Positions 1-64,000 of a DNA stretch of 64,000 nt are shown here, piece after piece; position 1 is the stretch's first letter, and the number at the start of each line of letters is the position of its first letter. Source of the stretch: Minisyncoccota bacterium (lineage in GTDB: Bacteria; Patescibacteriota; Minisyncoccia; Phycocordibacterales; GWA1-40-21); contig JBAZRH010000001.1 in NCBI GenBank assembly GCA_041663045.1, positions 276,403 through 340,402 on the forward strand, written 5' to 3'. The notes beneath the pieces are model-generated. The model searched no databases. It had not been told where the DNA came from and saw only the letters and a program-made list of their open reading frames with translations. The position numbers were made by a program, and so were the translations under genes.

Positions 1-410
1 GTGGTGGTAGATACGACGATTTGCTCGATATATTCGGCAAAGAGAAAGTGCCGGCAGTCGGCTTTGGTATGGGAGACGTGGTGATCCGAGATGTATTGGA
101 AACATTTAAGCTTTTGCCAGAAATAAAAGCTGTCGCCGATTTATATATCTGCACATTCAATGATGATTCTATCGGCTATGCACAAGACTTGGCACAGAAA
201 TTGAGAAATAGCGGTCTCAAGGTTTCCGTAGATTATTCAAATAAAAAAGTTGGTGATCAAATAAAATACGCGGATAAAAATAAAATCCCTTATATTGTTT
301 GTATTGGAGATGAGGAAGTAAAGACTGGTAAATTGAAATTGAAAGAGCTAAAAACCGGAAACGAAGTCCAAACAACTGATTCTGATATTACCAAGGAAAT
401 GAAAAGATAA
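1..410 (+). CDS. hisS: Histidyl-tRNA synthetase, C-terminal part (5' end lies outside the window)
   Basis: Translation in the frame starting at nt 3 gives GGRYDDLLDIFGKEKVPAVGFGMGD, the class II aaRS motif 3 of HisRS, followed by an alpha/beta anticodon-binding domain. Confidence 0.8.
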   Translation, partial: GGRYDDLLDIFGKEKVPAVGFGMGDVVIRDVLETFKLLPEIKAVADLYICTFNDDSIGYAQDLAQKLRNSGLKVSVDYSNKKVGDQIKYADKNKIPYIVCIGDEEVKTGKLKLKELKTGNEVQTTDSDITKEMKR

Positions 411-417
411 TTAAATT

Positions 418-810
418 ATGATAATTGATCATGCAAACCTTTGGAAAGAAGGAAAATATATTGATATGTGGTCTGTCCCCCACGTCTTATGCGGGGTTAT
501 CTTTGCAGGCATATTAAATTGGCTTGGAATTGGTTTTTTGTCGAACCTAATCCTTTCTACGATAATAATGATCGGTTGGGAATTTTTTGAACTCTACGTT
601 TTAAATGTCCATGAATATATAACAAATAAAATAATGGATGTCGTAACAGGGCTTATCGGTTTTTTTATTATGTATTCATCAATATCAAGATATGGTATAA
701 AAGCTATGCTTCCTTGGCTAATAGTTACCATAATAATCTGGCTTATCTTGAATTATTGGGGTTTTTACGCCCACAAGACAAGAGTTGATAGTGAAAATAT
801 TGTATCATGA
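418..810 (+). CDS. Small polytopic membrane protein, function unknown
   Basis: 130 aa ORF with three to four hydrophobic helices. Its ATGA overlaps the next gene. Confidence 0.5.
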   Translation: MIIDHANLWKEGKYIDMWSVPHVLCGVIFAGILNWLGIGFLSNLILSTIIMIGWEFFELYVLNVHEYITNKIMDVVTGLIGFFIMYSSISRYGIKAMLPWLIVTIIIWLILNYWGFYAHKTRVDSENIVS

Positions 811-1379
811 GAAAAATAGTCTTTGACATTGAAACAGATGGAATAATCACAACCGTCGGCACAAAACAGGTCTTCCCAAATATGTATGTGGTTTGTATTT
901 ACGATTCATTGACCGACAAGTTTTCTAGCTATACAAAGGAGCAACTCAAAGATCTTTGGCCGATTTTGGAAAAAGCAGATCTGCTTATCGGCTACAATAG
1001 TGACAGTTTTGATATACCCATACTGAATAAATATTATTCCGGAGATTTGACCAAAATCGCAAGTCTGGATCTGCTTTCGGAGATCAAAAAGTCTATCGGC
1101 AGAAGAATCAAGCTCGATAATGTCGCTGAAGCGACACTCGGTAGAAATAAAACTGCTCACGGACTTCAAGCGACAGAGTGGTGGAAACAAGGCAAATATC
1201 AAGATGTTATAGACTATTGTATTGAAGATGTGAGAATTACAAAAGATATTTACGAATTTGCTCTGAAAAATGGTTTTCTAAAATACAAAGATATTAAGGA
1301 TATAAAAGAGATAAAGCTCGACACTTCAAAATGGCATGATAAGAAAGACTCCGCACTGACTTTTACATTGCCATTTTAA
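807..1379 (+). CDS. DEDD-family 3'-5' exonuclease (DnaQ-like / RNase H-like fold)
   Basis: Exo I motif FDIETDG, Exo II motif YNSDSFDIPIL and Exo III motif YCIEDV are present. Confidence 0.7.
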   Translation: MRKIVFDIETDGIITTVGTKQVFPNMYVVCIYDSLTDKFSSYTKEQLKDLWPILEKADLLIGYNSDSFDIPILNKYYSGDLTKIASLDLLSEIKKSIGRRIKLDNVAEATLGRNKTAHGLQATEWWKQGKYQDVIDYCIEDVRITKDIYEFALKNGFLKYKDIKDIKEIKLDTSKWHDKKDSALTFTLPF

Positions 1380-1404
1380 TGCTACTGTGCCATCCGGTGA
1401 ACGA

Positions 1405-1572
1405 AAACTTGCCTAAAATTTTTGCTAGGGGTGGCAACCTGTTCTTTTTGAAAAGACTTGGGAGGAGTGGCTGACGACGGACAGAGAAAAACTTTAGCAA
1501 AAGTTTTTCGTGCTTTTCAAAAAGAATAGGTTGACAGGACCCCGAGAAAATTTTAGGCAAGTCCGAGTGAGC
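1405..1572. repeat. Long imperfect palindromic intergenic repeat, family C copy 3
   Basis: Outer arms ttgcctaaaattt / aaattttaggcaa and inner arms aacctgttctttttgaaaag / cttttcaaaaagaa. It is about 70% identical to the 25030-25207 element and ends in the motif gtccgagtgagc. Confidence 0.7.
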
Positions 1573-1574
1573 TT

Positions 1575-2570
1575 TTATTTAAGATATTTCTCCTTATTAG
1601 CCACATGCCCATCGTGCGTGACTGCATAATGCATAATGCCACTGCTATCAGCTAAGAAATATAAATACGGGGTCTTAATCGGAGTAATGGCGGCCTGTAT
1701 TGCCAAAAGTCCTGGATTTGAAATAGGGGTTGGTGGAAGACCTTTATTGGTATAAGAGTTATATGGTGAATCTATTTTTAAATCATCAAGTGTTAGCATC
1801 TTTGATGTCTTGCCATTTATATATTTAAAAGACACATCAACCTGTAAAGGCATTCCGAGAGAAATTCTCCTCCACAAAATACCAGCTATGGTGCGACGTG
1901 TTTCTATAGTCCTAGCTTCCCCTTCAAGAATAGATGCCATTTTGACGACATCAGAAAGCGGTTTACCGAAAGATTTAATCTCGGTATTAAGTGCTTTAAT
2001 CTTTTCATCGAAGTTTTCTATCATCATATCGACTACCTTATTTTCTTTCGTACCGGGAGCTATAAGATATGTGTCGGGGAAAAGATACCCTTCATATTTT
2101 GTAGCATATTTCAAGAATTCTTTTTTATCAAAAGTCTGTAAATTCTTATAAAGCAAGTCTGCTACTTGATAATTATTTAATCCTTCCGGAATAGTTATCC
2201 TCATTGGAGATATTTTTGTATCTCCATGTGCGAATCTCCACGCTAAAGCCACAACGTTTTGTGCATTCGGCATTGCATAATCCCCCTCTAGAATCCTAGA
2301 ATTACCTGAAATGACAAATACTAGCCCTTTAAATAAAAATTCTGATTTTATAATATGCTTCGAAGATAAATCGCTTGCAAGAGAAGAAAGTGTTTGCCCA
2401 ACCTTGAGGTCATAGATTAAACCTTTAGGAAAATCCCTCGGCGAAGAAAGAAAAGATATGTAAAAGATTATAAAAAAAAGAGCCACAACAGATCCAGTCA
2501 GAAATACAAGACGCCTCTTCAAGAGAGGGTCTTTGTAAAGTTTTATTTCTCTTAGAAAATCGTAATGCAT
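1575..2570 (-). CDS. mltG: Endolytic murein transglycosylase MltG (YceG family)
   Basis: N-terminal TM helix followed by the YceG-like domain, with the C-terminal motif YNSYTNKGLPPTPISNPG. Confidence 0.8.
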   Translation of the reverse strand: MHYDFLREIKLYKDPLLKRRLVFLTGSVVALFFIIFYISFLSSPRDFPKGLIYDLKVGQTLSSLASDLSSKHIIKSEFLFKGLVFVISGNSRILEGDYAMPNAQNVVALAWRFAHGDTKISPMRITIPEGLNNYQVADLLYKNLQTFDKKEFLKYATKYEGYLFPDTYLIAPGTKENKVVDMMIENFDEKIKALNTEIKSFGKPLSDVVKMASILEGEARTIETRRTIAGILWRRISLGMPLQVDVSFKYINGKTSKMLTLDDLKIDSPYNSYTNKGLPPTPISNPGLLAIQAAITPIKTPYLYFLADSSGIMHYAVTHDGHVANKEKYLK

Positions 2571-2572
2571 TT

Positions 2573-3853
2573 TTAAATCGGCAAGTTGGCTGGAGCTTCT
2601 GATTTCTTGGAAGGAACCCTAGTGAGTGTTGGTGTCTGCGAAACAATACCGCTTGGAAAATGAAACACTGTGGCGAGTTCTTCGGTGGTTAAGACAAAGG
2701 GCTTGGAACCACCGAGATGTTTATAAGGCCATTCAAAAAACGAACGAAGCTTGTATGCATGTAACAGATCTCTCTTTAATCGGCTTACTTTTCTGGCTTC
2801 CATAGCCTTTAGGAAAGGTAAAACAGTTAAGACATCCTTCCACACGTCACTTGTACCTGTATTATGACTTGTACCGAAACGATTTAAAAGATTTGAACCA
2901 TATTGCCTAAGACATCCTGTAAGACCACTAATATTTGCTGGGGTGAAAGAGGCTTTTTCTGCGATATAGACACTTCTTATCATACAATCAAAAGCCATTT
3001 TCCCTTTACTTCTCTCTAGAGCTGCAATTATTTCATTTTGACCCTTTGTAGGATTTGGAAATCTAAACTTATTTTCTTCATCTCCAGAGCCTTGCATAGC
3101 AGATTCTCTAACTTTCTTTATCTCTTTATCTATATCCTTTACCCACTCTCGTTCTTTCGTGAGCCTTCCATGAAAGAGTGTTTCTTCTTCATGCTTTTGA
3201 ATCAATATCTGCAACCAGGCGTATTCCCCTTTCTTTAAAGTACCCATATACTCAACAATCGGTGTCAAAGGGTCTATCTTGTATTCTTCCTCTTGATCTT
3301 TGTCTAAACCATAGTCAATGTAAGTTTTAATGGGATAAGCATCCGGTTTAGAAAGTCTATGTTGTCTTCCAAACATAGGGTACTTCTCTTCATCGAAAAA
3401 GACTTTATTAGTATAGTCTTCTTTTACCTCATATATTTCAATATTCGGATATTGCGCATAAAGCTGGGCTTCAATAATATTCTTAAATTTTGCTTGGCTC
3501 ATCCAAATATAGAAATGTACCGCCCCCCCCAAAGATACGATTTCACAACTAAAACAAGGTCTTGTTTTACCTTCTAAATAAGTCTGTGTAAGATTTTCAG
3601 ATCCTGCTCTTTGAAGGTATGTAAAAAAGATTTCCATAGCAGCGGGAGATTTCATAATTTCCTTAGGTAATTTGATCTCCAATAAACAGCTTTTCTGCTT
3701 TTCAATGAAGACTAATTTGATCCACCTAAATCGTAAAATCCAAAAAGCACAAAATAGCATAATGGGCATTGCTATAGGCAAGACAATAAGTATAACTTTA
3801 AAAGTTAGAGGGAAAAGTTTAGTACCTATGCCGTAAAAAAATGTGCTCCACAT
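2573..3853 (-). CDS. Membrane-anchored hypothetical protein (426 aa)
   Basis: Long ORF with an N-terminal TM helix, tightly linked upstream of mltG. I recognise no motif. Confidence 0.5.
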   Translation of the reverse strand: MWSTFFYGIGTKLFPLTFKVILIVLPIAMPIMLFCAFWILRFRWIKLVFIEKQKSCLLEIKLPKEIMKSPAAMEIFFTYLQRAGSENLTQTYLEGKTRPCFSCEIVSLGGAVHFYIWMSQAKFKNIIEAQLYAQYPNIEIYEVKEDYTNKVFFDEEKYPMFGRQHRLSKPDAYPIKTYIDYGLDKDQEEEYKIDPLTPIVEYMGTLKKGEYAWLQILIQKHEEETLFHGRLTKEREWVKDIDKEIKKVRESAMQGSGDEENKFRFPNPTKGQNEIIAALERSKGKMAFDCMIRSVYIAEKASFTPANISGLTGCLRQYGSNLLNRFGTSHNTGTSDVWKDVLTVLPFLKAMEARKVSRLKRDLLHAYKLRSFFEWPYKHLGGSKPFVLTTEELATVFHFPSGIVSQTPTLTRVPSKKSEAPANLPI

Positions 3854-3891
3854 TGTAAATATATTATAACAAAATATTAATACAAAAGAAA

Positions 3892-3930
3892 AGGGGGCGT
3901 CCGCCTGAAGCGGACGCCCCCTTTTCTTTT
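3892..3930. terminator. Bidirectional rho-independent terminator
   Basis: Hairpin gggggcgtccgc-ctgaag-gcggacgccccc flanked by A/T runs, lying between convergent genes. Confidence 0.8.
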
Positions 3931-3939
3931 AATTATCCT

Positions 3940-4974
3940 TTATTTTACTACCTCGTATTTTCCGTCTTTATTTTTCTTGAAATACTTCTTATTCTGCAGA
4001 TTGATAACTATCGTATTTTCCTTGACATATCTCTCTTTCAAAACTTTCTCTATAATCTCCTGCTTTGTAAGAGGGCCGCTTTTCTCCAGAATCTTCTTAA
4101 TAACATCTTTGACAACACCGCTCATATAACCCCATTCTGCAAGAGCATATAAACCTCTGCCTACAAGTACAAATCTAGGGTCTTTAATAAGTTCATTGTG
4201 AGTTGTGGCGACATGGGCTTTCTTATTAAATACTGTTGCTATGGCTTTTGCTACTTCTCTAAAGTGTATTGGTGAACCATGTTTCCTAATGACAAGATAT
4301 GCATAGTCTCTCATACCCTTTGTGCTAATATTTGGAGATTCTGATCTACCCCATTCACCCAAAGGGTTTTTTCCAACCTTCTTTGAAAGGGCAAGCCATC
4401 TTTTCGCGATTTCTTCTGATCTATATTGTTCAGCAACATCTTCCACATAACCCAAGAAAGATTTTATCATTTCTTGTTCTGTAACAAGTTCATTATCTTT
4501 CAAACTTTCATACAACTTCTTTAGAGAGTTGTGAATTTTATCTGCAAGTTGTTCGTCAATAAACCACCTGTGTTTAAAATCTTCGTCTTCCTTAATCTTC
4601 TTAAACGGATGTCCAACAACAAGAATAAAGTTCAAGTGGCTTTGAGTGCTTAGATCTTTCGAAACAAAATCGAGAAGATCTTGCTCCACAACTATTCCAC
4701 CGAGGTTATGAATAATCTTCTCTATTTCATCAAATGATGGTTTTTCGTCAGTATAGTTTTTAGATTTTCTTATGATGTTTAGAGCGTGATTTTCTATTTG
4801 TCTCACCCTTTCTCTTGTAATACCATAGGTCTTACCTATTGCATCTAGAGTCATCGGCTCAGGATTTTTCCCGAGACCATATCTCTTTGTAATAACGTCT
4901 CTTGATCTCTCTGGAAGAGCCAAAAGCAACTTCTTAGAAACCTGTTTCGGTTTAAAACTTATTGTTGTTGACAT
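3940..4974 (-). CDS. Sigma-70 region-4-like HTH protein with a C-terminal HARE-HTH-like winged helix
   Basis: RYGLGKNPEPMTLDAIGKTYGITRERVRQIENHAL is a region 4 HTH. The C-terminus (GSPIHFREVAKAI...YALAEWGY) resembles a HARE-HTH domain. The start is more likely the internal Met at 4974 than 5031. Confidence 0.6.
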   Translation of the reverse strand: MSTTISFKPKQVSKKLLLALPERSRDVITKRYGLGKNPEPMTLDAIGKTYGITRERVRQIENHALNIIRKSKNYTDEKPSFDEIEKIIHNLGGIVVEQDLLDFVSKDLSTQSHLNFILVVGHPFKKIKEDEDFKHRWFIDEQLADKIHNSLKKLYESLKDNELVTEQEMIKSFLGYVEDVAEQYRSEEIAKRWLALSKKVGKNPLGEWGRSESPNISTKGMRDYAYLVIRKHGSPIHFREVAKAIATVFNKKAHVATTHNELIKDPRFVLVGRGLYALAEWGYMSGVVKDVIKKILEKSGPLTKQEIIEKVLKERYVKENTIVINLQNKKYFKKNKDGKYEVVK

Positions 4975-5064
4975 GCTATTAATATTTATTAAAACTGATA
5001 TTGACGAATATCGTACAAAGCATACTATCACCGATGCAGAATAAAGTCAAATGGGTATTGACTT

Positions 5065-7935
5065 TTAAATTACAAAGTTGATTATTTTGTTTTTTACGAA
5101 GATAGTCTTCAGTATTTTCTGACCGGAGAGCCACTTGACTATATCTTGATTTGCTAATGCCTCCTTTCTAACATCTTCTTCGGAAACATCGCTTGACATG
5201 GGAAGCGTTGCTCGGACTTTACCATTTATTTGTACTACTATTTTCACTTTTGCTGATTTTATTTTGGCTTCATCATATTTTGGCCAAGGTTCCACTGCAA
5301 GAAGCTTTTTATTGCCAAGATTAGCCCATACTTCCTCGCACAAGTGCGGAGCAAATGGCGAAAGGATTTTGATAAAAGCCAGATAAGTTTCCTCATCAAT
5401 TTTTTCTTGAGCCTCTAAATGGTTTACAAATATCATCATCGCGGACACGGCGGTATTTGCATTAAACGATTCTATATCTTCCGTAACTTTTTTAATTGTC
5501 TTGTGTAAGAGTGATTGGGTGTCATTTGAATCAATAGTCTTGTCTGAGATTTTCTCCTGTAATTTCCAAACTCTTTCCAAAAATCTTCTTGAACCCACCA
5601 TACTATCTGTACTCCAAGAAATTTCCTGCTCAAAAGGCCCCATGAAGGATTCATAGATTCTCAAAGTATCGGCACCGACATTTTTCACTACTTCATCCGG
5701 ATTTACAACATTGCCATATCTCTTACCCATTTTCCTACCATCGGAACCAAGTATCATACCTTGATTGCGAAGCTGTTTGAAAGGTTCTTTTGTACTTACA
5801 ATACCGATATCATAAAGGAATTTATGCCAGAAACGAGCGTAGATAAGATGTCTTGTAGCATGCTCGGCCCCTCCAACATACATATCCACTGGAGACCAGT
5901 ATTTCTCTTTTTTGGGATCAATCAAAGCTTTACTATTCTTCGTATCCATATATCGGAGATAATACCAAGATGATCCTGCCCATTGAGGCATTGTATTTGT
6001 TTCCCTTTTCGCTTTTTCTCCGCATTTCGGACATTTTGTATTTACCCATTTTGAAATAGCAGCGAGAGGCGATTCTCCTGTGCCTGTCGGTTCATATGAC
6101 TTAACTTTTGGAAGCTTGAGTGGCAAATCTTTTTCTGGGACAGGGACAGCTCCGCATTTCTCACAATGCACCACGGGGATAGGCTCGCCCCAATATCTCT
6201 GTCTTGAGAAAACCCAATCTTGAAGTTTATAATTTTTCGTCATCTTTCCACCGGCAAATTCGGTAATCTCTTTCATTATTTCGGTATTTTTTTTGCCGTC
6301 AAATTTTCCAGAGTTTATCATCACGCCGTCATTTGTATAGGCTATATCTCCCTTTTCTAATCTCTCTAGCCAAATATCCATTTCTGCATGATTCAAAGTG
6401 CCGATAACTATATCTTTCACATTCATCCAAATCACTTCATGCTTTTCCTTCTCTTCCTCGGACATCTCATCTCTCTCTTCGTCTTTCAAATCAAAGCAAA
6501 TGGCGTTTGTATATGCAATTCTGTTTTCATCTTTATGCGCTGCAAAATATTCTGCACGGACTTGTCCACCCAAGACTTTTGGATTGACAAGGTTTTTATA
6601 ACCAGTCTCTTCCCAAGCCTCTCTTCTTGCTGCATCTATAATATTTTCACCTTCATCTACTCCTCCCATTGGAAAAGTCGTCCATGGTTGCTTTTTCCAT
6701 TTCAAGCAAATGATCTTACCGTCTTTAGGATTGCGAATAATTACATGCACGTTTCTCCTTTCAACACTTTTCTTTCCTGCGACTGGTGGATTTCTCTTAT
6801 CAATTCTCTCTGGGATAATCACCTCTTTTATCGGTAAATTATATTTCTTGGCAAAAGCAAAATCGCGGTCGTCGTGTGCGGGCACTGCCATCACGCAACC
6901 TGTACCATAGTTGGCTAAAACATAGTCTGCAATAAATACCGGCACTTTTTCGCCGTTGACTGGATTAATAGCTAATATTCCGCCGAGCTTCACGCCGGTC
7001 TTTTCTTTACCTTCGGCAGTTCTGTCTATTTCACTTTTATTTTTTATTTCTTTTCTGTATTTTTCTACTTCAGCCCAATTTGATATGTGAGATTTATATT
7101 CGTCTACTATCTTATGCTCTGGGGCAATGACGACATAAGATAAGCCAAATAAAGTGTCCGGTCTTGTTGTGAATACCTTTATTTCTCCGATCTCTTTCTT
7201 AAATCTTGAATCATGAATCTTGAATCCTATCTCTGAGCCTTCCGAACGCCCTATCCAATTCTTCTGAAGCTCTTTGATATGCGTAGGCCAATTCAGTGCA
7301 TCAAGATCGTCCAAAAGTCTATCGGCATAATCACGGATTTTGAGCACCCATTGTCGCATCGGTTTTTTTTCTATTGTCGTCCCGCATCTTTCACATTTAT
7401 CACCGTCCAGATCTTCATTTGCCAAACCGGTCTTACAAGATGGGCACCAATTTATCGGCTCATAACTTTCATAAGCCAAACCTTTTTTGAAAAGCTGTAA
7501 GAAAATCCATTGCGTCCATTTATAATACTTTGGATCAGTGGTATTTATCTCGCGAGACCAATCGTAATTCAAACCCATTATTGAAATCTGTTCTTTAAAT
7601 CTTTTTACATTTTTCTTTACGGCAATTTCGGGATTGATTTTCATCTTCATCGCGTACTGCTCCGCAGGCAAGCCAAAAGCGTCCCAGCCCATAGGGTGAA
7701 GCACATTAAAACCGTTCATCTTTTTGAATCTTGAGTAAATATCGGTAGCTATATATCCGCGAGGATGCCCAACATGAAGCCCTTCGCCAGATGGATATGG
7801 GAACATATCCAATACATAGAATTTCGGTTTATTCGAAGTATCTTCCGTCTTAAAGGTCTTTTTGTTTGCCCAAATTTTCTGCCATTTCTTTTCAATTTCT
7901 GAATGATTATAAATGTTTACCTTTTTTGATTTCAT
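5065..7935 (-). CDS. leuS: Leucyl-tRNA synthetase carrying an inserted Nudix hydrolase domain
   Basis: HVGH motif, TRPDT editing-domain motif, WVFSRQRYWG and a KMGKR (KMSKS-like) motif identify LeuRS. A roughly 140 aa insert (residues about 389-530) carries a perfect Nudix box, GGVDEGENIIDAARREAWEETGY. Confidence 0.9.
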   Translation of the reverse strand: MKSKKVNIYNHSEIEKKWQKIWANKKTFKTEDTSNKPKFYVLDMFPYPSGEGLHVGHPRGYIATDIYSRFKKMNGFNVLHPMGWDAFGLPAEQYAMKMKINPEIAVKKNVKRFKEQISIMGLNYDWSREINTTDPKYYKWTQWIFLQLFKKGLAYESYEPINWCPSCKTGLANEDLDGDKCERCGTTIEKKPMRQWVLKIRDYADRLLDDLDALNWPTHIKELQKNWIGRSEGSEIGFKIHDSRFKKEIGEIKVFTTRPDTLFGLSYVVIAPEHKIVDEYKSHISNWAEVEKYRKEIKNKSEIDRTAEGKEKTGVKLGGILAINPVNGEKVPVFIADYVLANYGTGCVMAVPAHDDRDFAFAKKYNLPIKEVIIPERIDKRNPPVAGKKSVERRNVHVIIRNPKDGKIICLKWKKQPWTTFPMGGVDEGENIIDAARREAWEETGYKNLVNPKVLGGQVRAEYFAAHKDENRIAYTNAICFDLKDEERDEMSEEEKEKHEVIWMNVKDIVIGTLNHAEMDIWLERLEKGDIAYTNDGVMINSGKFDGKKNTEIMKEITEFAGGKMTKNYKLQDWVFSRQRYWGEPIPVVHCEKCGAVPVPEKDLPLKLPKVKSYEPTGTGESPLAAISKWVNTKCPKCGEKAKRETNTMPQWAGSSWYYLRYMDTKNSKALIDPKKEKYWSPVDMYVGGAEHATRHLIYARFWHKFLYDIGIVSTKEPFKQLRNQGMILGSDGRKMGKRYGNVVNPDEVVKNVGADTLRIYESFMGPFEQEISWSTDSMVGSRRFLERVWKLQEKISDKTIDSNDTQSLLHKTIKKVTEDIESFNANTAVSAMMIFVNHLEAQEKIDEETYLAFIKILSPFAPHLCEEVWANLGNKKLLAVEPWPKYDEAKIKSAKVKIVVQINGKVRATLPMSSDVSEEDVRKEALANQDIVKWLSGQKILKTIFVKNKIINFVI

Positions 7936-8027
7936 CCTGAAATAATACAGTATAATATGATTTTACAAAAGTGCTTGACATTCCAAATATATTCTGTAAT
8001 ATTATAGATGGGAAGGAGTTCGTTGTT

Positions 8028-8204
8028 ATGAATGCAAATACACAAGAACTTGAGAATTTGTTCCGAGAAATCGCTGTGATACTCAGTACGAGTGTCGAGG
8101 CGGTAAAGGCTTTCTTTGCGGATGCAGAGAAAGTCAGTGATGAAGAATTGGTTAAATTGAAAAACAAAAGGAGGAAACGTCATGTACGAGATCACACTGC
8201 TTAG
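8028..8204 (+). CDS. Small hypothetical protein (58 aa)
   Basis: ATG preceded by GGAAGGAG. A TTGACA...TAATAT promoter lies upstream near 7973-8005. The C-terminus is basic. Confidence 0.4.
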   Translation: MNANTQELENLFREIAVILSTSVEAVKAFFADAEKVSDEELVKLKNKRRKRHVRDHTA

Positions 8205-8343
8205 GATCACAAAGTGGGGATTTGGATTCTTTGAAGTCGCCGAAGTAACGGAGGGGTCCAATAGGGCTTTCTTCTTTATATCAATCAACAGGGCGTACGG
8301 TCTTCAAGTCTGTCTCCTGTGGTTGAACAGGTATGAAAGATAG
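8182..8343 (+). CDS. Small hypothetical protein (53 aa), translationally coupled to the previous mini-ORF
   Basis: AAGGAGG sits 7 nt before the ATG. The ORF overlaps the 3' end of the upstream mini-ORF and is followed by a terminator. Confidence 0.4.
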   Translation: MYEITLLRITKWGFGFFEVAEVTEGSNRAFFFISINRAYGLQVCLLWLNRYER

Positions 8344-8350
8344 GCTGACT

Positions 8351-8386
8351 CAGCCGGCACAGATATAGTGCCGGCTGATTTTTATT
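8351..8386 (+). terminator. Rho-independent terminator
   Basis: cagccggcac-agatatag-gtgccggctg followed by TTTTTATT. Confidence 0.75.
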
Positions 8387-9440
8387 CCTCTATCTCCGGC
8401 TTCGATACCTCCAAAAGCTCAATATCCGATTCTTTTCCTGTAATTCTTACCACGTCTTTATCTATCTTTTTAAATTCTTTATTTGAATTATTGAAATGAT
8501 TTACAGTGGTCGCAAGAGCATTTCCAAGCTTGCCCTGATATTCTTCATAGCTTTTCAAATGTTTCTGTAAACCTTCCACATTTTTGCGAATCTCTTTTGC
8601 TGACTCCTCTATCTGCATCGCCTTGAGCCCTTGCAGAACGGTCTGCAGATATGCAAGGAATGATGTCGGCGAAACAATGATAACTTTATATTTATTGGCA
8701 GCTCTTTGTATCAGATTGTCCGTCTCTTCCGTTATCGCGCCTATCTTATTGACCAACAAATCATAATAAATCGCTTCATGCGGAATAAACATAAAAGCGA
8801 AGTCCATTGTCCCCTCTTTCGGACGAATATATTTTGAAGTCTCCTGAATACGCAATTTTAAATCATTTACAAAAGCCTTCTCCAATTTTTCTTTTTCTTG
8901 AGGATTCTGCTCCACGCTCAATTTATTATAATTTTCTAAAGAAAACTTTGAATCAACAGGAATTATTTTATCTTTTATAAAAACAGCTGCATCCACTATC
9001 TCGCCATTGGCAAATGCATATTGCATTTTATATTGTGTCGGCGCTAAAACATTTTGCAATAAAGTCTCCAAATAATATTCACCGAGAATTCCACGGTGCT
9101 TCGGATTCTTCAAAATATCCTGAAGCGATTGAAGCTGATCGGCAAAAGAGACAACTTGCTTATTAGTCTCATCTAGCTTGGTAAGACCCTGGGTAACATC
9201 GCGGATAAGCTTGGCTGACTCGCTGAATTGATTGCGGACTGATTCATTCATATGGCGGGTGGTCTCGCTCATCTTGGTATCTACTGTGCGATTGAGCTCA
9301 TTGATCTGCTCAAGGATAAGCTTGAGGCCAATATCTTCGCCTTTCTGCTCAACCTTGCCAGCACCTCTTATGGACACAATAAGCCAAACAAGTAGCGCGA
9401 TAATTATTACAAATAAGATAACTAAAATTGTTGATGGCAT
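8382..9440 (-). CDS. rmuC: DNA recombination protein RmuC
   Basis: N-terminal TM helix, a long coiled coil, and the RmuC C-terminal region (GEYYLETLL...IVDAAVFIKD...IPVDSKF). Confidence 0.8.
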   Translation of the reverse strand: MPSTILVILFVIIIALLVWLIVSIRGAGKVEQKGEDIGLKLILEQINELNRTVDTKMSETTRHMNESVRNQFSESAKLIRDVTQGLTKLDETNKQVVSFADQLQSLQDILKNPKHRGILGEYYLETLLQNVLAPTQYKMQYAFANGEIVDAAVFIKDKIIPVDSKFSLENYNKLSVEQNPQEKEKLEKAFVNDLKLRIQETSKYIRPKEGTMDFAFMFIPHEAIYYDLLVNKIGAITEETDNLIQRAANKYKVIIVSPTSFLAYLQTVLQGLKAMQIEESAKEIRKNVEGLQKHLKSYEEYQGKLGNALATTVNHFNNSNKEFKKIDKDVVRITGKESDIELLEVSKPEIEE

Positions 9441-9485
9441 ACAAGTATTATATCATTCGTGGCTAAAAATAAAAAATGTGATAAT

Positions 9486-9947
9486 ATGTCGAGTATGAGT
9501 ATACATAAAATAATTAAAGACGGAATAAAAGAAGCGATGTTGAAAAAAGATGTATTAAGGCTTACGGTGCTTCGCGGAGTATCTTCTGCCTTTACAAACG
9601 AAATAATCGCAAAAGACATAAAAGGAGATGAATTGGGAGATGAAGAAGCTCTTGCAGTTATACGAAGACTCGTAAAACAGAGAAAAGACTCTATCGAACA
9701 ATTTACAAAAGGTGGCAGACCAGAGCTTGCAAAAGCTGAAGAAGCCGAGATGAAAATACTTGAAGCTTTCTTGCCACAAATGATGAGTGAGGATGAAGTG
9801 AGAAAAGTTGTGGAAGCGAAAATCGCTTCTGCCGGAAATGTGGATAAAACAAAAATCGGACAATTTATCGGCTCCGTGATGAAAGAACTTAAGGGGAAGG
9901 CGGATGGAGCAGTGGTGAAAAAGGTTGTTGAGGAATTGGTGAAATAA
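9486..9947 (+). CDS. yqeY: GatB/YqeY domain protein
   Basis: YqeY-like helical domain (LTVLRGVSSAFTNEII...ELAKAEEAEMKILEAFLP). An upstream GTG at 9459 is possible, but the ATG at 9486 is more likely. Confidence 0.7.
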   Translation: MSSMSIHKIIKDGIKEAMLKKDVLRLTVLRGVSSAFTNEIIAKDIKGDELGDEEALAVIRRLVKQRKDSIEQFTKGGRPELAKAEEAEMKILEAFLPQMMSEDEVRKVVEAKIASAGNVDKTKIGQFIGSVMKELKGKADGAVVKKVVEELVK

Positions 9948-10070
9948 AAGCTCCCTCCCATCACTATTTTCCACCAGTGTGCCTTCATCCCGAAGAAAAT
10001 CATAATCGCTGTTCTATACGAAAAATCCCAGAGTCGCTCCCGCACCTCCCGCCCGTGAGGTTTTTCTGTT
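9948..10070. repeat. Intergenic repeat, family B copy 1
   Basis: Shares ccattttc(c/t)caccagtgtgccttca...gaaaatcat..tcgctgttctatacgaaaaatc with 42128-42320 and, inverted, 53500-53645. Confidence 0.75.
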
Positions 10071-10094
10071 CAATTCCTTGATATGTTTTGTGGT

Positions 10095-10124
10095 TTGACA
10101 ATCGATATACGACTCTGGTATAAT
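10095..10124 (+). promoter_or_regulatory. Near-consensus sigma-70-type promoter
   Basis: TTGACA - 18 nt - TATAAT. A GGAGGA RBS and the ATG at 10172 follow. Confidence 0.7.
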
Positions 10125-10171
10125 ACACCCAGACAAGTTTTCCTGGTTTTCAAAGTGATCGGAGGATTATT

Positions 10172-10417
10172 ATGGGAAGAAAAAGGAAATGGACAGATGA
10201 GGAGCTGATAAAAGAGGCTGGCAGATTGTTCCGAAAAGGAAAGCCCGCGTTTGACGCCGTGAAAGCTGTATTCAATAAGCATGGCATATTCAACCGAGAG
10301 AGGTTTCGTAGAATCCGCCAAGCGATACTTGGTCAGCCTACTGAGCCACACCGGGAGCAACCGCCCCAAGACGATCGCAAGCCGTGGTATTTAGATGAAC
10401 GAACCGGCATGGCCTGA
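10172..10417 (+). CDS. Small basic hypothetical protein (81 aa)
   Basis: Strong promoter, RBS and downstream terminator. GC is noticeably higher than in neighbouring genes. Confidence 0.55.
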   Translation: MGRKRKWTDEELIKEAGRLFRKGKPAFDAVKAVFNKHGIFNRERFRRIRQAILGQPTEPHREQPPQDDRKPWYLDERTGMA

Positions 10418-10428
10418 TCAGCACCTCG

Positions 10429-10461
10429 AACACCCCCGCCTACTACGGGGGTGTTTTTTTA
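10429..10461 (+). terminator. Rho-independent terminator
   Basis: cacccccgcc-tacta-cgggggtg followed by TTTTTTT. Confidence 0.8.
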
Positions 10462-10574
10462 TTTATGTGACCTCACGGGGAATCGGTCACGAGTATTTTT
10501 CTGCTGAAAAATCTCGCTACCCCGCCTCGCGCCGTCACGCTCCGGCTTTCGATTCCCCTGGACTTAAATAAAAA

Positions 10575-10606
10575 TCACCAGCGAATAATGCTGGCGATTT
10601 TTATTT
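10575..10606. terminator. Bidirectional terminator downstream of tRNA-Glu
   Basis: caccagcg-aataat-gctggcg, with a T-run on both strands. Confidence 0.65.
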
Positions 10607-10609
10607 ATG

Positions 10610-10681
10610 TGACCCTACAGAGAATCGAACTCTGATTACAGCCTTGAGAAGGCCGTGTCCTAACCGTTAGACGATAGGGCC
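10610..10681 (-). tRNA. tRNA-Glu (anticodon CTC)
   Basis: The reverse complement GGCCCTATCGTCTAACGGTTAGGACACGGCCTTCTCAAGGCTGTAATCAGAGTTCGATTCTCTGTAGGGTCA folds as a cloverleaf with a TTCGATT T-loop. The anticodon loop is TTCTCAA. No CCA is encoded. Confidence 0.85.
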
Positions 10682-10797
10682 AATATTAAATTGTTTAAAC
10701 TAAAATCTCGAACCCTGAATTTACCTTCTTACAGAAGCCGTATACCTATTCTGTTTTATATTTCGCTTCACTCATATAAAACCATCATAGGTCTTTC

Positions 10798-10950
10798 ATT
10801 TGGGTCCCTTGCCCAAATTTCAACCTCTCGAAGGCCGTGTCCTAGTCACAAGTCAAAGTCTGCTGACTTTGCTTGCGACCCCCTCTCGTGCCGTCGCACT
10901 CCGATCTTGCGGTTGGGTCCCACCCCAACCTCACGTTAGACGATGAGGCC
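10798..10950 (-). pseudogene. Degenerate tRNA-Glu-like pseudogene with a roughly 93 nt insertion in the D-loop
   Basis: The reverse complement begins GGCCTCATCGTCTAACG and ends TAGGACACGGCCTTCGAGAGGTTG, homologous to the tRNA-Glu 5' half and anticodon arm. The T-arm and acceptor 3' half are replaced by a tttgggtccc...gggacccaaa hairpin that also occurs inside the repeat at 63645-63735. Confidence 0.55.
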
Positions 10951-11009
10951 AAAAATCAGCGGGCATTTTGCGAAACAAAACGCCCGTCTCATATTTTTAT
11001 AACATAATA

Positions 11010-12305
11010 TTATCTTTTTTTCCACTCTTCCTCCTGCCTCACAAGTAGTTCTTCTGCTTTTTCTGGTTCTGCCATCACTTCCTCTACAGTTCGTTCCATA
11101 CGAGTTGATTGCGAGCCTTTTATAAGTATAATATCACCCTCCCTTAATATATCCTGCAAGGCTGTACCGGCTTCAACAGAATTGTCAAATTGAAAGACGT
11201 TTAATTCACCAAGACCATTGTCAAGAGCTCCTTCAGCAATCCTCCTCGATCTCACTCCAACAGTCATTAAAATATCTGAGGATTCTGCAACAAGCTTTCC
11301 TGCCTCATAATGTTCTTCTGTTGAGTGTTTACCAAGCTCCATCATATCTGCAAGAACGGCAATTTTTCTGGCTTTTGTCTTAATATCTTTTAGAGCTTTG
11401 AGAGCCGAGTGTAGTGCTACGGGTGATGAGTTGTAAGTATCATCTAAAATTGTCGTATTCTTTATTCCTAGTAATATCCTCATTCTACCCTTCGGCGATT
11501 CGTGTTTTAAAAGTCCTTCACCAGCTTTAACAAGATTCACATCTTGTGAAAGACCAACAGAGATAGCAGCCAAAGATGAATAAATACTCTGCATACCAAG
11601 TGAATATTTTATAATTATTGGTACAGAATTGTTTAAATATCCCACTTTGAAAATCATGCCATCTGGCGTTCTCGTCTTCTCTTCATAATGTATTTCGATA
11701 TTTGACGCTTTAATATCGGCATCACCCAAAAGACCGTACTTTAAAATCCTAGTATTTGCCCTCTGTGTCATTTTCATAGCGTCAACATCATCAGCGTTTG
11801 CAATTAACACCCCGTCATATTTCAGAGCATCTACTAAATACCATTTCTCCTTTATTATTTCATCTCTATTTTTAAAGAACTCAATATGAACAGGAATTTG
11901 TGCAAATCTTGTCAGAACTACTACATCTGGGCGAAGCCACTTCGATATGTTCTTAATATCTCCTGGCCTATCTGCACCAACTTCGAGTATAAGCCATTCT
12001 GGGTAACTCTGTCTCCAGATTATCAATCTTAAACCTTCCCAAATATTATTAAGCCATTTAAAAGGGTTGCTCCAAGCGTTCGGACACCCGAGTATCGTAA
12101 GTGGAATACCAATGTCACTATTAAAACTCTTTTCACTTTTTCTAACGTAAAATGATCCGGACATTACTGAAAAAATAGCGTCTTTTGTGGACGTTTTCCC
12201 AACACTCCCAGTAACCGCCACTACTTTAGGGTTGTATTTCTTCAGGACAAGTCTTGATTCAAATTGAATTATCTTCGTAATTATTTTCTTGAAAATTGAT
12301 TTCAT
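11010..12305 (-). CDS. murF: UDP-MurNAc-tripeptide--D-Ala-D-Ala ligase MurF
   Basis: Mur ligase P-loop AVTGSVGKTSTKD, middle and C-terminal Mur ligase domains, and dcw cluster context. Confidence 0.85.
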   Translation of the reverse strand: MKSIFKKIITKIIQFESRLVLKKYNPKVVAVTGSVGKTSTKDAIFSVMSGSFYVRKSEKSFNSDIGIPLTILGCPNAWSNPFKWLNNIWEGLRLIIWRQSYPEWLILEVGADRPGDIKNISKWLRPDVVVLTRFAQIPVHIEFFKNRDEIIKEKWYLVDALKYDGVLIANADDVDAMKMTQRANTRILKYGLLGDADIKASNIEIHYEEKTRTPDGMIFKVGYLNNSVPIIIKYSLGMQSIYSSLAAISVGLSQDVNLVKAGEGLLKHESPKGRMRILLGIKNTTILDDTYNSSPVALHSALKALKDIKTKARKIAVLADMMELGKHSTEEHYEAGKLVAESSDILMTVGVRSRRIAEGALDNGLGELNVFQFDNSVEAGTALQDILREGDIILIKGSQSTRMERTVEEVMAEPEKAEELLVRQEEEWKKR

Positions 12306-12359
12306 GTTTTTATATTAGCATATCGAGAGTACAAATGACAAAAATGTTTTTATCTTATT

Positions 12360-14099
12360 CTATCTATCTGGCGGTATCTCATAATAATTTATTAAATATT
12401 TTGCAATATCAAAAAAAGGTTTAGAAAGAGTATTTGAAGCAAAATCTATATTTTGAGGTTCGATTGTATATAAAAATACTAAAAATCTTGGATTATATGC
12501 CGGGAAATATCCGAAAAAAGAATGCAAAAATCTGTCTGGATAGTAACCTCCACCATCTTTGGCTGATCTTGCTATCTGTGCAGTACCTGTCTTTGCAGCA
12601 ACGCTATAGTGTTCAATTTTATATTGTCCTTGTATTAAGGCCGTGTCTACCAAGTTTACAAGCATTCTCGTAATCTCTTCTGATGTTCCTTTACTTATTA
12701 TTTGTTGCGCTTCATCTATATAAGAGACTTTCTTAGATAATCCAACCTTATAATCGATCCTCGATACGACGTGCGGGGTAATGAGTTTGCCACCATTCGC
12801 TAACACAGAAAAAGCTCTTGTTGCAGCAATAGGTGTCATAGAAAAACCCTGCCCAAAGGAAGCGTTCGCAAACTCTATTTGTTTTGAACTGCTTAGATTA
12901 GATGTGAGATTGTCTATATTTCCTGCCGACTCACCAGGTAAATCTATACCGGTCTCTGTACCTATACCAAACCTTTTGAAATAATCCAAAAACTTCTGTC
13001 TGCCCATGCTTTGCATAACAAAAGTAGCACCAGTATTCATTGAGTGATTCAACACATCTTGCATACTTGTTTTACCTCTGCTTTTTTTATCAACATTGTA
13101 AACCTTATAGCCGTCTAATTCGATAAAACCATAATCCGTAAATGTTGTTTTTGCACTTATAACGCCAGAATCAAAACCGGAAGCCATAGTAATCGCCTTT
13201 ATTACTGATCCTAATTCGTAAGAATCACTTACAAGTGGATTTGAAAAAACGCCAACATCTTTTTCTTTACTAAAATCATTTAAATTAAACTCTGGATATA
13301 CCCCCATAGCATATATTTCTCCAGTTTTGGGGTCTATTACTATTCCGCCGGTGATTTTCGAATTCCATTTCTTTGTAGTCTGACTAAGTGCATTTTCAAG
13401 ATACCCTTCTACTTCAGGATTTATGGTAGTAATAATATCGCCTTCTCTTTGTGAATCTTGTATAAAATTCTTATTTATATTTGAAAATATTTCGGCAAAT
13501 ACGTTTACATAAATATCACCGCCATCTCTGACTAGAGTATCATTATAGTATTTCTCTAGACCATATCTTCCCTCGAGAGCATCACCGACATCATTATACC
13601 CAACAAAACCAGTAAGACGAGCGGCAAGACTTTCTCCAGGATAATATCTCCATTTTTCTTTTTGAATAATAAGGCCTGTAATCTTCTCTGCATCGATCTT
13701 CTTTACTATTTCTTCTGGAACCTTTCTCGCTATCTCTTCATATGGATCATTCTTCTTTAACATTTTAGAGTAGAAAACGGCAGGGTCTAAAGTAAGATAT
13801 TGAGAGAGCGTCTTATAAACCAGATCTCCATCTAAAATCAACTTTGGACTGACTGCTACTGTATATCCGGTCTTTAATGTCGCGGCAGATACAAGTGATC
13901 CATCTTTTGTTTGAAAAAATATGCTTCCCCTATCAAAAACATTGTTAGATACTGTCGTATATTGTCTATCGGCTTTTTCTAAAAAAATATCACCGTTTAC
14001 AATTTGCAGAAAATACAGTCTAACAGTTAGTAATATAGAAAAAAGAATTATCAGAATAAAGATAAACCTAACCCTTAATGAGAAACTACTTGTTTTCAT
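12360..14099 (-). CDS. ftsI: Penicillin-binding protein FtsI (PBP3-type transpeptidase)
   Basis: N-terminal TM helix, PBP dimerisation domain, and the GSVIK (SxxK), SMN (SxN) and KTGTA (KTG) motifs. Positioned between ftsL and murF. Confidence 0.85.
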   Translation of the reverse strand: MKTSSFSLRVRFIFILIILFSILLTVRLYFLQIVNGDIFLEKADRQYTTVSNNVFDRGSIFFQTKDGSLVSAATLKTGYTVAVSPKLILDGDLVYKTLSQYLTLDPAVFYSKMLKKNDPYEEIARKVPEEIVKKIDAEKITGLIIQKEKWRYYPGESLAARLTGFVGYNDVGDALEGRYGLEKYYNDTLVRDGGDIYVNVFAEIFSNINKNFIQDSQREGDIITTINPEVEGYLENALSQTTKKWNSKITGGIVIDPKTGEIYAMGVYPEFNLNDFSKEKDVGVFSNPLVSDSYELGSVIKAITMASGFDSGVISAKTTFTDYGFIELDGYKVYNVDKKSRGKTSMQDVLNHSMNTGATFVMQSMGRQKFLDYFKRFGIGTETGIDLPGESAGNIDNLTSNLSSSKQIEFANASFGQGFSMTPIAATRAFSVLANGGKLITPHVVSRIDYKVGLSKKVSYIDEAQQIISKGTSEEITRMLVNLVDTALIQGQYKIEHYSVAAKTGTAQIARSAKDGGGYYPDRFLHSFFGYFPAYNPRFLVFLYTIEPQNIDFASNTLSKPFFDIAKYLINYYEIPPDR

Positions 14100-14424
14100 T
14101 TGTAGACAAAGATAGGCCGTTTGAAGATGGTTTAAGAGCCAAGAATTTCTGGTTTTTTATAGCAATAAAACCTTTGGATACAGCCAGATCCATTGTTATA
14201 GCGTTTTTAGCATTTAGATAGTTAAATTCTGCAGAATTTATACTTGAATTCAATACAGAAACGTCTTTTTCAAGCCTTTCTGTCTTAATGGAATTCATAA
14301 CAACACCATAAACCAAAATTATGTATGAAGCCAAGAGAGATACAAATACTGAGAGAAGAATTCTTGTGACGTTTTTCTCCCCGTATGTGAATTTTCCTAT
14401 TTGGTTTTTAATTGCTTTTGTCAT
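14086..14424 (-). CDS. ftsL: Cell division protein FtsL-like
   Basis: Small bitopic protein between rsmH and ftsI, with a single TM helix and a coiled-coil periplasmic tail. Confidence 0.6.
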   Translation of the reverse strand: MTKAIKNQIGKFTYGEKNVTRILLSVFVSLLASYIILVYGVVMNSIKTERLEKDVSVLNSSINSAEFNYLNAKNAITMDLAVSKGFIAIKNQKFLALKPSSNGLSLSTNENK

Positions 14425-15311
14425 ACTATTTTTTCAATAACTCTAAGTTTTGCACTTCTCGATCTTGGATTTTCGTGTATCTCCCTTTCACTTGGAACAA
14501 TTGGTTTTTTGTTTATAAGTCTCCCTTCTCCTATTTTTGACTTATCTCTGAAAAAATTTTTAACTTCTCTGTCTTCAACGCTGTGAAAAGAAATTATCCC
14601 TATACGTCCGCCGTTATTTAACAGTGTCCATCCTTTTTGCATACCTTCTTTCAGAGCACTGATTTCATCATTTACTGCTATTCTCAAAGCCTGAAAAGTT
14701 TTTGTAGCAAAATGTATTTTTCCTCTCTTGTATGCTGCGGGTACTGCTCTTTTGATTATCTCTACAAGGTCAACTGTTGTCTTTATCGGCTTTTCTTTTC
14801 TTGCCTCGACAACTTCCCTCGCAATTCTTCTAGAATATCTTTCATCCGAGTAAGCGTAGATAATGTCCGCTATTGTCTCTTCGCTCCAGTTGTTTAGAAT
14901 TATCTCGGCGGTTACGCTTTCACCTTCTCCCTCAGAAAATGTCATAAGGAGGGGTTCGTTATTTCTTAAGGTAAAGCCCCTGCCGGATGCATCAAGTTGA
15001 TCGGATGATAGTCCAAGATCAAGGAGAATCGCATCTACCGAAGAGACACCGACAGAGCTTAAAACCGAATCAATCTTTCTGTAATCAGATAAGACAAGAT
15101 CAAACTTGCAGCCAATCTTTGAAAGACTTGCTTCTGCCCTTCTTATTGCCCCCATATCTCTATCCGTAGCGATAACGCGCACCTTTCCACCAAACTCTGA
15201 ACAAACTTTTGCACAGTGACCAGCTCCTCCAAGAGTACCGTCAAAAAACACGGCCCCTGGTTTAAGATTAAGATTTTCTATAGCTTCATTTAAAAGAACT
15301 GTCTTGTGCAT
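14421..15311 (-). CDS. rsmH: 16S rRNA (cytosine1402-N4)-methyltransferase RsmH (MraW)
   Basis: FFDGTLGGAGH SAM-binding start and full-length MraW homology. Follows mraZ. Confidence 0.9.
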   Translation of the reverse strand: MHKTVLLNEAIENLNLKPGAVFFDGTLGGAGHCAKVCSEFGGKVRVIATDRDMGAIRRAEASLSKIGCKFDLVLSDYRKIDSVLSSVGVSSVDAILLDLGLSSDQLDASGRGFTLRNNEPLLMTFSEGEGESVTAEIILNNWSEETIADIIYAYSDERYSRRIAREVVEARKEKPIKTTVDLVEIIKRAVPAAYKRGKIHFATKTFQALRIAVNDEISALKEGMQKGWTLLNNGGRIGIISFHSVEDREVKNFFRDKSKIGEGRLINKKPIVPSEREIHENPRSRSAKLRVIEKIV

Positions 15312-15315
15312 GGCT

Positions 15316-15750
15316 TTACAGAGCCCCGGCCTGACCTAATTTCTCTGCTAATTGATCGGCCCTTTTCTCCACAACACCCTTGTATTCTTTCCAGGATTCT
15401 TCATTCCAGATTTCAACTCTATCCTGAACACCGACAACTGATACTTTATTCTTAAGATTTGCTCTTGCGACTAAAAATTCCGGTAATAGTATTCTTCCGA
15501 TAGTATCTACTTCCACTTCTGTCGCACTTCCAAACATATATCTGTTGAAGCTTCTGTTGTCCGCTTGAAGCATTGAGAAATCGGAAAGTCTTTCTGAGAT
15601 TTTCTTCCACTGTGCAAAAGTAAATATCCAGAGACAATTATCAAGTCCGGCAGTAATAATAATCTTCCTTCCCATCTCTTTGCGAAATTTCACTGGGAGA
15701 GAGACTCTTTTCTTATCGTCTAGTGTATGTATGTATTCGCCAATTAACAT
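15316..15750 (-). CDS. mraZ: Transcriptional regulator MraZ
   Basis: Tandem MraZ domains (DDKKRVSLP / GRILLP). First gene of the dcw cluster. Confidence 0.85.
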   Translation of the reverse strand: MLIGEYIHTLDDKKRVSLPVKFRKEMGRKIIITAGLDNCLWIFTFAQWKKISERLSDFSMLQADNRSFNRYMFGSATEVEVDTIGRILLPEFLVARANLKNKVSVVGVQDRVEIWNEESWKEYKGVVEKRADQLAEKLGQAGAL

Positions 15751-16021
15751 AAGAATTCTATTATTAGTTTAAGGAAGACTTAATAAAATCTCTCACTTTT
15801 TATTTTATCCCACTTCTTCCCACTTATGCTGTATTTTATAGCACTTAGTCCCACCAAGCAACACCTAGACTGTTGATAAGTTCAAATACAAAAATCCATC
15901 CTTATCTACCAATGGTGGATTTGACATATCGCAGAGATAGGACTAGTATAAAAAATGGAAAATACATGTATACACTCGTGTGGGTGCACTTGTATAGCGA
16001 TGTTGTTTGAAGGAGGTAAAG

Positions 16022-16438
16022 ATGAACAATAAAGACCTTGATTGGAGAGAGATTGTCAGAATAATTGTAGCTATGGTGGCGGTCATTGGAACTGTGGCAA
16101 TCGTCGTAAGTGCTAGTATAAACGTACAACACAAACACGGCCACGACGAAGACACTCGAACGAAAATACCCTTTCATTCTGACCTCAAGTCGGAAATGAT
16201 TTATGGAGGGGTTATCAACACGAGTATCAAGAAATCTCAACAGATCGTCAGGTTTGGTAATAAATTATTGGTTGAGCTCGTCGAATACGACATAACAAAT
16301 GCGAGGTTTACACCAGTCGGTACACGGAGATATTTGTTAAAACTTGATGACTATATCCCCAACATCGGCGAATATGCTCTCGCTATCAAAACACCAAGTG
16401 GGATTAAACTTGTTAAGTATAACCCGCCAAAACCTTAG
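16022..16438 (+). CDS. Membrane-anchored hypothetical protein
   Basis: AGGAGG RBS before the ATG at 16022. A TTGACA-N17-TAGTAT promoter lies near 15935. N-terminal TM helix, then a terminator. Confidence 0.55.
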   Translation: MNNKDLDWREIVRIIVAMVAVIGTVAIVVSASINVQHKHGHDEDTRTKIPFHSDLKSEMIYGGVINTSIKKSQQIVRFGNKLLVELVEYDITNARFTPVGTRRYLLKLDDYIPNIGEYALAIKTPSGIKLVKYNPPKP

Positions 16439-16454
16439 TCATCTGGCCATATAA

Positions 16455-16500
16455 AGCCGCCCGCGAAGGACTCTTGCGGGCGGCTATCTTTATTTATCGA
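16455..16500 (+). terminator. Rho-independent terminator
   Basis: gccgcccgcgaaggactcttgcgggcggc followed by TATCTTTATTT. Confidence 0.8.
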
Positions 16501-16503
16501 ATA

Positions 16504-17151
16504 TTATTTTCCTGTTCTAACACATCTTGTCGCTGCGGCTCCACCTGCTGGTTGATGATAAACACTTCCATCAGAAAAAAGTACTATGAATTTGTCCCCT
16601 CTGTATCCTGCTGGAGATGTATAAGTCCAATACGGGCCTTCTGTTGTATTTGGAAAAAAGGTTTTATTTATAGCTGGATCAAAAGAGCCAGTGTCTACAA
16701 TGGAGCTAAGTTCTTTAAGAGTAGGCATTCTCCATTCCTTACTATTTCCACCCAAATTTAATCTCTCACATTCAGATCTGGCTTTAGACCATTCCCGAAG
16801 AGCGGCACTTCCAGAAGTACATTTACTGCCTGACATACCTTGAACACATTTTGCCCAGATAAGACCAGTATAATTATCTGTTATAGTGTTATCGCCATTA
16901 TCTTTATAGTTAGTTGGTGATTCAGGTGGTATACCCCTAGCTAATTGAGTAATTGTGGATGTGGCAATTGGCGTTGTAGATGTTGCTATTTTAATAGTTG
17001 AGAGACCAACCGTCCCGAATTTGCCTGAAAGAAATTCCGCGAGATTCTCTTTCAAAACATGTTTATAAGAGACTCTATCAAAAACAACGAATGAAAAAAG
17101 TAAAACTGCAACAAAAGAGAGTATCAATGTCTTTTTATTTTCTTCTATCAT
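16504..17151 (-). CDS. Secreted DUF1566 (Lcl C-terminal domain-like) protein
   Basis: N-terminal TM or signal sequence. The C-terminal DUF1566-type signature is ITDNYTGLIWAK...WRMPTLKEL. Confidence 0.6.
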   Translation of the reverse strand: MIEENKKTLILSFVAVLLFSFVVFDRVSYKHVLKENLAEFLSGKFGTVGLSTIKIATSTTPIATSTITQLARGIPPESPTNYKDNGDNTITDNYTGLIWAKCVQGMSGSKCTSGSAALREWSKARSECERLNLGGNSKEWRMPTLKELSSIVDTGSFDPAINKTFFPNTTEGPYWTYTSPAGYRGDKFIVLFSDGSVYHQPAGGAAATRCVRTGK

Positions 17152-17179
17152 ACTGGTCTAATTAATAATTACTAGTAAA

Positions 17180-18637
17180 TTATCCCTTTCGTTTCATAAA
17201 TGGAAATATCTGACATTCCCTAATCGGCTTGTCCGACAAGAAACTAAAAAGCCTTTCAGAAAAACCGAAACCAAAAGTCGGTGGCATACCGTATTCAAGT
17301 GCTTCGACAAATTCTCCGTCCATCATCTGCGCTTCTTCATCTCCAGTTTCTCGAAGCTTGGCTTGTCCCTCAAATCTCTCCATCTGATCGAGCGGATCAT
17401 TGAGCTCGCTGAAACCCTTACCCATTTCAGAACCAGCAAGGATAACTTGGAACCTTTCTACAAGATCAGGATTTTTTTCCATTCTTTTTGCAAGCGGTTC
17501 CATCATCACCGGCACATTTATAAGGAATCCTGGACCGCCAATTTGCTTCCTGCAATATTTCCACAAACTATCTATCGCTCTGTTTTTATTAAAACCTTTT
17601 TTGTCATATTCGATTTTCAAATCCTGTATTTTGTTTTCCATATCTTTGAGAGATGCGGACAAAATATCCACTTTCGTTATTTTCTTTATTGTATCGACAT
17701 AATCATATCTTTCCCATTTACCACCAAGATCTATGTCAAAGCCTCTTACTTTAAATTTCAGTGTACCAAAAGTCTCCGTGACAATATATTTATACATTTC
17801 TTCTATGAATTTCATGCCGATTTCATAATCTGAATATGCCCAATAAAATTCCATATGCATATAATCTTGCAAGTGTTCTGCATCAGCACCTTCGTTTCTA
17901 AAGATTCTACCTATTTCAAAAACCTTTGGAAAACCCGCAACCATAAGACGTTTGAGCCAAAGCTCCGGTGAAATTCTCAAGTATACGTCTGTATCATAAG
18001 CATTATAATGCGTAATAAACGGCCTTGCATCCGCTCCACCCGCCGTATTCTCAAGAATAGGTGTATCCACTTCCATAAAATTTCTCTCTAGAAGAAAGTC
18101 CCTCGTTGATTTCCAAAACTTCGATCTCTTCACAACCATATCTTTCACTTCCGGATTCGACAGTATATCCAAATATCTTTTTCTTAATCTTTCTTCTTCA
18201 TCTTGAAGACCGTGCCATTTCTCCGGCAAAGGTCTCAAACTTTTCGTAAGCATTTTCCATTCCTCTACCTTAATGGTTTTTTCGCCCTTTTTTGTAATAA
18301 AAAGTGTTCCGGAAACTTCCACAAAATCTCCTATATCCGCAGTATTTTGAAATAGATCAAAAGCACTTGCGTCCATCTCATCTTTCTTGAGAAGTCCTTG
18401 AAAAAGTGCAGTGCCATCATTTATATTGAAAAACATTAAACCACCTTGACCTCTTATGGCTATAATCCTACCCACCAGGTAGATTTTTCCTTTCTTAGAG
18501 ATATTTTCAAAGTCTTTTATAACTTCAGATAGATAGAAATCTCTTTTACTCTTTGCAGGGTAAGGGTTTATACCCCTGGCCTGAAGCACCTTCATCTTCT
18601 CTATTCTCGTATTTCTAAGTTCTTCAAAAGAAGCCAT
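17180..18637 (-). CDS. lysS: Lysyl-tRNA synthetase (class II)
   Basis: N-terminal OB-fold anticodon-binding domain plus a class II catalytic core with motifs 1-3 (FRNEG..., GGxxR). Confidence 0.9.
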   Translation of the reverse strand: MASFEELRNTRIEKMKVLQARGINPYPAKSKRDFYLSEVIKDFENISKKGKIYLVGRIIAIRGQGGLMFFNINDGTALFQGLLKKDEMDASAFDLFQNTADIGDFVEVSGTLFITKKGEKTIKVEEWKMLTKSLRPLPEKWHGLQDEEERLRKRYLDILSNPEVKDMVVKRSKFWKSTRDFLLERNFMEVDTPILENTAGGADARPFITHYNAYDTDVYLRISPELWLKRLMVAGFPKVFEIGRIFRNEGADAEHLQDYMHMEFYWAYSDYEIGMKFIEEMYKYIVTETFGTLKFKVRGFDIDLGGKWERYDYVDTIKKITKVDILSASLKDMENKIQDLKIEYDKKGFNKNRAIDSLWKYCRKQIGGPGFLINVPVMMEPLAKRMEKNPDLVERFQVILAGSEMGKGFSELNDPLDQMERFEGQAKLRETGDEEAQMMDGEFVEALEYGMPPTFGFGFSERLFSFLSDKPIRECQIFPFMKRKG

Positions 18638-18649
18638 TTTAAGTATAAA

Positions 18650-19114
18650 TTATTTTATGTCTATAACTCTATATTTTTGAACGCCAGACGGAGCATTAAA
18701 ACTGAAATTCTCTCCCTTCTTCTTTCCAAGTACTGATGCACCTATCGGCGATCTGTTGGATATTTTACCAGCAGACATATCAGACTCGGCTGACCCTACT
18801 ATCATAAAGGTTCTTTTTGCACCGCCGTCTTTTTCTACAGTAACGGTACTGCCTATAACAGCGTGGTCTCCGTGTTTGTCTTCAACAACCGTCGCATTTT
18901 TCAATATTTGATCTAATTTAGAGATTCTCTCTTCAACGCTTGCTTGTAGAGCTCTTGCTTCGTGATATTCGGCATTTTCCGAAAGGTCTCCCAAACCTCT
19001 GGCATAGTCTAAAGACTCTGCGACTTCTTTCCTCTTTACATTTTTAAGATCTTTAAGTTCAGTCACCAATTCACTATATTTCTGCTTCGTAAGATACTCT
19101 CTTTTTTCTTCCAT
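18650..19114 (-). CDS. greA: Transcription elongation factor GreA
   Basis: Coiled-coil N-terminal domain with an FKBP-like C-terminal domain. 154 aa. Confidence 0.85.
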   Translation of the reverse strand: MEEKREYLTKQKYSELVTELKDLKNVKRKEVAESLDYARGLGDLSENAEYHEARALQASVEERISKLDQILKNATVVEDKHGDHAVIGSTVTVEKDGGAKRTFMIVGSAESDMSAGKISNRSPIGASVLGKKKGENFSFNAPSGVQKYRVIDIK

Positions 19115-19187
19115 ATTTAAAAAGGCTTAAAATAATAATTCAGTGGTTATTCTAACATATTAAAGCTAGAAATCAAAAGATTTACTA

Positions 19188-20894
19188 CTATTGTAAATAC
19201 TCCGGCCGATTCGCATAAATCCATTCAAAAATCTGTCGCATCGGATAAACGCCTCCGTAAGTCGTATGTACCGGACCCTTTTCCATTATTAAAGCAAAAG
19301 CATATTTTGGTTTTTCATAAGGGAAGAAACCGATAACCCAAGCATTTATAAATTGCTTCTGCGAACCAAGTTCGGCTGTTCCGGTTTTTGCACCAAGTGA
19401 AAATTCTGGGAATTGAAGTCCTGTGGCAGTTCCCCCAGCATCCACTGCCATTTTCATACCCTCACGAGCGACTTGAAAATAACCTGAATCGATAGGTATT
19501 GTCTGAGATTCCCCTCCCTCCCCACCAAATATTATGGTTGGCTCCAAAAGCTTGCCTCCGTTTGCAATGCTAGCCACAGCACGTACTGTCTGTATCGGAG
19601 AAACTTGGAAGCCATATTGCCCAATAGATGTATGATACGTATCTCCGATCCTCCAATCATCTCCATTAAAATTTACTGCTTTCCACGCTGGATCAGGAAG
19701 GGTTCCTTGAGTTCCATTGAAAAAACCGTTCGGTAATGCCGAGCCAAAACCAAACATTTGCATATATTTTTTAATATTATCTATTCCGAGGCCCTTCTGA
19801 TTTTCATAGCCTCCACCAATTTCATAGAAATATACATCGGAGGAAACAGCCAGGGCTTCCCTCATATCTACATATCCATGAGCCTTCCAGTCTTTGAAGA
19901 CGGACGGCTTCGATGGGTCATACTGATTTGGTAAAGAAATAGAGCCTGTACTTAAAATATTGTCATATTGACCTATAATTTTTTCCGCTAGAGCCGCTAC
20001 CGCCATGAATGGTTTAACAATAGATCCAGGAGTATAAAGACCGTCCACTATTCTATCTAGAAATGGATTATCTTTATCTTTTATATATCTGTTTATCTTT
20101 GTGTTATCCTTCCCATCTGTCAAAACCTGTTGATTATATTCAGGATAGCTAACGAGCGAAAGTATTTCACCAGTATTAACATCCATTATCACAGCTGCAC
20201 CACCTGTATATCCTGCGGTCAGAGCTATGTTTGAAATTATTGCATACATTGCATTGGATAAGTCAGAGTCAACAGATAACTTTATATCCTTCCCGTCTTC
20301 TGGTGGCCTTAAAACACTCTCGGATTGTGTTTTACCAAGTGCGTTTATCTCAAGAATTTTCAAACCATTTTCACCAGAAAGTTCCGTATTGTAGAATTTT
20401 TCAACACCATCTTTTCCAATAAAAGTGTCACTATAATAAAAACCGTACTTATCCTTTGACGGGTATTTCAAATATCCGACTATATGTGATAGGCCCGATA
20501 TTGTTTCATATTTTCTTAATGCAAATTCCGGATTATTTTCATCAAAGACATTCCATGCAAGTTTCTTATTGTTTTTATCCAAGATCACCCCGCGCTTTGC
20601 AAAAATAAGTGTATGCCTTAGTCTATTATTTTCACTCCTATCAAAATACTCAGGCCCCATTGAGACCTGTAGATACCAAGACCTCCAAAAAAATGACAGA
20701 AAAATAATCACAAAGACTATACCGAGAAAGAAAAACGTTCTTATAGAAATTGGTTTTTCTATTCTCCCCTCAAATTGATGAACATCAAAATTTGGCAAGT
20801 TTTCTGAGTCAATAAAAATCTCATCAGGATCAATATCTTTTGTCCTATTCTTATAAGAATCTTTTTTAAAAAGTTTTTTTATATTCCTATACAT
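19188..20894 (-). CDS. mrdA: Penicillin-binding protein 2 (elongasome transpeptidase, MrdA-like)
   Basis: GSIVKPF (SxxK), SSD (SxN) and KTGTAE (KTG) motifs. Lies immediately downstream of mreB-mreC-mreD. Confidence 0.8.
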   Translation of the reverse strand: MYRNIKKLFKKDSYKNRTKDIDPDEIFIDSENLPNFDVHQFEGRIEKPISIRTFFFLGIVFVIIFLSFFWRSWYLQVSMGPEYFDRSENNRLRHTLIFAKRGVILDKNNKKLAWNVFDENNPEFALRKYETISGLSHIVGYLKYPSKDKYGFYYSDTFIGKDGVEKFYNTELSGENGLKILEINALGKTQSESVLRPPEDGKDIKLSVDSDLSNAMYAIISNIALTAGYTGGAAVIMDVNTGEILSLVSYPEYNQQVLTDGKDNTKINRYIKDKDNPFLDRIVDGLYTPGSIVKPFMAVAALAEKIIGQYDNILSTGSISLPNQYDPSKPSVFKDWKAHGYVDMREALAVSSDVYFYEIGGGYENQKGLGIDNIKKYMQMFGFGSALPNGFFNGTQGTLPDPAWKAVNFNGDDWRIGDTYHTSIGQYGFQVSPIQTVRAVASIANGGKLLEPTIIFGGEGGESQTIPIDSGYFQVAREGMKMAVDAGGTATGLQFPEFSLGAKTGTAELGSQKQFINAWVIGFFPYEKPKYAFALIMEKGPVHTTYGGVYPMRQIFEWIYANRPEYLQ

Positions 20895-20913
20895 GATCTT
20901 CTCTGACCGAACC

Positions 20914-21180
20914 CTACTCCCGAGAATAGAATTTTAACACTGTTTTTAATTTAAGAGAAATTAAAAACAAAATCAAAAATATTATCGTGAAAACGAACGG
21001 AAAATTAAAACCAAAAATATTTCCACTTCCATAAATCCTATCTATAAGATAAGCAAATATAACCCCTTCCAAAAAATCTGTAAAGAAAAATGTTAAGACA
21101 AAAAGAAAGATGGCTGTAATATATGGTGGAAATAAGAAGACAAAAATCAAAGCAAAGATATCAAGGATTACTCTTAACAT
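20914..21180 (-). CDS. mreD: Rod shape-determining protein MreD-like
   Basis: 88 aa polytopic membrane protein positioned between mreC and the PBP2 gene. Confidence 0.5.
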   Translation of the reverse strand: MLRVILDIFALIFVFLFPPYITAIFLFVLTFFFTDFLEGVIFAYLIDRIYGSGNIFGFNFPFVFTIIFLILFLISLKLKTVLKFYSRE

Positions 21181-21181
21181 T

Positions 21182-21994
21182 TCATTTTTTATTATTCGGA
21201 ATCAAGATTTCTACCCATTTTAGCTCTAAAACATTTATTGGGCTTTTAAACAAGACTGTCTGAAATGAGTCAGCCTCTTTATATTCCACCTTTTCAACTA
21301 TACCAAAAATATTTGGAGAAATGGAGGGGATCACCACATCGTCACCTTCTTTAATATCTATCTCCCTTGGGAGCTCAATCTTAAAATTTCCTCCCCCTAT
21401 ACCGACAGCTTCTTTTAAAACATTGTTTGAGCCAACCAAGACTAGAACTTTCTCATCTGGTGAAGAATAGAGTATTACTTTTGAAGAGTTTGCATAGACC
21501 TCTGACACTCTGCCGATAAAGATATTGCCATCTGCAGAGACTTTGTCTCCAACCACTACACCAGCATCTGTACCGATATCTACGATCAAGGTGTCATATG
21601 GTGAGAAAGATGGCTTAACTAAAATACTCGCCAAGACAGCCTTTGAATAAATACTTTTCCTACCAAGTAGGTCTTTTAGATCAGTGTTTTCTTGAATTAA
21701 GATTCTATTCAATTCTGTGTCTTTTTTACCTTTTGTCATTTCACTTTGAAGCAACTGATTTTCTGCTATGAGAGCAGATTTCGACTTCAACCTCTCAAGG
21801 CTATTTGAGAAAAAAGAATTGAGGCTTGATCCAACTTTCCAAAAAGGTTTCCCTACCCAGAAAAGAATTGCTCTGGCTGATAATGTACTAAATGTAAAAA
21901 TGACGAGGAAAAACAAGACTATGACAATAAGCCACAGTCTTTTTCTGTTCCTTGAGTTATTAAAACTATTTCTTTGGGGGTAATTCGTCCTCAT
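21182..21994 (-). CDS. mreC: Rod shape-determining protein MreC
   Basis: N-terminal TM helix, a coiled coil, and two beta-rich MreC domains. Confidence 0.8.
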   Translation of the reverse strand: MRTNYPQRNSFNNSRNRKRLWLIVIVLFFLVIFTFSTLSARAILFWVGKPFWKVGSSLNSFFSNSLERLKSKSALIAENQLLQSEMTKGKKDTELNRILIQENTDLKDLLGRKSIYSKAVLASILVKPSFSPYDTLIVDIGTDAGVVVGDKVSADGNIFIGRVSEVYANSSKVILYSSPDEKVLVLVGSNNVLKEAVGIGGGNFKIELPREIDIKEGDDVVIPSISPNIFGIVEKVEYKEADSFQTVLFKSPINVLELKWVEILIPNNKK

Positions 21995-23036
21995 TTTGTA
22001 TCAAAACTTCTCTATATTCATCAATGTTTTCAAGAATAATACCAGCTCCCCTTGCTACTGCTGTAAGCGGGTCGTCAGCAATCCTAACCGGTATTTTTAG
22101 ATATTCTGTTAAAAGTGTATCTAGACCCTTAATGAGTGCACCTCCTCCAAAAAGATAAATACCTCTCTGCATAATATCGGAAAGAATCTCCGGTGGGGTT
22201 GTCTCAAGCACTTCCTTTGTACCCTCTACAAGTGCTTCTATAGAAGAAGACATAGCTTCACGGACATCACCGTCTGTAATAATAACTTCTCTCGGTAGAC
22301 CAGTAATAAGGTCTCGTCCTTTTATAGAAGTCTCCATTGATTCATTTGGTACAACAGCTCCGATAGCAATTTTTACATTTTCTGCAGTTTTTTCCCCGAT
22401 CAATATTTTAAATTCACTTCTGATATAAGAGATAATGTCGTTGTTTAGCTTGTCTCCCGCTATTCGAAGATTTTTTGATCTTACAATACCAGAAAGCGAA
22501 ATTACTGCGATATCAGATGTTCCCCCGCCAATATCTATAACCATATTCCCAACTGGTGATTTTATCGGCAGACGGATTCCTATTGCTCCAGCCATTGGCT
22601 CTTCTACTATATGTACCTCGCGAGCTCCAGCGTTTCTAGTGGCGTCTTTTACCGCTCTTATTTCAACGTTTGTAACACCGGAGGGTACTCCAACTACTAC
22701 ACGTGGGCCAAGCATTTTGGGAGAGATTTCTTCAGCCTTTCTGATAAGATGAGCTATCATTTCTTCTGTAACTTCAAAATCTGAAATCACTCCGTCTACA
22801 AGCGGTCTTACAGCAACAATGTGTGCCGGTGTCCTACCGAGCATTTCTTTGGCTTGAGTACCGACAGCCACCACACGTCCCGTCTTTTGATTCATAGCTA
22901 CCACGGATGGCTCATTTATCACGATACCTTTCCCTGCAAGATACACCAAGGTATTTGCTGTACCCAAATCAATCCCAATATCATTGGAAAATCGTCTATA
23001 TAGTTTTCTTTTTGTGTCTTCAATATACTTAAACAT
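21966..23036 (-). CDS. mreB: Rod shape-determining protein MreB
   Basis: IGIDLGTANTLVY phosphate-1 motif with full actin-fold homology. Likely start is MFKYIEDT at 23036; the ORF-track extension to 23096 is probably spurious. Confidence 0.9.
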   Translation of the reverse strand: MFKYIEDTKRKLYRRFSNDIGIDLGTANTLVYLAGKGIVINEPSVVAMNQKTGRVVAVGTQAKEMLGRTPAHIVAVRPLVDGVISDFEVTEEMIAHLIRKAEEISPKMLGPRVVVGVPSGVTNVEIRAVKDATRNAGAREVHIVEEPMAGAIGIRLPIKSPVGNMVIDIGGGTSDIAVISLSGIVRSKNLRIAGDKLNNDIISYIRSEFKILIGEKTAENVKIAIGAVVPNESMETSIKGRDLITGLPREVIITDGDVREAMSSSIEALVEGTKEVLETTPPEILSDIMQRGIYLFGGGALIKGLDTLLTEYLKIPVRIADDPLTAVARGAGIILENIDEYREVLIQNEDELPPKK

Positions 23037-23126
23037 GATTGATTTTTTATGAGCAAAGCGAATTTTAAAAATCATCACCCTGTGAAATGCCGACACCGAC
23101 GGCGTATTTCACTCTGGTATTTCGCC

Positions 23127-24383
23127 TTACTTGTAATTTTCTATAAACTTAAAAACATCTTTCTCTTTCAATATCGACACTTTTCCACTCTTTCTTTCTT
23201 TTATTTCAAATTCGCCTTTTTCAATACCTTTTTCACTTACTACTATTCTCAATGGTATTCCTATAAGATCCGAATCATTGAACTTCTCTCCGGCACGGGC
23301 ATCTCTATCATCATATAACACCTCTATACCTATTTTTGCAAGTGTCTCATAAAGTGCTTCGGCAGTTTCCTTAACTTTTTTATTTTCTGATACAAGCTCT
23401 ATAAGATGCACCTTGAATGGCGCGATAGACACCGGCCAGACGATTCCTTTGTCATCGGACATTATTTCTACGATAGTCCCCATCGTCCTACTTGGACCAA
23501 ACCCGTAACAACCCATGAAGACTGGTTTTTTATCACCTTCTTCATTCACATAGTCCAATCCCAACGGCTCAGAGAATTTAAAACCGAGTTTAAATATATT
23601 TCCTACCTCTGATGATTTTTTTTCTACCAGTTTTTTATTACCGCATTCTGGGCAAGCCTTGAGCTCATCGGACAGTTCTTTGTTTACAGCAACTTTGCAT
23701 TTATCACAACAATAAATAGTATCCTCGCCATTGGGAGTTAGGGTTTGAAATTCATGTGAATATTTACTGAATGTACCTCCTTTTGCATAAGTAAAATAAG
23801 TTATATCACCAATACCGAGTCTACTAAATATTTTCTCGTAAGCTTCTTTAACCTTACCATAAAATATTTCATGTTCTTTTTCATCGATAGAAAAAGAGTA
23901 CATGTCTTTCATTAGAAATTCTCTGCCTCGCATTATCCCGCTCTTTGCTCTTGCTTCATTCCTAAACTTCGTCTGTATTTGATATGGGTAAACTGGTAAA
24001 TCTTTGTACGATCTTATATGGTTTTTTAAAAGTGTTGTCAGAGGCTCTTCGTGTGTAGCACCAAGACCAAGCTCCGTGCCATTGTTTAATTTTGTCTTAA
24101 ACCAGATACCCATCACTTCATCGCTCCATCTGCCTGTCTTTTCCCACGAACCTTTGTCTTGCAATGCAGAAAGCAATAATTCCTGACCACCTATAGCATT
24201 TAGTTCATCTCTTATAATATTGCAAATATTGTTGAGGACTTTCAAACCAAGCGGTAGATAGTCATAAACTCCGGCCATTTCTTTATTTATAAATCCGGCA
24301 CGAATCAGGAGATTTGCATTTTTTGATACTTCGTCTTTAGGACCCTCTTTGCGGGTCTTACTTAGCAACTTTGATTGTCTCAT
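23127..24383 (-). CDS. proS: Prolyl-tRNA synthetase (compact form lacking an editing domain)
   Basis: MRQSKLLSKTRKE...YDYLPLGLKVL N-terminus, class II core, a zinc ribbon CDKC...CPEC, and a C-terminal anticodon-binding domain. Confidence 0.85.
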   Translation of the reverse strand: MRQSKLLSKTRKEGPKDEVSKNANLLIRAGFINKEMAGVYDYLPLGLKVLNNICNIIRDELNAIGGQELLLSALQDKGSWEKTGRWSDEVMGIWFKTKLNNGTELGLGATHEEPLTTLLKNHIRSYKDLPVYPYQIQTKFRNEARAKSGIMRGREFLMKDMYSFSIDEKEHEIFYGKVKEAYEKIFSRLGIGDITYFTYAKGGTFSKYSHEFQTLTPNGEDTIYCCDKCKVAVNKELSDELKACPECGNKKLVEKKSSEVGNIFKLGFKFSEPLGLDYVNEEGDKKPVFMGCYGFGPSRTMGTIVEIMSDDKGIVWPVSIAPFKVHLIELVSENKKVKETAEALYETLAKIGIEVLYDDRDARAGEKFNDSDLIGIPLRIVVSEKGIEKGEFEIKERKSGKVSILKEKDVFKFIENYK

Positions 24384-24422
24384 ATGGTAAATACTACATT
24401 AATTTGAGCCAAAACAAAACAC

Positions 24423-24451
24423 TTGACTTTTGCAGTTGTGGTGATAGAATC
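24423..24451 (+). promoter_or_regulatory. Sigma-70-type promoter for the mini-ORF operon
   Basis: TTGACT - 17 nt - TAGAAT. Confidence 0.55.
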
Positions 24452-24475
24452 ATCCTCAGAAAAAAGGATGTATTT

Positions 24476-24574
24476 ATGAATTTCAATTTGACTCTGGCTG
24501 TCATAGTGGCGGTAGTGATCGTATTGTGGATGTTGGCAACTCACAAGGAAAAGCAACGGAGTAGAAAGAAATGA
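24476..24574 (+). CDS. Mini-protein 1 (32 aa, single TM helix, basic C-terminal tail)
   Basis: MNFNLTLAVIVAVVIVLWMLATHKEKQRSRKK. Its stop overlaps the next ATG (ATGA). Confidence 0.45.
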   Translation: MNFNLTLAVIVAVVIVLWMLATHKEKQRSRKK

Positions 24575-24720
24575 AAACGCTAGCTCCTACTATCCTGATA
24601 TTGGGTTATGTGATAGTTAGCATCCTCACCATCGTGACAGTACGATTTGGTCTCGCTTTGCGTATTGAATACGCAGTGATGAGGTTTGTCAAACGCTGGA
24701 ATAAAAAGGAGAAAAAATGA
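24571..24720 (+). CDS. Mini-protein 2 (49 aa, single TM helix)
   Basis: MKTLAPTILILGYVIVSILTIVTVRFGLALRIEYAVMRFVKRWNKKEKK, with ATGA overlap at both ends. Confidence 0.45.
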   Translation: MKTLAPTILILGYVIVSILTIVTVRFGLALRIEYAVMRFVKRWNKKEKK

Positions 24721-24878
24721 AATGGTCAGAATTGAGCACAGCAGAACATGCCCTCATAATCACGGTCGGATTTATCATCTTGTCTGTGATTGGGTCTTGG
24801 CTTATCCGCAAAATCCCTTTCATAAAAGAACATGAGGACAAGGTCGACGGGAGGACTGAAGAAATCGATGGGTCGTGA
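24717..24878 (+). CDS. Mini-protein 3 (53 aa, single TM helix, acidic tail)
   Basis: MKWSELSTAEHALIITVGFIILSVIGSWLIRKIPFIKEHEDKVDGRTEEIDGS. A terminator follows. Confidence 0.45.
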   Translation: MKWSELSTAEHALIITVGFIILSVIGSWLIRKIPFIKEHEDKVDGRTEEIDGS

Positions 24879-24892
24879 AGAACAACTCATTA

Positions 24893-24929
24893 GACGGCGC
24901 GAACAAGAGTTCGCGCCGTATTTTTTTAT
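24893..24929 (+). terminator. Rho-independent terminator
   Basis: gacggcgcgaacaagagttcgcgccgt followed by ATTTTTTTATT. Confidence 0.8.
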
Positions 24930-25029
24930 TAAACACGTTTGTAAGCGACCGAAGCCCCGCCATTTTCTCACCATTGCCGAAAGCTCCCTCCACCCACTTT
25001 CTCTACGATCTAGCGGACTCTGTAAGTTA

Positions 25030-25207
25030 GCGAGCGAGGATTTATAAATATCTTTGCTAGGGGTGGCGAGCCTGCCCCTTTTGAAATGCCTTGGGAGCGC
25101 GACGGCGCGAGCACGAGGAATTTTCTAGCAAGAAAATATCCGTGCATTTCAAAAGGGGCAGGTCGACAGGACCCCGTGAAAATATTTATCAAAACCCGAG
25201 CGAGTTT
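25030..25207. repeat. Long palindromic intergenic repeat, family C copy 1
   Basis: tttgctaggggtggcgagcctgcccctttt...aaaaggggcaggtcgacaggacccc with the central gcgcgacggcgcgagca. Flanked by agcgagcgagg and cccgagcgag. Confidence 0.75.
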
Positions 25208-26302
25208 TTAATGAATCAACTTCAAAATATCCTTATAAGTAATAAAAATCATCAGGCCGATAAGCAGTGCAAAACCGATTCCATTGGCCCAATTGGCTAT
25301 CGCCGGTTTTATTTTCCTTCTGAAGACTGCTTCTATGAAAACGAATAAAACTCTTCCACCATCAAGCGCCGGAAATGGCACTGCATTTAATACGGCCAAG
25401 TTTATAGAAATAAGAGCAATGAATCCGAGAAGATATGACGCGCCGAGATTCCTCGCCTGTCCCACCATTCCCGCTATTCCCACAGGACCTGAAATTTGCG
25501 ATATTAAACCTTTTTCACCTGTGAAAGCCCCGGCAATAAATTTCCACATACCGACAGCGACGACTTTTATTTCAAGGATGGTAAGTTTGACCCCCTCCCA
25601 AAAAGAGCTGAAAAATCCGAGCTTAAGAGTCCCCGCAAAATCCATTGCTATACCTATAGCCTTTTTACCTTCTGTTATCCCTGCAATCGGGACGATGTTC
25701 ACACTACTCGTAGATACACCTCTTTTTATCTCTAAATTCACAGCCGCTACACTTTCCGAAATAATTTTCTGAATTTGTTCTATCTTAGGGTTTGCCAGAT
25801 TCTGCTTATCTCCAGAAATATTTATAATAAAATCCCCTTCTTTGAGACCTGCTCTTTCTGCTGGAGATCTTTCGGCGACAGAGATTATAATCACACCTGC
25901 GTCTTTTATTTTACTTGCGTAACTATCACTCACAGAAGTAAGCATTCCAAGATTGAAAGAAATTGAAATCAAAATCCAAGCAAAGACAATATTTAAAAAT
26001 ATTCCTGATAGGAGGACTACAATTTGCTTCCATTTTGAAGCATTTACAAAGCTTCTGGCAGAATCGGCACCTTTCATAGATTCTTCGTTCGGATCCTCAC
26101 CAAATATCTTTACATAACCTCCGAAGGGGATAAGGTTCAAAGCGTATTTTGTCTCACCTCTCTGCCAGCCAAAGACTTTTGGCGGAAAGCCAATGGCGAA
26201 TTCATCTACTCGAATACCAAACATCTTCGCAGAGATAAAATGCCCAAGCTCGTGGACAAAGACGAGAACCGCAAGAATTATTAAAAAAAGTAATATGGTC
26301 AT
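25208..26302 (-). CDS. rseP: Site-2 protease RseP (M50 zinc metalloprotease with PDZ domain)
   Basis: HELGH zinc motif in TM1, a PDZ domain, and a C-terminal LDGG motif. Confidence 0.85.
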   Translation of the reverse strand: MTILLFLIILAVLVFVHELGHFISAKMFGIRVDEFAIGFPPKVFGWQRGETKYALNLIPFGGYVKIFGEDPNEESMKGADSARSFVNASKWKQIVVLLSGIFLNIVFAWILISISFNLGMLTSVSDSYASKIKDAGVIIISVAERSPAERAGLKEGDFIINISGDKQNLANPKIEQIQKIISESVAAVNLEIKRGVSTSSVNIVPIAGITEGKKAIGIAMDFAGTLKLGFFSSFWEGVKLTILEIKVVAVGMWKFIAGAFTGEKGLISQISGPVGIAGMVGQARNLGASYLLGFIALISINLAVLNAVPFPALDGGRVLFVFIEAVFRRKIKPAIANWANGIGFALLIGLMIFITYKDILKLIH

Positions 26303-26307
26303 GTTTT

Positions 26308-26486
26308 AAAAAGTTGAGGATTTGTAATTTGTTGTGTCCGCAGGCTCCTTTTCTGGTGCGATGTGGTGTAATTTTGCGAGAAGTAATCTTTGAGCAAAAG
26401 TATACCACATCGCAAGCCGCCGAGGATTAGGAAATTTTTCGGCTGGGAAAAATTTCTGCACAACAAATTGTAAATCCTCAACCTTG
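26308..26486. repeat. Long near-perfect palindromic repeat, family A copy 1
   Basis: aaagttgaggatttgtaatttgttgtgtccgcagg...ggtgcgatgtggtgtaattttgcgagaagtaatctttgagcaaaagtataccacatcgcaagcc...ctgcacaacaaattgtaaatcctcaacc. Confidence 0.8.
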
Positions 26487-26487
26487 C

Positions 26488-27039
26488 TTATGAATTAATC
26501 TCTTTCTCCTTCTTCTCCAAAATCACCTCTAGGGCTTTACTACCTTCATCGATAATCTTCTGCATCTCATTCTTAAATCTAAATTTATCATCTTCGCCCA
26601 TTCCGCCTTTCTTTTCCTTTTCCTGAATATCATTCCAAACTTCATCTCTTATCCCTCTCAGGGTCTTTCTCGCATCCTCAAGCTTAGTCTTTGCCGTCTT
26701 TATAATCATCTCCCTTCTCTCTGATGTAAGCTCCGGGAAAAATACTCTGACACCTTTGTCATCCACCGCGACAGATACTCCAAGATTTGCTGATATTATC
26801 GCCTTCTCAATCGCTTTCGCCTGTGACTTGTCCCAAGGGGAAATACGGATGACCCTCGCATCTTCAATGGAAATTCCCGCAACCTGATTGATCGCCATCT
26901 TTGTGCCGTAAGACTCCACTTGCACCCCGTCCAAAATCGCTGGGCTAGCAATCCCTGTCCTGATGCCCATATATTCTTTCTTTAGCCATTCTTCAACTCC
27001 TTTGGCTTTCTCTTTCAAAACCTTAAAATCGTAATTCAT
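26488..27039 (-). CDS. frr: Ribosome recycling factor
   Basis: Full-length Frr homology (GIRTGIASPAILDGVQVESYG...). Confidence 0.9.
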   Translation of the reverse strand: MNYDFKVLKEKAKGVEEWLKKEYMGIRTGIASPAILDGVQVESYGTKMAINQVAGISIEDARVIRISPWDKSQAKAIEKAIISANLGVSVAVDDKGVRVFFPELTSERREMIIKTAKTKLEDARKTLRGIRDEVWNDIQEKEKKGGMGEDDKFRFKNEMQKIIDEGSKALEVILEKKEKEINS

Positions 27040-27087
27040 ATATTTATTATGTTATTGTATTATATCAAAAAATCTACTAAATAAAAA

Positions 27088-27122
27088 CTCGGCCAACTAA
27101 TCAGCCGGCCGAGGTTTTTTGA
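27088..27122. terminator. Bidirectional rho-independent terminator
   Basis: ctcggcc-aactaatcag-cggccgag flanked by A-runs and T-runs. Confidence 0.7.
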
Positions 27123-27131
27123 TTCACTGAA

Positions 27132-27386
27132 CTACATGTGATCGCAGACCTTTAGGTTCTGCCACTTAACGTCGCCATCTGCACGAGCGTGCGCTTCACA
27201 CAGGACGATGACTAACATCTTCGCTGGTAGCAGACTACTTTTCTTCTGCTGAGAAATGCGCTTTTTGTGTTTCTCGAGTACACGACACATCGCCAACTCC
27301 AAATCATGAATGATCATTTTGCGATTCTTCACAATCAAGCTTCTGTGTTTTTTATATAGCTCTTGCTTATCACTCTCGCTTTTCAT
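27132..27386 (-). CDS. Hypothetical protein (84 aa), higher GC
   Basis: ORF with an upstream TTGACT-N16-TAATAT promoter on the minus strand and a downstream terminator. No homology recognised. Confidence 0.4.
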   Translation of the reverse strand: MKSESDKQELYKKHRSLIVKNRKMIIHDLELAMCRVLEKHKKRISQQKKSSLLPAKMLVIVLCEAHARADGDVKWQNLKVCDHM

Positions 27387-27541
27387 GTATGTTCCCCTTC
27401 TGTTTGAGTTAGACAGATTACATTAGTTCTTCTGATTCAGATATTATAACATTTGTTATAAAAGTCAATTTGCTTCCTTGACCGGGCAAATACAATCCTA
27501 CCTTTACTGTATTTTCTTCACTAGCAACTAGAACCTAGCAC

Positions 27542-28228
27542 CTAAAAACTTGGTATGGTGAGTGCCACATACTCTATAAGCATTTTGAGAGATGGTGATT
27601 GCTCGCTAGAGTATTGTCTCACTTTTTCTAGAGATTCCAGCACTCGCACAGTATTTTTGTCTTTCAAATTTGCCTTTTTTGCAATTTCAGATTCTAAGGC
27701 ATTGAAAAATTTAACAACCTGAATTTTACTTTCTTCTTCATCAGAAATACTTTCAGCAAGCTTTTTCACTGCATCCATTCTTTCGCCCACGGACATTTTT
27801 AAAAAGCTTTTTGCATTTATTTTACTCAAAGCCGTGACACTTTCATGCTCCACTATCATAAGGCGTGACCTTAGTGTCGGAATAAGTCCGTTTGCTGAAG
27901 GAATAATTATAAAAAAGTGTGTGCCACCGACTGGCTCTTCAAAAAACTTGAGCATTGCATTTTGCGCCTTCTCCGTAATAAAATTCGCCTGCAAAACAAA
28001 AATCTTTTTATCTGAAACTGTCGGGCGATTGTAATGAAGCTCTTTTAGCGTGCGACTATCTTCCGTATCCATCGTGTCATATTCACCATACCAAAAATCA
28101 GGATTGCTATGTATTGAAAATTTAAGTTCCTTTTCAAAAAACTTCTCCAATTCCAAAATCACCTGCTCCGCCTCGCCGACAATGCAATATGCGTGATGTA
28201 AATTTTTGCCTTGGGTGAAAAGATTCAT
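27542..28228 (-). CDS. holB: DNA polymerase III delta' subunit-like clamp-loader protein
   Basis: Short AAA+-like fold (CIVGEAEQVILE..., FFEEP..., IPTLRSR) typical of compact delta' proteins. Confidence 0.6.
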   Translation of the reverse strand: MNLFTQGKNLHHAYCIVGEAEQVILELEKFFEKELKFSIHSNPDFWYGEYDTMDTEDSRTLKELHYNRPTVSDKKIFVLQANFITEKAQNAMLKFFEEPVGGTHFFIIIPSANGLIPTLRSRLMIVEHESVTALSKINAKSFLKMSVGERMDAVKKLAESISDEEESKIQVVKFFNALESEIAKKANLKDKNTVRVLESLEKVRQYSSEQSPSLKMLIEYVALTIPSF

Positions 28229-28321
28229 AGATACATCATAATATAAAAATTAGGTAAAAGAAAACCGCCTCTGCAAGCGCTTAGTTTTCTTTCCGCTTGC
28301 GGACGGTTTCACCAGTTGTCA

Positions 28322-28576
28322 TTACACCAATGGTGGTAGTTGTTTTTTTCTACAATCAAACGCGGCCCATAATGCAACGTAGCCAAAAATCACCATGACT
28401 GTCATGGTCGCACATCCATGAATTTTCTTCATGGCCGCGATCTTATAACCAAAAATCAAATATGCTGTAATGCCGGCCAAAACGTACGAAACAATGAAGG
28501 CAAACAGAGGGCTCAAAACAACCCAAACCAAGACGGCCATTATCATACAGAGCCAGGCCATAATATTTTCTTTCAT
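28322..28576 (-). CDS. Small membrane protein, function unknown
   Basis: 84 aa with three hydrophobic helices. Confidence 0.4.
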   Translation of the reverse strand: MKENIMAWLCMIMAVLVWVVLSPLFAFIVSYVLAGITAYLIFGYKIAAMKKIHGCATMTVMVIFGYVALWAAFDCRKKQLPPLV

Positions 28577-28730
28577 ATTTCTCTCCTTCTTACCAACATT
28601 CGCTTAATTGGCTTTTTAGGCCAAAGTTGTGAGTTAAGCGATAAACTCAAAGTCAAAATCAAAGAACTACTCTAGTATGATAGCATACTTGAGTATAAAA
28701 GTCAAGCATTTGGGTGATTTTGTTAGCTAA

Positions 28731-28888
28731 ACAGCCGAAAGACGGCTTTAGAAAGCCATTTTTCGGCTAGGCGAGCGAGTCGGGTGCTTTTAAAAAGCAT
28801 TGCACAGCGCGACGGCGCGAGCATAGCAAAAAGCCAGCAGGCTTTTATGCGCGGTTTTTAAAAGCACCCGATGAGCGAGCCGTCTTGA
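28731..28888. repeat. Long palindromic intergenic repeat, family C copy 2
   Basis: cagccgaaagacggc...gagcgagccgtcttg outer arms, gggtgcttttaaaaagc / gcggtttttaaaagcaccc inner arms, and the same central gcgcgacggcgcgagca as 25030-25207. Confidence 0.75.
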
Positions 28889-28893
28889 ATTCG

Positions 28894-29907
28894 TTATCTC
28901 TTCGAAATAATACTCTTCTTGTAAGTATCCAAGTGTTCTAACGCAATCCCCGTCCCTTTTGCCACACAGTAAAGAGGATCTTTTGCCACAACAGCTTTCA
29001 CACCAGTGCGTCTGAAAACAAGCTCGGCGAGATTGCGAAGCATTGAAGAACCACCGGTCATAATAATCCCTTTATCAATAATATCGGCAGCGAGCTCCGG
29101 CGGAGTCTCCTGCAATACATCTTTTATCGCTTTTATCATATCTTTGAGTTCTTTGGCGATAGCTTTTACTATTTCATTGGTCTTTATTTCCGTCGAGCGA
29201 GGAAGTCCTGTAAGAAAATCTCTTCCTTTTATAATAAGCGAAAGCTCTTCCTCTACCGGCACAGCACTACCTATTTTTATTTTAATATCTTCTGCAGTTT
29301 TATCTCCTATCGCCAAGTTGAATGTTTTTTTAATATAATCAGCAATCGCAGCATCTATTTTATTGCCCGCACATTTTACAGAAGTTGAAGAGACAATCCC
29401 TCCAAGAGAAATCACGGCGACATCTGTCGTCCCTCCTCCGATATCCACCACCATATGTCCCATCGGCTCATATATAGGAATACCTGCGCCGATAGCTGCA
29501 AGAATCGGCTCTTTCACGACATAAGCATTTTTGGCCCCAGCACGGATAGCCGCTTCCACCACAGCTCTTCTCTCTGTAGATGTAATACCAGCCGGCACAG
29601 AGACCATCACTTCTGGTTTAAAAATATTCCATTTGCCGAGAGCTTTGTCTATAAAATATCGAAGCATCGCTTCGGTCACACGATAGTCGGCGATCACACC
29701 ATCTCTCATCGGACGATATGCAATAATACTATCCGGTGTCTTACCTATCATATTTTTCGCTTTCACACCTACGGCAAGGATTTTATTGTCTTGTTCAGAT
29801 ACAGCGACAACAGACGGCTCAAAAAGGACAACACCTTTCCCCGGCACAAATACGAGAGTATTCGCGGTTCCCAAATCTATACCTAATTTTCTGGTGAAAA
29901 TGGACAT
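28894..29907 (-). CDS. mreB: Second MreB/Mbl-like actin homolog
   Basis: LGIDLGTANTLVF plus the full actin fold. A paralog of the 21966-23036 gene. Confidence 0.85.
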   Translation of the reverse strand: MSIFTRKLGIDLGTANTLVFVPGKGVVLFEPSVVAVSEQDNKILAVGVKAKNMIGKTPDSIIAYRPMRDGVIADYRVTEAMLRYFIDKALGKWNIFKPEVMVSVPAGITSTERRAVVEAAIRAGAKNAYVVKEPILAAIGAGIPIYEPMGHMVVDIGGGTTDVAVISLGGIVSSTSVKCAGNKIDAAIADYIKKTFNLAIGDKTAEDIKIKIGSAVPVEEELSLIIKGRDFLTGLPRSTEIKTNEIVKAIAKELKDMIKAIKDVLQETPPELAADIIDKGIIMTGGSSMLRNLAELVFRRTGVKAVVAKDPLYCVAKGTGIALEHLDTYKKSIISKR

Positions 29908-29972
29908 GCGTTTAGTTATTCATATACTAGCTCTTTTTGGGCTTTTTGCAAATGAAAATTAAATTAGGTGTT

Positions 29973-30002
29973 TTGATTTATTTATAGCATATATGCTATA
30001 AT
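29973..30002 (+). promoter_or_regulatory. Promoter with an embedded perfect 20-bp palindrome (candidate operator for the downstream XRE-HTH)
   Basis: TTGATT - 18 nt - TATAAT. The palindrome TTATAGCATATATGCTATAA (29982-30001) overlaps the -10 element. The ATG at 30009 lies about 7 nt past the -10, giving a leaderless or near-leaderless mRNA. Confidence 0.6.
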
Positions 30003-30008
30003 ATTTTT

Positions 30009-31514
30009 ATGAAAAACAAGCTATCAGAAATCGGCAAGCTCATCACCGAGCTTCGTGAGAGACGCGGTATCACACAATCGGCTTTTGCTGAAAAGCTTGG
30101 CACAACACAAAGCGTAATCGCCCGCATAGAAAGCGGTGAGCAAAATCTAACCACAGAAATGCTTGAGAAAATCGGCGAAGCGCTAAATAAAGAAATCTTT
30201 ACAATATCGAAAGGTGCGATGAATCTTGAAATAGAAGGCGGACACAAACTCTCCGGCTCGGTGATTACAAAAACATCCAAAAACGGTGCGATGGGTATTA
30301 TCTCCGCTTCCCTACTAAACAAAGGTAAAACACTTTTAAAAAATGTGCCAAAAATTGAGGAAGTTTACAGAATGGTAGAAATCTTGGAAAGCATCGGTGT
30401 ATCTATCAGGTGGATTGGAGATGATCTGGAAATCGAGGTCAAGAAAATTGATCTCAAAAAGATAAATAAAGAATCCGCCGAGAAAACCAGAAGTATTATT
30501 ATGCTCATCGGCTCACTTTCACACTTTTTCAAGAAGTTTTCCCTACCACAATCCGGCGGATGCAAGCTCGGCTCGAGGACTGTCACCCCGCATTTTTTCG
30601 CCCTTGAGAATTTCGGTGTAAATATAGTCGCGAAATCAAAAAGTTATGAAATTTCGGCAAGTAAACTTAAGCCCGCAGAATTCGCCCTTTATGAAAGTGG
30701 AGATACCGTCACGGAAAACGCCATAATGACCGCCGCCCTTATCCCAGGGAAATCCGTCATCAAATTCGCCTCCGCCAATTATATGGTGCAAGATCTGTGC
30801 TTTTTCTTGGAAGGGCTTGGTGTAAAAATAGAAGGTATCGGTACGACCACCCTCACTGTGCATGGCGTATCGGAAATAAATAAAAATATTACATACTACC
30901 TCGCCGAAGATCCGATCGACTCAATGTTTTTCATAGCCACAGCAATACTCACAAATTCCTCTATAAAAATAGAACGCTGCCCGATAGATTTTCTTGAAAT
31001 AGAATTGCTAAAACTCAAAAAGATGGGCTTTAAATATAAATTATCAAAAGTCTATAAAGCACTGAACGGTAAGACGAATCTTGTAGACATCACCACTTCC
31101 CCTTCCCGACTCACAGCACTTACCGATAAAATAGAAGCGAGGCCCTTTCCTGGGCTCAATATCGACAACCTGCCTTTCTTCGCAGTCATCGCCACACAAG
31201 CCGTCGGGCAAACTCTCATACACGATTGGGTTTATGAAAAAAGAGCGATTCACTACAAGGAGCTAGACAAGCTCGGTGCCGATACTATTCTCGCCGACCC
31301 GCATAGATTTTATGTAAATGGAAAGACAGATTTGCGACCGACAGAAATAATCTGCCCGCCAGCTCTCCGCCCCGCCGCGATTATTTTGATAGGAATGCTT
31401 GGTGCAAAAGGCAGATCGATTTTGCGAAATGTTTACAGCATAAATCGCGGATATGAAGACATTGTGAAGAGGCTGAATGGTTTGGGAGCGAAGATAAAGA
31501 TGTTGAGGGATTAG
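30009..31514 (+). CDS. murA: XRE-family HTH domain fused to UDP-GlcNAc 1-carboxyvinyltransferase (MurA)
   Basis: The N-terminal 65 aa are an XRE HTH (LRERRGITQSAFAEKLGTTQSVIARIESGEQNLT). The remainder is MurA, with GGHKLSGSVITKTSKNGAMGII, catalytic Cys in GGCKLGSRTVTPH, and C-terminal INRGYEDIVKRLNGLGAKI. Confidence 0.8.
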   Translation: MKNKLSEIGKLITELRERRGITQSAFAEKLGTTQSVIARIESGEQNLTTEMLEKIGEALNKEIFTISKGAMNLEIEGGHKLSGSVITKTSKNGAMGIISASLLNKGKTLLKNVPKIEEVYRMVEILESIGVSIRWIGDDLEIEVKKIDLKKINKESAEKTRSIIMLIGSLSHFFKKFSLPQSGGCKLGSRTVTPHFFALENFGVNIVAKSKSYEISASKLKPAEFALYESGDTVTENAIMTAALIPGKSVIKFASANYMVQDLCFFLEGLGVKIEGIGTTTLTVHGVSEINKNITYYLAEDPIDSMFFIATAILTNSSIKIERCPIDFLEIELLKLKKMGFKYKLSKVYKALNGKTNLVDITTSPSRLTALTDKIEARPFPGLNIDNLPFFAVIATQAVGQTLIHDWVYEKRAIHYKELDKLGADTILADPHRFYVNGKTDLRPTEIICPPALRPAAIILIGMLGAKGRSILRNVYSINRGYEDIVKRLNGLGAKIKMLRD

Positions 31515-31567
31515 AAATGGACAGACGGCGCGTTGCTCGTCTGTCCATAAACAGATGGTCATGTGTT

Positions 31568-31738
31568 TTACTTCTGTGTCAGCCACTCCAAAAACTTTTC
31601 GAAACATTTGACACATATGTGATACTTCTTCACTTCACGACTTGGCGAATCATCCGCCAGTGTTTGGGGTGGAGAAAAAGCTAGACCACCGTAAGCATGC
31701 AGTTCCTCGCCACATTTGTCGCATTTCGGCTTTATCAT
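31568..31738 (-). CDS. Small zinc-ribbon protein (56 aa)
   Basis: MIKPKCDKCGEEL...HICVKCFEKF carries two CxxC pairs. AAGGAG sits 8 nt upstream of the ATG. Not in the ORF track because it is under 60 aa. Confidence 0.45.
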   Translation of the reverse strand: MIKPKCDKCGEELHAYGGLAFSPPQTLADDSPSREVKKYHICVKCFEKFLEWLTQK

Positions 31739-32056
31739 TTTCTGCTCCTTTCTACTCTATTTTAGAATATAGCATCAACCTTTTTCAAAGTAAAGAATTA
31801 AAGTGCAGGTGGCTTTTTTTATTAAAAATGATAGTATCAAAGACCTCTGGGGTGATAGATTAAAGCTATTCAGATTGTCGCGACGGGCACCTCCGATGGT
31901 GCTGGATCTCAAGTGCCAAGTATGTCTTTTTTGGCCACGAATCCTTAATGTGTCGCAAGTGGGAGAAGCTGTAATCCACCTAGACACTGATAACTATCAC
32001 CCTGGGGACCAACCTTGCCCGTGCATTGTGCGCGGGCTTTTCTTTTGCAGGCAAGT

Positions 32057-32085
32057 TTGACAAGAATAATCAGATATGCTAGTAT
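32057..32085 (+). promoter_or_regulatory. Sigma-70-type promoter
   Basis: TTGACA - 17 nt - TAGTAT, about 280 nt upstream of the priA-like ATG. Confidence 0.55.
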
Positions 32086-32361
32086 ATAAAGTAGATAAGT
32101 CGGTGCCTCAATGAATGGGTGTCATTGGGGGCTGAACCCGAACATACCCGAAGTCAAGCTGGGTGCACTTCCATCCCAAACTCAAAAACAGAGTCTAAAG
32201 GAAGCGCAATTGGGAATCAAAGCTGACAACCGTCTTGCATACTATTTTATTTATAATGGAGTGTAGGCGGTTTTTCTTTGGGTGAATTCTGGTGGGCCGA
32301 TTTTTCAACCTCGTTCTGACGGGTTGAAAAATCGGCCCCAATCTGTCATTATGTAACAATA

Positions 32362-34287
32362 ATGAGAGCCCTGGAAGTTATACCCATTTCAAGAGGAATT
32401 TCAAAAGAGACTCTTTCGTATTTTACAGGGAGCGATATTTCTGTAGGTGCTATTGTAAAAGTCCCCCTGAGGAAAAGAGTTATCCCCGCCCTCGTCATCT
32501 CTGTAAGAGAAGTTGAAGATATCAAAAGTGAAATCAAAAGGTCTCCCTTCCCACTGCGAAAAGTTGAAAAGATGAAATCTTTCCACCTGCTTTCAAAAGA
32601 GTTTGTGGAAGCTTCACAAAAAGTCGCAGATTATTATGCCGGTTCCACTGGAGCGGTACTTAGCTCTATCATACCGAAAGTGATTTTCGAAAATGCCGAG
32701 AAAATAAAAGTTCCGCAAGAAATCTCAAATACTGATACAAATATCACCTCTGCAGAAAAATTCGTCATACAATCAAATGACGAAGACAGATACGCACACT
32801 ATAAAAGTATAATCAGGGAAGAGTTTGCCAAAGATTCCTCTGTCTTTTTCTGTTTGCCGACAATTCAAGATATTAAGAAAGCGGTGGAGAAGCTTCAAAA
32901 AGGTATAGAAAAGTATACTTTTATCCTCCACTCCTCCATGGGCAAAAAAGAAATGCTAGAAACGATAAACAAAATACTTGCCGAAGATCATCCTCTTCTC
33001 ATAGTTGCGACTGGTGGTTTTCTCTCGATTCCAAAGACAAAGATAAGCACGATTATTCTCGACAAAGAGAATTCCCGCGCATATAAAACACAAGTCAGAC
33101 CATATATTGATATTAGAAATTTCGCCGAAACACTTGCAAGTAAGATGAGGGCAAAAATAATCTTCGGTGATCTGCTTTTGCGAACAGAAACAATCTGGCG
33201 TTATAAAAATGCTGAACTAGTAGAAATAGCCTCTCTTAAATTTCGTTCGCTTACCACCTCATCTCAAGAGATTGTAGATATGCGATACAAAAAAGAAGAC
33301 ACGGAACCTATCACCCCCTCCAAGCCCGAAGTAAAAAAAGAATTCAAGGTCTTTAGCCCAGAACTTGAAAATAAAATAAAAGAGAGTATAGAAAACAACG
33401 AACATATGTTTATCTTTACTGCTCGTCGTGGTCTCTCGCCTTCCACTCTTTGCGCCGACTGCGGAAATATAGTTAAATGTAATTCCTGCGGAGCACACAA
33501 CGTTCTTCATAAGTCGCCGGCAGAAAATTTCTTTTTGTGTCACAAGTGCGGAGAAAGAAGAAGCGCTTTAGAAAAATGCTCAAACTGTGGTGGTTGGCGA
33601 TTGACTACTCTTGGAATCGGCTCAGAATTGGTGGAAGAAAAGCTAAAAGAAATGTGTCCGAATGCTAAAGTAGTCAGAATTGATTCAGATATGACACCAA
33701 CACATAAGAAAGCAGAAATCGCAGCTGAGAAATTTTATAATTCCCCACAAAGTATTCTCATCGGTACAGAGATGGCACTTCTATATCTTACAGAAAAGAT
33801 AGAAAACTCTGCCGTGGTTTCTATAGATTCTTTTTTCTCTATTCCGGATTTTAGAATAAACGAGAGAATCTTAAACATCCTACTCAAAATGCGGGCAATC
33901 ACTGACAGAAAACTCATAATACAAACTCGCGATGCAACACAGAAAGTCTTTGAATACGCTATCAAAGGAAATCTCGTAGATTTTTATAGAGATGAGTTGG
34001 AAGACAGAAAGGTTCTTCGTTACCCACCTTTTTCAAATCTTATAAAGATTTCAATACTTGGTGCCAAGAATGAAGTGGTGCCTTTTGTGGAGAATTTCCA
34101 AAAAGAAATAGATCCGTATGAAATAGACGTCTTCCCAGCTTTTATACCACAAGCCAAAAACAGATATAGCGTAAATGGAATTATAAAGATACCTCAAGGT
34201 GAATGGCCAAATTCAAAACTTATAGAAAAATTAAAAGCTCTCCCACCAAATTTCTCAGTAAATGTGGATCCAGACTCTCTCATTTAA
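32362..34287 (+). CDS. priA: Primosomal protein N' (PriA) homolog with degenerate ATPase motifs
   Basis: N-terminal 3'-DNA-binding-like region, RecA-like lobes, and a Cys-rich region (CADCGNIVKCNSCGAH...CHKCGE...CSNCGG). Walker A is replaced by QSNDEDRY, and DEEH becomes DKEN. Confidence 0.75.
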   Translation: MRALEVIPISRGISKETLSYFTGSDISVGAIVKVPLRKRVIPALVISVREVEDIKSEIKRSPFPLRKVEKMKSFHLLSKEFVEASQKVADYYAGSTGAVLSSIIPKVIFENAEKIKVPQEISNTDTNITSAEKFVIQSNDEDRYAHYKSIIREEFAKDSSVFFCLPTIQDIKKAVEKLQKGIEKYTFILHSSMGKKEMLETINKILAEDHPLLIVATGGFLSIPKTKISTIILDKENSRAYKTQVRPYIDIRNFAETLASKMRAKIIFGDLLLRTETIWRYKNAELVEIASLKFRSLTTSSQEIVDMRYKKEDTEPITPSKPEVKKEFKVFSPELENKIKESIENNEHMFIFTARRGLSPSTLCADCGNIVKCNSCGAHNVLHKSPAENFFLCHKCGERRSALEKCSNCGGWRLTTLGIGSELVEEKLKEMCPNAKVVRIDSDMTPTHKKAEIAAEKFYNSPQSILIGTEMALLYLTEKIENSAVVSIDSFFSIPDFRINERILNILLKMRAITDRKLIIQTRDATQKVFEYAIKGNLVDFYRDELEDRKVLRYPPFSNLIKISILGAKNEVVPFVENFQKEIDPYEIDVFPAFIPQAKNRYSVNGIIKIPQGEWPNSKLIEKLKALPPNFSVNVDPDSLI

Positions 34288-35101
34288 AATCGTAATGAAC
34301 CTTATTTCCATATCGTAAGTCTATATGTTTTATTTTTGAGAGGAAAGTCTTGTCGGTTTTAATATCGCCGCTGTCTATAAGCGCTTTCAAATTTCTAAGA
34401 GAAACATTAAAATCTTGTTTATCATTTATATTTATTTTACCTCCATCAAACAAATAAATTTCATATTCCCCTTCTGGAAGAGACAACACTCCAACAGGAT
34501 TTATATTTAAATTATAGATACCTTTGAATAAACTAGATAGTTCTGTAAAAACTCTCTCATCCAGAAAATTGGTTCCGATTATATTTGTACCACTGTGCCC
34601 ACCAAGATATTTTGGAAACGGATTACCGAAGAAAATCGGCGCATCGGAGAAAATTATTCCGTTTTTATCTATAAAATAACAGTCGTTAGATGTGATACTT
34701 CCGCCATCGCACCAAAGAGCAAATACGGATCTCTCCACCACATAAATATTTATACCTTGAACTCCACTGATACCTACCCTTATACTTTCTATTTTCTTCA
34801 AATTATCCAACAGAGTCTCTTCTATCCCGAATCTTGGTAAAAAGATTTGATTGTCTCTATTCAAGACAAATAAATACTTCTTAGAGAGTATATTTTTTAC
34901 GATATTTACTATCTCTTCTGAAGAGACCGTGGAGTTTCCGCTTACAGAAATATCCTTTATCCTGAAATCGGGATAATATGAACATATTGAAATAAAGATA
35001 AAGAGCACAAAAAGAAAAGCTAGGAAGGAAAGAAGTTTAAAGAAGAAATTCTTTCTTCTCTTCGAGTTTAAAGACAAACCAATGTTGGATCTAAAAGGCA
35101 T
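34280..35101 (-). CDS. ftsQ: Cell division protein FtsQ/DivIB-like (POTRA domain)
   Basis: N-terminal TM helix, a POTRA-like domain (DISVSGNSTVSSEEI), and a C-terminal beta domain. Confidence 0.55.
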   Translation of the reverse strand: MPFRSNIGLSLNSKRRKNFFFKLLSFLAFLFVLFIFISICSYYPDFRIKDISVSGNSTVSSEEIVNIVKNILSKKYLFVLNRDNQIFLPRFGIEETLLDNLKKIESIRVGISGVQGINIYVVERSVFALWCDGGSITSNDCYFIDKNGIIFSDAPIFFGNPFPKYLGGHSGTNIIGTNFLDERVFTELSSLFKGIYNLNINPVGVLSLPEGEYEIYLFDGGKININDKQDFNVSLRNLKALIDSGDIKTDKTFLSKIKHIDLRYGNKVHYDFK

Positions 35102-35144
35102 TTATGTAAATATTATATATCATAGATGAATTAAAAGCATTATA

Positions 35145-35176
35145 AAAAAGCCGCGCCCGAAGGGCGCGGCTTTTGT
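35145..35176. terminator. Bidirectional terminator
   Basis: aaaagccgcgcccgaagggcgcggctttt. Confidence 0.8.
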
Positions 35177-35187
35177 ATTTGTCTTTC

Positions 35188-36456
35188 TTACTTTTTCCCG
35201 ATAAATTCCTTCCCGCCCATATATTTTCTCAACACTTCAGGAATCTTGATAGTGCCATCTGCTTGTTGATAGTTTTCAACAATACATGAAAGTAGTCTTG
35301 GAGTTGCAGCCGCAGTACAATTTAGAGAGTGCGTAACGAGTTTTTTACCACCTTCATCATATCTAATATTAAATCTTCTTGTCTGAAAATCATGGTAATA
35401 AGATGCACTAGAAAGCTCTCTGTAGGTATTTGCAAATGGGAACCAAGCTTCCGTATCGTATTGTTTTACCTTACTCTGACCCAAATCACCCCCACATATA
35501 AGCAATCTTCTGTAAGGCAAACCTAATGACTCAATGAATTGTTCAAAATTTCTGTTTATTTCCTCGTGGAGTTTTGCTGATTCTGCATGATCTGCTTTAC
35601 AGATTATTAACTGCTCAAGCTTGAAAAATTCATGGACACGAATCAAGCCTCTAGTATCTTTACTGTAGCTTCCCGCCTCCCTTCTATAACATGGTGAAAA
35701 AGCTAAATATCTTTTTGGCAATTCTTCACTTTTCAAGATTTCTCCGGAGTGATATGCCATCATAGGGACTTCGGCGGTACCTGACAAAAAGTCGTCATCT
35801 TGCGTTTTAAATAAATCTTCAGAGTCTCTTGGTAAATGTCCTGTGCCATAGAAATGCTCTTTCTTTACAATCGCCGGAGCGATAAAAGGGTTGAACGATC
35901 TACTACCAAAGAACTCTCTGGCATAGTTCCAAATAGCCCAAGTTAGATTTGCACCATCATTTTTCAAGAAATATCCTCTAAACCCGTGTGTTTTTGTGCC
36001 GCGTTCAAAATCAACCATATCGAGCTTTAGCATCAATTCTGCATGATCTTTTATTTTAAAATCAAATACTGGTTTTTCTCCCCAAAGACATGCTTCAACG
36101 TTTTCTGTTTCATCCTTGCCTTCTGGCACAGAAACATCCGGGACATTCGGCACCGCAAGCATTTGAACCTGCCAGTTTTTCATAATCTCTTTCAACTGCT
36201 CTTCTTCTTTCTGTAATCCTTCTTTCAACTTTTTCATTTCAGATAAAAGCTCGGCTTTTGCGCCAGCATCAGCAAGTTGCGGTAATCTCAAAGAGACGGC
36301 GTTCTGCTCGGCTCTCTTCGTCTCAATAGCGGAAAGAAGCTCTTTACGTTTGTCGTCGAGTTTTAGAAGCTCGGTAGGATCAAACTTCAAATGCTTTTTC
36401 CTCGCCGCCTCTATGATGAGGTCTTTATTGTCTCTTATGAATTTTATGTCTAACAT
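35188..36456 (-). CDS. serS: Seryl-tRNA synthetase
   Basis: N-terminal coiled-coil tRNA-binding arm plus a class II core. 422 aa. Confidence 0.9.
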   Translation of the reverse strand: MLDIKFIRDNKDLIIEAARKKHLKFDPTELLKLDDKRKELLSAIETKRAEQNAVSLRLPQLADAGAKAELLSEMKKLKEGLQKEEEQLKEIMKNWQVQMLAVPNVPDVSVPEGKDETENVEACLWGEKPVFDFKIKDHAELMLKLDMVDFERGTKTHGFRGYFLKNDGANLTWAIWNYAREFFGSRSFNPFIAPAIVKKEHFYGTGHLPRDSEDLFKTQDDDFLSGTAEVPMMAYHSGEILKSEELPKRYLAFSPCYRREAGSYSKDTRGLIRVHEFFKLEQLIICKADHAESAKLHEEINRNFEQFIESLGLPYRRLLICGGDLGQSKVKQYDTEAWFPFANTYRELSSASYYHDFQTRRFNIRYDEGGKKLVTHSLNCTAAATPRLLSCIVENYQQADGTIKIPEVLRKYMGGKEFIGKK

Positions 36457-36522
36457 ATTTTTAAAATTAAATTGAAAAAAGTAATTAATTAACAGTTTTC
36501 TTATTTATTATAGTATCAATAA

Positions 36523-37413
36523 ATGGTAAAATCAGCAATGATGCTAAAAGATTTTGAAATGGACACACTCACCGGCGATGAAATACCCGAAATGCTTCGA
36601 GAAATACCCGATGCACCGAAGAAACTCTACATTCAAGGTAAATTGCCCGGTCCAAATACCAAACTTCTCTGTGTTGTCGGCTCACGCAAATACACACCTT
36701 ATGGAAAAGAAGCCTGTGAAAAGTTGATTGCCGGACTTCGTGGTTATGATATCGCTATTGTCTCTGGCCTTGCGCTTGGCATAGATAGTGTCGCACACAG
36801 ATCAGCACTTGAGGCTGGCTTGAAGACAATCGCTGTCCCAGGATCAGGCCTCGATGAATCCGTCCTCTATCCACATACGCATAAAAAACTCGCGGAAGAT
36901 ATTTTGGAAGCGGGCGGAGCGACGCTTTCTGAATTTGAACCGAAATTTCGTGCAGTGTATTACAGTTTCCCTCAAAGAAATAGAATTATGGCGGGATTTT
37001 CTCACGCCACGCTTGTCATAGAAGCAGAAATAAAATCCGGCACACTTATCACCTCCAAATTTGCAACAGAATACAATAGAGATGTCCTCGCACTCCCCGG
37101 CTCAATATTTTCCAAAAATTCCGACGGACCACACATGCTCATTCGCCTCGGTGCGACACCTATTCGCACAAGCACAGATATTTTGGAAGCACTTGGATTT
37201 AATATTGATGAGGAACCTCAAAATCTGGAGCTCAAATATGCCGACTGTTCAGACGAAGAGCTTCTCGTTATCAAAATCCTTTCCGAACCAATGTCAAAAG
37301 ACGACCTTTTCCGCACCCTCAAAATGCCTGTCTCAAAAGCCAACGCTGTGATTTCAATAATGGAGATTAAGGGGTTGATAAAGGAGAGTTTGGGGGAGGT
37401 TAGGTTGACATAA
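36523..37413 (+). CDS. dprA: DNA processing protein DprA (Smf)
   Basis: Rossmann-like DprA domain (VVGSRKYTPYGKEA...IVSGLALGIDSVAHR) with a C-terminal winged helix. Confidence 0.85.
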   Translation: MVKSAMMLKDFEMDTLTGDEIPEMLREIPDAPKKLYIQGKLPGPNTKLLCVVGSRKYTPYGKEACEKLIAGLRGYDIAIVSGLALGIDSVAHRSALEAGLKTIAVPGSGLDESVLYPHTHKKLAEDILEAGGATLSEFEPKFRAVYYSFPQRNRIMAGFSHATLVIEAEIKSGTLITSKFATEYNRDVLALPGSIFSKNSDGPHMLIRLGATPIRTSTDILEALGFNIDEEPQNLELKYADCSDEELLVIKILSEPMSKDDLFRTLKMPVSKANAVISIMEIKGLIKESLGEVRLT

Positions 37414-37441
37414 TCTCTGAAAGTACTAATATCTCTCTTAC

Positions 37442-37696
37442 GGAAAAGAGCAACGATTGGCTATGAGGCAGATACCTTAGCTGCCCGATCATCGGCCTAA
37501 AACCGAAGACGGAAGGACTCGAAGCCTTCAATCGAGTTATAATCAGACGATACTCCGTAGCATAGCTGGGAGACAATGAAGTTGTGCTCTGGCACAATGG
37601 AGTCAACAGTGAAATACCAGTGGGTGATCAATCTGATTATAACTGCTCTTTTCCCCATTTCGCGCCGTGAACACATCTGTGTCACGGCGCTATTTT
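37442..37696 (+). ncRNA. Candidate structured ncRNA of unknown class, with closing helix and intrinsic terminator
   Basis: ggaaaagagca (37442-37452) pairs with tgctcttttcc (37643-37653), enclosing about 190 nt. A terminator gcgccgtgaacacatctgtgtcacggcgc plus T-run follows directly. No ORF. Confidence 0.35.
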
Positions 37697-37748
37697 TTAT
37701 ACAAAAATTTGCTAAAAGTTGAAATATGGTATATTAGTATCAAATAAT

Positions 37749-39950
37749 ATGAAATTATTAATCGTTGAGTCTCCGTCAAAAGCGAAGACAATAGAAAAAT
37801 ATTTGGAGGGTGCTTATACAGTAAAGGCGAGTGTGGGGCATATTCGTGATTTGCCAAAAAGCAATAAAAAGGCCATTGATATTGAAGGTGGTTTTATTCC
37901 CTTTTATGAAATCAGTCCTGGAAAAGAAAAAGTCGTTGCTGAAATAAAAAGTTTGGCAAAGCGAGCAGACGAAGTACTGCTCGCAACCGACCCTGACCGA
38001 GAAGGAGAAGCGATCGCATGGCATATCAAAGAAGCTGTTGGGCTCAAAAATCCAAAAAGGATTTGTTTTTATGAAATTACAAAAGAGGCGATAAAAGAGG
38101 CGTTGCAAAATCCTCGTGAAATAGATGAGAATCTACGAAAGGCACAGGAAGCAAGGCGTGTGCTAGACAGACTTGTCGGCTATGACCTTTCCGGCCTTAT
38201 TTGGAAAAAAGTGCGATATGGGCTTTCTGCCGGACGCGTTCAATCCCCCGCTCTTCGTATAATAATGGAGCGAGAAAGAGAAATCCGCGTATTCAAGCCA
38301 GAACAATTCTGGGTCTTGGAAGCTGATGTAAAAGTAAAGACGGGTGAACAAGTCACTTTATCTTGTGAAGATGAACCGCGAGATATTAAAATCGTCGAGA
38401 AAATCCTTGAACTTGGCAATAAAGAGCCTTGGACTGTAAAAAGTGTCACGGAAACAGAAGCCAAGAGAAGCTCAAGAGCACCATTTACAACATCCACACT
38501 TCAGCAGACTGCAAGCACTCGCCTCGGATACGCGCCATCAAAGACAATGAGCATAGCCCAGAAGCTTTATGAAGCCGGTCTTATTACATATATGAGAACA
38601 GACAGCACAAATATGAGCGCAGTGGCACAAGATCAAATCGCTACACTTGTAAATAAAAAATACGGAGCGAATTACGCGGAGAGAAAAGTCTATGCAACAA
38701 AAAGCAAAAACGCCCAGGAAGCACACGAGGCTATTCGTCCTACCCACGCAGAAAATGAAATCGAAGGATATACCGACGAGCAAAAAAGGCTTTACAGACT
38801 TATTTGGCAGAGAGCTGTCTCTTCGCAGATGGCTGATGCAAAAATATTGAGGACAAAGATCGTGGCACAGATTGGTGATGGCAAAGAAGCCACGAAAAAT
38901 GGAGTACCAACTCGTGGTGAACTTCCTGGCTTTTCTGCAAATGGTTCTCGCACTCTTTTTGACGGCTGGCTAAAAGCAGACCCAGAAGCCCGTGGAGAAG
39001 ATGTTGAATTGCCGACTATAAAAGCTCTTGAGCCTTTGAAACTTTTGGACTTGAGAAGTCAGGAAAAGTTTACCGAACCACCAGGCAGATATACAGAAGC
39101 GGGCCTTATAAAAGAACTTGAGAAAAGAGGTATCGGCAGACCTTCTACATACGCTTCTATTATGAGGACTATCGAAGATCGGGGTTATGTGCAGAAGCAA
39201 AACAAAACTCTCATGCCGACAGATACTGGAGAAGTGGTCAGCGATTTCCTTGAGAAAAACTTCCCTACTTATATCAGCGACACTTTCACAGCCGAAATGG
39301 AAGACGAGCTTGATGATATTTCAAATGGGAAAAGAGAATATACAAAAACCTTGAAAGATTTCTATGGTCCTTTCAAAAAAGATGTGAGGTCAAAAGATAA
39401 AATAGAAAAGACGAACAATCTTGGCGAGGCTGATCCTAGTATCAAATGTCCAAAATGTAATGGGCCGATGGTTATCAAACTTTCGAAGACAGGTAGGTTC
39501 TTGAGCTGTAAGAATTTTCCAGACTGTCTTGGTGCTAGAAAGATAACTGGCGAAGAACTTGAAGGGCCAAAAGAAACCGGTGAGAAATGCCCTGAATGTA
39601 AAGACGGTAAACTCATGGAGCGTGATGGTAAATTCGGCAGATTTATCGCTTGTTCAAATTATCCAAAATGCAAATTTATCAAAAAGGATGCCGAGCTTGA
39701 AAGACAAAACTCTACTGGCGTAGCTTGCCCAGTTTGTAAGACAGGTATGATGACAGAAAGACGCGGACGCTTCGGCCTATTCTATAGCTGTTCAAATTAT
39801 CCAAAGTGCAAAAATGCCATAAAAGCCAAGCCAACTGGCAATCTCTGCCCTACCTGTGGCGCCCTTATGATGCTCGGCACCAAAACCATACCTGAGCGTT
39901 GCAGTAATAAAGCCTGTGCAAATCATAATCCGCATAAATTAGGAAAGTAG
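37749..39950 (+). CDS. topA: DNA topoisomerase I with C-terminal zinc ribbons
   Basis: MKLLIVESPSKAKTI Toprim start, catalytic Tyr region, and four C-terminal Cys4 zinc ribbons. Confidence 0.9.
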   Translation: MKLLIVESPSKAKTIEKYLEGAYTVKASVGHIRDLPKSNKKAIDIEGGFIPFYEISPGKEKVVAEIKSLAKRADEVLLATDPDREGEAIAWHIKEAVGLKNPKRICFYEITKEAIKEALQNPREIDENLRKAQEARRVLDRLVGYDLSGLIWKKVRYGLSAGRVQSPALRIIMEREREIRVFKPEQFWVLEADVKVKTGEQVTLSCEDEPRDIKIVEKILELGNKEPWTVKSVTETEAKRSSRAPFTTSTLQQTASTRLGYAPSKTMSIAQKLYEAGLITYMRTDSTNMSAVAQDQIATLVNKKYGANYAERKVYATKSKNAQEAHEAIRPTHAENEIEGYTDEQKRLYRLIWQRAVSSQMADAKILRTKIVAQIGDGKEATKNGVPTRGELPGFSANGSRTLFDGWLKADPEARGEDVELPTIKALEPLKLLDLRSQEKFTEPPGRYTEAGLIKELEKRGIGRPSTYASIMRTIEDRGYVQKQNKTLMPTDTGEVVSDFLEKNFPTYISDTFTAEMEDELDDISNGKREYTKTLKDFYGPFKKDVRSKDKIEKTNNLGEADPSIKCPKCNGPMVIKLSKTGRFLSCKNFPDCLGARKITGEELEGPKETGEKCPECKDGKLMERDGKFGRFIACSNYPKCKFIKKDAELERQNSTGVACPVCKTGMMTERRGRFGLFYSCSNYPKCKNAIKAKPTGNLCPTCGALMMLGTKTIPERCSNKACANHNPHKLGK

Positions 39951-39982
39951 CTACTTAGTCTGTAGATTTTTAGGAAATACAA

Positions 39983-40030
39983 ACACATAGGGTTTTTGCT
40001 CCGCAAAAACCCTATGTGTATTTATTCTTA
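39983..40030 (+). terminator. Rho-independent terminator
   Basis: acacatagggtttttgc-tccg-caaaaaccctatgtgt followed by a T-rich run. Confidence 0.8.
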
Positions 40031-40048
40031 ATATGCTATTATTTATAT

Positions 40049-40591
40049 ATGCAAAATAACGGATCAAAAATCTTTGTCGGAATGTTAGTGATGACAAAAT
40101 TGAAATTGTTTGAAAATTCACCAGAAGAACTTGTAGCTATACTACAAAGAAGAGGTAAGATAGAATCAGAAAATGGAAAAGGATTTAAATGGCAGAAATT
40201 TTCTGGCTTATGTGAAGTAACATCGTATGGAAAAGCAGAAGAGGGAGAAAGTTGGGAACAAGCATTAGAAAGAGAGATGAATGAAGAGTTGGGAAATGAA
40301 GTTGCTACTGCGATCTTAAAATCTGAGAGAAAGATAATACATAAAATAACCGAGGATGACGGGGATGAGGTCACGGTTTGTGTATGTCTCTTACCAGCAG
40401 ATTTTCTAAACAAGCTTAAATTAGAAGTCTCTACTGGTGGTATCGAAATAATAACAAGGGGTGATTTAAATAAAGTTAAATATTTCAGATTTGGGACATT
40501 AGAAAACATAACATCTACAGATCTAAACGAAATAATAATAACAACACTACCGATTGAGAAATTGAAAGAATCCTTTGAAATATTTGGATAA
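40049..40591 (+). CDS. Nudix hydrolase
   Basis: Nudix box GKAEEGESWEQALEREMNEELGN. The start is uncertain (40016, 40049 or 40079). Confidence 0.65.
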   Translation: MQNNGSKIFVGMLVMTKLKLFENSPEELVAILQRRGKIESENGKGFKWQKFSGLCEVTSYGKAEEGESWEQALEREMNEELGNEVATAILKSERKIIHKITEDDGDEVTVCVCLLPADFLNKLKLEVSTGGIEIITRGDLNKVKYFRFGTLENITSTDLNEIIITTLPIEKLKESFEIFG

Positions 40592-40609
40592 TTCAGATAC
40601 TATATACAG

Positions 40610-42127
40610 ATGCCATATGAAGATATAATTTCATTGATGGACTCACCATCGAAAGATGATGTAGCGCTTATAAAAAAAGCAACAACTTTTGCTGAAGAAG
40701 CACATAAGGACATAAAGAGAAAATCTGGTGAACCTTATTTCAACCATGTCTTTGAGACAGCTAAAACTCTAGCAAGCTTCAAGACTGACTCTGCAACGAT
40801 AGCTGCAGGGCTTTTACATGATTCAATAGAAGATGGTGTGGCGACAGAAGAAGAAATAAAGAAAGGATTTGGAGATGAAATACTCTTTTTAGTAAACGGG
40901 GTTACAAAGCTTGGAAAAGTAAAGTATCGAGGAGCGGAAAGACATATAGAAAGCTTGAGGAAATTCATGGTGGCAATGTCACAAGATATTCGAGTACTCA
41001 TCATTCGTCTTGCCGACCGTCTTCATAATATGAAGACTTTACAATATGTCCGACCCGACAAACAAAAGAGAATTGCCCTTGAAACTCTCGAGATTTACGC
41101 ACCACTCGCCTACCGTCTTTCTATAAGGAAACTTTCACGTGAGCTTGAAGACCTCTCGTTTGAATATGTAAGCCCAGAGGAATATGATGGTACAGTAGTT
41201 CTCTTAAAACAAAAGAAAGACGAGACCTTACCACGATTGGAGAAATTTATAAAATCTGTAAAGAAAGCCCTAGCTAAGGAAAGAATGACAAATATAAAAA
41301 CAGACTATAGGCAGAAAGGAATATATAGTCTCTTTCAAAAACTCAAATCTAAAGGAAACGATATAGAAAAGGTCTATGATATATTGGCGTTGCGTGTAAT
41401 GCTACCCGATGTCCAAGATTGCTATAAAGCTCTCGGAATAATACACGGTGTGTGGAGACCGCTTCCAGGAAGAATAAAAGATTATATAGCGTTTCCAAAA
41501 CCAAACGGCTATCAAAGCTTGCATACTACAGTTTTCACTGGTGACGGTTCAGTAGTAGAAGTACAGATAAGAACGGAAGAAATGCACAGAAATGCTGAAT
41601 TCGGTATCGCCTCTCATATTTCATACAAAGATAGTCACAAAAATGGGAACAAAAGTTCTGATATTGATTGGTTTAGACAATTTCTACCAAGGACTATTAA
41701 TTTTGCAAAGGTAAATAAATTAAATAATAAAAAAGAAATGCCAGAGTGGATTACAGAACTTGCTGATTCTCAAGATGGAATAAAGACTAGTGGAGAAAGA
41801 GAGGAATTCTTAGAAGATCTAAAGGCCGACTTCTTCTGTCAAAGGATTTTTGTGTTTACACCAAAAGGAGAGGTAGTAGATTTGCCTACTGGTTCATCTA
41901 CTCTTGATTTCGCATATGCGATTCATTCTGACGTAGGGGACCACGCAAGTGGAGCGAAGATAAATGGCAAACTCGTAGCCATGAAAACAGAATTAAATAA
42001 TGGTGATATTGTAGAGATTAGCACAAGTAAATCTAGTAAACCAAGTTCCAAATGGTTGGAAATTGTAAAGACGAATATGGCGAAAAGACATATTAATAAT
42101 TATTTGGAGAAGCAGAAGAAAAAATAA
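40610..42127 (+). CDS. rel: Short bifunctional RelA/SpoT-homolog (HD hydrolase + synthetase + TGS domains)
   Basis: HD motif HDSIED, synthetase region (RIKDYIAFPKPNGYQSLHTTV) and a TGS domain. No ACT domain. Confidence 0.85.
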   Translation: MPYEDIISLMDSPSKDDVALIKKATTFAEEAHKDIKRKSGEPYFNHVFETAKTLASFKTDSATIAAGLLHDSIEDGVATEEEIKKGFGDEILFLVNGVTKLGKVKYRGAERHIESLRKFMVAMSQDIRVLIIRLADRLHNMKTLQYVRPDKQKRIALETLEIYAPLAYRLSIRKLSRELEDLSFEYVSPEEYDGTVVLLKQKKDETLPRLEKFIKSVKKALAKERMTNIKTDYRQKGIYSLFQKLKSKGNDIEKVYDILALRVMLPDVQDCYKALGIIHGVWRPLPGRIKDYIAFPKPNGYQSLHTTVFTGDGSVVEVQIRTEEMHRNAEFGIASHISYKDSHKNGNKSSDIDWFRQFLPRTINFAKVNKLNNKKEMPEWITELADSQDGIKTSGEREEFLEDLKADFFCQRIFVFTPKGEVVDLPTGSSTLDFAYAIHSDVGDHASGAKINGKLVAMKTELNNGDIVEISTSKSSKPSSKWLEIVKTNMAKRHINNYLEKQKKK

Positions 42128-42320
42128 ACTCCCTCCGCCCCGCCATTTTCTCACCAGTGTGCCTTCACCCCAAAGAAAATCATAGTCGCTGTTCTATACG
42201 AAAAATCAAGAACTCGCCACATCAGAATGTGTCTCAAACAACTTGATTTTTCTAAACAGCTCTTTGATTTTACTTGGGGTTCTCGGCAATGGTGAGAAAA
42301 TGGCGGGGCTTCGGTCAACA
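42128..42320. repeat. Intergenic repeat, family B copy 2 (long palindromic form)
   Basis: ccgccccgccattttctcaccagtg...caatggtgagaaaatggcggggcttcgg arms. Its core matches 9948-10070 and, inverted, 53500-53645. Confidence 0.8.
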
Positions 42321-42336
42321 GTTGACTCCACAAAAA

Positions 42337-43323
42337 CTAAAGCGAGAAGTTTTTCACCGAATACATATCCTCATTTTCTTCATCGGCTTTCTTTTCTTCC
42401 GCACTTCTATCATCTATCGGCGCCTCCTCCACAACAGGCTTTATCTCCCCCACTTCTGTAATATGTTTATTGAGCAATTCATCCACCTTCCTCTTTTTCT
42501 GATTTTCCACCATATCAAGTATGGCGCGTAAATCTTCATTTGAGAAAAAGTCTATAGTAATCTTCCCTCCGTTTTGCCCCTTTTCTATATGAACTCTCGT
42601 ACCAAGAGAATCTGTGAATTTCTGTTCGAGTGATGTAATTTCAGGATCGATAATAATTTCTTTCTTCCTTGCTTTATCAAAAGCGATTTTTCTGGCAATA
42701 AGTTCGGCATCGCGCACTGTCATCTTCTTATAAAGAATTTCTTTAAATAAAGTCTCCTGTTCGTCTTTCCTGTCCAAAAGCATAAGAAGTGGGCGTGTAT
42801 GTCCCTCGCTTATTTTTCCTTCCCTAAGGGCCAAAAGCATATGCTGTGGCAACAGTAATATACGAAGGCTATTAGATACATATTCCCTACTCTTGCCCAT
42901 TTTCTGGGCAATCTGGATATGTTTAAGACCAAATTGATCTGCAAGCTGTCTAAATGCTTCGGCTCTATCCACAGCGTTCAAATCTTCTCTTTGGAGGTTT
43001 TCAATGATAGCGAGTTCAAGCTTCATCAGATCTGATTCGTCTTTTGAACGAATAACTACAGGTACTTGAGGAATACCCGCGATCTTTGATGCGCGAAGTC
43101 TGCGTTCACCGGAGATAAGCTCATACTCAACCAAAATACCATCTTCTTTAACTATTTCATTTCTTGTGACAACAAGGGGCTGGAGAACACCATATTGCTT
43201 AATAGATTCAGCAAGGTCTTTGAGCTTAAGTTCGTCAAACTCCTTTCTTGGTTGATACGGGTTCGGCTTTATTTTATCTGTCTCAACCCAAAATATTGAA
43301 TCGCTAAAAAACTGTGATGACAT
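42337..43323 (-). CDS. parB: Chromosome partitioning protein ParB
   Basis: ParB box GERRLRASKIAGIPQVPVVI, an HTH and a C-terminal dimerisation domain. Likely start is MSSQFFSD at 43323; the longer ORF extension would overlap tRNA-Leu. Confidence 0.85.
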   Translation of the reverse strand: MSSQFFSDSIFWVETDKIKPNPYQPRKEFDELKLKDLAESIKQYGVLQPLVVTRNEIVKEDGILVEYELISGERRLRASKIAGIPQVPVVIRSKDESDLMKLELAIIENLQREDLNAVDRAEAFRQLADQFGLKHIQIAQKMGKSREYVSNSLRILLLPQHMLLALREGKISEGHTRPLLMLLDRKDEQETLFKEILYKKMTVRDAELIARKIAFDKARKKEIIIDPEITSLEQKFTDSLGTRVHIEKGQNGGKITIDFFSNEDLRAILDMVENQKKRKVDELLNKHITEVGEIKPVVEEAPIDDRSAEEKKADEENEDMYSVKNFSL

Positions 43324-43401
43324 AATTGATATTATTTTAGCACATAAAAAGAATCTATTAAAATTGATTTTTGTGTATAAATTGTGTAGTATTTGGGTGA
43401 T

Positions 43402-43485
43402 GCCGGAGTGGCGGAATTGGTAGACGCGCACGACTCAAAATCGTGTTTCGAAAGGGGTGAGGGTTCGAGTCCCTCCTCCGGCACA
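43402..43485 (+). tRNA. tRNA-Leu (anticodon CAA), long variable arm
   Basis: GCCGGAGTGGCGGAATTGGTAGACGCGCACGACTCAAAATCGTG...GGGTTCGAGTCCCTCCTCCGGCA. The anticodon loop is CTCAAAA. Confidence 0.85.
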
Positions 43486-43802
43486 TGAATTATATCTTCA
43501 TAGGACTTATGGTGTTAGTTGCTATTATAGAGACCGTGGGAGATATTCTGTTTAAATTTTGGGCAATACAAAATAAAAATTTATTTTTAATCTCCGGTGT
43601 TCTCCTGTATGTAATTGCCACCATAATCTTTGCTTTTTCTTTAAGATATGAAGCCTTATCAAAAGCAATATCAATATTTTCAATCATGACTTTAATTCTT
43701 GTTGTACTTGCAGGCTTTTTTATATTTAAAGAAAATGTAACCATTATACAAAAGATTGGAATCTTGTTGGGGATAATAAGTATTGTGTTAATTGAGATAT
43801 GA
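43485..43802 (+). CDS. Small four-TM transporter-like protein (SMR/EamA-like)
   Basis: 105 aa with four hydrophobic helices. Confidence 0.5.
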   Translation: MNYIFIGLMVLVAIIETVGDILFKFWAIQNKNLFLISGVLLYVIATIIFAFSLRYEALSKAISIFSIMTLILVVLAGFFIFKENVTIIQKIGILLGIISIVLIEI

Positions 43803-44692
43803 AAAAGAAAATCTTAGTCATCCTCGGCCCTACTGCCACAGGCAAAAGCGATATTGCTGTAAAGCTCGCACAGATTTTTAATGGAGAGATAATCGGTGCC
43901 GACTCAAGACAGGTTTACAAAGAATTAAATCTAGCATCCGGAAAAATCACTAAAAAAGAAATGGGTGGTATTAAACACTATCTTCTTGACGTCGCCGATT
44001 TGAATAACGATTTCAGTGTCGCTATTTTCAAAGACCTCACTGTAAAAGCTATAAATGAAATCTGGGCAAAAGGTAAAGTACCGATAATCTGCGGTGGTAC
44101 CGGTTTTTATATTGAATCAATAGTAAAAAATATTTCCATGCCGGAAGTTCCGGCTAATAAAGAATTGAGAGGAAAGCTTTCTAAAAAGAGTACAATGGAG
44201 CTTTTTGAAATACTTTCTAAACTCGATCCAAAGAGAGCAGAAAAAATAGATAAAAATAATCCTGTCCGTCTCATAAGGGCAATTGAAATAGCAATAAAAC
44301 TTGGCAATATCCCACAAAATACAATGGGCGAACCTATTGCAGATTTTATACAAATCGGACTTGATTTACCAGACAATATTTTAAAAGAAAAAATATTGAA
44401 AAGAATAAATGATAGATTGAATGTCGGAATGATTGAAGAAATTGAAGATATTTTAAAAAGTGGTATTAGAGAAAAAAAACTCTCTTCACTCGGGCTTGAG
44501 CCACGCCATATTTTGAGATTTCTAAAAAAAGAGGTGACAAAAGAACAGATGATTGCCGATCTATTCAAAGACACTTGGGCTTTTGCAAAAAGGCAAAGGA
44601 CTTGGTTTAAACGAGACAAGGATATAAAATGGTTTAAAAAAGAGGAAAAAGATATCGAGAAAATTGCTGATTCTATAAAAGAGAGGTTATAA
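43799..44692 (+). CDS. miaA: tRNA dimethylallyltransferase MiaA
   Basis: P-loop ILGPTATGKSD plus the DSRQVYK motif. Confidence 0.9.
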   Translation: MKKKILVILGPTATGKSDIAVKLAQIFNGEIIGADSRQVYKELNLASGKITKKEMGGIKHYLLDVADLNNDFSVAIFKDLTVKAINEIWAKGKVPIICGGTGFYIESIVKNISMPEVPANKELRGKLSKKSTMELFEILSKLDPKRAEKIDKNNPVRLIRAIEIAIKLGNIPQNTMGEPIADFIQIGLDLPDNILKEKILKRINDRLNVGMIEEIEDILKSGIREKKLSSLGLEPRHILRFLKKEVTKEQMIADLFKDTWAFAKRQRTWFKRDKDIKWFKKEEKDIEKIADSIKERL

Positions 44693-44696
44693 TTTG

Positions 44697-44767
44697 CGGG
44701 CGATGGAGGAATCGGACCTCCGACAGCGGTTTTGGAGACCGCAGTTATACCACTTAACTAATCGCCC
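44697..44767 (-). tRNA. tRNA-Trp (anticodon CCA)
   Basis: The reverse complement GGGCGATTAGTTAAGTGGTATAACTGCGGTCTCCAAAACCGCTGTCGGAGGTCCGATTCCTCCATCGCCCG has the anticodon loop CTCCAAA. Confidence 0.85.
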
Positions 44768-44803
44768 GTGGTTAAACAAATATAACATAAAATTTCAAAA
44801 TGA

Positions 44804-44830
44804 AAAACCACCGCAAGGTGGTTTTTCTGA
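44804..44830. terminator. Bidirectional terminator downstream of rpmG
   Basis: aaaaaccaccgcaaggtggttttt. Confidence 0.75.
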
Positions 44831-44859
44831 TTCTGTATACTGAATACTTATACCATATA

Positions 44860-45018
44860 TTACTTCTTGATTTCCTTGTGTGGGGTATTCTTTTTGCACC
44901 ATTTACACCACTTCTTGAGCTCGATTTTGCGCTCAACTTTCTTCTTGTTTTTCCTGCTCCAGTAATTTACTCTTTTACAGTCTTTACAGGCAAGTTTTAT
45001 CAATTGATCTTGTGACAT
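44860..45018 (-). CDS. rpmG: 50S ribosomal protein L33 (zinc-ribbon type)
   Basis: MSQDQLIKLACKDCKRVNYWSRKNKKKVERKIELKKWCKWCKKNTPHKEIKK has the C4 L33 pattern and the ELKK(Y/W)C motif. Absent from the ORF track (52 aa). It overlaps a spurious plus-strand ORF at 44800-45015. Confidence 0.75.
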   Translation of the reverse strand: MSQDQLIKLACKDCKRVNYWSRKNKKKVERKIELKKWCKWCKKNTPHKEIKK

Positions 45019-45074
45019 AATATTATTATTTAAGTCAGCAAAGTATAGCCCAAAATGTCGAAAAAAGCAAATGA

Positions 45075-46751
45075 TTAGAGTTCGCTCGTATCCGGCACAA
45101 TCGGTCTGACTTTCCAGAACTTTTTGTGTAGGGTCTTGATGGTCTCTTCAAGCTCCACGCTTCCAAGTAATTTAAGCACTATAATACAGGCAATAATACC
45201 CATTATTCCAGAGAATAATCCTTGCAACAGAATGCCGAAAAAAGTATTTATATTTAAAATATCATCGAAAAGATTTAGACCGAGATAAGCTACAGCTCCC
45301 ATTATCACGGAAGCGGAAAAACTTTGAAAGAGAGTATTGAAAAGTGTCTTTGAAAAATCTTTGAATGCGCGTCCAAACATAGTCCAAAGCATTATGCAGT
45401 TTAATATTTGTGCCAGAGAAAAACCAAGGCCAAGCATAAGTACATTTGTACCAGAAAGATCATCGACCCTGAATAAATGTTCAGTGAAATATCTAAACAT
45501 TGGGAAAATATCAAAAAGCTTTACAAATACATATGAAAAGACAATCGTAAATATTCCAGTTGCAAGACTCGTATATAAAGATTTGCCTGTATTCCCTGTC
45601 GCATAAAAACCTCTAATAAAAAGCAAGACGAGTGCTTGAGCAACCACGGAAACTGAAAAGATTGCAAGTGTCGCTGCAGTGAGCTTGGTATCAGACCAGT
45701 CAAAATTCCCTGCTCCATAAATTGTCCTGACTATCTGTGCACGAAGGACGATAAAAAGGACGCTGACCGGAATAGACCAAAAGAGAATATGTCTTGCTCC
45801 AGTAATAATATGTGAAATAAACTCCTCTCTTTGACCATTTGTAAATAACCTAGCAAGTGTTGGAAATGCTGCTATGGAATAGCTGACACCTATAATAGTA
45901 AGGGGTACAGATTGAAGATTTATCGCAAAGTTAAAAATAGAAATAGATCCGTCTTTCATAAAAGAAGCAATACCCAAAAGTGCGATAATAGAAATCTGTG
46001 TCATACCGAGAGTAATTGTCCTCGGAATAGAAATTATTATAATTTTCTTAATTGACTGAAAATCAAAATATATAGGCCATGGTTTAAAAAGACAGCTCGC
46101 GAATACAAAAGGAAGTTGTATAGCAAGATGCATAATAGCGCCGATAATTACCCCATAAGCAAGGCCATAAATACCAAAAATTGGATACAAAAATATGACT
46201 CCGGCAATAATACCTATATTGTAAAAAAGTGGACTTAAAGCATAAACCAAAAATCTTTTGCCTACTTGGGTAATACTCGCTAAGAAGTTTGAGATGCCGA
46301 GAAGAATCGGTGAAAGGAGCAGAATCCTCGTCATAGTTATAAGTTCTGGAAAGAGATTCTTATCCATACCGCTAAATATGTGCGGTGCAATATATGGTAT
46401 TAAAATGTAAGCGATGATGCTGACTAAAATTATTAAAATAAAGAAAAATGAGAAAATACTATTTATAAATTTCTTTCCTTCTTCTCTATCCTTATCAAGT
46501 CTTTCTGTGATAAATGGGACGAGCACAGATATTGATACGAGAGACGCTACTGTGACAAAGATAAAATCCGGAATTCTGAAAGATGAATAATAGACATCAA
46601 GAGTCGTACTTGCACCAAAAGTTGAAGCAAATATCCTATCACGAAATAGTGCTAGGATTTGAGATAGAAGAGCAAAAATACCAAGCAAATAAGCAGCCTC
46701 GTGCAAGCCGTTTATCTCTTTATAAAAAATACTGAAAAACTTTTTAACCAC
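45075..46751 (-). CDS. murJ: Lipid II flippase MurJ (MviN)
   Basis: 558 aa, 14 predicted TM helices, MurJ/MviN-like N-terminal region. Confidence 0.75.
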   Translation of the reverse strand: MVKKFFSIFYKEINGLHEAAYLLGIFALLSQILALFRDRIFASTFGASTTLDVYYSSFRIPDFIFVTVASLVSISVLVPFITERLDKDREEGKKFINSIFSFFFILIILVSIIAYILIPYIAPHIFSGMDKNLFPELITMTRILLLSPILLGISNFLASITQVGKRFLVYALSPLFYNIGIIAGVIFLYPIFGIYGLAYGVIIGAIMHLAIQLPFVFASCLFKPWPIYFDFQSIKKIIIISIPRTITLGMTQISIIALLGIASFMKDGSISIFNFAINLQSVPLTIIGVSYSIAAFPTLARLFTNGQREEFISHIITGARHILFWSIPVSVLFIVLRAQIVRTIYGAGNFDWSDTKLTAATLAIFSVSVVAQALVLLFIRGFYATGNTGKSLYTSLATGIFTIVFSYVFVKLFDIFPMFRYFTEHLFRVDDLSGTNVLMLGLGFSLAQILNCIMLWTMFGRAFKDFSKTLFNTLFQSFSASVIMGAVAYLGLNLFDDILNINTFFGILLQGLFSGIMGIIACIIVLKLLGSVELEETIKTLHKKFWKVRPIVPDTSEL

Positions 46752-46815
46752 GCTATTTTTGTTTTATTCGTATAGTATACAAGAGAAAGGCTTAAAATAA
46801 AATGTTAATAATGAG

Positions 46816-46848
46816 AAAGGGGCGCGCCTTACGGCGCGCCCCCTCCAT
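46816..46848 (-). terminator. Terminator following rnpB
   Basis: ggggcgcgcc-ttac-ggcgcgcccc. On the minus strand it is followed by TTTCTCATTATT. Confidence 0.6.
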
Positions 46849-47203
46849 AACCTTTATACCTATAAGCCGAATTCTGTCTCCTACTTTTTACAGTAAGTAG
46901 ACGGTCATCTATCTGGGCTACTGATTACTCAGTCGCTCAAGCGGCGCTCCAAGCATCAAATGGTGCTCGGCACGGCCTTGCACAGAGGTAAGGATTTTGT
47001 CGTTGCACTTCTGCGTCTCCGCAAAATTATTCCCGAAGGAATCCTAGCCTTTCGGCATCGGCGTCACTGTTCGCACCTCTTAGATTGCTCTAGACGGGCG
47101 TTACCCGCTACCCAAATCCATCCGCCCGAAGGCGTACGCTGTGTTCGGACTTTCCTCCAGCTATTTGCATAGCCAGCGACCATCCAATACAAAGGCAAAA
47201 TAA
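46848..47203 (-). ncRNA. rnpB: RNase P RNA (bacterial type)
   Basis: The reverse complement contains GGAGGAAAGTCCGAACAC (the P4 5' strand GGAAAGUCCG), GGGTAACGCCCG, AGATAGATGACCGTCTAC and the 3' region GACAGAATTCGGCTTATAGG (P4 3' strand ACAGAAnnCGGCUUA). A TTGCAT-N17-TATACT promoter sits upstream on the minus strand. Local GC is about 50%. Confidence 0.85.
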
Positions 47204-47366
47204 GTATACAATGGGCTATAAAATAATGCAAGTATCGCCTTGACTTTACTATCATAATATGATAGCATACTAAACGGAAAGTCAGGAGGATTAGTGATTA
47301 CTAACTCCCCCATTGACAATTGAATATGCGGTCAAAAAGGCGCTAATTTGCGCGAAAGGTTTGGAC

Positions 47367-48509
47367 ATGAAAATAAAATTGATTGTTGGATACTTGATAG
47401 CAAATGCTATCTTGCTCCTCATTGGGCTGGGACTAATTCTTTTTAAGGTCTCGGTTGATGTAGAGAATCGTTTCAACTTAGGGTTCATTATCATCTCTCT
47501 GCAGATGGTATATTTCGCCCTCAGTTGTAAGATCATCGGGCCGAGAATAAAGGCCGTGCTGGTCTTTCTGGGAAATCCGGTGTATGAGGTTAGTTCTGGT
47601 TTTGCTTTTGTACCATTCTTGTTTTCCTGGCTAGAAAAAATGCCAGGAACAGTGATACAGATGCAAATACCCGGAGAACCAGAGATGATTGACAGAAGTG
47701 GGGATGATAAGAAAAAACTGTCTCCCGGAATGGTTCGACCAATCCGTATCACGACTGGTTTTGCGGCAGTGGCAATTAAAAACTTCCCTGCTGACAAGAA
47801 AATCATCATGGACGATCCGTTGCAGAAGCGTATGACCCTAGAAGTCACGGGGTACATACGTATGAAAGTTAAAAACGCAGTTGAATACCTCAAGAACCTT
47901 GGAAGTATTGAACAATTGGAAAAACAGGTCCGAGATACTTTTGAGGCCACAATGAATGTGGAGTTCGGAAGACGAACCCCAGGCTTGATCACAACACACC
48001 TGAAAGAAGTTAATAAGGCTCTGTTGCGAGAAATGAAAAGAATTGTGGAAAAACCTGGATGGGGACTTGAGGTAGAGAGTGTAGGACTTTTGGAAAGGGA
48101 TATCACCCACCAGCTCAACACGGCACTTCGTGATGCCTCAATGGCTGATGTAATGATTCAGACAGCTGAGTCCCAAAAACAACAGGCAATCAGAAAGGCT
48201 GAGGGTGAAAGACAGAAGAGGATTCTGGAAGGTCAGGGGGATGGCTTGGCAGAGCAGTCTGTACTAGAAGGACGTGCTAAAGGACTCGAGAAGTGGGTTG
48301 ATCTGGCGAAAACCAGAGAAGGCTTAATCACCTTACAAATTCAGCTCGCAAATGAAACTGTGCAGAAGGCGAAGTACAGTATCCTTGAGCCTGGATTAGC
48401 TGGTCTTGCGGCGGGAGTCCAACACACATTGCAACAAATCGGTGCAGCAGGTGGTACATCAAAAACCCCTGTAACGCCAGCTAAAAAGGGCGGAGGAGGT
48501 AATCCATGA
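47367..48509 (+). CDS. SPFH/band-7 (stomatin/flotillin/HflKC-like) membrane protein
   Basis: N-terminal TM helix, SPFH domain, and a coiled-coil region rich in Q/E/K/A (ESQKQQAIRKAEGERQKRILEGQG). GC is higher than genome background. The ORF-track start at 47313 is also possible. Confidence 0.7.
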   Translation: MKIKLIVGYLIANAILLLIGLGLILFKVSVDVENRFNLGFIIISLQMVYFALSCKIIGPRIKAVLVFLGNPVYEVSSGFAFVPFLFSWLEKMPGTVIQMQIPGEPEMIDRSGDDKKKLSPGMVRPIRITTGFAAVAIKNFPADKKIIMDDPLQKRMTLEVTGYIRMKVKNAVEYLKNLGSIEQLEKQVRDTFEATMNVEFGRRTPGLITTHLKEVNKALLREMKRIVEKPGWGLEVESVGLLERDITHQLNTALRDASMADVMIQTAESQKQQAIRKAEGERQKRILEGQGDGLAEQSVLEGRAKGLEKWVDLAKTREGLITLQIQLANETVQKAKYSILEPGLAGLAAGVQHTLQQIGAAGGTSKTPVTPAKKGGGGNP

Positions 48510-49096
48510 CCATAATAAGTTATGGAGTAATTGCATTGGTCATAGGTGTAATATCTATACCGGTGGCCATTGCGATAGAAGCCAAAAAGTCTCGCCTGCA
48601 GGGCAATAAGACTGCTGGCAATAAACTAACACCTATCTCGAAGACGATCTTGATAGCAGGATCGGTGTTGGGCCTTTTGATTGGAGGAATCTTCATCAAA
48701 AACTTAACATCGAAATCTGCGACTGAGGTCGCTAAAGTCCGTGTCAAAGCGCCGAGAGAAATCCGGTGGGAGATGTGGTGGGTCAAGAATCCTCTACAGC
48801 CAGGAAGAAACCCGGATATAGTAAGTGCCAGATTCAGGGTTGAAATGACCAGAGATGATGAGCAGGTATTTGAATTCACCCAGTTCTACCAAGATTGGGG
48901 GAAAGAGAAGACCTCTCATTTTTACTGGGACAAGAAAGTAAACTGTGAATACGGCATCTGGGAAGAAGCTTCCACAGGAGTGAAGGGGCGCTGGTATTTG
49001 AAGAAAATCCCCGGAGAGAAAAATATGTACTCCGGCGGAATGTCCAGTATGGATGAAAAGGACGATTGGGCGCCGTTCTTCCTTTCTGGGAAATGA
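48506..49096 (+). CDS. Membrane protein co-transcribed with the SPFH gene (2 TM helices plus a Trp-rich soluble domain)
   Basis: ATGA overlap with the SPFH gene. No recognisable NfeD OB-fold. Confidence 0.55.
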   Translation: MTIISYGVIALVIGVISIPVAIAIEAKKSRLQGNKTAGNKLTPISKTILIAGSVLGLLIGGIFIKNLTSKSATEVAKVRVKAPREIRWEMWWVKNPLQPGRNPDIVSARFRVEMTRDDEQVFEFTQFYQDWGKEKTSHFYWDKKVNCEYGIWEEASTGVKGRWYLKKIPGEKNMYSGGMSSMDEKDDWAPFFLSGK

Positions 49097-49109
49097 CCGT
49101 GTGTTCGCA

Positions 49110-49170
49110 AGAGCGAGGTGGGAGGGATAGGCATGCAAATGCTGATTCCTTCTCCCCCGCTCTTTTTTTT
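49110..49170 (+). terminator. Rho-independent terminator
   Basis: agagcgaggtgggag...ctcccccgctct followed by TTTTTTTT. Confidence 0.7.
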
Positions 49171-49180
49171 ATACTCAAAT

Positions 49181-49212
49181 CAAAACCGAGCGACTTAAGT
49201 CGCTCGGTTTTG
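49181..49212. terminator. Bidirectional terminator
   Basis: aaaaccgagcgacttaagtcgctcggtttt. Confidence 0.75.
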
Positions 49213-49223
49213 ATTTTATAAAT

Positions 49224-49520
49224 TTACAGACCAAATGTTCCCATTACTAGGTTTATTATTCCTTTCACCGAAAGCATAATAAACATCCCTATTACCCCAT
49301 AAAGCATATGCATTCCGCCCTCTGCTCTTTTTTCTGCACTTTCTGCATTCTTTACGAATCCATATACTCCGTAAAGAAAAACTACAAGTGCCCAAATAAA
49401 CAACAAATATATCGCTGGATTTAGTATTTCAGCTTTGATCTTTGAAAACATTGAGTCAAAACTGGTACCTTCACCAGACATCACATTTGCCGCATAGACT
49501 TTGGTGAACAGAAAATTCAT
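49224..49520 (-). CDS. VirB2/TrbC-pilin-like double-TM mini-protein, paralog 5
   Basis: Two hydrophobic helices separated by the charged loop KNAESAEKRAEGG. Shares the YGVYGFVK and MLYGVIGMFIMLSVKGIINLV signatures with the four upstream paralogs. Confidence 0.55.
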   Translation of the reverse strand: MNFLFTKVYAANVMSGEGTSFDSMFSKIKAEILNPAIYLLFIWALVVFLYGVYGFVKNAESAEKRAEGGMHMLYGVIGMFIMLSVKGIINLVMGTFGL

Positions 49521-49526
49521 TTATTG

Positions 49527-49895
49527 TTAGTAGGTTATAGGTACAATATTTTGAATGCCCGCATCTAATGCACTGGCGCCACGTGTGTTGAAAGTTGATT
49601 GCAAGATATTTACCAATCCCCAGACAGAAACCATGACAAAGATACCAACTATACCATAGATAATCTGTGTCTTTGCAGTTTTCTTTTTGTCTTCATCTCC
49701 AGCAATAGTGTACTGAAAAACCTCCCAAATAAAATAAACAACGGCGATTGCTATAAATAGCGGAACAAGCATAGACAATATTCTAGCTGCCCAAACGATT
49801 AAGCCACTCAATCCCTGACCTGTTGTATATGTTACCTGAGCCAAAGCCATAACTGGCAAAGCAAATGTAACTCCGACTGCTAATACTTTTTTCAT
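49527..49895 (-). CDS. VirB2/TrbC-pilin-like double-TM mini-protein, paralog 4
   Basis: Sec signal peptide (MKKVLAVGVTFALPVMALA), TM1, loop AGDEDKKKTAKTQ, and TM2 IIYGIVGIFVMVSVWGLVNILQSTF. Confidence 0.55.
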   Translation of the reverse strand: MKKVLAVGVTFALPVMALAQVTYTTGQGLSGLIVWAARILSMLVPLFIAIAVVYFIWEVFQYTIAGDEDKKKTAKTQIIYGIVGIFVMVSVWGLVNILQSTFNTRGASALDAGIQNIVPITY

Positions 49896-49995
49896 AATTA
49901 AACTAATTAATAAACTAATAATTCCTAAAAATGACGACCATTTTTAATTAACACTATAATTATAAACCAATCCAGTAAATAGGCAAATGGGTTAT

Positions 49996-50397
49996 CTACA
50001 GCTTTGGGATATTGATATCCGAATTACCAAGCTTAAATGTGTTTTGCAATACCGATACCAATCCCCAGACAGAGACCATGACAAAGATACCAATAATGCC
50101 CCAAAGGATAAACTCCCTACCTGATTGTTTGTCATCACCTTCAGCCCTAATAAACTTAAATACTCCATAAAGAAATACAACAACAGCAAGGGCGACCAAT
50201 AGATATACAACGGGTTTTAATATTCCACCGATAATTATATTATTAATTAATTCTTTAAAATTATGCGGACTAGAAACAGAAGACGTGCCGGCAGCAAAAG
50301 TAGCTGTACTAGAGAGAAAAAGCACTCCCAACACTACCGAAGACAATATATGACTTATCAATTTGGTTTTATTTTTCATCTTATTATTTTGCCACAT
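49996..50397 (-). CDS. VirB2/TrbC-pilin-like double-TM mini-protein, paralog 3
   Basis: Signal peptide, TM1 VFLYGVFKFIRAEGDDKQ, and TM2 ILWGIIGIFVMVSVWGLVSVLQNTF. An alternative start lies at 50379. Confidence 0.55.
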   Translation of the reverse strand: MWQNNKMKNKTKLISHILSSVVLGVLFLSSTATFAAGTSSVSSPHNFKELINNIIIGGILKPVVYLLVALAVVVFLYGVFKFIRAEGDDKQSGREFILWGIIGIFVMVSVWGLVSVLQNTFKLGNSDINIPKL

Positions 50398-50725
50398 TAT
50401 TAATTGTACCAGTAACTATATTTGCTATAAGTTGTGAACCGAGCAAGATAACAATACCAATAATCGTCCATTTAAATGTATCCTTTGCTTTTGTTATCTC
50501 CCCAGGATTACCGCGAGCATCTACAAATAGATATCCAGCATATATTAAAAACATAATACAAATTACAGAACCAATCTCTATTACTACATTTAGGAAACTT
50601 TTTACAGTTCCAATTAAACTATCACTTTTAAGTGGGTTTGTGATTGTTTGACCGTGGGAAATTAATGGTATCAACAAAAGTGAGAAGAGAAAGATCGATG
50701 TGAGATTTATTAAAATTTTTTTCAT
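50384..50725 (-). CDS. VirB2/TrbC-pilin-like double-TM mini-protein, paralog 2
   Basis: Signal peptide, TM1 MFLIYAGYLFVDARGNPGE, and TM2 WTIIGIVILLGSQLIANIV. Confidence 0.5.
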   Translation of the reverse strand: MKKILINLTSIFLFSLLLIPLISHGQTITNPLKSDSLIGTVKSFLNVVIEIGSVICIMFLIYAGYLFVDARGNPGEITKAKDTFKWTIIGIVILLGSQLIANIVTGTINNVAK

Positions 50726-50751
50726 ATGATTATTCTAATTAATATATTATT

Positions 50752-51171
50752 TTATTTCAAGAATTTCAAATAAAGTGAGCTATCCTTGGTCAACCCCTTT
50801 ACTATAGCATATACGATAACCCAGGCACACAACAAAAAGAACAGTCCATAAACACTCTTTTTAAACATTGCCAGAGCTCTTTCCCTTTCTCCAGAATTGT
50901 TTGGATTCAACAAAATTCTCCCCCCTGCAATCGCAAAAGTAACAGTAGCAATAGTCGCAGAAATGCCGATAACCCACTTTATAAAGTTGTCTATCATACT
51001 AACAAAAGCATCAAAATCACATGGGCACTCTGGACTACCATCACATCCGATTATTCCTCCTAACATAACACATTCTATTGGTACAGATTTCGAAGCCGCC
51101 AAGGAGATGGCTGGTACAACAAATATTACTATCGCCAATACACAAAATAGAACTTTCAAATTAAATTTCAT
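50752..51171 (-). CDS. VirB2/TrbC-pilin-like double-TM mini-protein, paralog 1 (Cys-rich N-terminal region)
   Basis: Signal peptide, a CxxxxxxxCxxxxxCxC segment, then TM1, the loop NPNNSGERERA, and TM2. Confidence 0.5.
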   Translation of the reverse strand: MKFNLKVLFCVLAIVIFVVPAISLAASKSVPIECVMLGGIIGCDGSPECPCDFDAFVSMIDNFIKWVIGISATIATVTFAIAGGRILLNPNNSGERERALAMFKKSVYGLFFLLCAWVIVYAIVKGLTKDSSLYLKFLK

Positions 51172-51178
51172 ATATAAA

Positions 51179-52477
51179 TTATAACAAATAATCTAACTCT
51201 TGGCTTGCTTTCTTCAATGAGTCTAGCGTCTTTGATCTGCCTGTTGTAATGTCATTTATCATGTTTTGAAATATCTGACTTGTCTTTACACTGTCTGGAT
51301 CAAGCCAACCTTTTGATATAAGAGCTGAATTATAGAAGATGGTTTGGGATAGATCGGCTGTGCCAGCAGAAATAGTATCTCTCCTCGCTGGAGAATAGCT
51401 AGTAAATCGCAAAAAGACAGAGGATACATCCGGCCCAGTAAGGGTTGATATTGTAGTATAGGCTTGCGCTATGTTTTTAGAGCTATTCAGAATAGCAAAA
51501 CCTTGAATATCTCCGTAGGTGGTCTTTGTCTTTGTATCAACCACTTGTGGTAACATGGCAACATCAAAATTCAGGTTTGGATTCTTAGCTCTAAGATCTG
51601 GAAGTTCAGACGCTTTGCCGAAATATAAAGCTAAATCCCCACTTAAGAACAGCTGTTTATCCGATACCAAAGCACTATTCCAAGAATAAACTGATTTCTT
51701 AGGATTTGAATAATCGGTATAAAAATTTAATGCTTGTTCTACAGGAGACAAAACACCAGCTTCGAGATTACCAGAATTTGATATTAGTGAACTATTTAGT
51801 TTGGTGCCGTCAGATTGAACGATTTTATTACCGGTCTGCATTATCAGTGCGCTTATTATCTCTTTTGCATTGTTTATATTATTAAATCCCCCAAAAGCAA
51901 CGGCACTCTGTAATATGTTGGCATTGGTATCACTTTTTGAAAACTTACTAGCTAAAAGTGGAATTTCAGACCATTTAGTTGGTGGCGTGGCTATTCCTGC
52001 TCCAGAAAAGATATCTTTATTCCAATACATGACAAGAGGGTCTACAAAAAATGGTAAGGCGGTTATTCCACTCGATGTAATATATAAATTACTTTCTTGC
52101 ACAAAAGTATCACTAAATATCCTCTCTGATAAAATTTGAGGGGAAATCAGAGAAATCTTATCAGAATATCTTATTATTAAATCGCTCGGTAATAAGACTA
52201 CGTCTGGACCTTTCCCACTTGCGATCGCCTCAATAAGGGATTGATCAAGAATAGACCGCTCTTTCTGTGTATATTTTATATTCAATTCTATATTTAAATC
52301 CTGTCTAATTTTACTTAAGAGATTGTTAAATATATTTTGATCAACTGAACCCCAAATAGATATTTCAGCATTGTTTGTTTTGCTATTATTGACTTTATAA
52401 GATGCAAATATTACGAGTCCAAGAATTATAAAAAAACCAAAGATCGAAAGAAGTATTATTTGAAAGCTGTTTTTCAT
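51179..52477 (-). CDS. Membrane-anchored extracellular solute-binding protein (ABC-type, family 1) without adjacent permease or ATPase genes
   Basis: N-terminal TM anchor followed by an SBP_bac_1-like fold (GPDVVLL..., ALPFFVDPLVMYWNKD...). Confidence 0.6.
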   Translation of the reverse strand: MKNSFQIILLSIFGFFIILGLVIFASYKVNNSKTNNAEISIWGSVDQNIFNNLLSKIRQDLNIELNIKYTQKERSILDQSLIEAIASGKGPDVVLLPSDLIIRYSDKISLISPQILSERIFSDTFVQESNLYITSSGITALPFFVDPLVMYWNKDIFSGAGIATPPTKWSEIPLLASKFSKSDTNANILQSAVAFGGFNNINNAKEIISALIMQTGNKIVQSDGTKLNSSLISNSGNLEAGVLSPVEQALNFYTDYSNPKKSVYSWNSALVSDKQLFLSGDLALYFGKASELPDLRAKNPNLNFDVAMLPQVVDTKTKTTYGDIQGFAILNSSKNIAQAYTTISTLTGPDVSSVFLRFTSYSPARRDTISAGTADLSQTIFYNSALISKGWLDPDSVKTSQIFQNMINDITTGRSKTLDSLKKASQELDYLL

Positions 52478-52478
52478 A

Positions 52479-53003
52479 TTATTTTCTAAAGATTATTCCG
52501 TAATGATTTGCACCTGCGGAGATTTCTCTATCAATTACAAAGCCATGTTTTTTAAAAAGTTCTAATGCCCTTTCTTTTGATAGGACATCTTTGGATTGTG
52601 GACCAATACCACCAAAAGAACTAAGCCAGTCTATAAGAAGAATCCTACCGCCCTTTTTGAGAATTCTTCTGGTCTCCAGAATAACATTATCTTTTTGCTC
52701 AAGTTGGAAAAGAATATTCGCCATTATTGCTGAATCTATAGAAGACTCGCGGAGTTTTGTACCGCCCAAGTGTTCCAAGTCTGCCCAAACAATATCTATA
52801 TTTTTAAGATGCCTAAGATTAGCTTCTTTTTTGAGTTTTTGAAGAAGATCTTTTTGAACGTCCACAGCATAAACTCTGCCGTTTTCTCCTACAGCTTCAG
52901 CTGCAGCAAAAGAATAATACCCTGCGCCGGAACCAAGGTCGGCAACATAAGTACCCTTCCCCAAACTAAATTGTCCTATATTTTTTTCAGGATCGGAAAA
53001 CAT
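52479..53003 (-). CDS. Class I SAM-dependent methyltransferase
   Basis: Motif I VADLGSGAGYYS, the acidic-loop residue in VYAVDV, and motif IV IDWL. Confidence 0.7.
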   Translation of the reverse strand: MFSDPEKNIGQFSLGKGTYVADLGSGAGYYSFAAAEAVGENGRVYAVDVQKDLLQKLKKEANLRHLKNIDIVWADLEHLGGTKLRESSIDSAIMANILFQLEQKDNVILETRRILKKGGRILLIDWLSSFGGIGPQSKDVLSKERALELFKKHGFVIDREISAGANHYGIIFRK

Positions 53004-53149
53004 GATTGATTTTTAAGGAGTGAAATGACTATAAAAATCATCACCCTGCGAAATGGAGTTTGCTTTGGCAAACGACATATTTCACTGGGGTCTATTTCAC
53101 TTGGTTAATTATATCATAATAAAATACTGACAAGTAGGGCGGGTGTGGA

Positions 53150-53312
53150 GAAAAAGCTCATTCACATCCCCGCTTTTCTGTGCAGAAATTTTCCCCAGCC
53201 GGAAAATTTCCTAATCCTCGGCGGCTTGCGCTGTGGTATACTTTTACTCGAAGATTACTTCTCGCAAAATTACACCACATCGCACCAGAAAAGGAGCCTA
53301 CGGACACAGAAA
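53150..53312. repeat. Family A repeat copy 3 (inverted orientation)
   Basis: Reverse complement of the 26308-26486 and 61520-61757 cores: ctgtgcagaaattttccccagccggaaaatttcctaatcctcggcggcttgcgctgtggtatactttt...ctcgcaaaattacaccacatcgcacc...ggacacag. Confidence 0.8.
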
Positions 53313-53499
53313 AATGGGGACGTTCATTCGCTTACAGCAGAAAAATACGGCTTTGTAAAGCCATACTTCATAAGCGAGCGAGATTCTCAATTTTCTAGCA
53401 TTGCCGAGAACCCGTGATAGAAGCAGTGTTCACTCTTATATTAGCTTCCTCGGCTCGGAAATGAAAAAGGAATTTTCATTTCTCTCGCTCTACGTCGCT

Positions 53500-53645
53500 A
53501 ATAAATCAAGGAGATGTTTAGAAAAATCAAGTTGTTTGAGACACATTCTGATGTGGCGAGTTCTTGATTTTTCGTTAAGAACATCGACTATGATTTGACT
53601 CTGGTGAAGGCACACTGCTAGAAAATTGAGAATCGAGCGAGCGTT
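53500..53645. repeat. Family B repeat copy 3 (inverted orientation)
   Basis: gagacacattctgatgtggcgagttcttgatttttcg is the reverse complement of the 42190-42230 segment. Ends with gaatcgagcgagcg. Confidence 0.8.
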
Positions 53646-56116
53646 TAAATCAAGGTTACCGACGCAATACTATCCCCTTCTCTTAATTTCATAACTCTCA
53701 CACCCTGCGTCTGCCTACCGAGCGAAGGAATTTCTTTGACCGCCACGCGTATGACCTGACTCTTTTTTGAAATAGTTGCGATTTCGTCTTCGCCGTCTGT
53801 GACGACTTTTGCGGAAATAATCTCCCCCGTTTTTGGTGTAACTTTCATGGTCTTGATACCAGACCCGCCTCTCTTTTGCACTTTATATTCTTTGAGTGGA
53901 GTTTTCTTTCCATAACCGTTTGAGCTCACCACGAGAAGCTCCGGATTCTGCATTGTTTTTGAAATAATGGCTGTACCGACGACAGTATCCCCTTTTCCAA
54001 GCTTTACACCACGGACACCAGAAGCATTCCTGCCCATAACGCGAATATCTTTATCTTTGAATCTGATAGATTGCCCTTTCGATGTGGCGATTATCGCCTC
54101 GTCGCCGTCATTCATAAAGAGCGCCGACTGAAGCTCATCTCCTGCATCTAGAGTGATGGCTATCAAGCCGTTTCTACGAACGTCTTTGAAGTTTTCTGCA
54201 TCCACCCTCTTTGCCGTACCGTTTTTCGTCACAAAGATAAGTGAGAGTTTCAAATTCTTCATCGCCTTTGGCATAGCAAGGACAGAAGTGATTTTCTCCT
54301 CACCAGAAATCGCCAAGTAGTTTACAATCGCCTTGCCTTTTGTCGCTCTCTTACCTTCTGGCAATTCATACATTTTTATTTGATACGCCTTTCCTTTGTC
54401 TGTGAAGAAGAGAATATCATTGTGTGTAGAAGCAGTAATAAAATGAGTAATAAAATCTTCATCTTTTGTATCAAGGTCCACCACTCCCACCCCACCCCTC
54501 TTCTGCTTTCTGTATTCGTCTGGGTTTGTCCTCTTTACATATCCGCCAGCAGTAAGGACGAGCATACTTTCTTCGTCTGCTATCAAATCTTCATCTGAAA
54601 GTGTCTGTACTCCGCCTTTTATAACTTTTGTCCTTCTCTCATCGCCGTATTTGGCTTTGATTTCAAGAAGCTCGGACTTAACTATTTCGAGAATTCTCTT
54701 TGTCTTTGCCAAAATATCTTTCAAATCTTTTATAAGGGCCTGCACGGCAGAAAGCTCATCTTCGATTTTCTTTCTCTCAAGTCCGGCGAGCTTCTGCAAA
54801 CGCATTTCAAGAATGGCATTGGCTTGGATTTCCGAAAACTTAAATACTTTCATGAGCTGTGCACGAGCGTCATCTACGTCTTTTGATTTCTTTATAAGTT
54901 TGATGATTTCGTCTATATGATCAAGCGCCTTTTTCAAACCAAGCAAAATATGCTCTCTCGCCTCGGCCTTTTTCAAATCAAATTCTGTCCTCCTTTTTAC
55001 GACAATCTTTCTATGATCTATGAATTCTTCCAGGAAAGAAAGGAGTGAAAGTGTCTTCGGTACGCCGTCTACAAGAGCGACAAGGTTGAAGTGAAATGTC
55101 TCCTCGAGCTGTGTATGTTTATACAAATAATTCAAAACGCTTTGTGGCTGAGCGCCATTTTTGAGGTCAACGACAATACGGATGTCTTTTGCAGACTCAT
55201 CACGCAAACCCCTTATACCTTCTATTTTCTTTTCACGGACAAGCTCGGCGATAGCGATGATAAGCTCGGCTTTGTTGACCCTATAAGGTATCGAGGTGAT
55301 TATTATCTGAAATTGACCTTTTTTGTCTTCTACTATTTCGGCATGACCTCTCGTCACCACCCCTCCTCTACCTGTGGAATATGCGTGGTTGATATCTGTT
55401 TGATTGTAAATCATCCCGCCTGTCGGAAAATCTGGCCCTTTTATAAATTTCAAAAGGTCTTCAGTGGTAGCATCTTCATTGTCTGCCAAGTGAATAGTTG
55501 CATCGATCACCTCTCCAAGGTTGTGCGGGGGGATATTCGTCGCCATACCGACAGCAATACCGAGAGTTCCGTTTAACAAAAGGTTCGGCACACCGGCTGG
55601 AAGGACGGTTGGTTCTTTTTTGGTATTGTCATAGTTGGGCTTCCAATCAACGGTTTCTTTTTCCAAATCTTTCAGCATTTCACCGGCGATTTTTGACATC
55701 TTCGCCTCGGTGTATCTCATAGCGGCGGCTGAATCGCCGTCTATGTTTCCAAAGTTTCCCTGACCGATAATATGCGGATATCTAAGTGAGAAATCCTGTG
55801 CCATTTTGACCATAGAATCATAGACAGCAACATCGCCGTGCGGGTGATAATTTCCAAGTACTTCTCCGACCACAGCGGAAGATTTCCTTGTCCTTGCACC
55901 TGCGGTAAGGTTCATTTGGCCCATGGCATAAAGGATTCTTCTATGCACTGGTTTCAAACCATCGCGGACATCGGGAAGGGCGCGGTCTGTGATGACAGAC
56001 ATGGCATAGTCGATAAATGACTCTTTCATTTCGGTCGTAATGCTTCTGTCGGAAAGAGCTCTATGCTCTATTTTTACAGCTTCCTCTCCATTTCCTTCTG
56101 ATTTGTTTTTCGCCAT
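53645..56116 (-). CDS. gyrA: DNA gyrase subunit A
   Basis: [14 protein letters not shown], the active-site Tyr region, and C-terminal beta-pinwheel repeats. Confidence 0.9.
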
Positions 56117-56118
56117 GA

Positions 56119-56346
56119 CTATTTATTAAAAATTTCTACAAAATTATCTTTCAATTCTTTCATCTGTCCTGAATCAAATATTGATTTTCTAATTTCTGGA
56201 CTATCAACAATGTTAATCAAATTATTTAAGACAAGTGCAAATATTACCACAATCAAAGTGATAACGACAGCGCTTGTAAAGGCAAAAACTCTCTTTTTTC
56301 TTTCTGGCATTTTCTCTATCTTTGAAAGAAAAGACATAATTTTCAC
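56119..56346 (-). CDS. Small single-TM protein
   Basis: 75 aa with one TM helix, immediately upstream of gyrA. Confidence 0.4.
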
Positions 56347-56985
56347 TTACAAATTTGCAGAAAGAACCACCACCTCGCCCTGTTTGCCATCCAAATCCTT
56401 CTTCTTGATTGTCAGCTTGTCTATCGGTTTTACATTTTCTTCACCCGCTGCTTTCAGATATTTCTTCAAACCATCTTTTTGTCCGACATCCCCATAATGC
56501 ATCGGTATGATTATCTTCGGCTCGATTTCCACAGAAAGCTTTTCTGCTTTCACTGCATCAAGTACACCGTCGTCGCCCACGGGCAAGAAGAGAATATCGA
56601 CATCACCAAGTGCTTCTTTGACTTCGCTTGAAAGATTGATATCGGAAAGCGTGCCAAGGAAACAAAGATTCATATTTTCAAGAGTGACGGAATAAATAGT
56701 GTTGATGCGTTCTTTGCCGGCATAAGAAGATTTCGAACCAAAACCTTTTATGAAAATTTCTTTGACTTCGTATTCGCCCGGACCGGAAATGACAAAAGGG
56801 TCCTTGCCATTGTAAGAGAGGTTTTCTGTGCCATTCATATCCGGGTGATTGACGCTCACAAGTGCAATATCAGCAAAAAAACGTGTCGGCTTAAACTTTG
56901 ATTCTTTTGAAATCGGATTAAAAGCGAGGGTTGTGTCGCCAAACTGAACTTTAAAAAATTCCACCCCTTGATAAGTGATAATCAT
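56347..56985 (-). CDS. MBL-fold metallo-hydrolase-like protein (degenerate His motif)
   Basis: UPF0173-like beta-lactamase fold. LVSVNHPDMNG replaces the canonical HxHxDH. Confidence 0.55.
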   Translation of the reverse strand: MIITYQGVEFFKVQFGDTTLAFNPISKESKFKPTRFFADIALVSVNHPDMNGTENLSYNGKDPFVISGPGEYEVKEIFIKGFGSKSSYAGKERINTIYSVTLENMNLCFLGTLSDINLSSEVKEALGDVDILFLPVGDDGVLDAVKAEKLSVEIEPKIIIPMHYGDVGQKDGLKKYLKAAGEENVKPIDKLTIKKKDLDGKQGEVVVLSANL

Positions 56986-57019
56986 GGGTTAATTATAGCA
57001 AATTCCGACCGATTCGGCA

Positions 57020-57255
57020 ATACAAAAAAAGCTCCCTCGCATTTCCTTTTTGGTGCACACGTCAAATTTCCCTGCGAGGAATTTGCGCTCCCTCTCGGCC
57101 TCTCTCGTCCGCCTGATTACAGGCGAACGCCATGCCCGCTCGGCCTGCGAGAGTCACCAAAAAAGAAAACGCTCGGTCGCTAACATAAAAAAATCCCAAC
57201 AAAAAACCACACGAGTGGAGGAAACTTTTCCTCTCAACTCGCGTGGTATCACTCG
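57020..57255 (-). ncRNA. Candidate GC-rich structured small RNA or 3'-UTR element between two intrinsic terminators
   Basis: On the minus strand, a hairpin ccacacgagtggagg...cctctcaactcgcgtgg plus TTTTTTG comes first. A roughly 170 nt GC-rich segment follows, with the stems ctctcgcaggccgag/ctcggcctctctcg and cgcctgattacaggcg. It ends with cctcgca...tgcgagg plus TTTTTTT. Confidence 0.3.
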
Positions 57256-57274
57256 CCAACCCTGACTCACCCAC

Positions 57275-57706
57275 TTACTTGAGCAGAATCGCTGTGCAGA
57301 CGAAGTGTTCGCCTTCACTGCCATCGATTTCAACCGAATCCGTGAGGGTTTCGACGGCTTTCGTCTGCTTTTTGTCATCATCACTCATCTGGTCGAATAC
57401 TTCCCCAATGTCTGGCTTGAGGAAGAAGCGAGAAGACGATTTGACAAGAAAACGAATTCGTTTGAACTCCTTTAAACCATCGACGAGTTCGTCGGGCTTG
57501 AAGTCGAACGTGTGCGATATACCCCGAGGGTTCTTGCGGATTTTTTCCATCGTATCTTTGTCTGCCGTATAGTAGCCCACAACACTTCCTTTCCCTTTGT
57601 GGGTTTCAGACACGATGAGAATTCTGCTAAGTAACTCGCGAATCTCATCAGATGACGTCCTTTTGTAGTTGCTGTACAGAACTTTCGTATCTATTTTATT
57701 TCCCAT
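57275..57706 (-). CDS. Hypothetical protein (143 aa), higher GC
   Basis: ORF with a downstream terminator. No motif recognised. Confidence 0.5.
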   Translation of the reverse strand: MGNKIDTKVLYSNYKRTSSDEIRELLSRILIVSETHKGKGSVVGYYTADKDTMEKIRKNPRGISHTFDFKPDELVDGLKEFKRIRFLVKSSSRFFLKPDIGEVFDQMSDDDKKQTKAVETLTDSVEIDGSEGEHFVCTAILLK

Positions 57707-58059
57707 GATTATTCTCCTTCTTCTTGATTTTATTACTGGTATTTACCAGTGTGGACTTCCGTTTGAGATGTTAGCATAGTTTAAACTTTTTGTCAAGCAT
57801 TTACTTTCCCATATCTTCGTGTATTATTCTTTCTGTTAATAGCAGTCGTGCAAAGAGATAACCTCGATCATCGGAAAATTCAAGATTACGGAAGATGAAC
57901 GAAACTTTTTGAGCGAACAATTTATTTGTCCGCTAGTGAGCGGATTTTCTTGTCCCGAGTGAAAATCAACGGATTAGAAGAAAAAATAAAATAACCGATT
58001 GAAAATTAAATAGAATTTAAAACAGGTCTCTATTTTTAAATTTTCTTTTCGGGATTATT

Positions 58060-59181
58060 ATGGCAAAAGAAATAAAGAAAGTTGCGATTGCAGATGTAGA
58101 GATTTCTGCCGAAGCAAAAGCAAAGAAAGATAGTTTGATGGGTAAGCTTTTCAATGATGTCAAAAATCCTCCATCGGAAGGAGAAGTCGTGGAAGGTAAA
58201 GTTATCGGAGTTGAAAAGTCTAGAGTTTATGTTGACCTACAACCATTTGGTTCAGGTCTTATTTATGGTAAGGAATTCATCACCGCAAGAGATGTTATCA
58301 AGAAGCTTAATATCGGCGACATCGTCTCCGCAAAAATAGTAGACGTAAATGGAAGAGACGGTTATATAGAGCTTTCTTTGAAAGAAGCTCGCCAGGCCCT
58401 TATCTGGGATGAAGCCGAAAAAGCTATCAAGAGCAAAATCGTATTTGAAATTCCGGTCAAGGAAGCCAACAAAGGCGGACTTATGCTTGAATGGCAAGGT
58501 ATTACAGGATTCTTACCAGCATCACAGCTCAAAGCCGAACACTATCCAAAAATAGTAGACGGGGACAAAGACAAAATTCTTGATGAATTGAAAAAACTCG
58601 TCGGGCAGAAGATTTCTGTCGCGATAATTACTGCCACTCCAAAAGAAGGCAAACTTATTTTCTCCGAGAAAAACATTGAAAAGAAAGAAAAGCAGAAAAT
58701 GGCCGACAAATACAAAGTCGGAGATATTCTGGATGGAGAGATTACCGGCACGGTAGACTTCGGTGTCTTCGTGAAGCTTGAAGATGGTCTAGAAGGACTT
58801 GTGCATATTTCAGAAATCGACTGGGCGCTTGTAGATGATCCAAGAGCAATGTTTAAACAGGGAGATAAAGTCAAAGTAAAAGTTATAGATGTGAAAGACG
58901 GAAAAGTTTCGCTTTCTATCAAAGCTTTGAAGACAAACCCTTGGGTTGAGGCGGAGAAGAAATATAAAAAGGGCGATATGGTGGAAGCTGTTGTCATCAA
59001 ATTCAACAAATATGGCGCACTTGCAAGTATTGAAGAGGGTGTCGCTGGACTTGTGCATATTTCAGATTTCGGTTCAGAAAATAAAATGAAAGAAAAGATT
59101 AGCTTGGGTAAAAACTACACGTTCAAGATAAATCTCTTTGAAGCAAAGGGACAGAAGATGGGGTTGAGTTTTGTTAAATAA
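58060..59181 (+). CDS. rpsA: 30S ribosomal protein S1 (four S1 domains)
   Basis: Repeated S1 OB-fold signatures (GxV.G.V..I...G.FV). Confidence 0.85.
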   Translation: MAKEIKKVAIADVEISAEAKAKKDSLMGKLFNDVKNPPSEGEVVEGKVIGVEKSRVYVDLQPFGSGLIYGKEFITARDVIKKLNIGDIVSAKIVDVNGRDGYIELSLKEARQALIWDEAEKAIKSKIVFEIPVKEANKGGLMLEWQGITGFLPASQLKAEHYPKIVDGDKDKILDELKKLVGQKISVAIITATPKEGKLIFSEKNIEKKEKQKMADKYKVGDILDGEITGTVDFGVFVKLEDGLEGLVHISEIDWALVDDPRAMFKQGDKVKVKVIDVKDGKVSLSIKALKTNPWVEAEKKYKKGDMVEAVVIKFNKYGALASIEEGVAGLVHISDFGSENKMKEKISLGKNYTFKINLFEAKGQKMGLSFVK

Positions 59182-59307
59182 AAGCTCGCTCGGATATCCA
59201 ATTTTGAGACCCGCATTCCGCCATGGGCGGATGATCCCTCTCCCGCCGTCGCGGTCCGTAACTCTCAAAATTAAATATCCTCGCTCGTTTACTTGCAGAC
59301 AAATTCA

Positions 59308-59340
59308 CAGAGGGGGTTCGCTTTGCGAACCCCCTCTTTG
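59308..59340 (+). terminator. Rho-independent terminator after rpsA
   Basis: cagagggggttcg-cttt-gcgaaccccctcttt. Confidence 0.75.
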
Positions 59341-59379
59341 GATTACGGAGGTCGAACCTCCGTAAAACATTTTCTGCAT

Positions 59380-59414
59380 AAAAAAGCGGCGCTGAGCATA
59401 CAGCGCCGCTTACC
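59380..59414 (-). terminator. Terminator for the minus-strand gene at 59430-60143
   Basis: On the minus strand, ggtaagcggcgctgtatgctcagcgccgc is followed by TTTTTTAT. Confidence 0.75.
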
Positions 59415-59429
59415 AAAATCAAGATAGCT

Positions 59430-60143
59430 TCAAGTTTGGATTTCCTTGGCCAAGAAACGCCACGTCTTACAGTGATTCTCTTTCATCCAAAGCTCCGATA
59501 TATTGTCAGAACAATGAATTGTGCGTTTGTTAACACAGAATCCGACTTGACCTATAGGGGTGGTCCCGTCCTGTTCAGTGCTTACTTCCTCTCTCTTGAA
59601 ACTAAGTGCCGCCCTATCCCACTCACCAGTTTCTGGATTAGCAGTAAGTGCTTTGATAGACATTCTATCCACCAATTCTGGGTATCTTCTGATAAATCCC
59701 AATACTTCGACGGGAGTTAGGAATGCTAGATTATTCTCATCGATATATAGGACTACATCCCCGTAAGACATAACCTGATCTTCTGGTGGAAAAATCTTGT
59801 AGACAACCTCTTCGATAACACAGTCGTCACTAGGACTATCCCCCTTAAGTTCCCCTAAGAGCTTATTCTGATTTATGCCAGGATGCACAAAGCCACGTAC
59901 TTTTTTCAATTCTCCGACAAGGAAGTCGGGTGTATCGCAGTGATTTATATCCACTATGTATACACCATCTCCGAATGGATTCGGATCACCTCGTAGGAAA
60001 CGTTTGAAAGCGTTCCCCCAGAAGCGAGCATTTTTGTTACCACTCAACCTTTCGAGAAGGTCAATGATCACACCGAAAAAGTTTTCCGGTAGACCACCAA
60101 GCATCTCAACTATCTTACCGAGCATGTCAGATTTTTTAGACAT
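59430..60143 (-). CDS. Hypothetical protein (237 aa), higher GC
   Basis: Long ORF with its own terminator. No motif recognised. Confidence 0.5.
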   Translation of the reverse strand: MSKKSDMLGKIVEMLGGLPENFFGVIIDLLERLSGNKNARFWGNAFKRFLRGDPNPFGDGVYIVDINHCDTPDFLVGELKKVRGFVHPGINQNKLLGELKGDSPSDDCVIEEVVYKIFPPEDQVMSYGDVVLYIDENNLAFLTPVEVLGFIRRYPELVDRMSIKALTANPETGEWDRAALSFKREEVSTEQDGTTPIGQVGFCVNKRTIHCSDNISELWMKENHCKTWRFLAKEIQT

Positions 60144-60254
60144 GGTCAGCTCCTTTTCTTTTTTACAGAACTTACCGAGTAATCAGCCCTTCTCCGCACA
60201 CGCGAATCAGAGATGATTTCCTTTGTATTTCTATCACTTTGTATACAAAAGTCA

Positions 60255-60297
60255 AATGGGCGGGGTTTGCCTTCGGCAAACCCCGCCCATTTTGTAT
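60255..60297. terminator. Bidirectional terminator
   Basis: aaatgggcggggtttgccttcggcaaaccccgcccatttt. Confidence 0.8.
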
Positions 60298-60301
60298 TTC
60301 A

Positions 60302-60898
60302 CTAGAAACTATTCACAAACCCCGTCGCTATCTCCCTCCCATCTTTCACAAGAATCTCCAAACCTTCGGCGGCTTTTTTCGCGAGCTTTTTAAATGTGAT
60401 CTGTTCGGCTGGTTTAAACTTTCCAAGAATCAAGTCCACTACAGCTTTTTCGCCTTGCGGTTTCTTTATTTTCCCACTTCCAGTTGCTGGTGAAATCCCA
60501 ACTCTCAATCTGATAAACGCTTCGGTCTTTATGGCTTTTACTATTGATACTACTCCCCTATGCCCTCCGGCACTTTTATTAAATGACATTTTTATTTTAC
60601 CAAAAGGAATATCGAGATCGTCGTGTATTACCACAAGTGTCTCTGCAGACTTTTTGCTTTTTATAATAGGTCCGACAGCATTTCCGCTTTTGTTCATAAA
60701 AGTATTCGGCTTTATAAGCATGACGGTATTTTTTCCAACCTTTTCTTTTGCAACGAGAGAATTTAATTTCTTATCCTCTTTCCATTCTTCGACTCCGACA
60801 AGCTTGGCAAAAGCATCGATGACCATAGCCCCTGTATTATGCCTTGTCCATTCATATTCTTGTCCAGGATTCCCAAGACCAACGATTGTGTAATTCAT
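60302..60898 (-). CDS. pth: Peptidyl-tRNA hydrolase
   Basis: VGLGNPGQEY...HNTG signature N-terminus, full length. Confidence 0.9.
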   Translation of the reverse strand: MNYTIVGLGNPGQEYEWTRHNTGAMVIDAFAKLVGVEEWKEDKKLNSLVAKEKVGKNTVMLIKPNTFMNKSGNAVGPIIKSKKSAETLVVIHDDLDIPFGKIKMSFNKSAGGHRGVVSIVKAIKTEAFIRLRVGISPATGSGKIKKPQGEKAVVDLILGKFKPAEQITFKKLAKKAAEGLEILVKDGREIATGFVNSF

Positions 60899-61145
60899 AC
60901 TAATAGTGTAATGCTAAAGACTGAAAAAGTAAAATACTAAAAATTAGTCCGAAAATATAGCTAAAGATAGACTTACTTTGTCGCCCCCAAACTGCTTGAC
61001 AATAAGGACAGATGGGTGTATACTACTAAACAGGAGTATTGGGGTGTAAATGGCTTGTCGCTGTTCATCTTTGATACAAATGATATTTGAAAACGGGTAT
61101 CGCTACCCTTTGGCTAAAAAGCCGTTAGTGAATTTGGAGGAAAAA

Positions 61146-61448
61146 ATGGATAAGATGCTCAAAATGATGTTATTTTTTGTACTTGGGTCCGTCCTGAGTT
61201 TCTGGGGTTTTCATATCGTCTTTGAAGAAAGTATGCACTACGCTTTTTTCGAGACTATAGTCATAGGGATGTTTATACTTGCAAATGACAGTATAACAAA
61301 AAAGGCAACGGTGGATAGAGAGTCTTCGCGTGCATTATACTACTCATTGTGGTTGGTCTTTATAACTACCATGGTTCCATTACGGATAGGGGTCTATTGC
61401 GGTATTATTGACAATGCAAGTGCTTTCGTCTTTAAGATCGTGCCGTGA
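61146..61448 (+). CDS. Small membrane protein
   Basis: GGAGG RBS 6 nt before the ATG at 61146. Three TM helices. A terminator follows. Confidence 0.5.
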   Translation: MDKMLKMMLFFVLGSVLSFWGFHIVFEESMHYAFFETIVIGMFILANDSITKKATVDRESSRALYYSLWLVFITTMVPLRIGVYCGIIDNASAFVFKIVP

Positions 61449-61460
61449 GTAAATCGGTTT

Positions 61461-61498
61461 GTCGCCACCCCGCTTTTATAGGGGGTGGCGATTTTTTT
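61461..61498 (+). terminator. Rho-independent terminator
   Basis: tcgccaccccgcttttatagggggtggcga followed by TTTTTTTAT. Confidence 0.8.
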
Positions 61499-61519
61499 AT
61501 TTCCATTTTCTACTCCCTA

Positions 61520-61757
61520 TTCGTAAGCGAGCGAGACTTGTGATTTTTGAGCATTACATGCTTTAATCTATTTCATGAGCGAGCGAGTATTCCGATTTTG
61601 TTGTGTCCGCAGGCGAGCTTGCATGGTGCGATGTGGTGTAATTTTGCGAGAAGTAATCTTCGAGCAAAAGTATACCACATCGCAAGCCGCCGAGGATTAG
61701 GAAATTTTTCGGCTGGGGAAAATTTCTGCACAACAAAATTGGGATACGAGCGAGCTA
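61520..61757. repeat. Family A repeat copy 2
   Basis: About 95% identical to the 26320-26475 core. Flanked by three CGAGCGAG motifs (61523, 61577, 61746). Confidence 0.8.
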
Positions 61758-61796
61758 TTTGTGTCAAACCCCTTTCCGTATTATAATGCCCTTTAC

Positions 61797-62384
61797 ATGA
61801 AAAAATTCGTCAAAGAAACCCTCGGCGTGGTAATCCTATCCGTAATAATCGTTCTCCCCGTCCGCATATTCATAGCCCAGCCATTTATCGTTTCTGGAGC
61901 ATCTATGGATAATTCTTTTGCCGGCGGTAACTATTTAATAATAGATGAGCTTTCATATAGATTTGAAGCCCCAAAAAGGGGTGATGTTATTGTTTTTAAA
62001 GTGCCAGAAGAAGCCCTCGTACTTTCTCACTATGCATTAGACAAGACTGTATTTTTTATCAAAAGAGTTATCGGCCTTCCGGGTGAGACAATAGAAATAG
62101 ATGGCGATAAAGTTACAATCTTTAATACAGAAAATCCAAAAGGTCTTGTACTTAGTGAGCCTTACGTTTATATAGACAAGCTCTCCCCTTACTACACGGT
62201 TGTAAATAAAAAAATCACCCTTGGTGCAGACGAATATTTTGTTATGGGAGACAATCGCCACAACAGCTCCGATTCAAGATTCTGGGGTACACTGAAAAAG
62301 GAAAATATAAAAGGCCGAGCATTTGTCCGTCTTTTCCCTTTCACACAGATATCACTTTTCCCAGGAGAATATAATCAATATTAA
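61797..62384 (+). CDS. lepB: Signal peptidase I (S26)
   Basis: SGASMDNSF (catalytic Ser), the VKRVIGLPGE motif, and GDNRHNSSDSRFWG. A TATAAT at 61779-61784 lies about 12 nt before the ATG, so the mRNA may be leaderless. The ORF-track start at 61761 is less likely. Confidence 0.85.
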   Translation: MKKFVKETLGVVILSVIIVLPVRIFIAQPFIVSGASMDNSFAGGNYLIIDELSYRFEAPKRGDVIVFKVPEEALVLSHYALDKTVFFIKRVIGLPGETIEIDGDKVTIFNTENPKGLVLSEPYVYIDKLSPYYTVVNKKITLGADEYFVMGDNRHNSSDSRFWGTLKKENIKGRAFVRLFPFTQISLFPGEYNQY

Positions 62385-62385
62385 T

Positions 62386-63582
62386 ATGACAAAACAGAAA
62401 AAAACGAGAAGGGTGGCTGAATCAAAATTTATAAACTTTACACCAATAGACAAAGCTGTTGAAGCTGCGATTTATTATGGCTTTACACCGACAAAACACC
62501 CTAAGGCAAATAAAGAAGATCTTGTAAGGATTTCTGCATTAAAAGAAAGTTGGGCCAAAAGCTGCGCCGAAATGCCTTGGGTTTTCTCTACAGAATTTGC
62601 TGAAGAAAGAGCTGCGTTTTTGAGAGAATATTTTGAACAAAGCATGAATATACTCCCCCAGCCAGTAATGCTCGTCTATGAAAGCGAAACAGGAAAAGAA
62701 AGAGGGAAAAATTCTTTCAATCTTGAAGTTGTAGGTACACCAAAGAGTATTGCCGAAGCCCTTCTTATAAAAACAGCTGTAGCCATACTCGAAGATAATG
62801 GCTATAAGAATCTTTCAATAGAAATCAATAGTATTGGTGACAAAGAATCTTTAAATAAATTTGCAAGAGAGCTTACAAACTACTACAAGAAAAATATAAA
62901 TGAGCTCTCTCCTCATTGCAGGCAAAATTTTAAGAAAGATGCCTTTTATGTTCTCAATTGTGATAAGTGTGAGTGTACAAAGTTAAAAGAAGGGGCACCC
63001 ACTTCTGTGGGATGTCTTTCTGATGAGAGCCGGGTACAATTTAAAGAAGTCTTTGAATATATTGAGACAATGGGAATACCTTTTAAGATAAATAACTGCC
63101 TTGTACCAGATAGAAAGTATTGTTCACAGACTATCTTTGAAATTAAAGATAATGAAAGTGAAGATGCCCTAGCTATCGGCTTTAGATACGACGGGCTTGC
63201 ACAGAAAATCGGTCACAAGAAAGATTTACCTGGAGTTGGATTAAAAGTCTTCCTTAAGAAAAAGTCTACTATTAAAAAAGTCTCAAAACTTAATAAACCC
63301 ACTGCTTTCTATGTGCAACTTGGCGATGATGCAAAACATAAAAGTTTGGAAGTAATAGAGGCTCTTAGAAAAGAAAAAATATTTATTTATCATATGCTTG
63401 GAAGGGATAAATTTGGTAGCCAGTTTGCACTTGTAGAAAAGTCTAAGGTCCCTTATGTGATTATTATGGGCAAAAAAGAATCGCTGGAAAACTCCGTGAT
63501 GATAAGAGAAAATGCCACGAGAACACAAGAGACCATCAAAATAAGTGATTTAGCAAAGTATTTGAAGAAACTTAAGGCCTAA
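62386..63582 (+). CDS. HisRS-like class II aaRS paralog (catalytic-like core plus anticodon-binding domain; degenerate motif 2)
   Basis: HisRS-like insertion region, IGFRYDGLAQKIG (motif-3-like), and a C-terminal class II anticodon-binding domain. Motif 2 arginines are not conserved (YESETGKERGKNSFNLEVVG). Confidence 0.6.
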   Translation: MTKQKKTRRVAESKFINFTPIDKAVEAAIYYGFTPTKHPKANKEDLVRISALKESWAKSCAEMPWVFSTEFAEERAAFLREYFEQSMNILPQPVMLVYESETGKERGKNSFNLEVVGTPKSIAEALLIKTAVAILEDNGYKNLSIEINSIGDKESLNKFARELTNYYKKNINELSPHCRQNFKKDAFYVLNCDKCECTKLKEGAPTSVGCLSDESRVQFKEVFEYIETMGIPFKINNCLVPDRKYCSQTIFEIKDNESEDALAIGFRYDGLAQKIGHKKDLPGVGLKVFLKKKSTIKKVSKLNKPTAFYVQLGDDAKHKSLEVIEALRKEKIFIYHMLGRDKFGSQFALVEKSKVPYVIIMGKKESLENSVMIRENATRTQETIKISDLAKYLKKLKA

Positions 63583-63855
63583 AAGCTCGCTCATATCACT
63601 ATTTTCCTGTGCAGAAATTTTCCCCAGCCGAAAAATTTCCTAACTCCTTACAGGAGCAGTACACCTTTCACATTTTGAGTACAAAACGTTCAAGGTCTTT
63701 TATTTGGGTCCCTTACCCAAATCTCAACTCGGCGGCTTGCGCTGTGGTATACTTTTGCTCGTGAATACACTTCGCAAAATTACACCACATCGCACCGCAC
63801 AAGCTCGCCTGCGGACACAGGAAAATAGTAATATTCGCTCGCTTATCGCTTGCAT
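63583..63855. repeat. Family A repeat copy 4 (inverted) interrupted by a roughly 90 bp insertion
   Basis: The arms match 53150-53312. The insertion (about 63645-63735) contains tttgggtcccttacccaaat, shared with the pseudo-tRNA region at 10798-10820. Confidence 0.75.
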
Positions 63856-63887
63856 TCTTCTATGTAAAGTGTTATCATCTCCCCCTG

Positions 63888-64000
63888 TATGGCAACAAAC
63901 ATCGAAGTAGAAAAAAATAGTAGTGAAAGCAATGCAAGTCTTCTCAGAAGATTTACTAAAAAAGTGCAAGGTTCTGGAGTATTACCAAGAGTAAGATCTA
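63888..64000 (+). CDS. rpsU: 30S ribosomal protein S21, N-terminal part (continues past the window)
   Basis: MATNIEVEKNSSESNASLLRRFTKKVQGSGVLPRVRS matches the S21 LRRFKR..GVL..VR signature. No stop codon within the window. Confidence 0.55.

Follow-up and report, generated by a model that had tools for sequence, protein, structure and literature searches.

Aminoacyl-tRNA synthetases (aaRSs) are among the best-studied enzymes, and the CP1 editing domain of leucyl-tRNA synthetase (LeuRS) serves both as a drug target and as a model of translational proofreading. Free-standing trans-editing proteins, such as AlaX and the YbaK/ProX family, are known as well. In NadM-Nudix, the Nudix part is credited with NAD+/ADP-ribose-type substrates, as an ADP-ribose pyrophosphatase. 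This protein combines an NMN adenylyltransferase with a Nudix domain, and its Nudix part has been described as converting NAD+ to NMN (PMC7824862). Bacterial LeuRSs, as represented by the Thermus thermophilus (1H3N/2BYT) and Escherichia coli (4AQ7) enzymes and the TIGR00396 model, have a Rossmann core with the HIGH motif and a KMSKS-type loop, a CP1 domain with T-rich, GTG, and AHDxRD motifs, an anticodon-binding domain, and a C-terminal domain. The Thermus and E. coli enzymes also possess a leucine-specific domain, which is not universal. Here, we describe a LeuRS that shares this domain order and these motifs, lacks the leucine-specific domain, and carries a Nudix domain within CP1. A literature search returned nothing on a Nudix-LeuRS fusion, in agreement with the original prediction, made from the DNA, that no aaRS with a built-in Nudix hydrolase had been characterized.

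The LeuRS gene and the limits of the insertion

The window analyzed is a 64,000-nucleotide stretch of a contig from a Minisyncoccota bacterium. Its leuS gene (positions 5065..7935, minus strand, as are all LeuRS features below) is a single continuous open reading frame (ORF) of 956 aa with one terminal stop. The encoded protein is identical to database protein P0001, recorded as a leucine--tRNA ligase of a Candidatus Paceibacterota metagenome-assembled genome. It matched TIGR00396 (leuS_bact) in two stretches with 1039.9 bits (cutoff, 548.4) and T. thermophilus (Tt) LeuRS with 745 bits, and Pfam identified the editing domain (PF13603; residues 225-379, profile positions 1-146 of 185; E=2e-62) together with tRNA-synt_1 and Anticodon_1. 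The HIGH motif of the synthetic site, HVGH (residues 54-57; 7765..7776), is kept in 92 of 93 aligned relatives, while the KMSKS-type loop reads KMGKR (residues 735-739; 5719-5733), the clade consensus being KMSKR. The part of CP1 ahead of the insert (residues 225-373; 6817..7263) contains the T-rich motif TTRPDT (residues 256-261; 7153-7170), the YGTG motif (residues 343-346), and the editing aspartates in AHDDRD (residues 353-358; 6862-6879). In the alignment of relatives, the synthetic and editing motifs of the window LeuRS are intact and conserved. No leucine-specific domain was found in the Tt alignment, where nothing aligns with Tt 581-637 and query 731 joins 736, and the domain is likewise absent from Nudix-less relatives (~802 aa). 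The gene encodes a bacterial-type LeuRS, judged to be working and probably the organism's own.

The Nudix module spans residues 374-531 (6343..6816) and comprises an N-terminal linker of ~18 aa, an alpha/beta/alpha core, and a C-terminal helix. Alignment with Tt LeuRS, one of the checks proposed with the original prediction, delimited the insertion to query residues 374-529, which stand in place of Tt 363-373, and Nudix-less close relatives run across the insertion site as ...LPIKEVIS-KAYTEDGVMVNSGKFDG. The added length is ~155 aa relative to these relatives and ~145 aa relative to Thermus, compared with the ~140 extra residues that had been predicted. The positions first given for the domain, 6333-6783, are in frame and correspond to residues 385-534, but the true insertion lies at 6343-6816. 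The insert begins 16 residues past the editing-site aspartates, in a CP1 surface loop. It had earlier been placed after CP1 and ahead of the INSG segment, which was imprecise: the insert sits inside CP1 and is followed there by the final ~40 positions of the Pfam editing profile and by Tt 374-417. This latter part of CP1 (residues 532-571; 6223..6342), AYTNDGVMINSGKFDG...KNYKL, aligns with Tt LeuRS from residue 374 onward and leads back to the catalytic core, whose second half (QDWVFSRQRYWG) comes next, together with the anticodon-binding and C-terminal domains and the stop (5065..6222). A known LeuRS-specific domain was rejected as an identity for the insert, which replaces an 11-residue Thermus CP1 loop, the leucine-specific domain being located elsewhere and missing here.

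A search of the whole LeuRS against Pfam identified NUDIX (PF00293) at residues 393-513 with an E value of 7.2e-16 and 58.9 bits (cutoff, 21.1), and the insert searched alone gave an E value of 2.4e-17 (58.9-63.6 bits overall). As originally claimed, the Nudix box consensus GX5EX7REUXEEXGU is fully matched, by GGVDEGENIIDAARREAWEETGY (residues 424-446; 6598..6666), which includes the metal-binding residues E439, E442, and E443. Seventeen residues past the box, Y463 opens the motif YFAAHKDENR (residues 463-472; 6520..6549), a family-specific, putative substrate-specificity X-loop in which an aromatic pair precedes H467, K468, N471, and R472; the function ascribed to the X-loop follows PMC5389931. 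An AF2 model of the insert alone had a pLDDT of 95 and a pTM of 0.88, and Foldseek with this model returned 460 Nudix structures at E<=1e-3, the top matches all being Nudix enzymes. Modeling thus indicates that the module is an autonomously folding Nudix domain, and the original prediction of a complete, in-frame Nudix domain within LeuRS held. A fortuitous match to the box was rejected in view of the Pfam score, the confident predicted fold, and the conserved family. The model of CP1 with the Nudix domain (pLDDT, 90.8; pTM, 0.84; both linkers, >90) predicts a rigid attachment of the module to CP1. The window's second, stand-alone Nudix gene (40016/40049-40591), also part of the original prediction, is real (Pfam NUDIX, 27.8 bits), but it belongs to a different Nudix family; it was rejected as a paralogue of the insert, since the family HMM gave it 12 bits and the match was confined to the box.

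Because the sequence comes from a metagenome-assembled genome, an artefact had to be considered, and nothing was found in favor of one. A chimeric assembly or a frameshift masking two genes was rejected, since the gene is one ORF with one stop and, of 80 independent species genomes, 79 have the same in-frame order, as do ~100 of the 120 nearest proteins in the database. An intein-like or homing element was also rejected: no Hint or intein Pfam match was obtained, and the junctions, EVI|IPER (I374) and KGDI|AYT, lack the Cys/Ser/Thr expected of an intein at the N-junction and the His-Asn plus Cys/Ser/Thr expected at the C-junction. We regard an artefactual origin of any of these kinds as practically negligible. 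A defense or phage origin was discarded as well, with PADLOC giving only PDC-S07 (E=3e-3) and PHROGs only generic Nudix phrogs.

Distribution and conservation of the Nudix family

Relatives of the window protein are encoded in 149 species genomes. The order CP1a-Nudix-CP1b in one frame, found in all but one of the 80 species-level genomes examined, answers the earlier question of whether the LeuRSs of related lineages carry the domain. Comparison of these sequences indicates an ancient, in-frame insertion that has been conserved throughout Paceibacteria/Parcubacteria; at least 79 uncultured species, probably ~150, share the LeuRS-Nudix design. The insert's Nudix family has 484 representatives among 1.84 billion proteins, so far only from Patescibacteria and DPANN. 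It also occurs as stand-alone proteins of ~160 aa, and the hosts among 254 classified members are only LeuRS (two sites, A and B), ProRS of DPANN archaea, and aaRS-derived fragments. Some LeuRSs contain two or three copies. Only coarse groups were taken from the NJ tree of the modules, which was weakly resolved, and the site-A/site-B labels are error-prone. Further members are fused to CP1 fragments or to an anticodon-binding-like (HGTP) domain, the latter a weak match (E=1.7e-3). The mini-CP1+Nudix proteins P0244, P0355, and P0359 cover only positions 79-143 of the 185-position CP1 profile, without the T-rich region, and are probably not editing enzymes.

Nudix-less LeuRSs are nested at no fewer than five places in the body tree, and P0021, the sister of the window protein, is among them. 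This nesting among Nudix-bearing enzymes shows that the module is accessory, and its several precise losses indicate that aminoacylation does not need it. At least three loops of the clade's LeuRSs hold other inserts, namely, a YdeN-type serine hydrolase (PF06821; two sites), HAD_2, a DUF559 endonuclease-like domain, and a 125-aa module. The class IIb synthetase in the window has no insert. None of the stand-alone family members adjoined leuS at the three loci examined; neighbors of the stand-alone and mini-CP1 genes encode a MutT-type Nudix protein, two Ham1/ITPase proteins, a YfbR-like 5'-nucleotidase, and HD and Exo_endo_phos proteins.

Mean pairwise identity was 0.50 for the Nudix core, 0.55 for the C-terminal domain, and 0.47 for CP1b. 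The core E-x7-RE-xx-EE was kept in 137 of 152 site-A modules (90%) and in 100 of 115 stand-alone proteins; it was intact in 30 of 51 site-B and 1 of 5 ProRS copies, where the first Glu and the box Arg are often lost. E439, E442, and E443 are conserved at 97-100% in every host context, site B and ProRS included. A family pocket composed of R393, W418, Y/F463-F/Y464, H467, K468, N471, R472, and W503 does not differ between stand-alone and embedded copies; at site A, position 463 is Tyr in 55% and Phe in 40%, followed by F/Y464. These conservation patterns indicate that the metal-binding glutamates and the family pocket are under purifying selection. The module itself is acidic (net charge, -4; pI, 5.7), and a negative net charge is found in almost every context.

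Substrate clues from characterized Nudix enzymes

By sequence and profile, the nearest characterized proteins are the Aquifex Ap4A hydrolase, lupin Ap4A hydrolase, Ndx1, AvrM14, Dcp2, DIPP1, and RppH. The Aquifex (3I7U; E=1e-5 to 3e-7) and lupin (1F3Y; E=3e-7) enzymes, with a TM of 0.64, were equaled by MutT-like proteins, NUDT15, and RppH, and profile matches included the decapping effector AvrM14 (1e-7), Dcp2 (3e-6), and RppH (2e-5). Foldseek gave no clear winner as the nearest subfamily (TM, 0.55-0.68; identity, 15-25%). All scores against NCBIfam equivalogs were far under their cutoffs, with the RppH models (PRK00714) reaching 21-29 bits versus 116-259. A Pro ~16 residues past the box marks ADPRases and the motif SQPWPFPxS marks NADH diphosphatases (PMC5389931). 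Residue 462, at the former position, is Glu, and nothing similar to the latter motif was found in residues 447-531. In an aminoacyl-adenylate, the only phosphate forms part of a mixed anhydride; lacking a pyrophosphate bond, the compound is not a Nudix-type substrate, and it was considered unlikely on this chemical ground. A conserved X-loop Tyr marks ApnA hydrolases (a rule of Dunn 1999, cited in PMC5389931), and aaRSs are a main source of Ap3-5N (PMC7705103; PMC10148737). The nearest characterized proteins, the X-loop aromatic followed by basic residues, and this aaRS source make ApnA-type compounds the best guess for the substrate. Against this assignment, the similarities are weak, as the identities, TM values, and equivalog scores above indicate, and the X-loop aromatic alternates between Tyr and Phe, so that the tyrosine rule fits only loosely.

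Discussion

We tentatively favor a reading in which the window LeuRS carries, within CP1, a Nudix pyrophosphohydrolase that is active on nucleoside-polyphosphate-type compounds and whose link to synthetases is functional. The module would be an active Mg2+-dependent hydrolase splitting the pyrophosphate bond of nucleoside-5'-polyphosphate-X compounds. The most likely substrates would be dinucleoside or adenylylated polyphosphates (Ap3-6N), by-products of aaRS adenylate chemistry, or related non-canonical nucleotides. LeuRS would thereby gain a third, independent hydrolytic activity, and nucleotide house-cleaning would be physically coupled to synthetases. The tie is taken as functional because the same family appears to have been separately recruited into LeuRS, at two sites, and into ProRS and to have been fused to aaRS-derived fragments; a small-molecule nucleotide substrate is favored by the house-cleaning gene neighbors and the acidic module. 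Several observations weigh against the tie. LeuRS is a low producer of Ap4A, while LysRS, PheRS, and HisRS are high producers (PMC10148737), which weakens the logic of a hydrolase at the source. The insert-free class IIb synthetase of the window and the separation of stand-alone members from leuS point the same way, and the unrelated hydrolases inserted in the clade's LeuRSs fit a permissive scaffold.

The module could instead be an ordinary pool-sanitizing Nudix enzyme with no mechanistic link to leucylation, placed in a LeuRS loop that tolerates inserts and within an essential host that guarantees expression in a tiny genome. The unrelated enzymes at several loops, the repeated Nudix loss, the house-cleaning neighborhoods away from leuS, and the low Ap4A output of LeuRS are all consistent with this explanation. 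However, random parking should also strike other essential proteins, and the hosts among the 254 classified members are only aaRSs or fragments derived from them; co-adaptation is further suggested by the strong conservation of the linker and by the rigid packing against CP1 that the model predicts. On balance, we consider mere hitch-hiking rather unlikely. A further alternative, that the Nudix domain acts on tRNA ends, would have it remove a 5'-triphosphate or an Np4/NAD-type cap, as RppH and Dcp2 do, or a 3'-CCA pyrophosphate, with the tRNA docked on CP1 in the case of LeuRS and on the anticodon-binding domain in the case of ProRS. RNA-end enzymes are indeed among the nearest profiles, the module is mounted on a domain that binds the tRNA 3' end, conserved free-standing proteins join it to a tRNA-binding module that has no synthetic site, either a CP1 fragment that is catalytically incomplete or an HGTP-like domain, and the HAD phosphatase inserts of some relatives could complete 3'-end repair. 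Yet the acidic character of the module is unlike that of RNA-binding Nudix enzymes, the stand-alone neighbors are small-molecule nucleotide enzymes, PADLOC and PHROGs gave no link to defense or phage families, and the anticodon-binding-domain match is weak. We also know of no tRNA lesion of the required kind in these organisms, and this proposal seems to us quite improbable.

Least expected among the biological explanations is a non-catalytic role, which we judge to be very improbable, with the Nudix fold sensing nucleotides so as to tune editing or aminoacylation (compare NrtR-type regulators) or acting as an interaction module of a synthetase complex. Predicted rigid coupling to the mobile CP1 and the frequent loss of the first Glu and box Arg in site-B and ProRS copies would suit such a role, as would the existence of non-enzymatic Nudix proteins (PMC5389931) and the partnership of LeuRS and ProRS in an archaeal multi-synthetase complex (PMC2094089). 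Near-invariance of the three metal-binding glutamates in every context argues against it, as do the full box in most site-A modules and the retention of the box by stand-alone members encoded among enzymes. More ambitious, and in our view unlikely, is the proposal that the family is a dedicated synthetase-coupled quality-control or repair module. It would form a third aaRS catalytic site, maybe convergently recruited by class I LeuRS and class II ProRS, and act on bound tRNA ends (5'-triphosphate/Np4 cap or pyrophosphorylated CCA) or, ahead of their release, on adenylate-derived dinucleotides, with the serine-hydrolase and HAD inserts of relatives adding steps. If so, LeuRS would serve these ultra-small organisms as a multi-enzyme platform of a type not known from any synthetase.

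A Nudix domain within CP1 amounts to a natural experiment in adding a predicted catalytic site to a synthetase, and the design is mirrored in ProRS and multiplied up to three copies in some LeuRSs. If the favored, functional link holds, aaRS side-products (ApnN alarmones, damage metabolites) or tRNA-end chemistry would be tied directly to a synthetase, offering a handle on the nucleotide housekeeping of CPR/DPANN organisms, about whose reduced genomes little is understood. If it does not, the family would display an unusual evolutionary habit, domain insertion in the loops of essential enzymes followed by precise loss, with a bearing on protein engineering and minimal-genome packaging. Either outcome is directly testable with recombinant protein.

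Compared with known systems, the window enzyme departs from Tt LeuRS in having a 158-aa, predicted enzymatic domain at the short CP1 loop. With 3I7U, 1F3Y, T. thermophilus Ndx1, E. coli RppH, Dcp2, and AvrM14, the solved structures that it matches best by sequence and profile, the module has in common the fold, the full box, and an X-loop aromatic ~17 residues downstream followed by basic residues. Unlike these enzymes, to which it is only distantly similar, it is recognizable by a signature of its own (R393, W418, HKxxNR, W503), belongs to a family seen only in Patescibacteria and DPANN, and is embedded in a synthetase. The mini-CP1+Nudix proteins resemble AlaX and YbaK in being small, stand-alone derivatives of an aaRS editing domain, but they keep only a partial CP1 and carry a Nudix domain. 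IleRS with an N-acetyltransferase (NF040702, ileS_w_GNAT, an NCBI exception model) is, like LeuRS-Nudix, a class Ia synthetase with an extra small-molecule enzyme domain, although host and guest both differ. NadM-Nudix, to whose models (NF003786/NF003791) LeuRS-Nudix has weak NCBIfam matches, likewise places a HIGH-superfamily nucleotidyltransferase and a Nudix domain in one chain (PMC7824862); however, it is a terminal fusion and not an aaRS, whereas LeuRS-Nudix is a domain within a domain.

An intact LeuRS interrupted by a Nudix domain

The leuS gene (5065-7935, minus strand) is a single continuous open reading frame (ORF) that runs through 956 codons to one terminal stop, and no second LeuRS-like ORF was found in the window. 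Pfam detected both tRNA-synt_1 and Anticodon_1 in its product, and the bacterial LeuRS equivalog TIGR00396 matched it with 1040 bits, split over two stretches. The identical database record is a leucine--tRNA ligase from a Candidatus Paceibacterota metagenome-assembled genome (MAG), on a 428-kb contig. Motif alignment revealed that the LeuRS motifs are kept in 93 aligned relatives, insert-bearing or not: HVGH (residues 54-57), TTRPDT (256-261), YGTG (343-346), the editing aspartates AHDDRD (353-358), QDWVFSRQRYWG (572-583), and the KMSKS loop (735-739). This loop reads KMGKR in the window protein versus KMSKR in most relatives. Judged from its sequence, the host synthetase looks fully functional. 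The leucine-specific domain, which precedes the KMSKS loop in LeuRS from Thermus and E. coli (about residues 581-637 in T. thermophilus LeuRS), is absent from the window protein and from its Nudix-less relatives; in the alignment to the T. thermophilus enzyme, the region without this domain corresponds to residues about 725-760 (window 5656-5760).

Within this protein, the Pfam NUDIX profile (PF00293) matched residues 393-513 (E=7.2e-16; 58.9 bits, where the gathering score is 21.1), and the Nudix box quoted in the original prediction, GGVDEGENIIDAARREAWEETGY, is present at residues 424-446 (window 6598-6666, minus strand). The Nudix domain is a real observation, far above chance. Alignment with T. 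thermophilus LeuRS (1H3N), the proposed means of delimiting the insertion, did so: residues 9-373 correspond to Thermus residues 4-362 and residues 530-731 to 374-580, and the 11-residue loop at Thermus 363-373 is replaced by 156 residues. Close Nudix-less relatives read ...LPIKEVIS-KAYTEDGVMVNSGKFDG at the place of residues 374-531, and from this exact cut the insert therefore spans window 6343-6816, starting 16 residues past the editing aspartates. The Pfam editing domain (PF13603) covers residues 225-379, where its profile ends at position 146 of 185; the final ~40 profile positions, together with Thermus residues 374-417, come after the insert. The domain thus lies inside CP1, and not beyond its end as originally proposed.

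An AlphaFold2 model of the insert alone, built with 41 aligned homologous inserts, reached a mean pLDDT of 95 and a pTM of 0.88, and displayed the strand-helix-strand Nudix layout, flanked by a structured linker at the N-terminal end and a helix at the C-terminal end. In a Foldseek search of the PDB, 460 structures matched this model at E<=1e-3, and all top matches listed were Nudix proteins, in line with the plausible Nudix fold of the original prediction. The predicted model of a CP1+Nudix construct (residues 222-572; pLDDT 90.8, pTM 0.84, both linkers above 90) argues for a defined orientation of the Nudix domain on CP1, as opposed to a tethered bead. In these models, the insert folds autonomously and seems to be held in place on CP1.

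Distribution, gain and loss of the insert

Among the 120 database LeuRS most similar to the window protein, about 100 contain PF00293. A scan with one genome per species yielded 149 genomes with a relative, and the best 80 of these 149 are 53-72% identical across the entire insert. Whether related lineages carry the insert could be settled from these species genomes: in 79 of the 80, it is present in frame, with CP1a, Nudix and CP1b/core (CP1a and CP1b being the parts of CP1 before and after the insert) in order. An artefact or intein origin was excluded, with no Hint domain, an intact ORF and the same order in 79/80 genomes. The titles of the best 80 are Ca. Paceibacterota, Tayloriibacteriota, Yonath-, Wildermuth-, Kaiser-, Moran- and Buchananbacteria and 'Patescibacteria group', along with a few dubious automatic labels. 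MAG taxon labels are partly unreliable, and among loci L039, L055, L057, L058, L064, L067, L014 and L085 are genomes with a Paceibacteria-type LeuRS-Nudix titled Gammaproteobacteria, Thermodesulfobacteriota, Saccharibacteria or Fimivivens, probably through binning or automatic-label errors.

In a neighbour-joining tree built from 793 columns of the LeuRS body, a modest alignment, Nudix-less LeuRS branch at five or more separate positions within the Nudix-bearing clade. P0021 (P numbers denote relative proteins) is the sister of the window protein; P0002 has P0045/P0052 as sister, and P0011 has P0067. Read most simply, the tree would mean that the Nudix domain was gained long ago and then repeatedly lost with precision, and that leucylation does not need it.

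Additional inserts in related LeuRS

Some Paceibacteria LeuRS possess one or two added copies of the family Nudix (the insert's own Nudix family) at the junction of the catalytic core and CP1, to a maximum of three per protein. This second site (site B, site A being that of the window protein) is equivalent to about residue 214-225, window around 7260-7295. Three Nudix domains were found in P0026, P0038, P0041, P0049, P0057, P0069, P0090 and P0094, and two in P0010, P0024, P0027, P0030, P0042 and P0064. The box of site-B copies often carries E->Q and R->A changes, with the metal-binding glutamates retained. Other inserted domains were a YdeN-type serine hydrolase (PF06821) at two distinct LeuRS sites (P0032, P0072, P0089, P0037, P0069, P0094), a HAD_2 phosphatase (P0057, P0087, P0097) and a DUF559 endonuclease-like domain (P0104, residues 260-352). 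A recurrent ~125-aa module without a Pfam match (P0010, P0015, P0025, P0050; LNFYYxDVWxAxxxGxKTLETRALNPEEKxRYFGDxKVGDIL...) resembles, by eye, an ASCH/PUA-like domain. In this clade, LeuRS is a hotspot: small enzymes have entered it in frame at several surface loops.

The Nudix family beyond LeuRS

An exhaustive phmmer search with the insert against 1.84 billion representatives returned 484 proteins at E<=1e-3, 173 of them at E<=1e-10. Host range was assessed on the 254 classified of these 484 family representatives: LeuRS and fragments of it account for 117, stand-alone proteins no longer than 215 aa for 120, and other architectures for 17. No host outside the aminoacyl-tRNA synthetase (aaRS) world was seen among the 254. 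The stand-alone members have their own Met start and a signature identical to that of the embedded module, and they form a tight group, their scores falling from 1e-44 to 1e-10 where generic Nudix proteins begin; those few with a named source are from Parcubacteria. One stand-alone protein, P0327 (168 aa; locus L003, 2563-3069), is mislabelled 'leuS' by its source, presumably from its likeness to the embedded domain.

P0204 and four related clusters (P0375-P0378) are archaeal-type ProRS of 641-674 aa, with the Nudix at about residues 381-537, between the anticodon-binding and C-terminal domains. The Nudix-less neighbours of this clade are Nanoarchaeota/Woesearchaeota (DPANN), so the same family occurs in class I and class II synthetases and in two domains of life. 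Conserved free-standing proteins of 277-287 aa (P0240, P0244, P0254, P0355, P0358, P0359; L005, L009) join the family Nudix to a partial LeuRS editing domain, a mini-CP1 from which the T-rich region is missing. In P0198, P0201, P0253 and P0351 (228-251 aa; L007) its partner is an HGTP anticodon-binding-like domain that matched weakly (E=1.7e-3).

Conservation of the module

Among 78 single-Nudix LeuRS, mean pairwise identity was 0.72-0.78 in the catalytic halves, 0.64 in CP1a, 0.55 in the C-terminal domain, 0.50 in the Nudix core and 0.47 in CP1b. Module residues conserved at >=90% are R393, W418, G424, G425, E430, R438, E439, E442, E443 and G445, as well as H467, K468, N471, R472, L483, E495 and W503. 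When 394 extracted family modules were compared by context, the box core E-x7-RE-xx-EE was kept in 137/152 at LeuRS site A, 100/115 stand-alone proteins, 30/51 at LeuRS site B and 1/5 ProRS. Conservation of the pocket residues and of the three metal-binding glutamates is 90-100% in all contexts, which suggests that the pocket is the same in every host.

Probable function of the module

By sequence or profile, the nearest solved proteins are the Ap4A hydrolases of Aquifex (3I7U; 1e-5 to 3e-7, in an alignment that runs through the X-loop) and of lupin, AvrM14 (a decapping effector), Dcp2, Ndx1 (Ap6A), DIPP1 and RppH. By fold, Foldseek gave no clear winner (TM 0.55-0.68, 15-25% identity), and every NCBIfam equivalog scored far under its cutoff on the insert. 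Specificity motifs of the Nudix clan lie in the X-loop downstream of the box, where a tyrosine is tied to ApnA hydrolases (PMC5389931). In the insert, Y463 lies 17 residues past the box, followed by F464, H467, K468, N471 and R472; family-wide, this aromatic is Y or F. Checked against the known rules, the window Nudix sequence has neither the ADP-ribose proline nor the NADH motif.

The gene row of one stand-alone member reads NUDIX, Exo_endo_phos, aldo/keto reductase, glyoxalase, family Nudix, PNPOx, YfbR-like HD nucleotidase and inositol monophosphatase. One mini-CP1+Nudix gene is flanked by a MutT-type Nudix and two Ham1/ITPase genes, and a second such gene has HD, Exo_endo_phos and NUDIX genes nearby. 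These neighbourhoods point to small-nucleotide substrates. The module is acidic (net charge -4, pI 5.7), from which RNA-binding Nudix enzymes differ, and synthetases are a main source of Ap3-5N and further adenylylated nucleotides (PMC7705103, PMC10148737). Collectively, the nearest matches, X-loop, neighbourhoods, acidity and synthesis of Ap3-5N by aaRS favour the reading that the module is an active small-molecule pyrophosphohydrolase, which would ride on synthetases and most likely cleave ApnN-type compounds. A simple account of a hydrolase at the source is disfavoured by the classing of LeuRS among low Ap4A producers (PMC10148737). The class IIb synthetase in the window, which has no insert, counts against it as well. 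Aminoacyl-adenylate has no pyrophosphate bond, which makes it an improbable Nudix substrate.

The insertion of unrelated enzymes in LeuRS relatives and the repeated loss of the module would also suit a Nudix that is purely hitch-hiking on a permissive LeuRS scaffold; however, the aaRS-only host range of the 254 classified members and the predicted rigid docking on CP1 make this rather unlikely. Action on the ends of bound tRNA, to which the pairing of the family Nudix with tRNA-binding modules and the likeness to RppH, Dcp2 and AvrM14 could point, is harder to reconcile with the acidic module surface and the small-molecule gene neighbourhoods, and we regard it as improbable. A role as a sensor or assembly module finds a lead, though not a test, in the archaeal multi-synthetase complex that pairs LeuRS and ProRS (PMC2094089), but is very improbable given the almost total conservation of the metal ligands.

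Other features of the window

The second, stand-alone Nudix gene predicted near 40049-40591 was located at 40016-40591 (+). It belongs to a different Nudix family (box GKAEEGESWEQALEREMNEELGN), and the adjoining Rel/SpoT homologue (HD_4 + RelA_SpoT + TGS; 40610-42127, +), 18 bp downstream, suggests a possible (p)ppGpp-related function. Directly downstream of leuS, an ORF at 3940-5031 (-) encodes Sigma70 region 4 and HARE-HTH, with other sigma regions absent; its first ~20 codons from the GTG start look doubtful. A 501-aa ORF at 30009-31514 (+) is an unusual fusion: an XRE-type HTH (HTH_3) at its N terminus is joined to an EPSP_synthase-fold (MurA/AroA-like) enzyme domain. One substrate of the window LeuRS, tRNA-Leu(CAA), is encoded at 43402-43484 (+), 35 kb from leuS; tRNA-Glu(CTC) lies at 10609-10681 and tRNA-Trp(CCA) at 44696-44767.

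Comparison with known systems

Nothing on a LeuRS-Nudix or aaRS-Nudix architecture was found in the full-text literature, including Patescibacteria/CPR, fusion and Ap4A contexts, consistent with the original statement that no aaRS with a built-in Nudix hydrolase has been characterised. The Nudix-clan review nowhere mentions tRNA or synthetase (PMC5389931). Database names of these proteins are generic ('leucine--tRNA ligase', 'class I tRNA ligase family protein'). Comparable cases already known are NadM-Nudix and, from an NCBIfam model name, IleRS with a GNAT domain. The appended domains of eukaryotic synthetases offer a further analogy. LeuRS-Nudix is unusual in that one domain sits inside another in CP1, its copy number has expanded and ProRS offers a parallel.

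Follow-up and report, generated by a model that had tools for sequence, protein, structure and literature searches.

A conserved three-way-junction core shared by palindromic repeats of Patescibacteria

Rickettsia palindromic elements (RPE; Ogata et al. 2000), whose hosts are Rickettsiales, are reportedly palindromes of 100-150 bp that are dispersed between the genes of host-dependent bacteria with reduced genomes. They are also said to lie in frame within protein genes, where they are translated, and within RNA genes. Reportedly, they have no transposase, no clear terminal repeats, and no target duplication, and the mechanism is said to be unknown. Other described systems are similar in other ways. 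REP sequences are short imperfect palindromes, usually in inverted doublets (REPINs), and the gene of RAYT, a Y1 transposase, is often flanked by REPs. The attC sites of integrons have inverted core sites (RYYYAAC...GTTRRRY) and a variable apex, and they go with an integrase and a cassette array.

Here we describe palindromic repeats from a member of the Patescibacteria. By the window, we mean the whole 64,000-nucleotide stretch of DNA that we analyzed. Our best explanation, which we hold with moderate confidence, is that these repeats (family C) are the local population of small, non-autonomous, selfish insertion elements that occur throughout the Patescibacteria, that are mobilized in trans, that have a constrained core and fast-evolving arms, and that resemble RPE. 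A search of the open-access full-text literature, including a query with the 15-mer sequence itself, returned no description of this small insertion element, which is apparently undescribed so far.

Hairpins with a common core

An earlier note on this DNA had listed three long palindromes (C1, C2, and C3; Table 1), of which C1 and C3 were said to share their arms, and C1 and C2 only their central core. All of this is borne out. Folded as single-stranded RNA, C1, C2, and C3 have minimum free energies of -77.1, -81.4, and -75.6 kcal/mol, with z-scores against dinucleotide shuffles of -6.1, -7.9, and -7.6. The alignment of C1 with C3 spans 172 nt at 73% identity (E 7e-23), with the cores at 65% and the arms more similar than that (Table 1). 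C1 and C2 align over 123 nt at 67% identity (E 1e-8); they have the core in common, including an exact 18-mer, and their arms are near random. The 17-mer GCGCGACGGCGCGAGCA is found exactly at 25097 and 28807 and with three mismatches at 10524 on the minus strand; about 0.02 chance matches are expected in the window. The list of three was incomplete: our home-made covariance model (R1), whose E-values are rough, finds six copies in the window, and the three that had been missed are D, E, and F.

Table 1. Repeats and associated features in the window
Feature	Position	Strand	Remarks
C1	25030-25207	+	Complete short-form element; long palindrome between direct GAGCGAG copies at 25032-25038 and 25198-25204
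C1 core	25089-25148	+	69.1 bits, E 4e-23 (covariance model R1)
C2	28771-28880	+	Short-form element, second subfamily; inner arms CTTTTAAAAAG
C2 core	28799-28857	+	59.4 bits, E 1e-19
C3	1405-1572	+	Diverged relative of C1; arms 74-78% identical to those of C1
C3 core remnant	1467-1516	+	24 bits, E 8e-7; recognized by the covariance model although the core sequence is not intact
D	10484-10548	-	Long-form core; 70.2 bits
D left arm GGGGAATCG	10549-10557	-	Complementary to T-loop/T-stem fragment 3' of the core
tRNA 3' fragment CGATTCCCCGTGAGGTCA	10468-10485	-	From T-loop position 56/57 to the 3' end
E	10843-10907	-	Long-form core in the D-loop of a tRNA-Glu-like gene; 59 bits
H1 hairpin GGTTGGG-GTGGGA-CCCAACC	10911-10930	-	GGGACCC module, precedes core E
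Invaded tRNA-Glu-like gene, 5' part GGCCTCATCGTCTAACG	10934-10950	-	Compared with tRNA-Glu at 10609-10681
GGGACCC module without adjacent core (TTTGGG-CAAGGGA-CCCAAA)	10789-10824	-	After the anticodon arm of the invaded tRNA
Second copy of GGGACCC module	63693-63728	-	Within an insertion in a family A palindrome
F	59184-59290	-	Short-form element flanked by GAGCGAG
F core	59206-59262	-	Covaried P2 (CCGC/GCGG), different P3 loop; 28.9 bits, E 1.5e-8

The core is a folded module of about 60 nt with two small hairpins, whose loops are GACG (P2) and AGCA (P3). P2 is built, from the outside in, of a short outer helix, an internal loop (GGA/GA, invariant), a GCGC stem, and the GACG loop. P3 has a two-part stem with a bulged A and the AGCA loop; its stem sequence varies between copies, and the pairing is always kept. 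For example, in C1, P2 is GCGC-GACG-GCGC with a GGA/GAG loop, P3 is GGAATTTTCT-AGCA-AGAAAATATCC, and these two hairpins and the arms form a three-way junction. In C3, P2 is degenerate while the P3 hairpin and its AGCA loop are retained. C1 adjoins the stop codon of an rseP-like gene (25208-26302, minus strand), and C2, with GCGAGCGAG and GAGCGAGC on its two sides, is located downstream of mreB (28894-29907, minus strand). The window has two mreB paralogues 6 kb apart, the other being at 21966-23096.

Similar modules are widespread. We scanned one genome per species with a search pattern that fixed the inner stem of P2, which is hence also fixed in the seed set, and found at least 120 loci. At least 110 or so of these are in metagenome-assembled genomes (MAGs) of Patescibacteria, mainly of the Parcubacteria type, and about 10 of the matches listed are chance matches in high-GC genomes. 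The host labels among the matches listed include Patescibacteria, Parcubacteria/Paceibacterota, Nomura-, Kaiser-, Adler-, Yonath-, Niyogi-, and Colwellbacteria, Minisyncoccia, and "Saccharibacteria." The other genomes were seen as 8-kb pieces (loci with numbers such as L126), and in 728 kb of other loci, R1 finds 136 copies. We rejected a phage origin: the pattern scan of IMG/VR gave only two high-GC chance matches in coding DNA, and blastn of phage records was empty. A known RNA family is ruled out by the lack of any Rfam match to the core. At gathering thresholds, the 4,227 Rfam families identified only tRNA, rRNA, tmRNA, and RNase P in the whole window and 18 long-form loci (described below), and sensitive scans of C1, C2, and the tRNA regions gave only noise far below threshold. 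(The RNase P RNA, at 46847-47195, reaches only 114 bits with the bacterial class A model.)

The fold is borne out by compensatory changes. In an alignment of 110 cores, 96.9% of the cells are paired, and all nine P3 pairs show compensatory changes; for instance, the column pair 35-57 is CG in 44 cores, GC in 34, and AU in 19. None of 500 shuffles of these cores reach the observed values, and sliding the partners lowers the pairing to 27-57%. Among 34 cores of the long form, 97.5% of the cells are paired, 16 of the 22 pairs show compensatory changes (including the three pairs of the outer helix of P2), and a G.U pair at columns 32-60 is kept in 30 of the 34. Given this pairing, these compensatory changes, and this G.U pair, the fold is under selection on one defined strand. 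The copies found by the model also show covariation in the inner stem of P2: it is GUGC/GCAC in E (a compensatory change), CCGC/GCGG in F, GGGC/GCCC in L126, and GGUU/AGCC in L035. In the model-derived set, all four of these pairs covary with changes on both sides, in an alignment that leans towards structure as it was fitted to the model.

The arms evolve quite differently from the core. Across nine MAGs, cores of the C1 subfamily are 93.5% identical and their arms are 51-55% identical. Within a single genome (L010, L023, and L062 from JAUYLB01), the copies have both arms and core in common. The C2 type, with inner arms CTTTTTAAAAG, is also found in L126, L187, and L107. C1 and C2 are two old subfamilies, each of them widespread, and C3 is a diverged relative of C1. 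Such near-identity of a core across a phylum is unusual for selfish repeats.

The element comes in two architectures. In the short form, the core is at the apex of a palindrome of 100-180 bp with a long perfect stem of about 31 bp, so that the three-way junction is at the tip. We know that the core is the tip of a long palindrome because the flanks pair with each other: for 77 short-form cores with 49 nt of flank on each side, the median duplex has 31 bp, -38.9 kcal/mol, and a z-score of -7.1. The long form has an extended P3 (GGUCGCG...GUGACC) and flanks that are unpaired (z -0.4 for 33 cores), and it lies next to or inside tRNA genes. At some loci, there are tandem or inverted pairs of 2-3 cores within 200-500 nt, some of them with degenerate P2 (L032:2104-2297, L111:40-165, and L012:2529-3030), which suggests that insertions were nested or happened repeatedly at one place. 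Also, downstream of mreB in L137 (3512-3650) is a palindrome that keeps the GACG and AGCA loops on unrelated AT-rich stems. Its inner hairpins are in the opposite order, i.e., it is permuted, and the covariance model misses it.

Another family of palindromes in the window, family A (26310-26485, 53145-53320, 61575-61760, and 63581-63846), also has a three-way-junction apex, one arm of which is a hairpin of about 28 nt; it ends ...CGAG-GAUUAG-hairpin. These apices match the core model weakly (E 0.02-0.8), and we did not include them in the family. A distant relationship may exist.

Copies in and beside tRNA genes

Half of the long-form cores (17 of 34) have a tRNA gene 15-130 nt upstream, and all 17 share its orientation. 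At five loci (L024, L065, L074, L076, and L077), the core is followed by a perfect 18-nt copy of the 3' end of the tRNA, starting from T-loop position 57; the duplicate is partial in D and in L101 and L110. The long-form core is preceded by a short segment that is complementary to the neighboring tRNA sequence. Other long forms are directly at the 3' end of a tRNA (L025, L064, and L104), in the D-loop of a tRNA-Glu-like gene (E, L099, and L111), or, in L066, in the anticodon stem of a truncated copy of tRNA-Arg that sits beside the intact tRNA-Arg.

In the window, core D is 61 nt downstream of tRNA-Glu(CTC) (10609-10681) and co-oriented with it. The tRNA 3' fragment beside D, at 10485-10468, shares the trailer CATAAATAAAAA with tRNA-Glu(CTC), and its acceptor strand UGAGGUC matches the 5' strand GGCCTCA at 10950-10944. 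The gene that E invades resumes at 10844-10818 with the 3' strand of the D-stem and the anticodon arm. A pseudo-tRNA had been proposed at 10798. This stands in that there is a tRNA-Glu-like 5' part at 10950-10934 on the minus strand, with an insertion in its D-loop, but neither ARAGORN nor Rfam calls this gene a tRNA. Viewed as a whole, the minus strand of 10400-10960 contains a tRNA-Glu-like gene in three pieces, separated by the D-loop insertion (E), an insert of about 330 nt, and the T-loop insertion (D). The insert of about 330 nt includes the intact tRNA-Glu(CTC) and its terminator. Similar nests are present in L111 and L099.

We considered whether the tRNA-linked copies are introns because of the guide-like pairing. 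We rejected both a group I-like intron and a bulge-helix-bulge tRNA intron: the element is too small, it lacks the terminal G, and the copies within genes are translated instead of being spliced.

Insertion sites and neighboring repeats

The earlier note had taken these repeats to be insertion-type DNA, and we agree: close relatives differ in having or lacking a copy, and some copies lie within tRNA genes or, in frame, within protein genes. It had also confined them to intergenic DNA, which is not the case. In 80 metagenomic mreB loci (83-95% amino-acid identity to the window's gene), there are 6 cores in 392 kb. Only L126 and L187 have a C2-type element right after mreB in the same orientation as in the window, and the element is absent from over 70 of the 80 orthologous loci. 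At this position, most of the other relatives have a simple terminator hairpin or go straight on to the next gene; L137 has the permuted variant. L187 and the closely related L188, whose flanks are 93-99% identical, give two comparisons of a filled site to an empty one.

We identified in-frame copies in a glmM-like gene (L120, 42 residues) and in ksgA (L011, 31 residues). In L120, a palindrome of 126 nt separates Pfam domains I and II in a gene of the phosphoglucosamine mutase type and is read through. For KsgA, three orthologues (P0007, P0011, and P0016) do not have the 31-residue insert, and many others have a homologous insert, LGRSDGDGQRKFSAENFRGES, which is the translated core. Both arms are inside the insert, and because no more than 4 nt of the palindrome come from the native sequence, the inserted unit is the whole palindrome. 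This insertion is old and has been inherited vertically, so some copies may be domesticated rather than active. In our KsgA alignment (A5), P0013, P0019, and P0031 have unrelated inserts at the same position (for example, ...SRPDHSKNL... or ...GPRPQPDHSKTF...). This site seems to be a tolerant hot spot for insertions, and the unrelated inserts possibly derive from other element families.

Copies show no preference for one strand of the genes around them: between co-directional genes, 22 are on the genes' strand and 24 are on the opposite strand. A further 20 copies are between convergent genes and 9 are between divergent genes. It had been suggested that a transposase, integrase, or HNH endonuclease gene might accompany the repeats. 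For these and for reverse transcriptase, Pfam searches of the roughly 50 larger ORFs of the window, which are housekeeping genes or have no match, found none, and there was no enrichment near 110 other copies in the 8-kb pieces. Nor did all-against-all clustering of 1,766 ORFs from 110 loci give any family that is present in more than 9 loci. (One of the housekeeping genes, the leucyl-tRNA synthetase at 5065-7935 on the minus strand, has a NUDIX hydrolase domain at residues 393-513, inserted behind the editing domain.)

There is no sign of a general target-site duplication: over 73 copies, the longest direct match between the outer flanks has a mean length of 3.1 nt, which equals the value for shuffles. 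At L126 and at site 2 of L187 there are direct repeats of 7-9 bp (9 bp at L187 site 2), which are AT-rich and could be due to chance. The idea of a core that enters the loop of an existing hairpin had fitted the T-loop copies in tRNAs. For the short form, both this and the idea that the arms are inverted copies of the target are ruled out by ksgA, with both arms inside the 31-residue insert. Also, the empty site in L188 has a different small hairpin that is not kept in L187. Contigs from the same sample (Logan) contained no empty sites and stop at repeats. Three of them (L001, L122, and L123, from SRR18595301), which carry the window's rseP, mreB, and yceG, stop within about 50-100 nt of these genes, at the palindromes. 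The repeats appear to fragment assemblies.

Direct copies of GAGCGAG surround palindromes of several families, both in the window's genome and in L107, L002, L021, L075, L041, and L137. In the window, the pairs are 25032/25198, 28773/28873, 53376/53635, 59185/59280, 61529-61581/61748, and 63586/63834, and no solitary intergenic GAGCGAG was found (20-64000). The bracketed palindromes are sometimes chained (61527-61754 and 53374-53641), and the bracketed element adjoins the stop codon of the upstream gene, as in TAA-AAGCUCGCUC and TAA-AAGCTCGCTC. In other genomes, the same positions have a purine-rich GUCGAAGG or GAGAAAAG, which forms an internal loop within a longer stem. A further repeat family, AAATAAA-CTCCCTCC...CCATTTTCTCACCA..., is at 9942-10027, 42122-42316, 24947-24987, and 53503-53596; its copies are 80-95% similar, are in both orientations, and start right after stop codons.

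Some modularity is real: the core accompanies the GGGACCC hairpin module at some loci and is missing at others. The two copies without a core in the window (Table 1) had been recognized in the earlier note as a shared module, tttgggtcccttRcccaaat, and this holds: they are 92% identical over 36 nt. A hairpin of the form GUGAG-NNNGGG-NNGGGA-CCCNNN-GCAAGRCC precedes the core in E and in L066, L109, and L035. In L031 and L037, as in the two window copies, there is no core and other sequences follow. The motif GGTGTACTGCTCCTGTA or GTGTACTCAC comes after the GGGACCC hairpin or interrupts tRNA 3' fragments (window 63650-63700 on the minus strand, L031, L037, L044, L055, L057, and L063), and it may be the end of another type of element.

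Explanations and known systems

If family C is a selfish element, then a factor encoded elsewhere would copy the whole palindrome and insert it as one unit. This factor would act in trans and would recognize the conserved junction, its cis-acting site, in an intermediate of single-stranded DNA or of RNA, and the arms would need only to pair and would otherwise be free to drift. So we would explain the combination of the same core with different arms by the strong constraint on the junction and the weak constraint on arm sequence. The tRNA-linked form would integrate at T-loop position 56/57, with duplication of the 3' part of the tRNA. As for the specific route, strand-specific recognition by a recombinase or by an HUH-type enzyme in trans seems the most likely to us, with low confidence. 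The tRNA 3' duplications would suggest a route like that of tyrosine recombinases, while the strand-specific fold and the direct flanking motifs would suggest an HUH-like one; given that there is neither orientation bias nor a candidate gene, both may be possible. The random orientation relative to genes argues against lagging-strand-biased insertion of the IS608 type.

A different view is that the junction is a structured RNA that serves the host, by binding a conserved protein (such as a kink-turn-type binder or a tRNA-processing factor) and acting in processing, stability, or termination in tRNA operons and 3' UTRs, with its spread being incidental. We consider this rather unlikely. Several observations are in its favor. 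The GGA/GA loop and the GACG and AGCA loops are invariant while unpaired, and G.U pairs are kept on one strand only; sequence identity extends across a phylum; both loops are retained in the L137 variant, whose stems are entirely different; copies are depleted between divergent genes; and the perfect co-orientation of tRNA-adjacent long forms with their tRNA genes would suit co-transcription. Loops that do not vary, a loop of the tandem G.A type, and G.U pairs that are kept are more what one would expect of an RNA that binds a protein than of a DNA site. On the other hand, short forms are antisense to genes as often as sense, the element is missing from the great majority of orthologous mreB loci, copies break tRNA-like genes and are translated within ksgA and glmM, and there is no match to any Rfam family. 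The two views are compatible, since a functional RNA module could be part of a mobile element. We tentatively raise the possibility, which we doubt, that the 60-nt junction is a new class of structured mobile element or non-coding RNA that is specific to the Patescibacteria. The variable segment 5' of the scaffold, which is complementary to the target (the T-loop, D-loop, or 3' end of the tRNA), is reminiscent of a guide joined to a scaffold and could direct insertion by base pairing, in which case the short form would be a SINE-like derivative.

The mosaic of arms and cores had been attributed to modular shuffling, i.e., to continual recombination of arms, cores, and the GGGACCC hairpin between families by a system acting on intergenic DNA. 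In its favor, the GGGACCC hairpin is found with the core at four loci (E among them) and without it at four others, cores are nested or in tandem in L032, L111, and L012, and GAGCGAG brackets several families in the window's genome. But shuffling is not required for the arm and core pattern, which differential constraint accounts for (conserved cores with divergent arms within the C1 subfamily). Furthermore, other genomes have the same subfamilies and, within them, the same inner arms (L126, L187, and L107 for the C2 type), the three copies from JAUYLB01 are alike in arms and core, and what inserted in ksgA was a whole palindrome. As a general explanation, we think that shuffling is quite improbable. 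The refuting condition that had been named, similarity by chance or by low complexity, has almost no chance of being correct. The arms are indeed AT-rich and in part low-complexity, and the 9-bp duplication at L187 could be chance. Nevertheless, a shared 17-mer is not expected in the window, the model's E-values go down to 1e-23, and the core shows covariation at over 100 independent loci.

Although the genomes of Patescibacteria are very small, about 1 kb of the window goes to six copies of the element, and the module is present in more than 100 MAGs. The element is a ready marker for insertion events in a group where there is hardly any genetics, and it is a likely cause of assembly breaks. 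It is also a source of extra peptide segments in conserved enzymes (KsgA and GlmM), and it disrupts or duplicates tRNA genes. Our covariance model could serve for annotating these elements. In its conservation, the core is like a functional RNA, and in its behavior it is like selfish DNA; identifying its partner would reveal either a new mechanism of mobilization or a new RNA-protein system.

Like REP/REPIN-RAYT systems and the palindromes derived from IS200/IS605, family C consists of multi-copy extragenic hairpins that would be recognized by their shape on one strand, there is no general target duplication, and conserved short motifs beside the hairpin are direct instead of inverted (in the window's genome, GAGCGAG on both sides). 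Unlike REPs, the element has no GTAG or CGTC tag at the foot of the stem; the conserved part is the asymmetric apex, not the stem; no Y1 transposase gene was found in the roughly 50 larger ORFs of the window or enriched near the 110 other copies; and there is no orientation bias. Like a classical MITE, it is a small, non-coding, multi-copy hairpin that is patchy among relatives and is mostly downstream of genes. However, the arms pair within each copy while their sequences and termini differ between subfamilies and between genomes (51-55% identity), and without conserved arm termini the element is no classical MITE. Also unlike MITEs, there is no target duplication of fixed length, and the GAGCGAG repeats are specific to some genomes. 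No parent insertion sequence was found in the window or in the 8-kb flanks of the 110 copies.

The long form is reminiscent of integrative elements that target tRNA genes, including those that lack an integrase, are flanked by att sites, and can be mobilized in cis: it leaves an intact tRNA, followed by the element and then by a direct repeat of the 3' end (18 nt). But the repeats enclose only about 120-190 nt, which are non-coding and include no integrase, and other copies are in the D-loop, in the anticodon stem, or directly at the 3' end of a tRNA. In contrast to the attC sites of integrons, the flanking motifs are direct, the apex is conserved, and Pfam identified no integrase in the roughly 50 larger ORFs of the window. 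In a kink-turn, tandem sheared G.A pairs come after a bulge of three nucleotides, with a helix on either side. When compared by sequence pattern, the core is like this in having a helix, an unpaired purine, and tandem G-A/A-G positions next to a second helix, which are invariant in the element; it is unlike a kink-turn in that the bulge is of one nucleotide rather than three, or is a 3x3 GGA/GAG loop in many short forms.

Our best reading likens family C to RPE. Like RPE, the element is small, palindromic, and dispersed, can be in frame and translated (in L120 and L011), is missing from some orthologues of the genes that carry it, also lies in RNA genes, and has no conserved termini, no general target duplication, and, in the sequences scanned, no transposase. 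Unlike RPE, it has an asymmetric three-way-junction core that is deeply conserved, far beyond a single genus, and it has a second form that is not palindromic and is tied to tRNAs. Its hosts, the Patescibacteria, are another phylum, and the likeness that we see is one of behavior. Therefore, we say that the element works like RPE and not that it is a member of that family.

Follow-up and report, generated by a model that had tools for sequence, protein, structure and literature searches.

Family A, a repeat present between genes in the 64-kb stretch of DNA analysed here (the window), is one family in a lineage-restricted superfamily of structured elements, of which about 14 are found in the window. 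The elements are best explained as non-autonomous mobile hairpins that would be recognised as a folded single strand, perhaps by a Y1/HUH enzyme acting in trans; the probability of this reading as a whole is put at roughly 0.55. It draws on compensatory change in the closing stem of Family A, on covariation of the hexamers at the foot of the stem, on a marked difference between the two strands and on comparison with related genomes.

Members of the superfamily and the common base module

The elements of the superfamily are small (about 90-250 nt) and non-coding. Their cores differ between families, and a base module is common to all: (A)AGC-GAGCGA-[stem ... stem']-GAGCGA-GCTT, followed by a T-run. 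The 3-4 outer pairs of the module (AAGC/GCTT) lie outside the hexamer pair. The stem inside the hexamers is about 20 bp long; its outer 8-9 bp are free to vary if they remain paired, and its 5' arm carries a run of T4-5. A family-specific, sequence-conserved core is enclosed by the stem, and in Family A this core is formed by two hairpins, giving a three-way junction. The common, structure-defined base module places the superfamily as a variant of the bacterial miniature mobile repeats and not as a new kind of system.

Of the 18 exact GAGCGAG heptamers in the window, 13 are located at element ends; the relatives L011 and L012 have 0-1. The GAGCGA motif was also considered as an independent host signal; this was rejected, the motif being nearly absent from relatives without elements. 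The coordinates of the elements are collected in Table 1. The mini-element X61527 stands in tandem with the third Family A copy, its 3' hexamer overlapping the 5' hexamer of that copy. The start at 61520 given for the third copy in the first-pass annotation therefore takes in a separate 54-bp mini-element. The density of about one copy per 16 kb stated there understates the superfamily, in which Family A is one family among several.

Table 1. Positions in the window of Family A copies, their parts and other superfamily members
Feature	Positions	Strand	Remarks
Family A copy 1 (A1)	26312..26483	+	element proper 26318-26477
Family A copy 2 (A2)	53158..53329	-	element proper 53164-53323; hexamer GAATGA on either side (read as TCATTC on the plus strand, 53158-53163 and 53324-53329)
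Family A copy 3 (A3), reference copy	61581..61753	+	element proper 61587-61747
A3 5' hexamer	61581-61586	+	
A3 3' hexamer	61748-61753	+	
A3 closing stem, 5' arm	61587-61606	+	
A3 closing stem, 3' arm	61728-61747	+	
A3 internal hairpin 1 (P2)	61624-61689	+	
A3 internal hairpin 2 (P3)	61700-61727	+	
Family A copy 4 (A4)	63587..63840	-	element proper 63593-63834; GAGCGA on both sides; T-run side adjoins hisS stop codon
Insertion inside A4	63644..63728	-	85 nt, between hairpin 1 and hairpin 2
X1415	1399..1570	+	covarying hexamers GAACGA / GAGTGA; core related to X25030; T-run side adjoins yceG stop codon
B9936, partial member	9952..10060	-	3' hexamer GAGGGA and T-run, 3 nt after TAA stop; left end unclear
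B42122-family fragment	24947..24995	+	5' hexamer GACCGA and left arm
X25030	25032..25203	+	GAGCGA hexamers; different core, includes GCGCGACGGCGCGAGC; adjoins rseP stop codon
X28771	28773..28878	+	94-nt element; perfect 17-bp stem; GAGCGA hexamers
B42122	42130..42316	-	covarying hexamers GACCGA / GAGGGA; core common to X53374; after relA/spoT stop codon
X53374	53376..53640	+	253-nt element; 22-bp stem; GAGCGA hexamers; adjoins gyrA stop codon
X57032	57033..57178	-	covarying hexamers GACCGA / GAGGGA
X59185	59186..59286	-	89-nt element; GAGCGA hexamers; adjoins S1 gene stop codon
Mini-element X61527	61529..61582	+	42 nt between two GAGCGA hexamers

Copies of Family A

Searching the window with a covariance model revealed exactly four full copies of Family A. 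A 29-nt core probe matched four sites (0 expected by chance), and a repeat finder returned 140-nt matches of 91-98% identity; among the copies the cores are 88-98% identical. Two copies lie on each strand and all four are intergenic, in agreement with the four copies, two per orientation, originally proposed. The size ranges from 160 to 242 nt (n = 4) with no credible open reading frame, and the upper value is due to the insertion inside A4, which includes a hairpin found again at 10789-10824. The initial description of a dispersed, intergenic, hairpin-forming repeat of MITE-like size in a streamlined CPR genome was upheld; the organism belongs to Ca. Paceibacterota.

Two further copies occur in another uncultured genome, the metagenome-assembled genome bin-744, obtained in a separate study. 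The Family A core is conserved between the two genomes, and the loci in bin-744 have no genes in common with those in the window. An assembly error, or segmental duplication of blocks holding a palindrome, could be suspected because the sequence was assembled from a metagenome and the repeat interrupts short-read contigs (one is broken inside A3 and inside A4). The flanks and arms differ among the four copies, and the flanking genes are single-copy housekeeping genes by Pfam that are not duplicated, which bears out the original view that the copies are not segmental duplications carrying their neighbours. With the copies in bin-744 and the presence of related families in an independently assembled relative, this explanation is effectively refuted. 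The breaks have a practical side, as such elements disrupt short-read assemblies of CPR genomes.

Fold and covariation of Family A

The Family A fold is a three-way junction composed of a 20-bp closing stem and two internal hairpins of 27 and 11 bp. The repeat had been taken for a near-perfect palindrome capable of forming a single hairpin longer than 60 bp. Neither description holds, since the inverted repeats are restricted to the outer 20-26 bp or so and the interior consists of two separate hairpins. Folded as RNA, A1 has a minimum free energy of -82.6 kcal/mol (z = -11), and the consensus fold supports the structure.

In the closing stem, 10 of the 20 pairs are altered on both sides and 97.5% of cells remain paired. 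For the whole fold, 95.7% of cells are paired and 12 pairs show a change of both partners, the 10 of the closing stem included. None of 500 shuffles reached the observed values, and in slid controls pairing fell to 40-60%. The copies differ from one another, with compensation, in the outermost 8-9 bp of the stem, the termini being kept in pairing and not in sequence. The closing stem of Family A evolves by compensatory change. The internal hairpins, unlike the closing stem, are conserved in sequence. The possibility that the stem arms of the four copies are unrelated and made anew at each insertion was rejected, because the arms are homologous and have diverged with compensation. Conserved G·U pairs are found at alignment columns 20/224, 52/87 and 196/223.

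Terminal hexamers

In most copies the hexamers are identical on the left and on the right, which makes them direct and not inverted repeats at the double-strand level. When two GAGCGA hexamers of one strand are set against each other, the pairs G·A, A·G, G-C, C-G, G·A and A·G result. Twelve hexamer centres are the canonical GC/GC; the covarying centres are AT/AT in A2, CC/GG in X57032 and B42122 and AC/GT in X1415. The hexamers of the last three elements are unequal left and right yet remain complementary, which means that the hexamers pair with each other. Judged by these sequences, the left/right covariation suggests that both hexamers belong to the element. The minimum-energy structures from the folding programs include the central GC pairs and the outer pairs of the base module. 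In A1 the hexamer positions are occupied by AGTTGA / TCAACC, which are Watson-Crick paired with neither the G·A motif nor a direct repeat, and the L002 copy of bin-744 is likewise fully Watson-Crick there. A self-pairing, covarying purine hexamer module is unusual and provides a simple search pattern for other genomes.

The first-pass annotation reported no obvious target-site duplication. Flanking hexamers are in fact present on both sides of three of the four Family A copies (GAGCGA; GAATGA in copy 2), so the statement has to be qualified; these hexamers are structural and not a duplication. A classical double-strand MITE offers the opposite interpretation: a DDE-type transposase encoded elsewhere would insert the element, by cut-and-paste or by copying, into a preferred target (AAGC-N6-GCTT or TA), and the GAGCGA hexamers would be the resulting 6-bp target-site duplication. 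The size, copy number and intergenic location of the elements agree with this, as does the identity of the two hexamers in most copies, including GAATGA/GAATGA in A2. The AAGC...GCTT context is symmetric, TA often lies just outside both ends, and a filled site in the window corresponds to a single-hexamer site in the relative L008. The A2 pair is no proof of duplication, however, because AT/AT is another self-complementary centre, and the pairs GACCGA/GAGGGA and GAACGA/GAGTGA could not be produced by duplication. On these grounds the target-site duplication was rejected. Since the hexamers are direct at the double-strand level, the tips also lack true terminal inverted repeats; the termini are conserved only in pairing, and a double-strand mechanism would not be expected to give the strand asymmetry described below. 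The window, viral contigs and, by blastn, phage and plasmid collections yielded no parent insertion sequence whose ends match. A classical MITE is therefore an improbable source of these elements.

Strand asymmetry and position beside genes

The strand that carries GAGCGA is designated the top strand. It folds better than the bottom strand in 16 of 17 elements, with an advantage of 14-33 kcal/mol for the Family A copies of the window, although energy models generally favour G+U-rich strands. G·A and G·U/T pairs occur on the top strand only. The imperfections of the closing stems comprise 16 G·T against 6 A·C, a count that taken alone is borderline (p = 0.05). It is probable that single-strand folding matters, the sequence being compatible with a folded strand of either DNA or RNA.

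In about 14 of 20 elements the top-strand hairpin takes in the hexamers and the outer pairs, with T4-7 directly after it. The elements sit right after stop codons. The top strand is usually antisense to the upstream gene, and the T-run side faces the stop codon of an opposite-strand gene. A hairpin with a T-run may act as a polar, terminator-like structure, which would explain this arrangement, the orientation following a rule that avoids termination of co-directional genes. A1, for example, has the frr stop on one side and the rseP start on the other and is antisense to both genes; half of the four Family A copies are antisense to their two neighbours. Within a few kb the elements point in either direction, with no bias along the chromosome. 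The fixed place after stop codons together with the polar hairpin and T-run suggests an effect on transcription boundaries.

The same features could belong to RNA structures used by the host, such as polar terminators, insulators or stabilisers of mRNA ends, which would have been spread and homogenised by recombination or gene conversion and not by dedicated transposition; the Family A core could then be a small structured RNA. The T-runs, the fixed position and the orientation rule are in line with this, as are the ordinary terminators that relatives carry at corresponding sites. G·U and G·A pairs are a usual feature of RNA helices, the evolution is compensatory at each locus, and the Family A core is conserved between two genomes. 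Against this, Rfam 15 at gathering thresholds yielded only RNase P and three tRNAs in the window and no match to an element, and a permissive scan of A3 gave only chance microRNA-like matches (E > 0.7). No promoter signal is tied to the elements: between 52900 and 64000, 25 promoter-like matches were found (21 expected from shuffles) and they do not track the elements, nor do the 20 terminator-like matches of the same interval (about 10 expected). No transcript is expected from the half of the Family A copies that lie antisense to the two flanking genes. With 20-30 bp in the stem and 90-250 nt of insert, the elements are far larger than a terminator needs to be, and nested or tandem insertions and near-identical cores at unrelated loci require a copying mechanism in any case. 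A primarily host-used RNA structure is accordingly considered rather unlikely.

Comparison with relatives

The first-pass annotation had proposed that orthologous intergenic regions be compared, and this comparison revealed presence, absence and replacement of elements between the window and its relatives. In L008 nothing is found at the sites syntenic to A2 and X53374, and a single-hexamer ("solo") site stands at the position of A4. The L008 site orthologous to X59185, beside the S1 gene, is occupied by an element whose arms are different and whose core differs in part, and a nested pair of elements lies upstream of lepB. A1 and X25030 are absent from L011, and X28771 is absent from L012, ordinary terminators being found at these sites in the two relatives. 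Empty sites, sites with another element and nested insertions show that the elements have moved. It is very probable that they are mobile non-autonomous repeats. Structural selection alone could have retained the elements at orthologous sites as old, vertically inherited residents, and the solo site of L008 could be a slippage-deletion scar instead of an empty target.

Search for a mobilising enzyme

Pfam analysis of about 60 open reading frames revealed only housekeeping genes in the window and no transposase; likewise, no integrase or recombinase was found in the window or near elements. The relative L008 contains a Y1/HUH gene (4201-4857) with the motifs NHFHLL and YIHLNP. The protein has more than 7,500 homologues, mostly in Patescibacteria and some named RayT. 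It gave no tblastn match in the window, which is without a Y1 gene, and none of the best 120 of these homologues lies on the 428,695-bp contig of the window. The L008 gene is bracketed by different palindromes, TATCAAGGAAATTCCTTGATA, which are absent from the window. A 20-base junction pattern matched metagenome sequence at only four places, all inside high-GC coding sequence and attributable to chance.

In the preferred reading, the substrate for recognition and for copying or excision would be the element folded as a single strand; the G·A hexamers at the hairpin base would serve as the recognition or cleavage site, and the core would be cargo. The most likely form of such a process would be single-stranded DNA handled in trans by a Y1/HUH enzyme of the RayT/IS200-like type, which is abundant in the phylum. 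The assignment of the mobiliser to the Y1/HUH enzymes is tentative. The base module offers a concrete test substrate for the many RayT/IS200-like enzymes of this phylum.

Relation to known systems

The literature searched contains no description of such elements and none of miniature mobile repeats in CPR/Patescibacteria. Among known systems, REPINs have a hairpin that is kept by compensatory changes (PMC3116915, "The replicative unit"). REPIN/RAYT systems and the present elements have in common short extragenic repeats, long hairpins, compensatory changes, non-autonomy and a presumed handling as a single strand, and RayT-like genes are abundant in the phylum of the window organism. In REPINs, however, the ends (two inverted REP sequences) are conserved and the middle is variable, whereas here the outer stem is variable and the core is conserved. 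The REP palindrome carries a 5' GTAG-type tetranucleotide. The conserved end module of the present elements is a self-pairing G·A hexamer pair and not a REP palindrome. In the 64 kb of the window no RAYT flanked by these elements was found, and the Y1 gene of L008 has other palindromes.

Elements of the IS200/IS605 group and their miniature derivatives move as single-stranded DNA by peel-and-paste transposition. Their left flank and right end each have a short specific motif (TAM/TEM), and their recognition is strand-specific and structure-dependent. The elements described here likewise have one favoured (top) strand. Hexamers at the two ends would fit such motifs, and the solo site of L008 resembles a donor joint. 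IS200/IS605 elements are excised without a scar and form no true target duplication (PMC10055086). Both hexamers of the present elements seem to be inherited with the element, unequal left and right variants being recurrent, which differs from that group. The ends of IS200/IS605 elements form two separate subterminal hairpins, the motifs are read by internal DNA guides, and the target motif is derived from the flank. Here the two ends pair together into one closing stem, the motifs pair together, and the internal hairpins are family-specific. IS608-type elements also show a replication-linked orientation bias, in contrast to the mixed orientations of the window.

In classical bacterial MITEs, such as Correia, ERIC, RUP, BOX, bcr1 and Nezha, the terminal inverted repeats are conserved in sequence and correspond to those of a parent insertion sequence, and the target duplication is of fixed length. 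The present elements resemble them in being short (100-250 bp), non-coding, intergenic, multi-copy, foldable and modular or mosaic, in insertion polymorphism and in possible effects on transcription of neighbours. They differ in having neither sequence-conserved terminal inverted repeats nor a fixed target duplication.

The attC sites of integrons are imperfect palindromes of 60-140 nt in which structure is conserved over sequence, one strand is active and the interior is variable and sometimes branched, all of which is reminiscent of the present elements. This raises the question of site-specific recombination cassettes, in which the element would be excised as a small circle with joined ends arm'-GAGCGA-arm and would integrate at a chromosomal AAGC-GAGCGA-GCTT, folded as a single strand like attC. 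With inverted arms on either side of a 6-bp spacer, such joined ends would look like the core site of a recombinase. The same hexamer stands at both junctions and once at the L008 solo site, different elements occupy one site in two genomes, and tandem arrays have a common hexamer; the strand asymmetry and the conservation of stems in structure rather than sequence are also as in attC sites. The attC core sites (RYYYAAC / GTTRRRY, the complementary R''/R' sites) are absent, however, the conserved module is purine-purine, no integron integrase was found in the window and gene cassettes are not present beside the elements. No sign of circles was seen, and unequal left and right hexamers would block exchange that depends on spacer homology. 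Recombination cassettes are thus highly unlikely.

Intrinsic (Rho-independent) terminators are similar in having a top-strand hairpin followed by a T-run after stop codons, and relatives have ordinary terminators at these places. The hairpins of the superfamily are far larger and branched, are directed mostly against the upstream gene and have near-identical cores at unrelated loci.

A bolder reading may be put forward, though it is doubtful: that these are an undescribed class of structure-specified mobile hairpins, with no sequence signal in common except, at the base of a covarying stem, the tandem-G·A module of self-pairing hexamers. An enzyme so far unconnected with sites of this kind would move them in the form of single-stranded nucleic acid, and they would double as polar terminators after stop codons in a reduced CPR genome and would exchange arms and cores as separate modules. 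The genomes of CPR/Patescibacteria are among the smallest and most gene-dense known. About 3-4% of this 64-kb stretch of housekeeping genes is made up of one superfamily of structured repeats, which indicates that reduced genomes can carry active non-coding mobile DNA.

Architecture of the repeat superfamily

The four-copy hairpin repeat (Family A, copies A1-A4) belongs to a wider superfamily, in which a self-pairing G·A hexamer module forms the base of a covarying stem and the cores are probably cargo. GCGAGCGAG occurs all over the window in same-strand pairs 100-270 bp apart, and the intervals between these pairs have quite unlike cores and an identical end layout. The top strand, which carries the GAGCGA hexamers, reads (T)AAGC - GAGCGA - stem ... 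core ... stem' - GAGCGA - GCTT, with a T-run after it; the stem consists of 8-9 variable nt and then T4-5. The window holds ~14 members (four of Family A, eight named others and two fragments), together ~3-4% of its sequence.

GCGCGACGGCGCGAGC is common to three of the non-Family A cores in the window, and X53374 and B42122 have a common 127-nt core (90% identity). The superfamily is also present in L008, the syntenic 21-kb locus of a relative (HisRS 88% identical), and in the bin-744 MAG, where an X25030-type core shows 94% identity over 80 nt. It was not found in the loci of two further relatives, L011 (8 kb; RseP 85% identical to that of the window) and L012 (21 kb; RseP 75% identical). Relatives have a small module beside GCGAGCGAG, in which a hairpin of 7 bp and a 4-nt loop precedes TGACAGAG (L008 9040-9075; bin-744 locus L002 1655-1690 and 1970-2005), and on the opposite strand GCTTATGACAGAGC comes after two L008 elements. 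This small module is not present in the window.

Coordinates of superfamily elements (Family A: element proper) and of the stop codons facing elements
Feature	Position	Strand	Remarks
X1415	1399-1570		GAGCGA-hexamer/stem architecture, other core
B9936, partial	9952-10060		GAGCGA-hexamer/stem architecture
Fragment	24947-24995		GAGCGA-hexamer/stem architecture
X25030	25032-25203		GAGCGA-hexamer/stem architecture, other core
A1	26318-26477	+	Neighbours rseP/frr
X28771	28773-28878		GAGCGA-hexamer/stem architecture, other core
B42122	42130-42316		GAGCGA-hexamer/stem architecture, other core
A2	53164-53323	-	Neighbours methyltransferase/gyrA
X53374	53376-53640		GAGCGA-hexamer/stem architecture, other core
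X57032	57033-57178		GAGCGA-hexamer/stem architecture, other core
X59185	59186-59286		GAGCGA-hexamer/stem architecture, other core
X61527, mini-element	61529-61582		GAGCGA-hexamer/stem architecture, other core
A3	61587-61747	+	Neighbour lepB
A4	63593-63834	-	Neighbour hisS
Stops, window	1575, 9947, 25208, 42127, 53645, 59181, 63582		Facing elements
Stops, L008	7175, 11197, 14320, 16336		Facing elements

Copies and fold of Family A

The window lies on a 428,695-bp contig of its host, a Candidatus Paceibacterota (CPR) MAG. The four dispersed copies reported by the first-pass annotation are real. A 29-nt core probe matched at 26355+, 53286-, 61625+ and 63796- and nowhere in shuffles, the repeat finder gave copy-against-copy matches of 137-140 nt at 91-98% identity, and the Family A covariance model detected four full-length copies and no others in the window, none missed by BLAST. 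Two copies lie in each orientation, as had been described. All four are intergenic and adjoin single-copy housekeeping genes, and hence they are not segmental duplications that include the flanking genes. The start given for the third copy (61520) was wrong, taking in the separate 54-bp mini-element. The only further Family A copies found anywhere are two in the uncultured MAG MJ130729B_bin-744. A4 is longer than the others because of an 85-nt internal insertion (63644-63728), whose hairpin ATTTGGGTAAGGGACCCAAAT recurs at 10789-10824 downstream of tRNA-Glu (92% over 36 nt); the insert may represent a further family of small repeats lodged within Family A.

The supposed near-perfect palindrome folds as a three-way junction with a closing stem of ~20 bp, a hairpin 1 of 27 pairs and a hairpin 2 of 11 pairs. 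The RNA minimum free energy of A1 is -82.6 kcal/mol (z = -11 against shuffles). In an alignment of the four window copies and the two bin-744 copies, 95.7% of cells are paired in this structure and 12 pairs are changed on both sides, values matched by 0/500 shuffles; sliding the partners by 1-3 columns lowered pairing to 40-60%. Most covariation falls in the closing stem (10/20 pairs changed on both sides, 97.5% of cells paired). The internal hairpins are nearly sequence-invariant, with one compensated pair in each. This pattern indicates homologous arms that evolve fast under a pairing constraint, and a core kept as sequence.

Hexamers and strand asymmetry

The hexamer 'direct repeats' are part of the element's fold. 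A 6-bp target-site duplication, for which A2 with GAATGA on both sides might be taken, is ruled out by unequal left and right hexamers in X57032 and B42122 (GACCGA, GAGGGA) and X1415 (GAACGA, GAGTGA). Set antiparallel, the hexamers form two Watson-Crick pairs flanked on either side by G·A and A·G. GC/GC stands at the centre in 12 elements, the variants being AT/AT, CC/GG (twice) and AC/GT, and none of the hexamer variants compared breaks a central pair; A1 (AGTTGA/TCAACC) and L002 (GAGCCA/TGGCTC) have Watson-Crick pairs throughout the hexamer. The helix extends 3-4 pairs beyond the hexamers (AAGC/GCTT), and minimum-energy folds include both the central GC pairs and these outer pairs. Tandem 5'-GA-3'/3'-AG-5' mismatches are stable in DNA and RNA alike, and d(ATGAGCGAATA), which contains the GAGCGA hexamer, is a classic self-pairing example. 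The complementary strand has pyrimidine-pyrimidine mismatches at the same positions.

In 16/17 elements the more stable fold is that of the top strand, with a margin over the bottom strand of 14-33 kcal/mol for the Family A copies of the window. G·U pairs are conserved at several sites of Family A, and strand-symmetric scoring counts 16 G·T and 6 A·C among the closing-stem imperfections (p = 0.05). The GAGCGA strand always carries both T-runs, in the 5' arm and after the hairpin. Since elements lie on both genomic strands, the asymmetry belongs to the element itself rather than to replication. As a whole, these sequence features suggest that selection acts on the element as a folded single strand, whether DNA or RNA.

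Position relative to genes

In eleven cases (yceG, orf162, rseP, gyrA, relA, S1 twice, hisS twice, ftsA and ftsZ; S1 and hisS counted in both the window and L008) the T-run (3') side is turned towards the stop codon of a gene on the opposite strand, a near-fixed distance away, relA being 2 nt closer than the rest. The sense strand there reads TAA-ARG-CTCGCTC, and the 3' hexamer starts at a near-fixed point after TAA in at least 8 different genes. A2, A3 and X57032 are co-directional with both neighbours and lie at the borders of transcription units, upstream of promoters. Such placement fits a polar terminator-like hairpin tolerated only where no needed transcript is stopped; a target preference for TAAAAG would also fit.

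Evidence of turnover between relatives

The comparison of orthologous intergenic regions proposed in the first-pass annotation showed empty or different occupancy in L008, L011 and L012, which is evidence of superfamily turnover between close relatives. Downstream of hisS, L008 has CATAAGC-GAGCGA-GCCTTTA with one hexamer, and the window has TAAGC-GAGCGA-[A4]-GAGCGA-GCTTTTA. Slippage between two hexamers could have left the single-hexamer site as a scar, in which case it would not be a virgin target. L008 lacks A2 and X53374, with an ordinary terminator instead, and the A1, X25030 and X28771 sites are plain terminators in L011 and L012. Upstream of lepB, the window has X61527 and A3, and L008 a nested pair of other elements. 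After the S1 gene both have an element, but the arms differ and so does part of the core; where elements occupy orthologous sites, they may be long-standing residents that diverged later. Exact GAGCGAG is found at element ends in 13/18 window occurrences and 0-1 times in L011/L012; being almost confined to these ends, the motif travels with the elements.

L010, a short-read contig of 1,935 bp assembled from the same sample (window 61703-63637), starts in A3 and ends in A4, its ends being 57-nt inverted sequences; these repeats fragment short-read assemblies of this genome. The frr-rseP interval, occupied in the window by A1 only, contains a 23S_rRNA_IVP-family gene in L012 (9557-9901) and in an ENA ERZ1426827 contig.

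Candidate mobilising enzyme

Near-identical cores at unrelated loci, together with nested and tandem arrangements, require copying. The elements would be moved by a single-stranded DNA, HUH-type process such as the 'peel-and-paste' described for IS200/IS605 (PMC10055086), a tentative reading to which we give roughly three chances in ten. It is favoured by strand-specific, structure-dependent recognition, termini without sequence conservation, a scarless empty site and the abundance of such enzymes in the phylum. In contrast to IS200/IS605, the two ends here pair with one another, both hexamers seemingly being inherited jointly.

No mobilising enzyme was found in the window, where Pfam searches of ~60 ORFs gave housekeeping functions only. 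L008 carries an IS200-like unit (4166-4910) encoding a 218-aa Y1/HUH transposase with the motifs HUH (NHFHLL) and YIHLNP. TATCAAGGAAATTCCTTGATA palindromes bracket its gene, with a third copy inside the ORF, and are absent from the window. The unit adjoins a hexamer-type element and is missing from the syntenic window site (57004-57188). Most of the protein's >7,500 homologues come from Patescibacteria, and some bear the name RayT; none of the best 120 lies on the window's contig.

Comparison with known systems

The elements resemble REPINs and MITEs in being extragenic hairpin repeats that are non-autonomous and evolve by compensatory change (PMC3116915). The earlier MITE-like reading was broadly right; it misdescribed the structure and flanks and missed the wider superfamily. 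Unlike classical MITEs, the elements have neither conserved terminal inverted repeats nor a true target duplication; relative to REPINs conservation is reversed, the core being conserved and the ends variable. They lack the separate subterminal hairpins of IS200/IS605 derivatives, and the core sites, gene cassettes and integrase of integron attC systems. Rfam gave no family match, phage and plasmid collections no relative, and the literature on CPR bacteria no account of such repeats.

Other genes of the window

In the leucyl-tRNA synthetase (5065-7935, -) the editing domain is followed by an inserted NUDIX hydrolase domain (residues 393-513). Five tandem small genes at 49224-51171 (-), of 98-139 aa, all match the T4SS_pilin family, and repeats D4 (49588/50033) lie within them. 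The gene at 30009-31514 (+) encodes an EPSP-synthase-fold (MurA-like) enzyme with an N-terminal HTH_3 DNA-binding domain, a fusion also present in L012.
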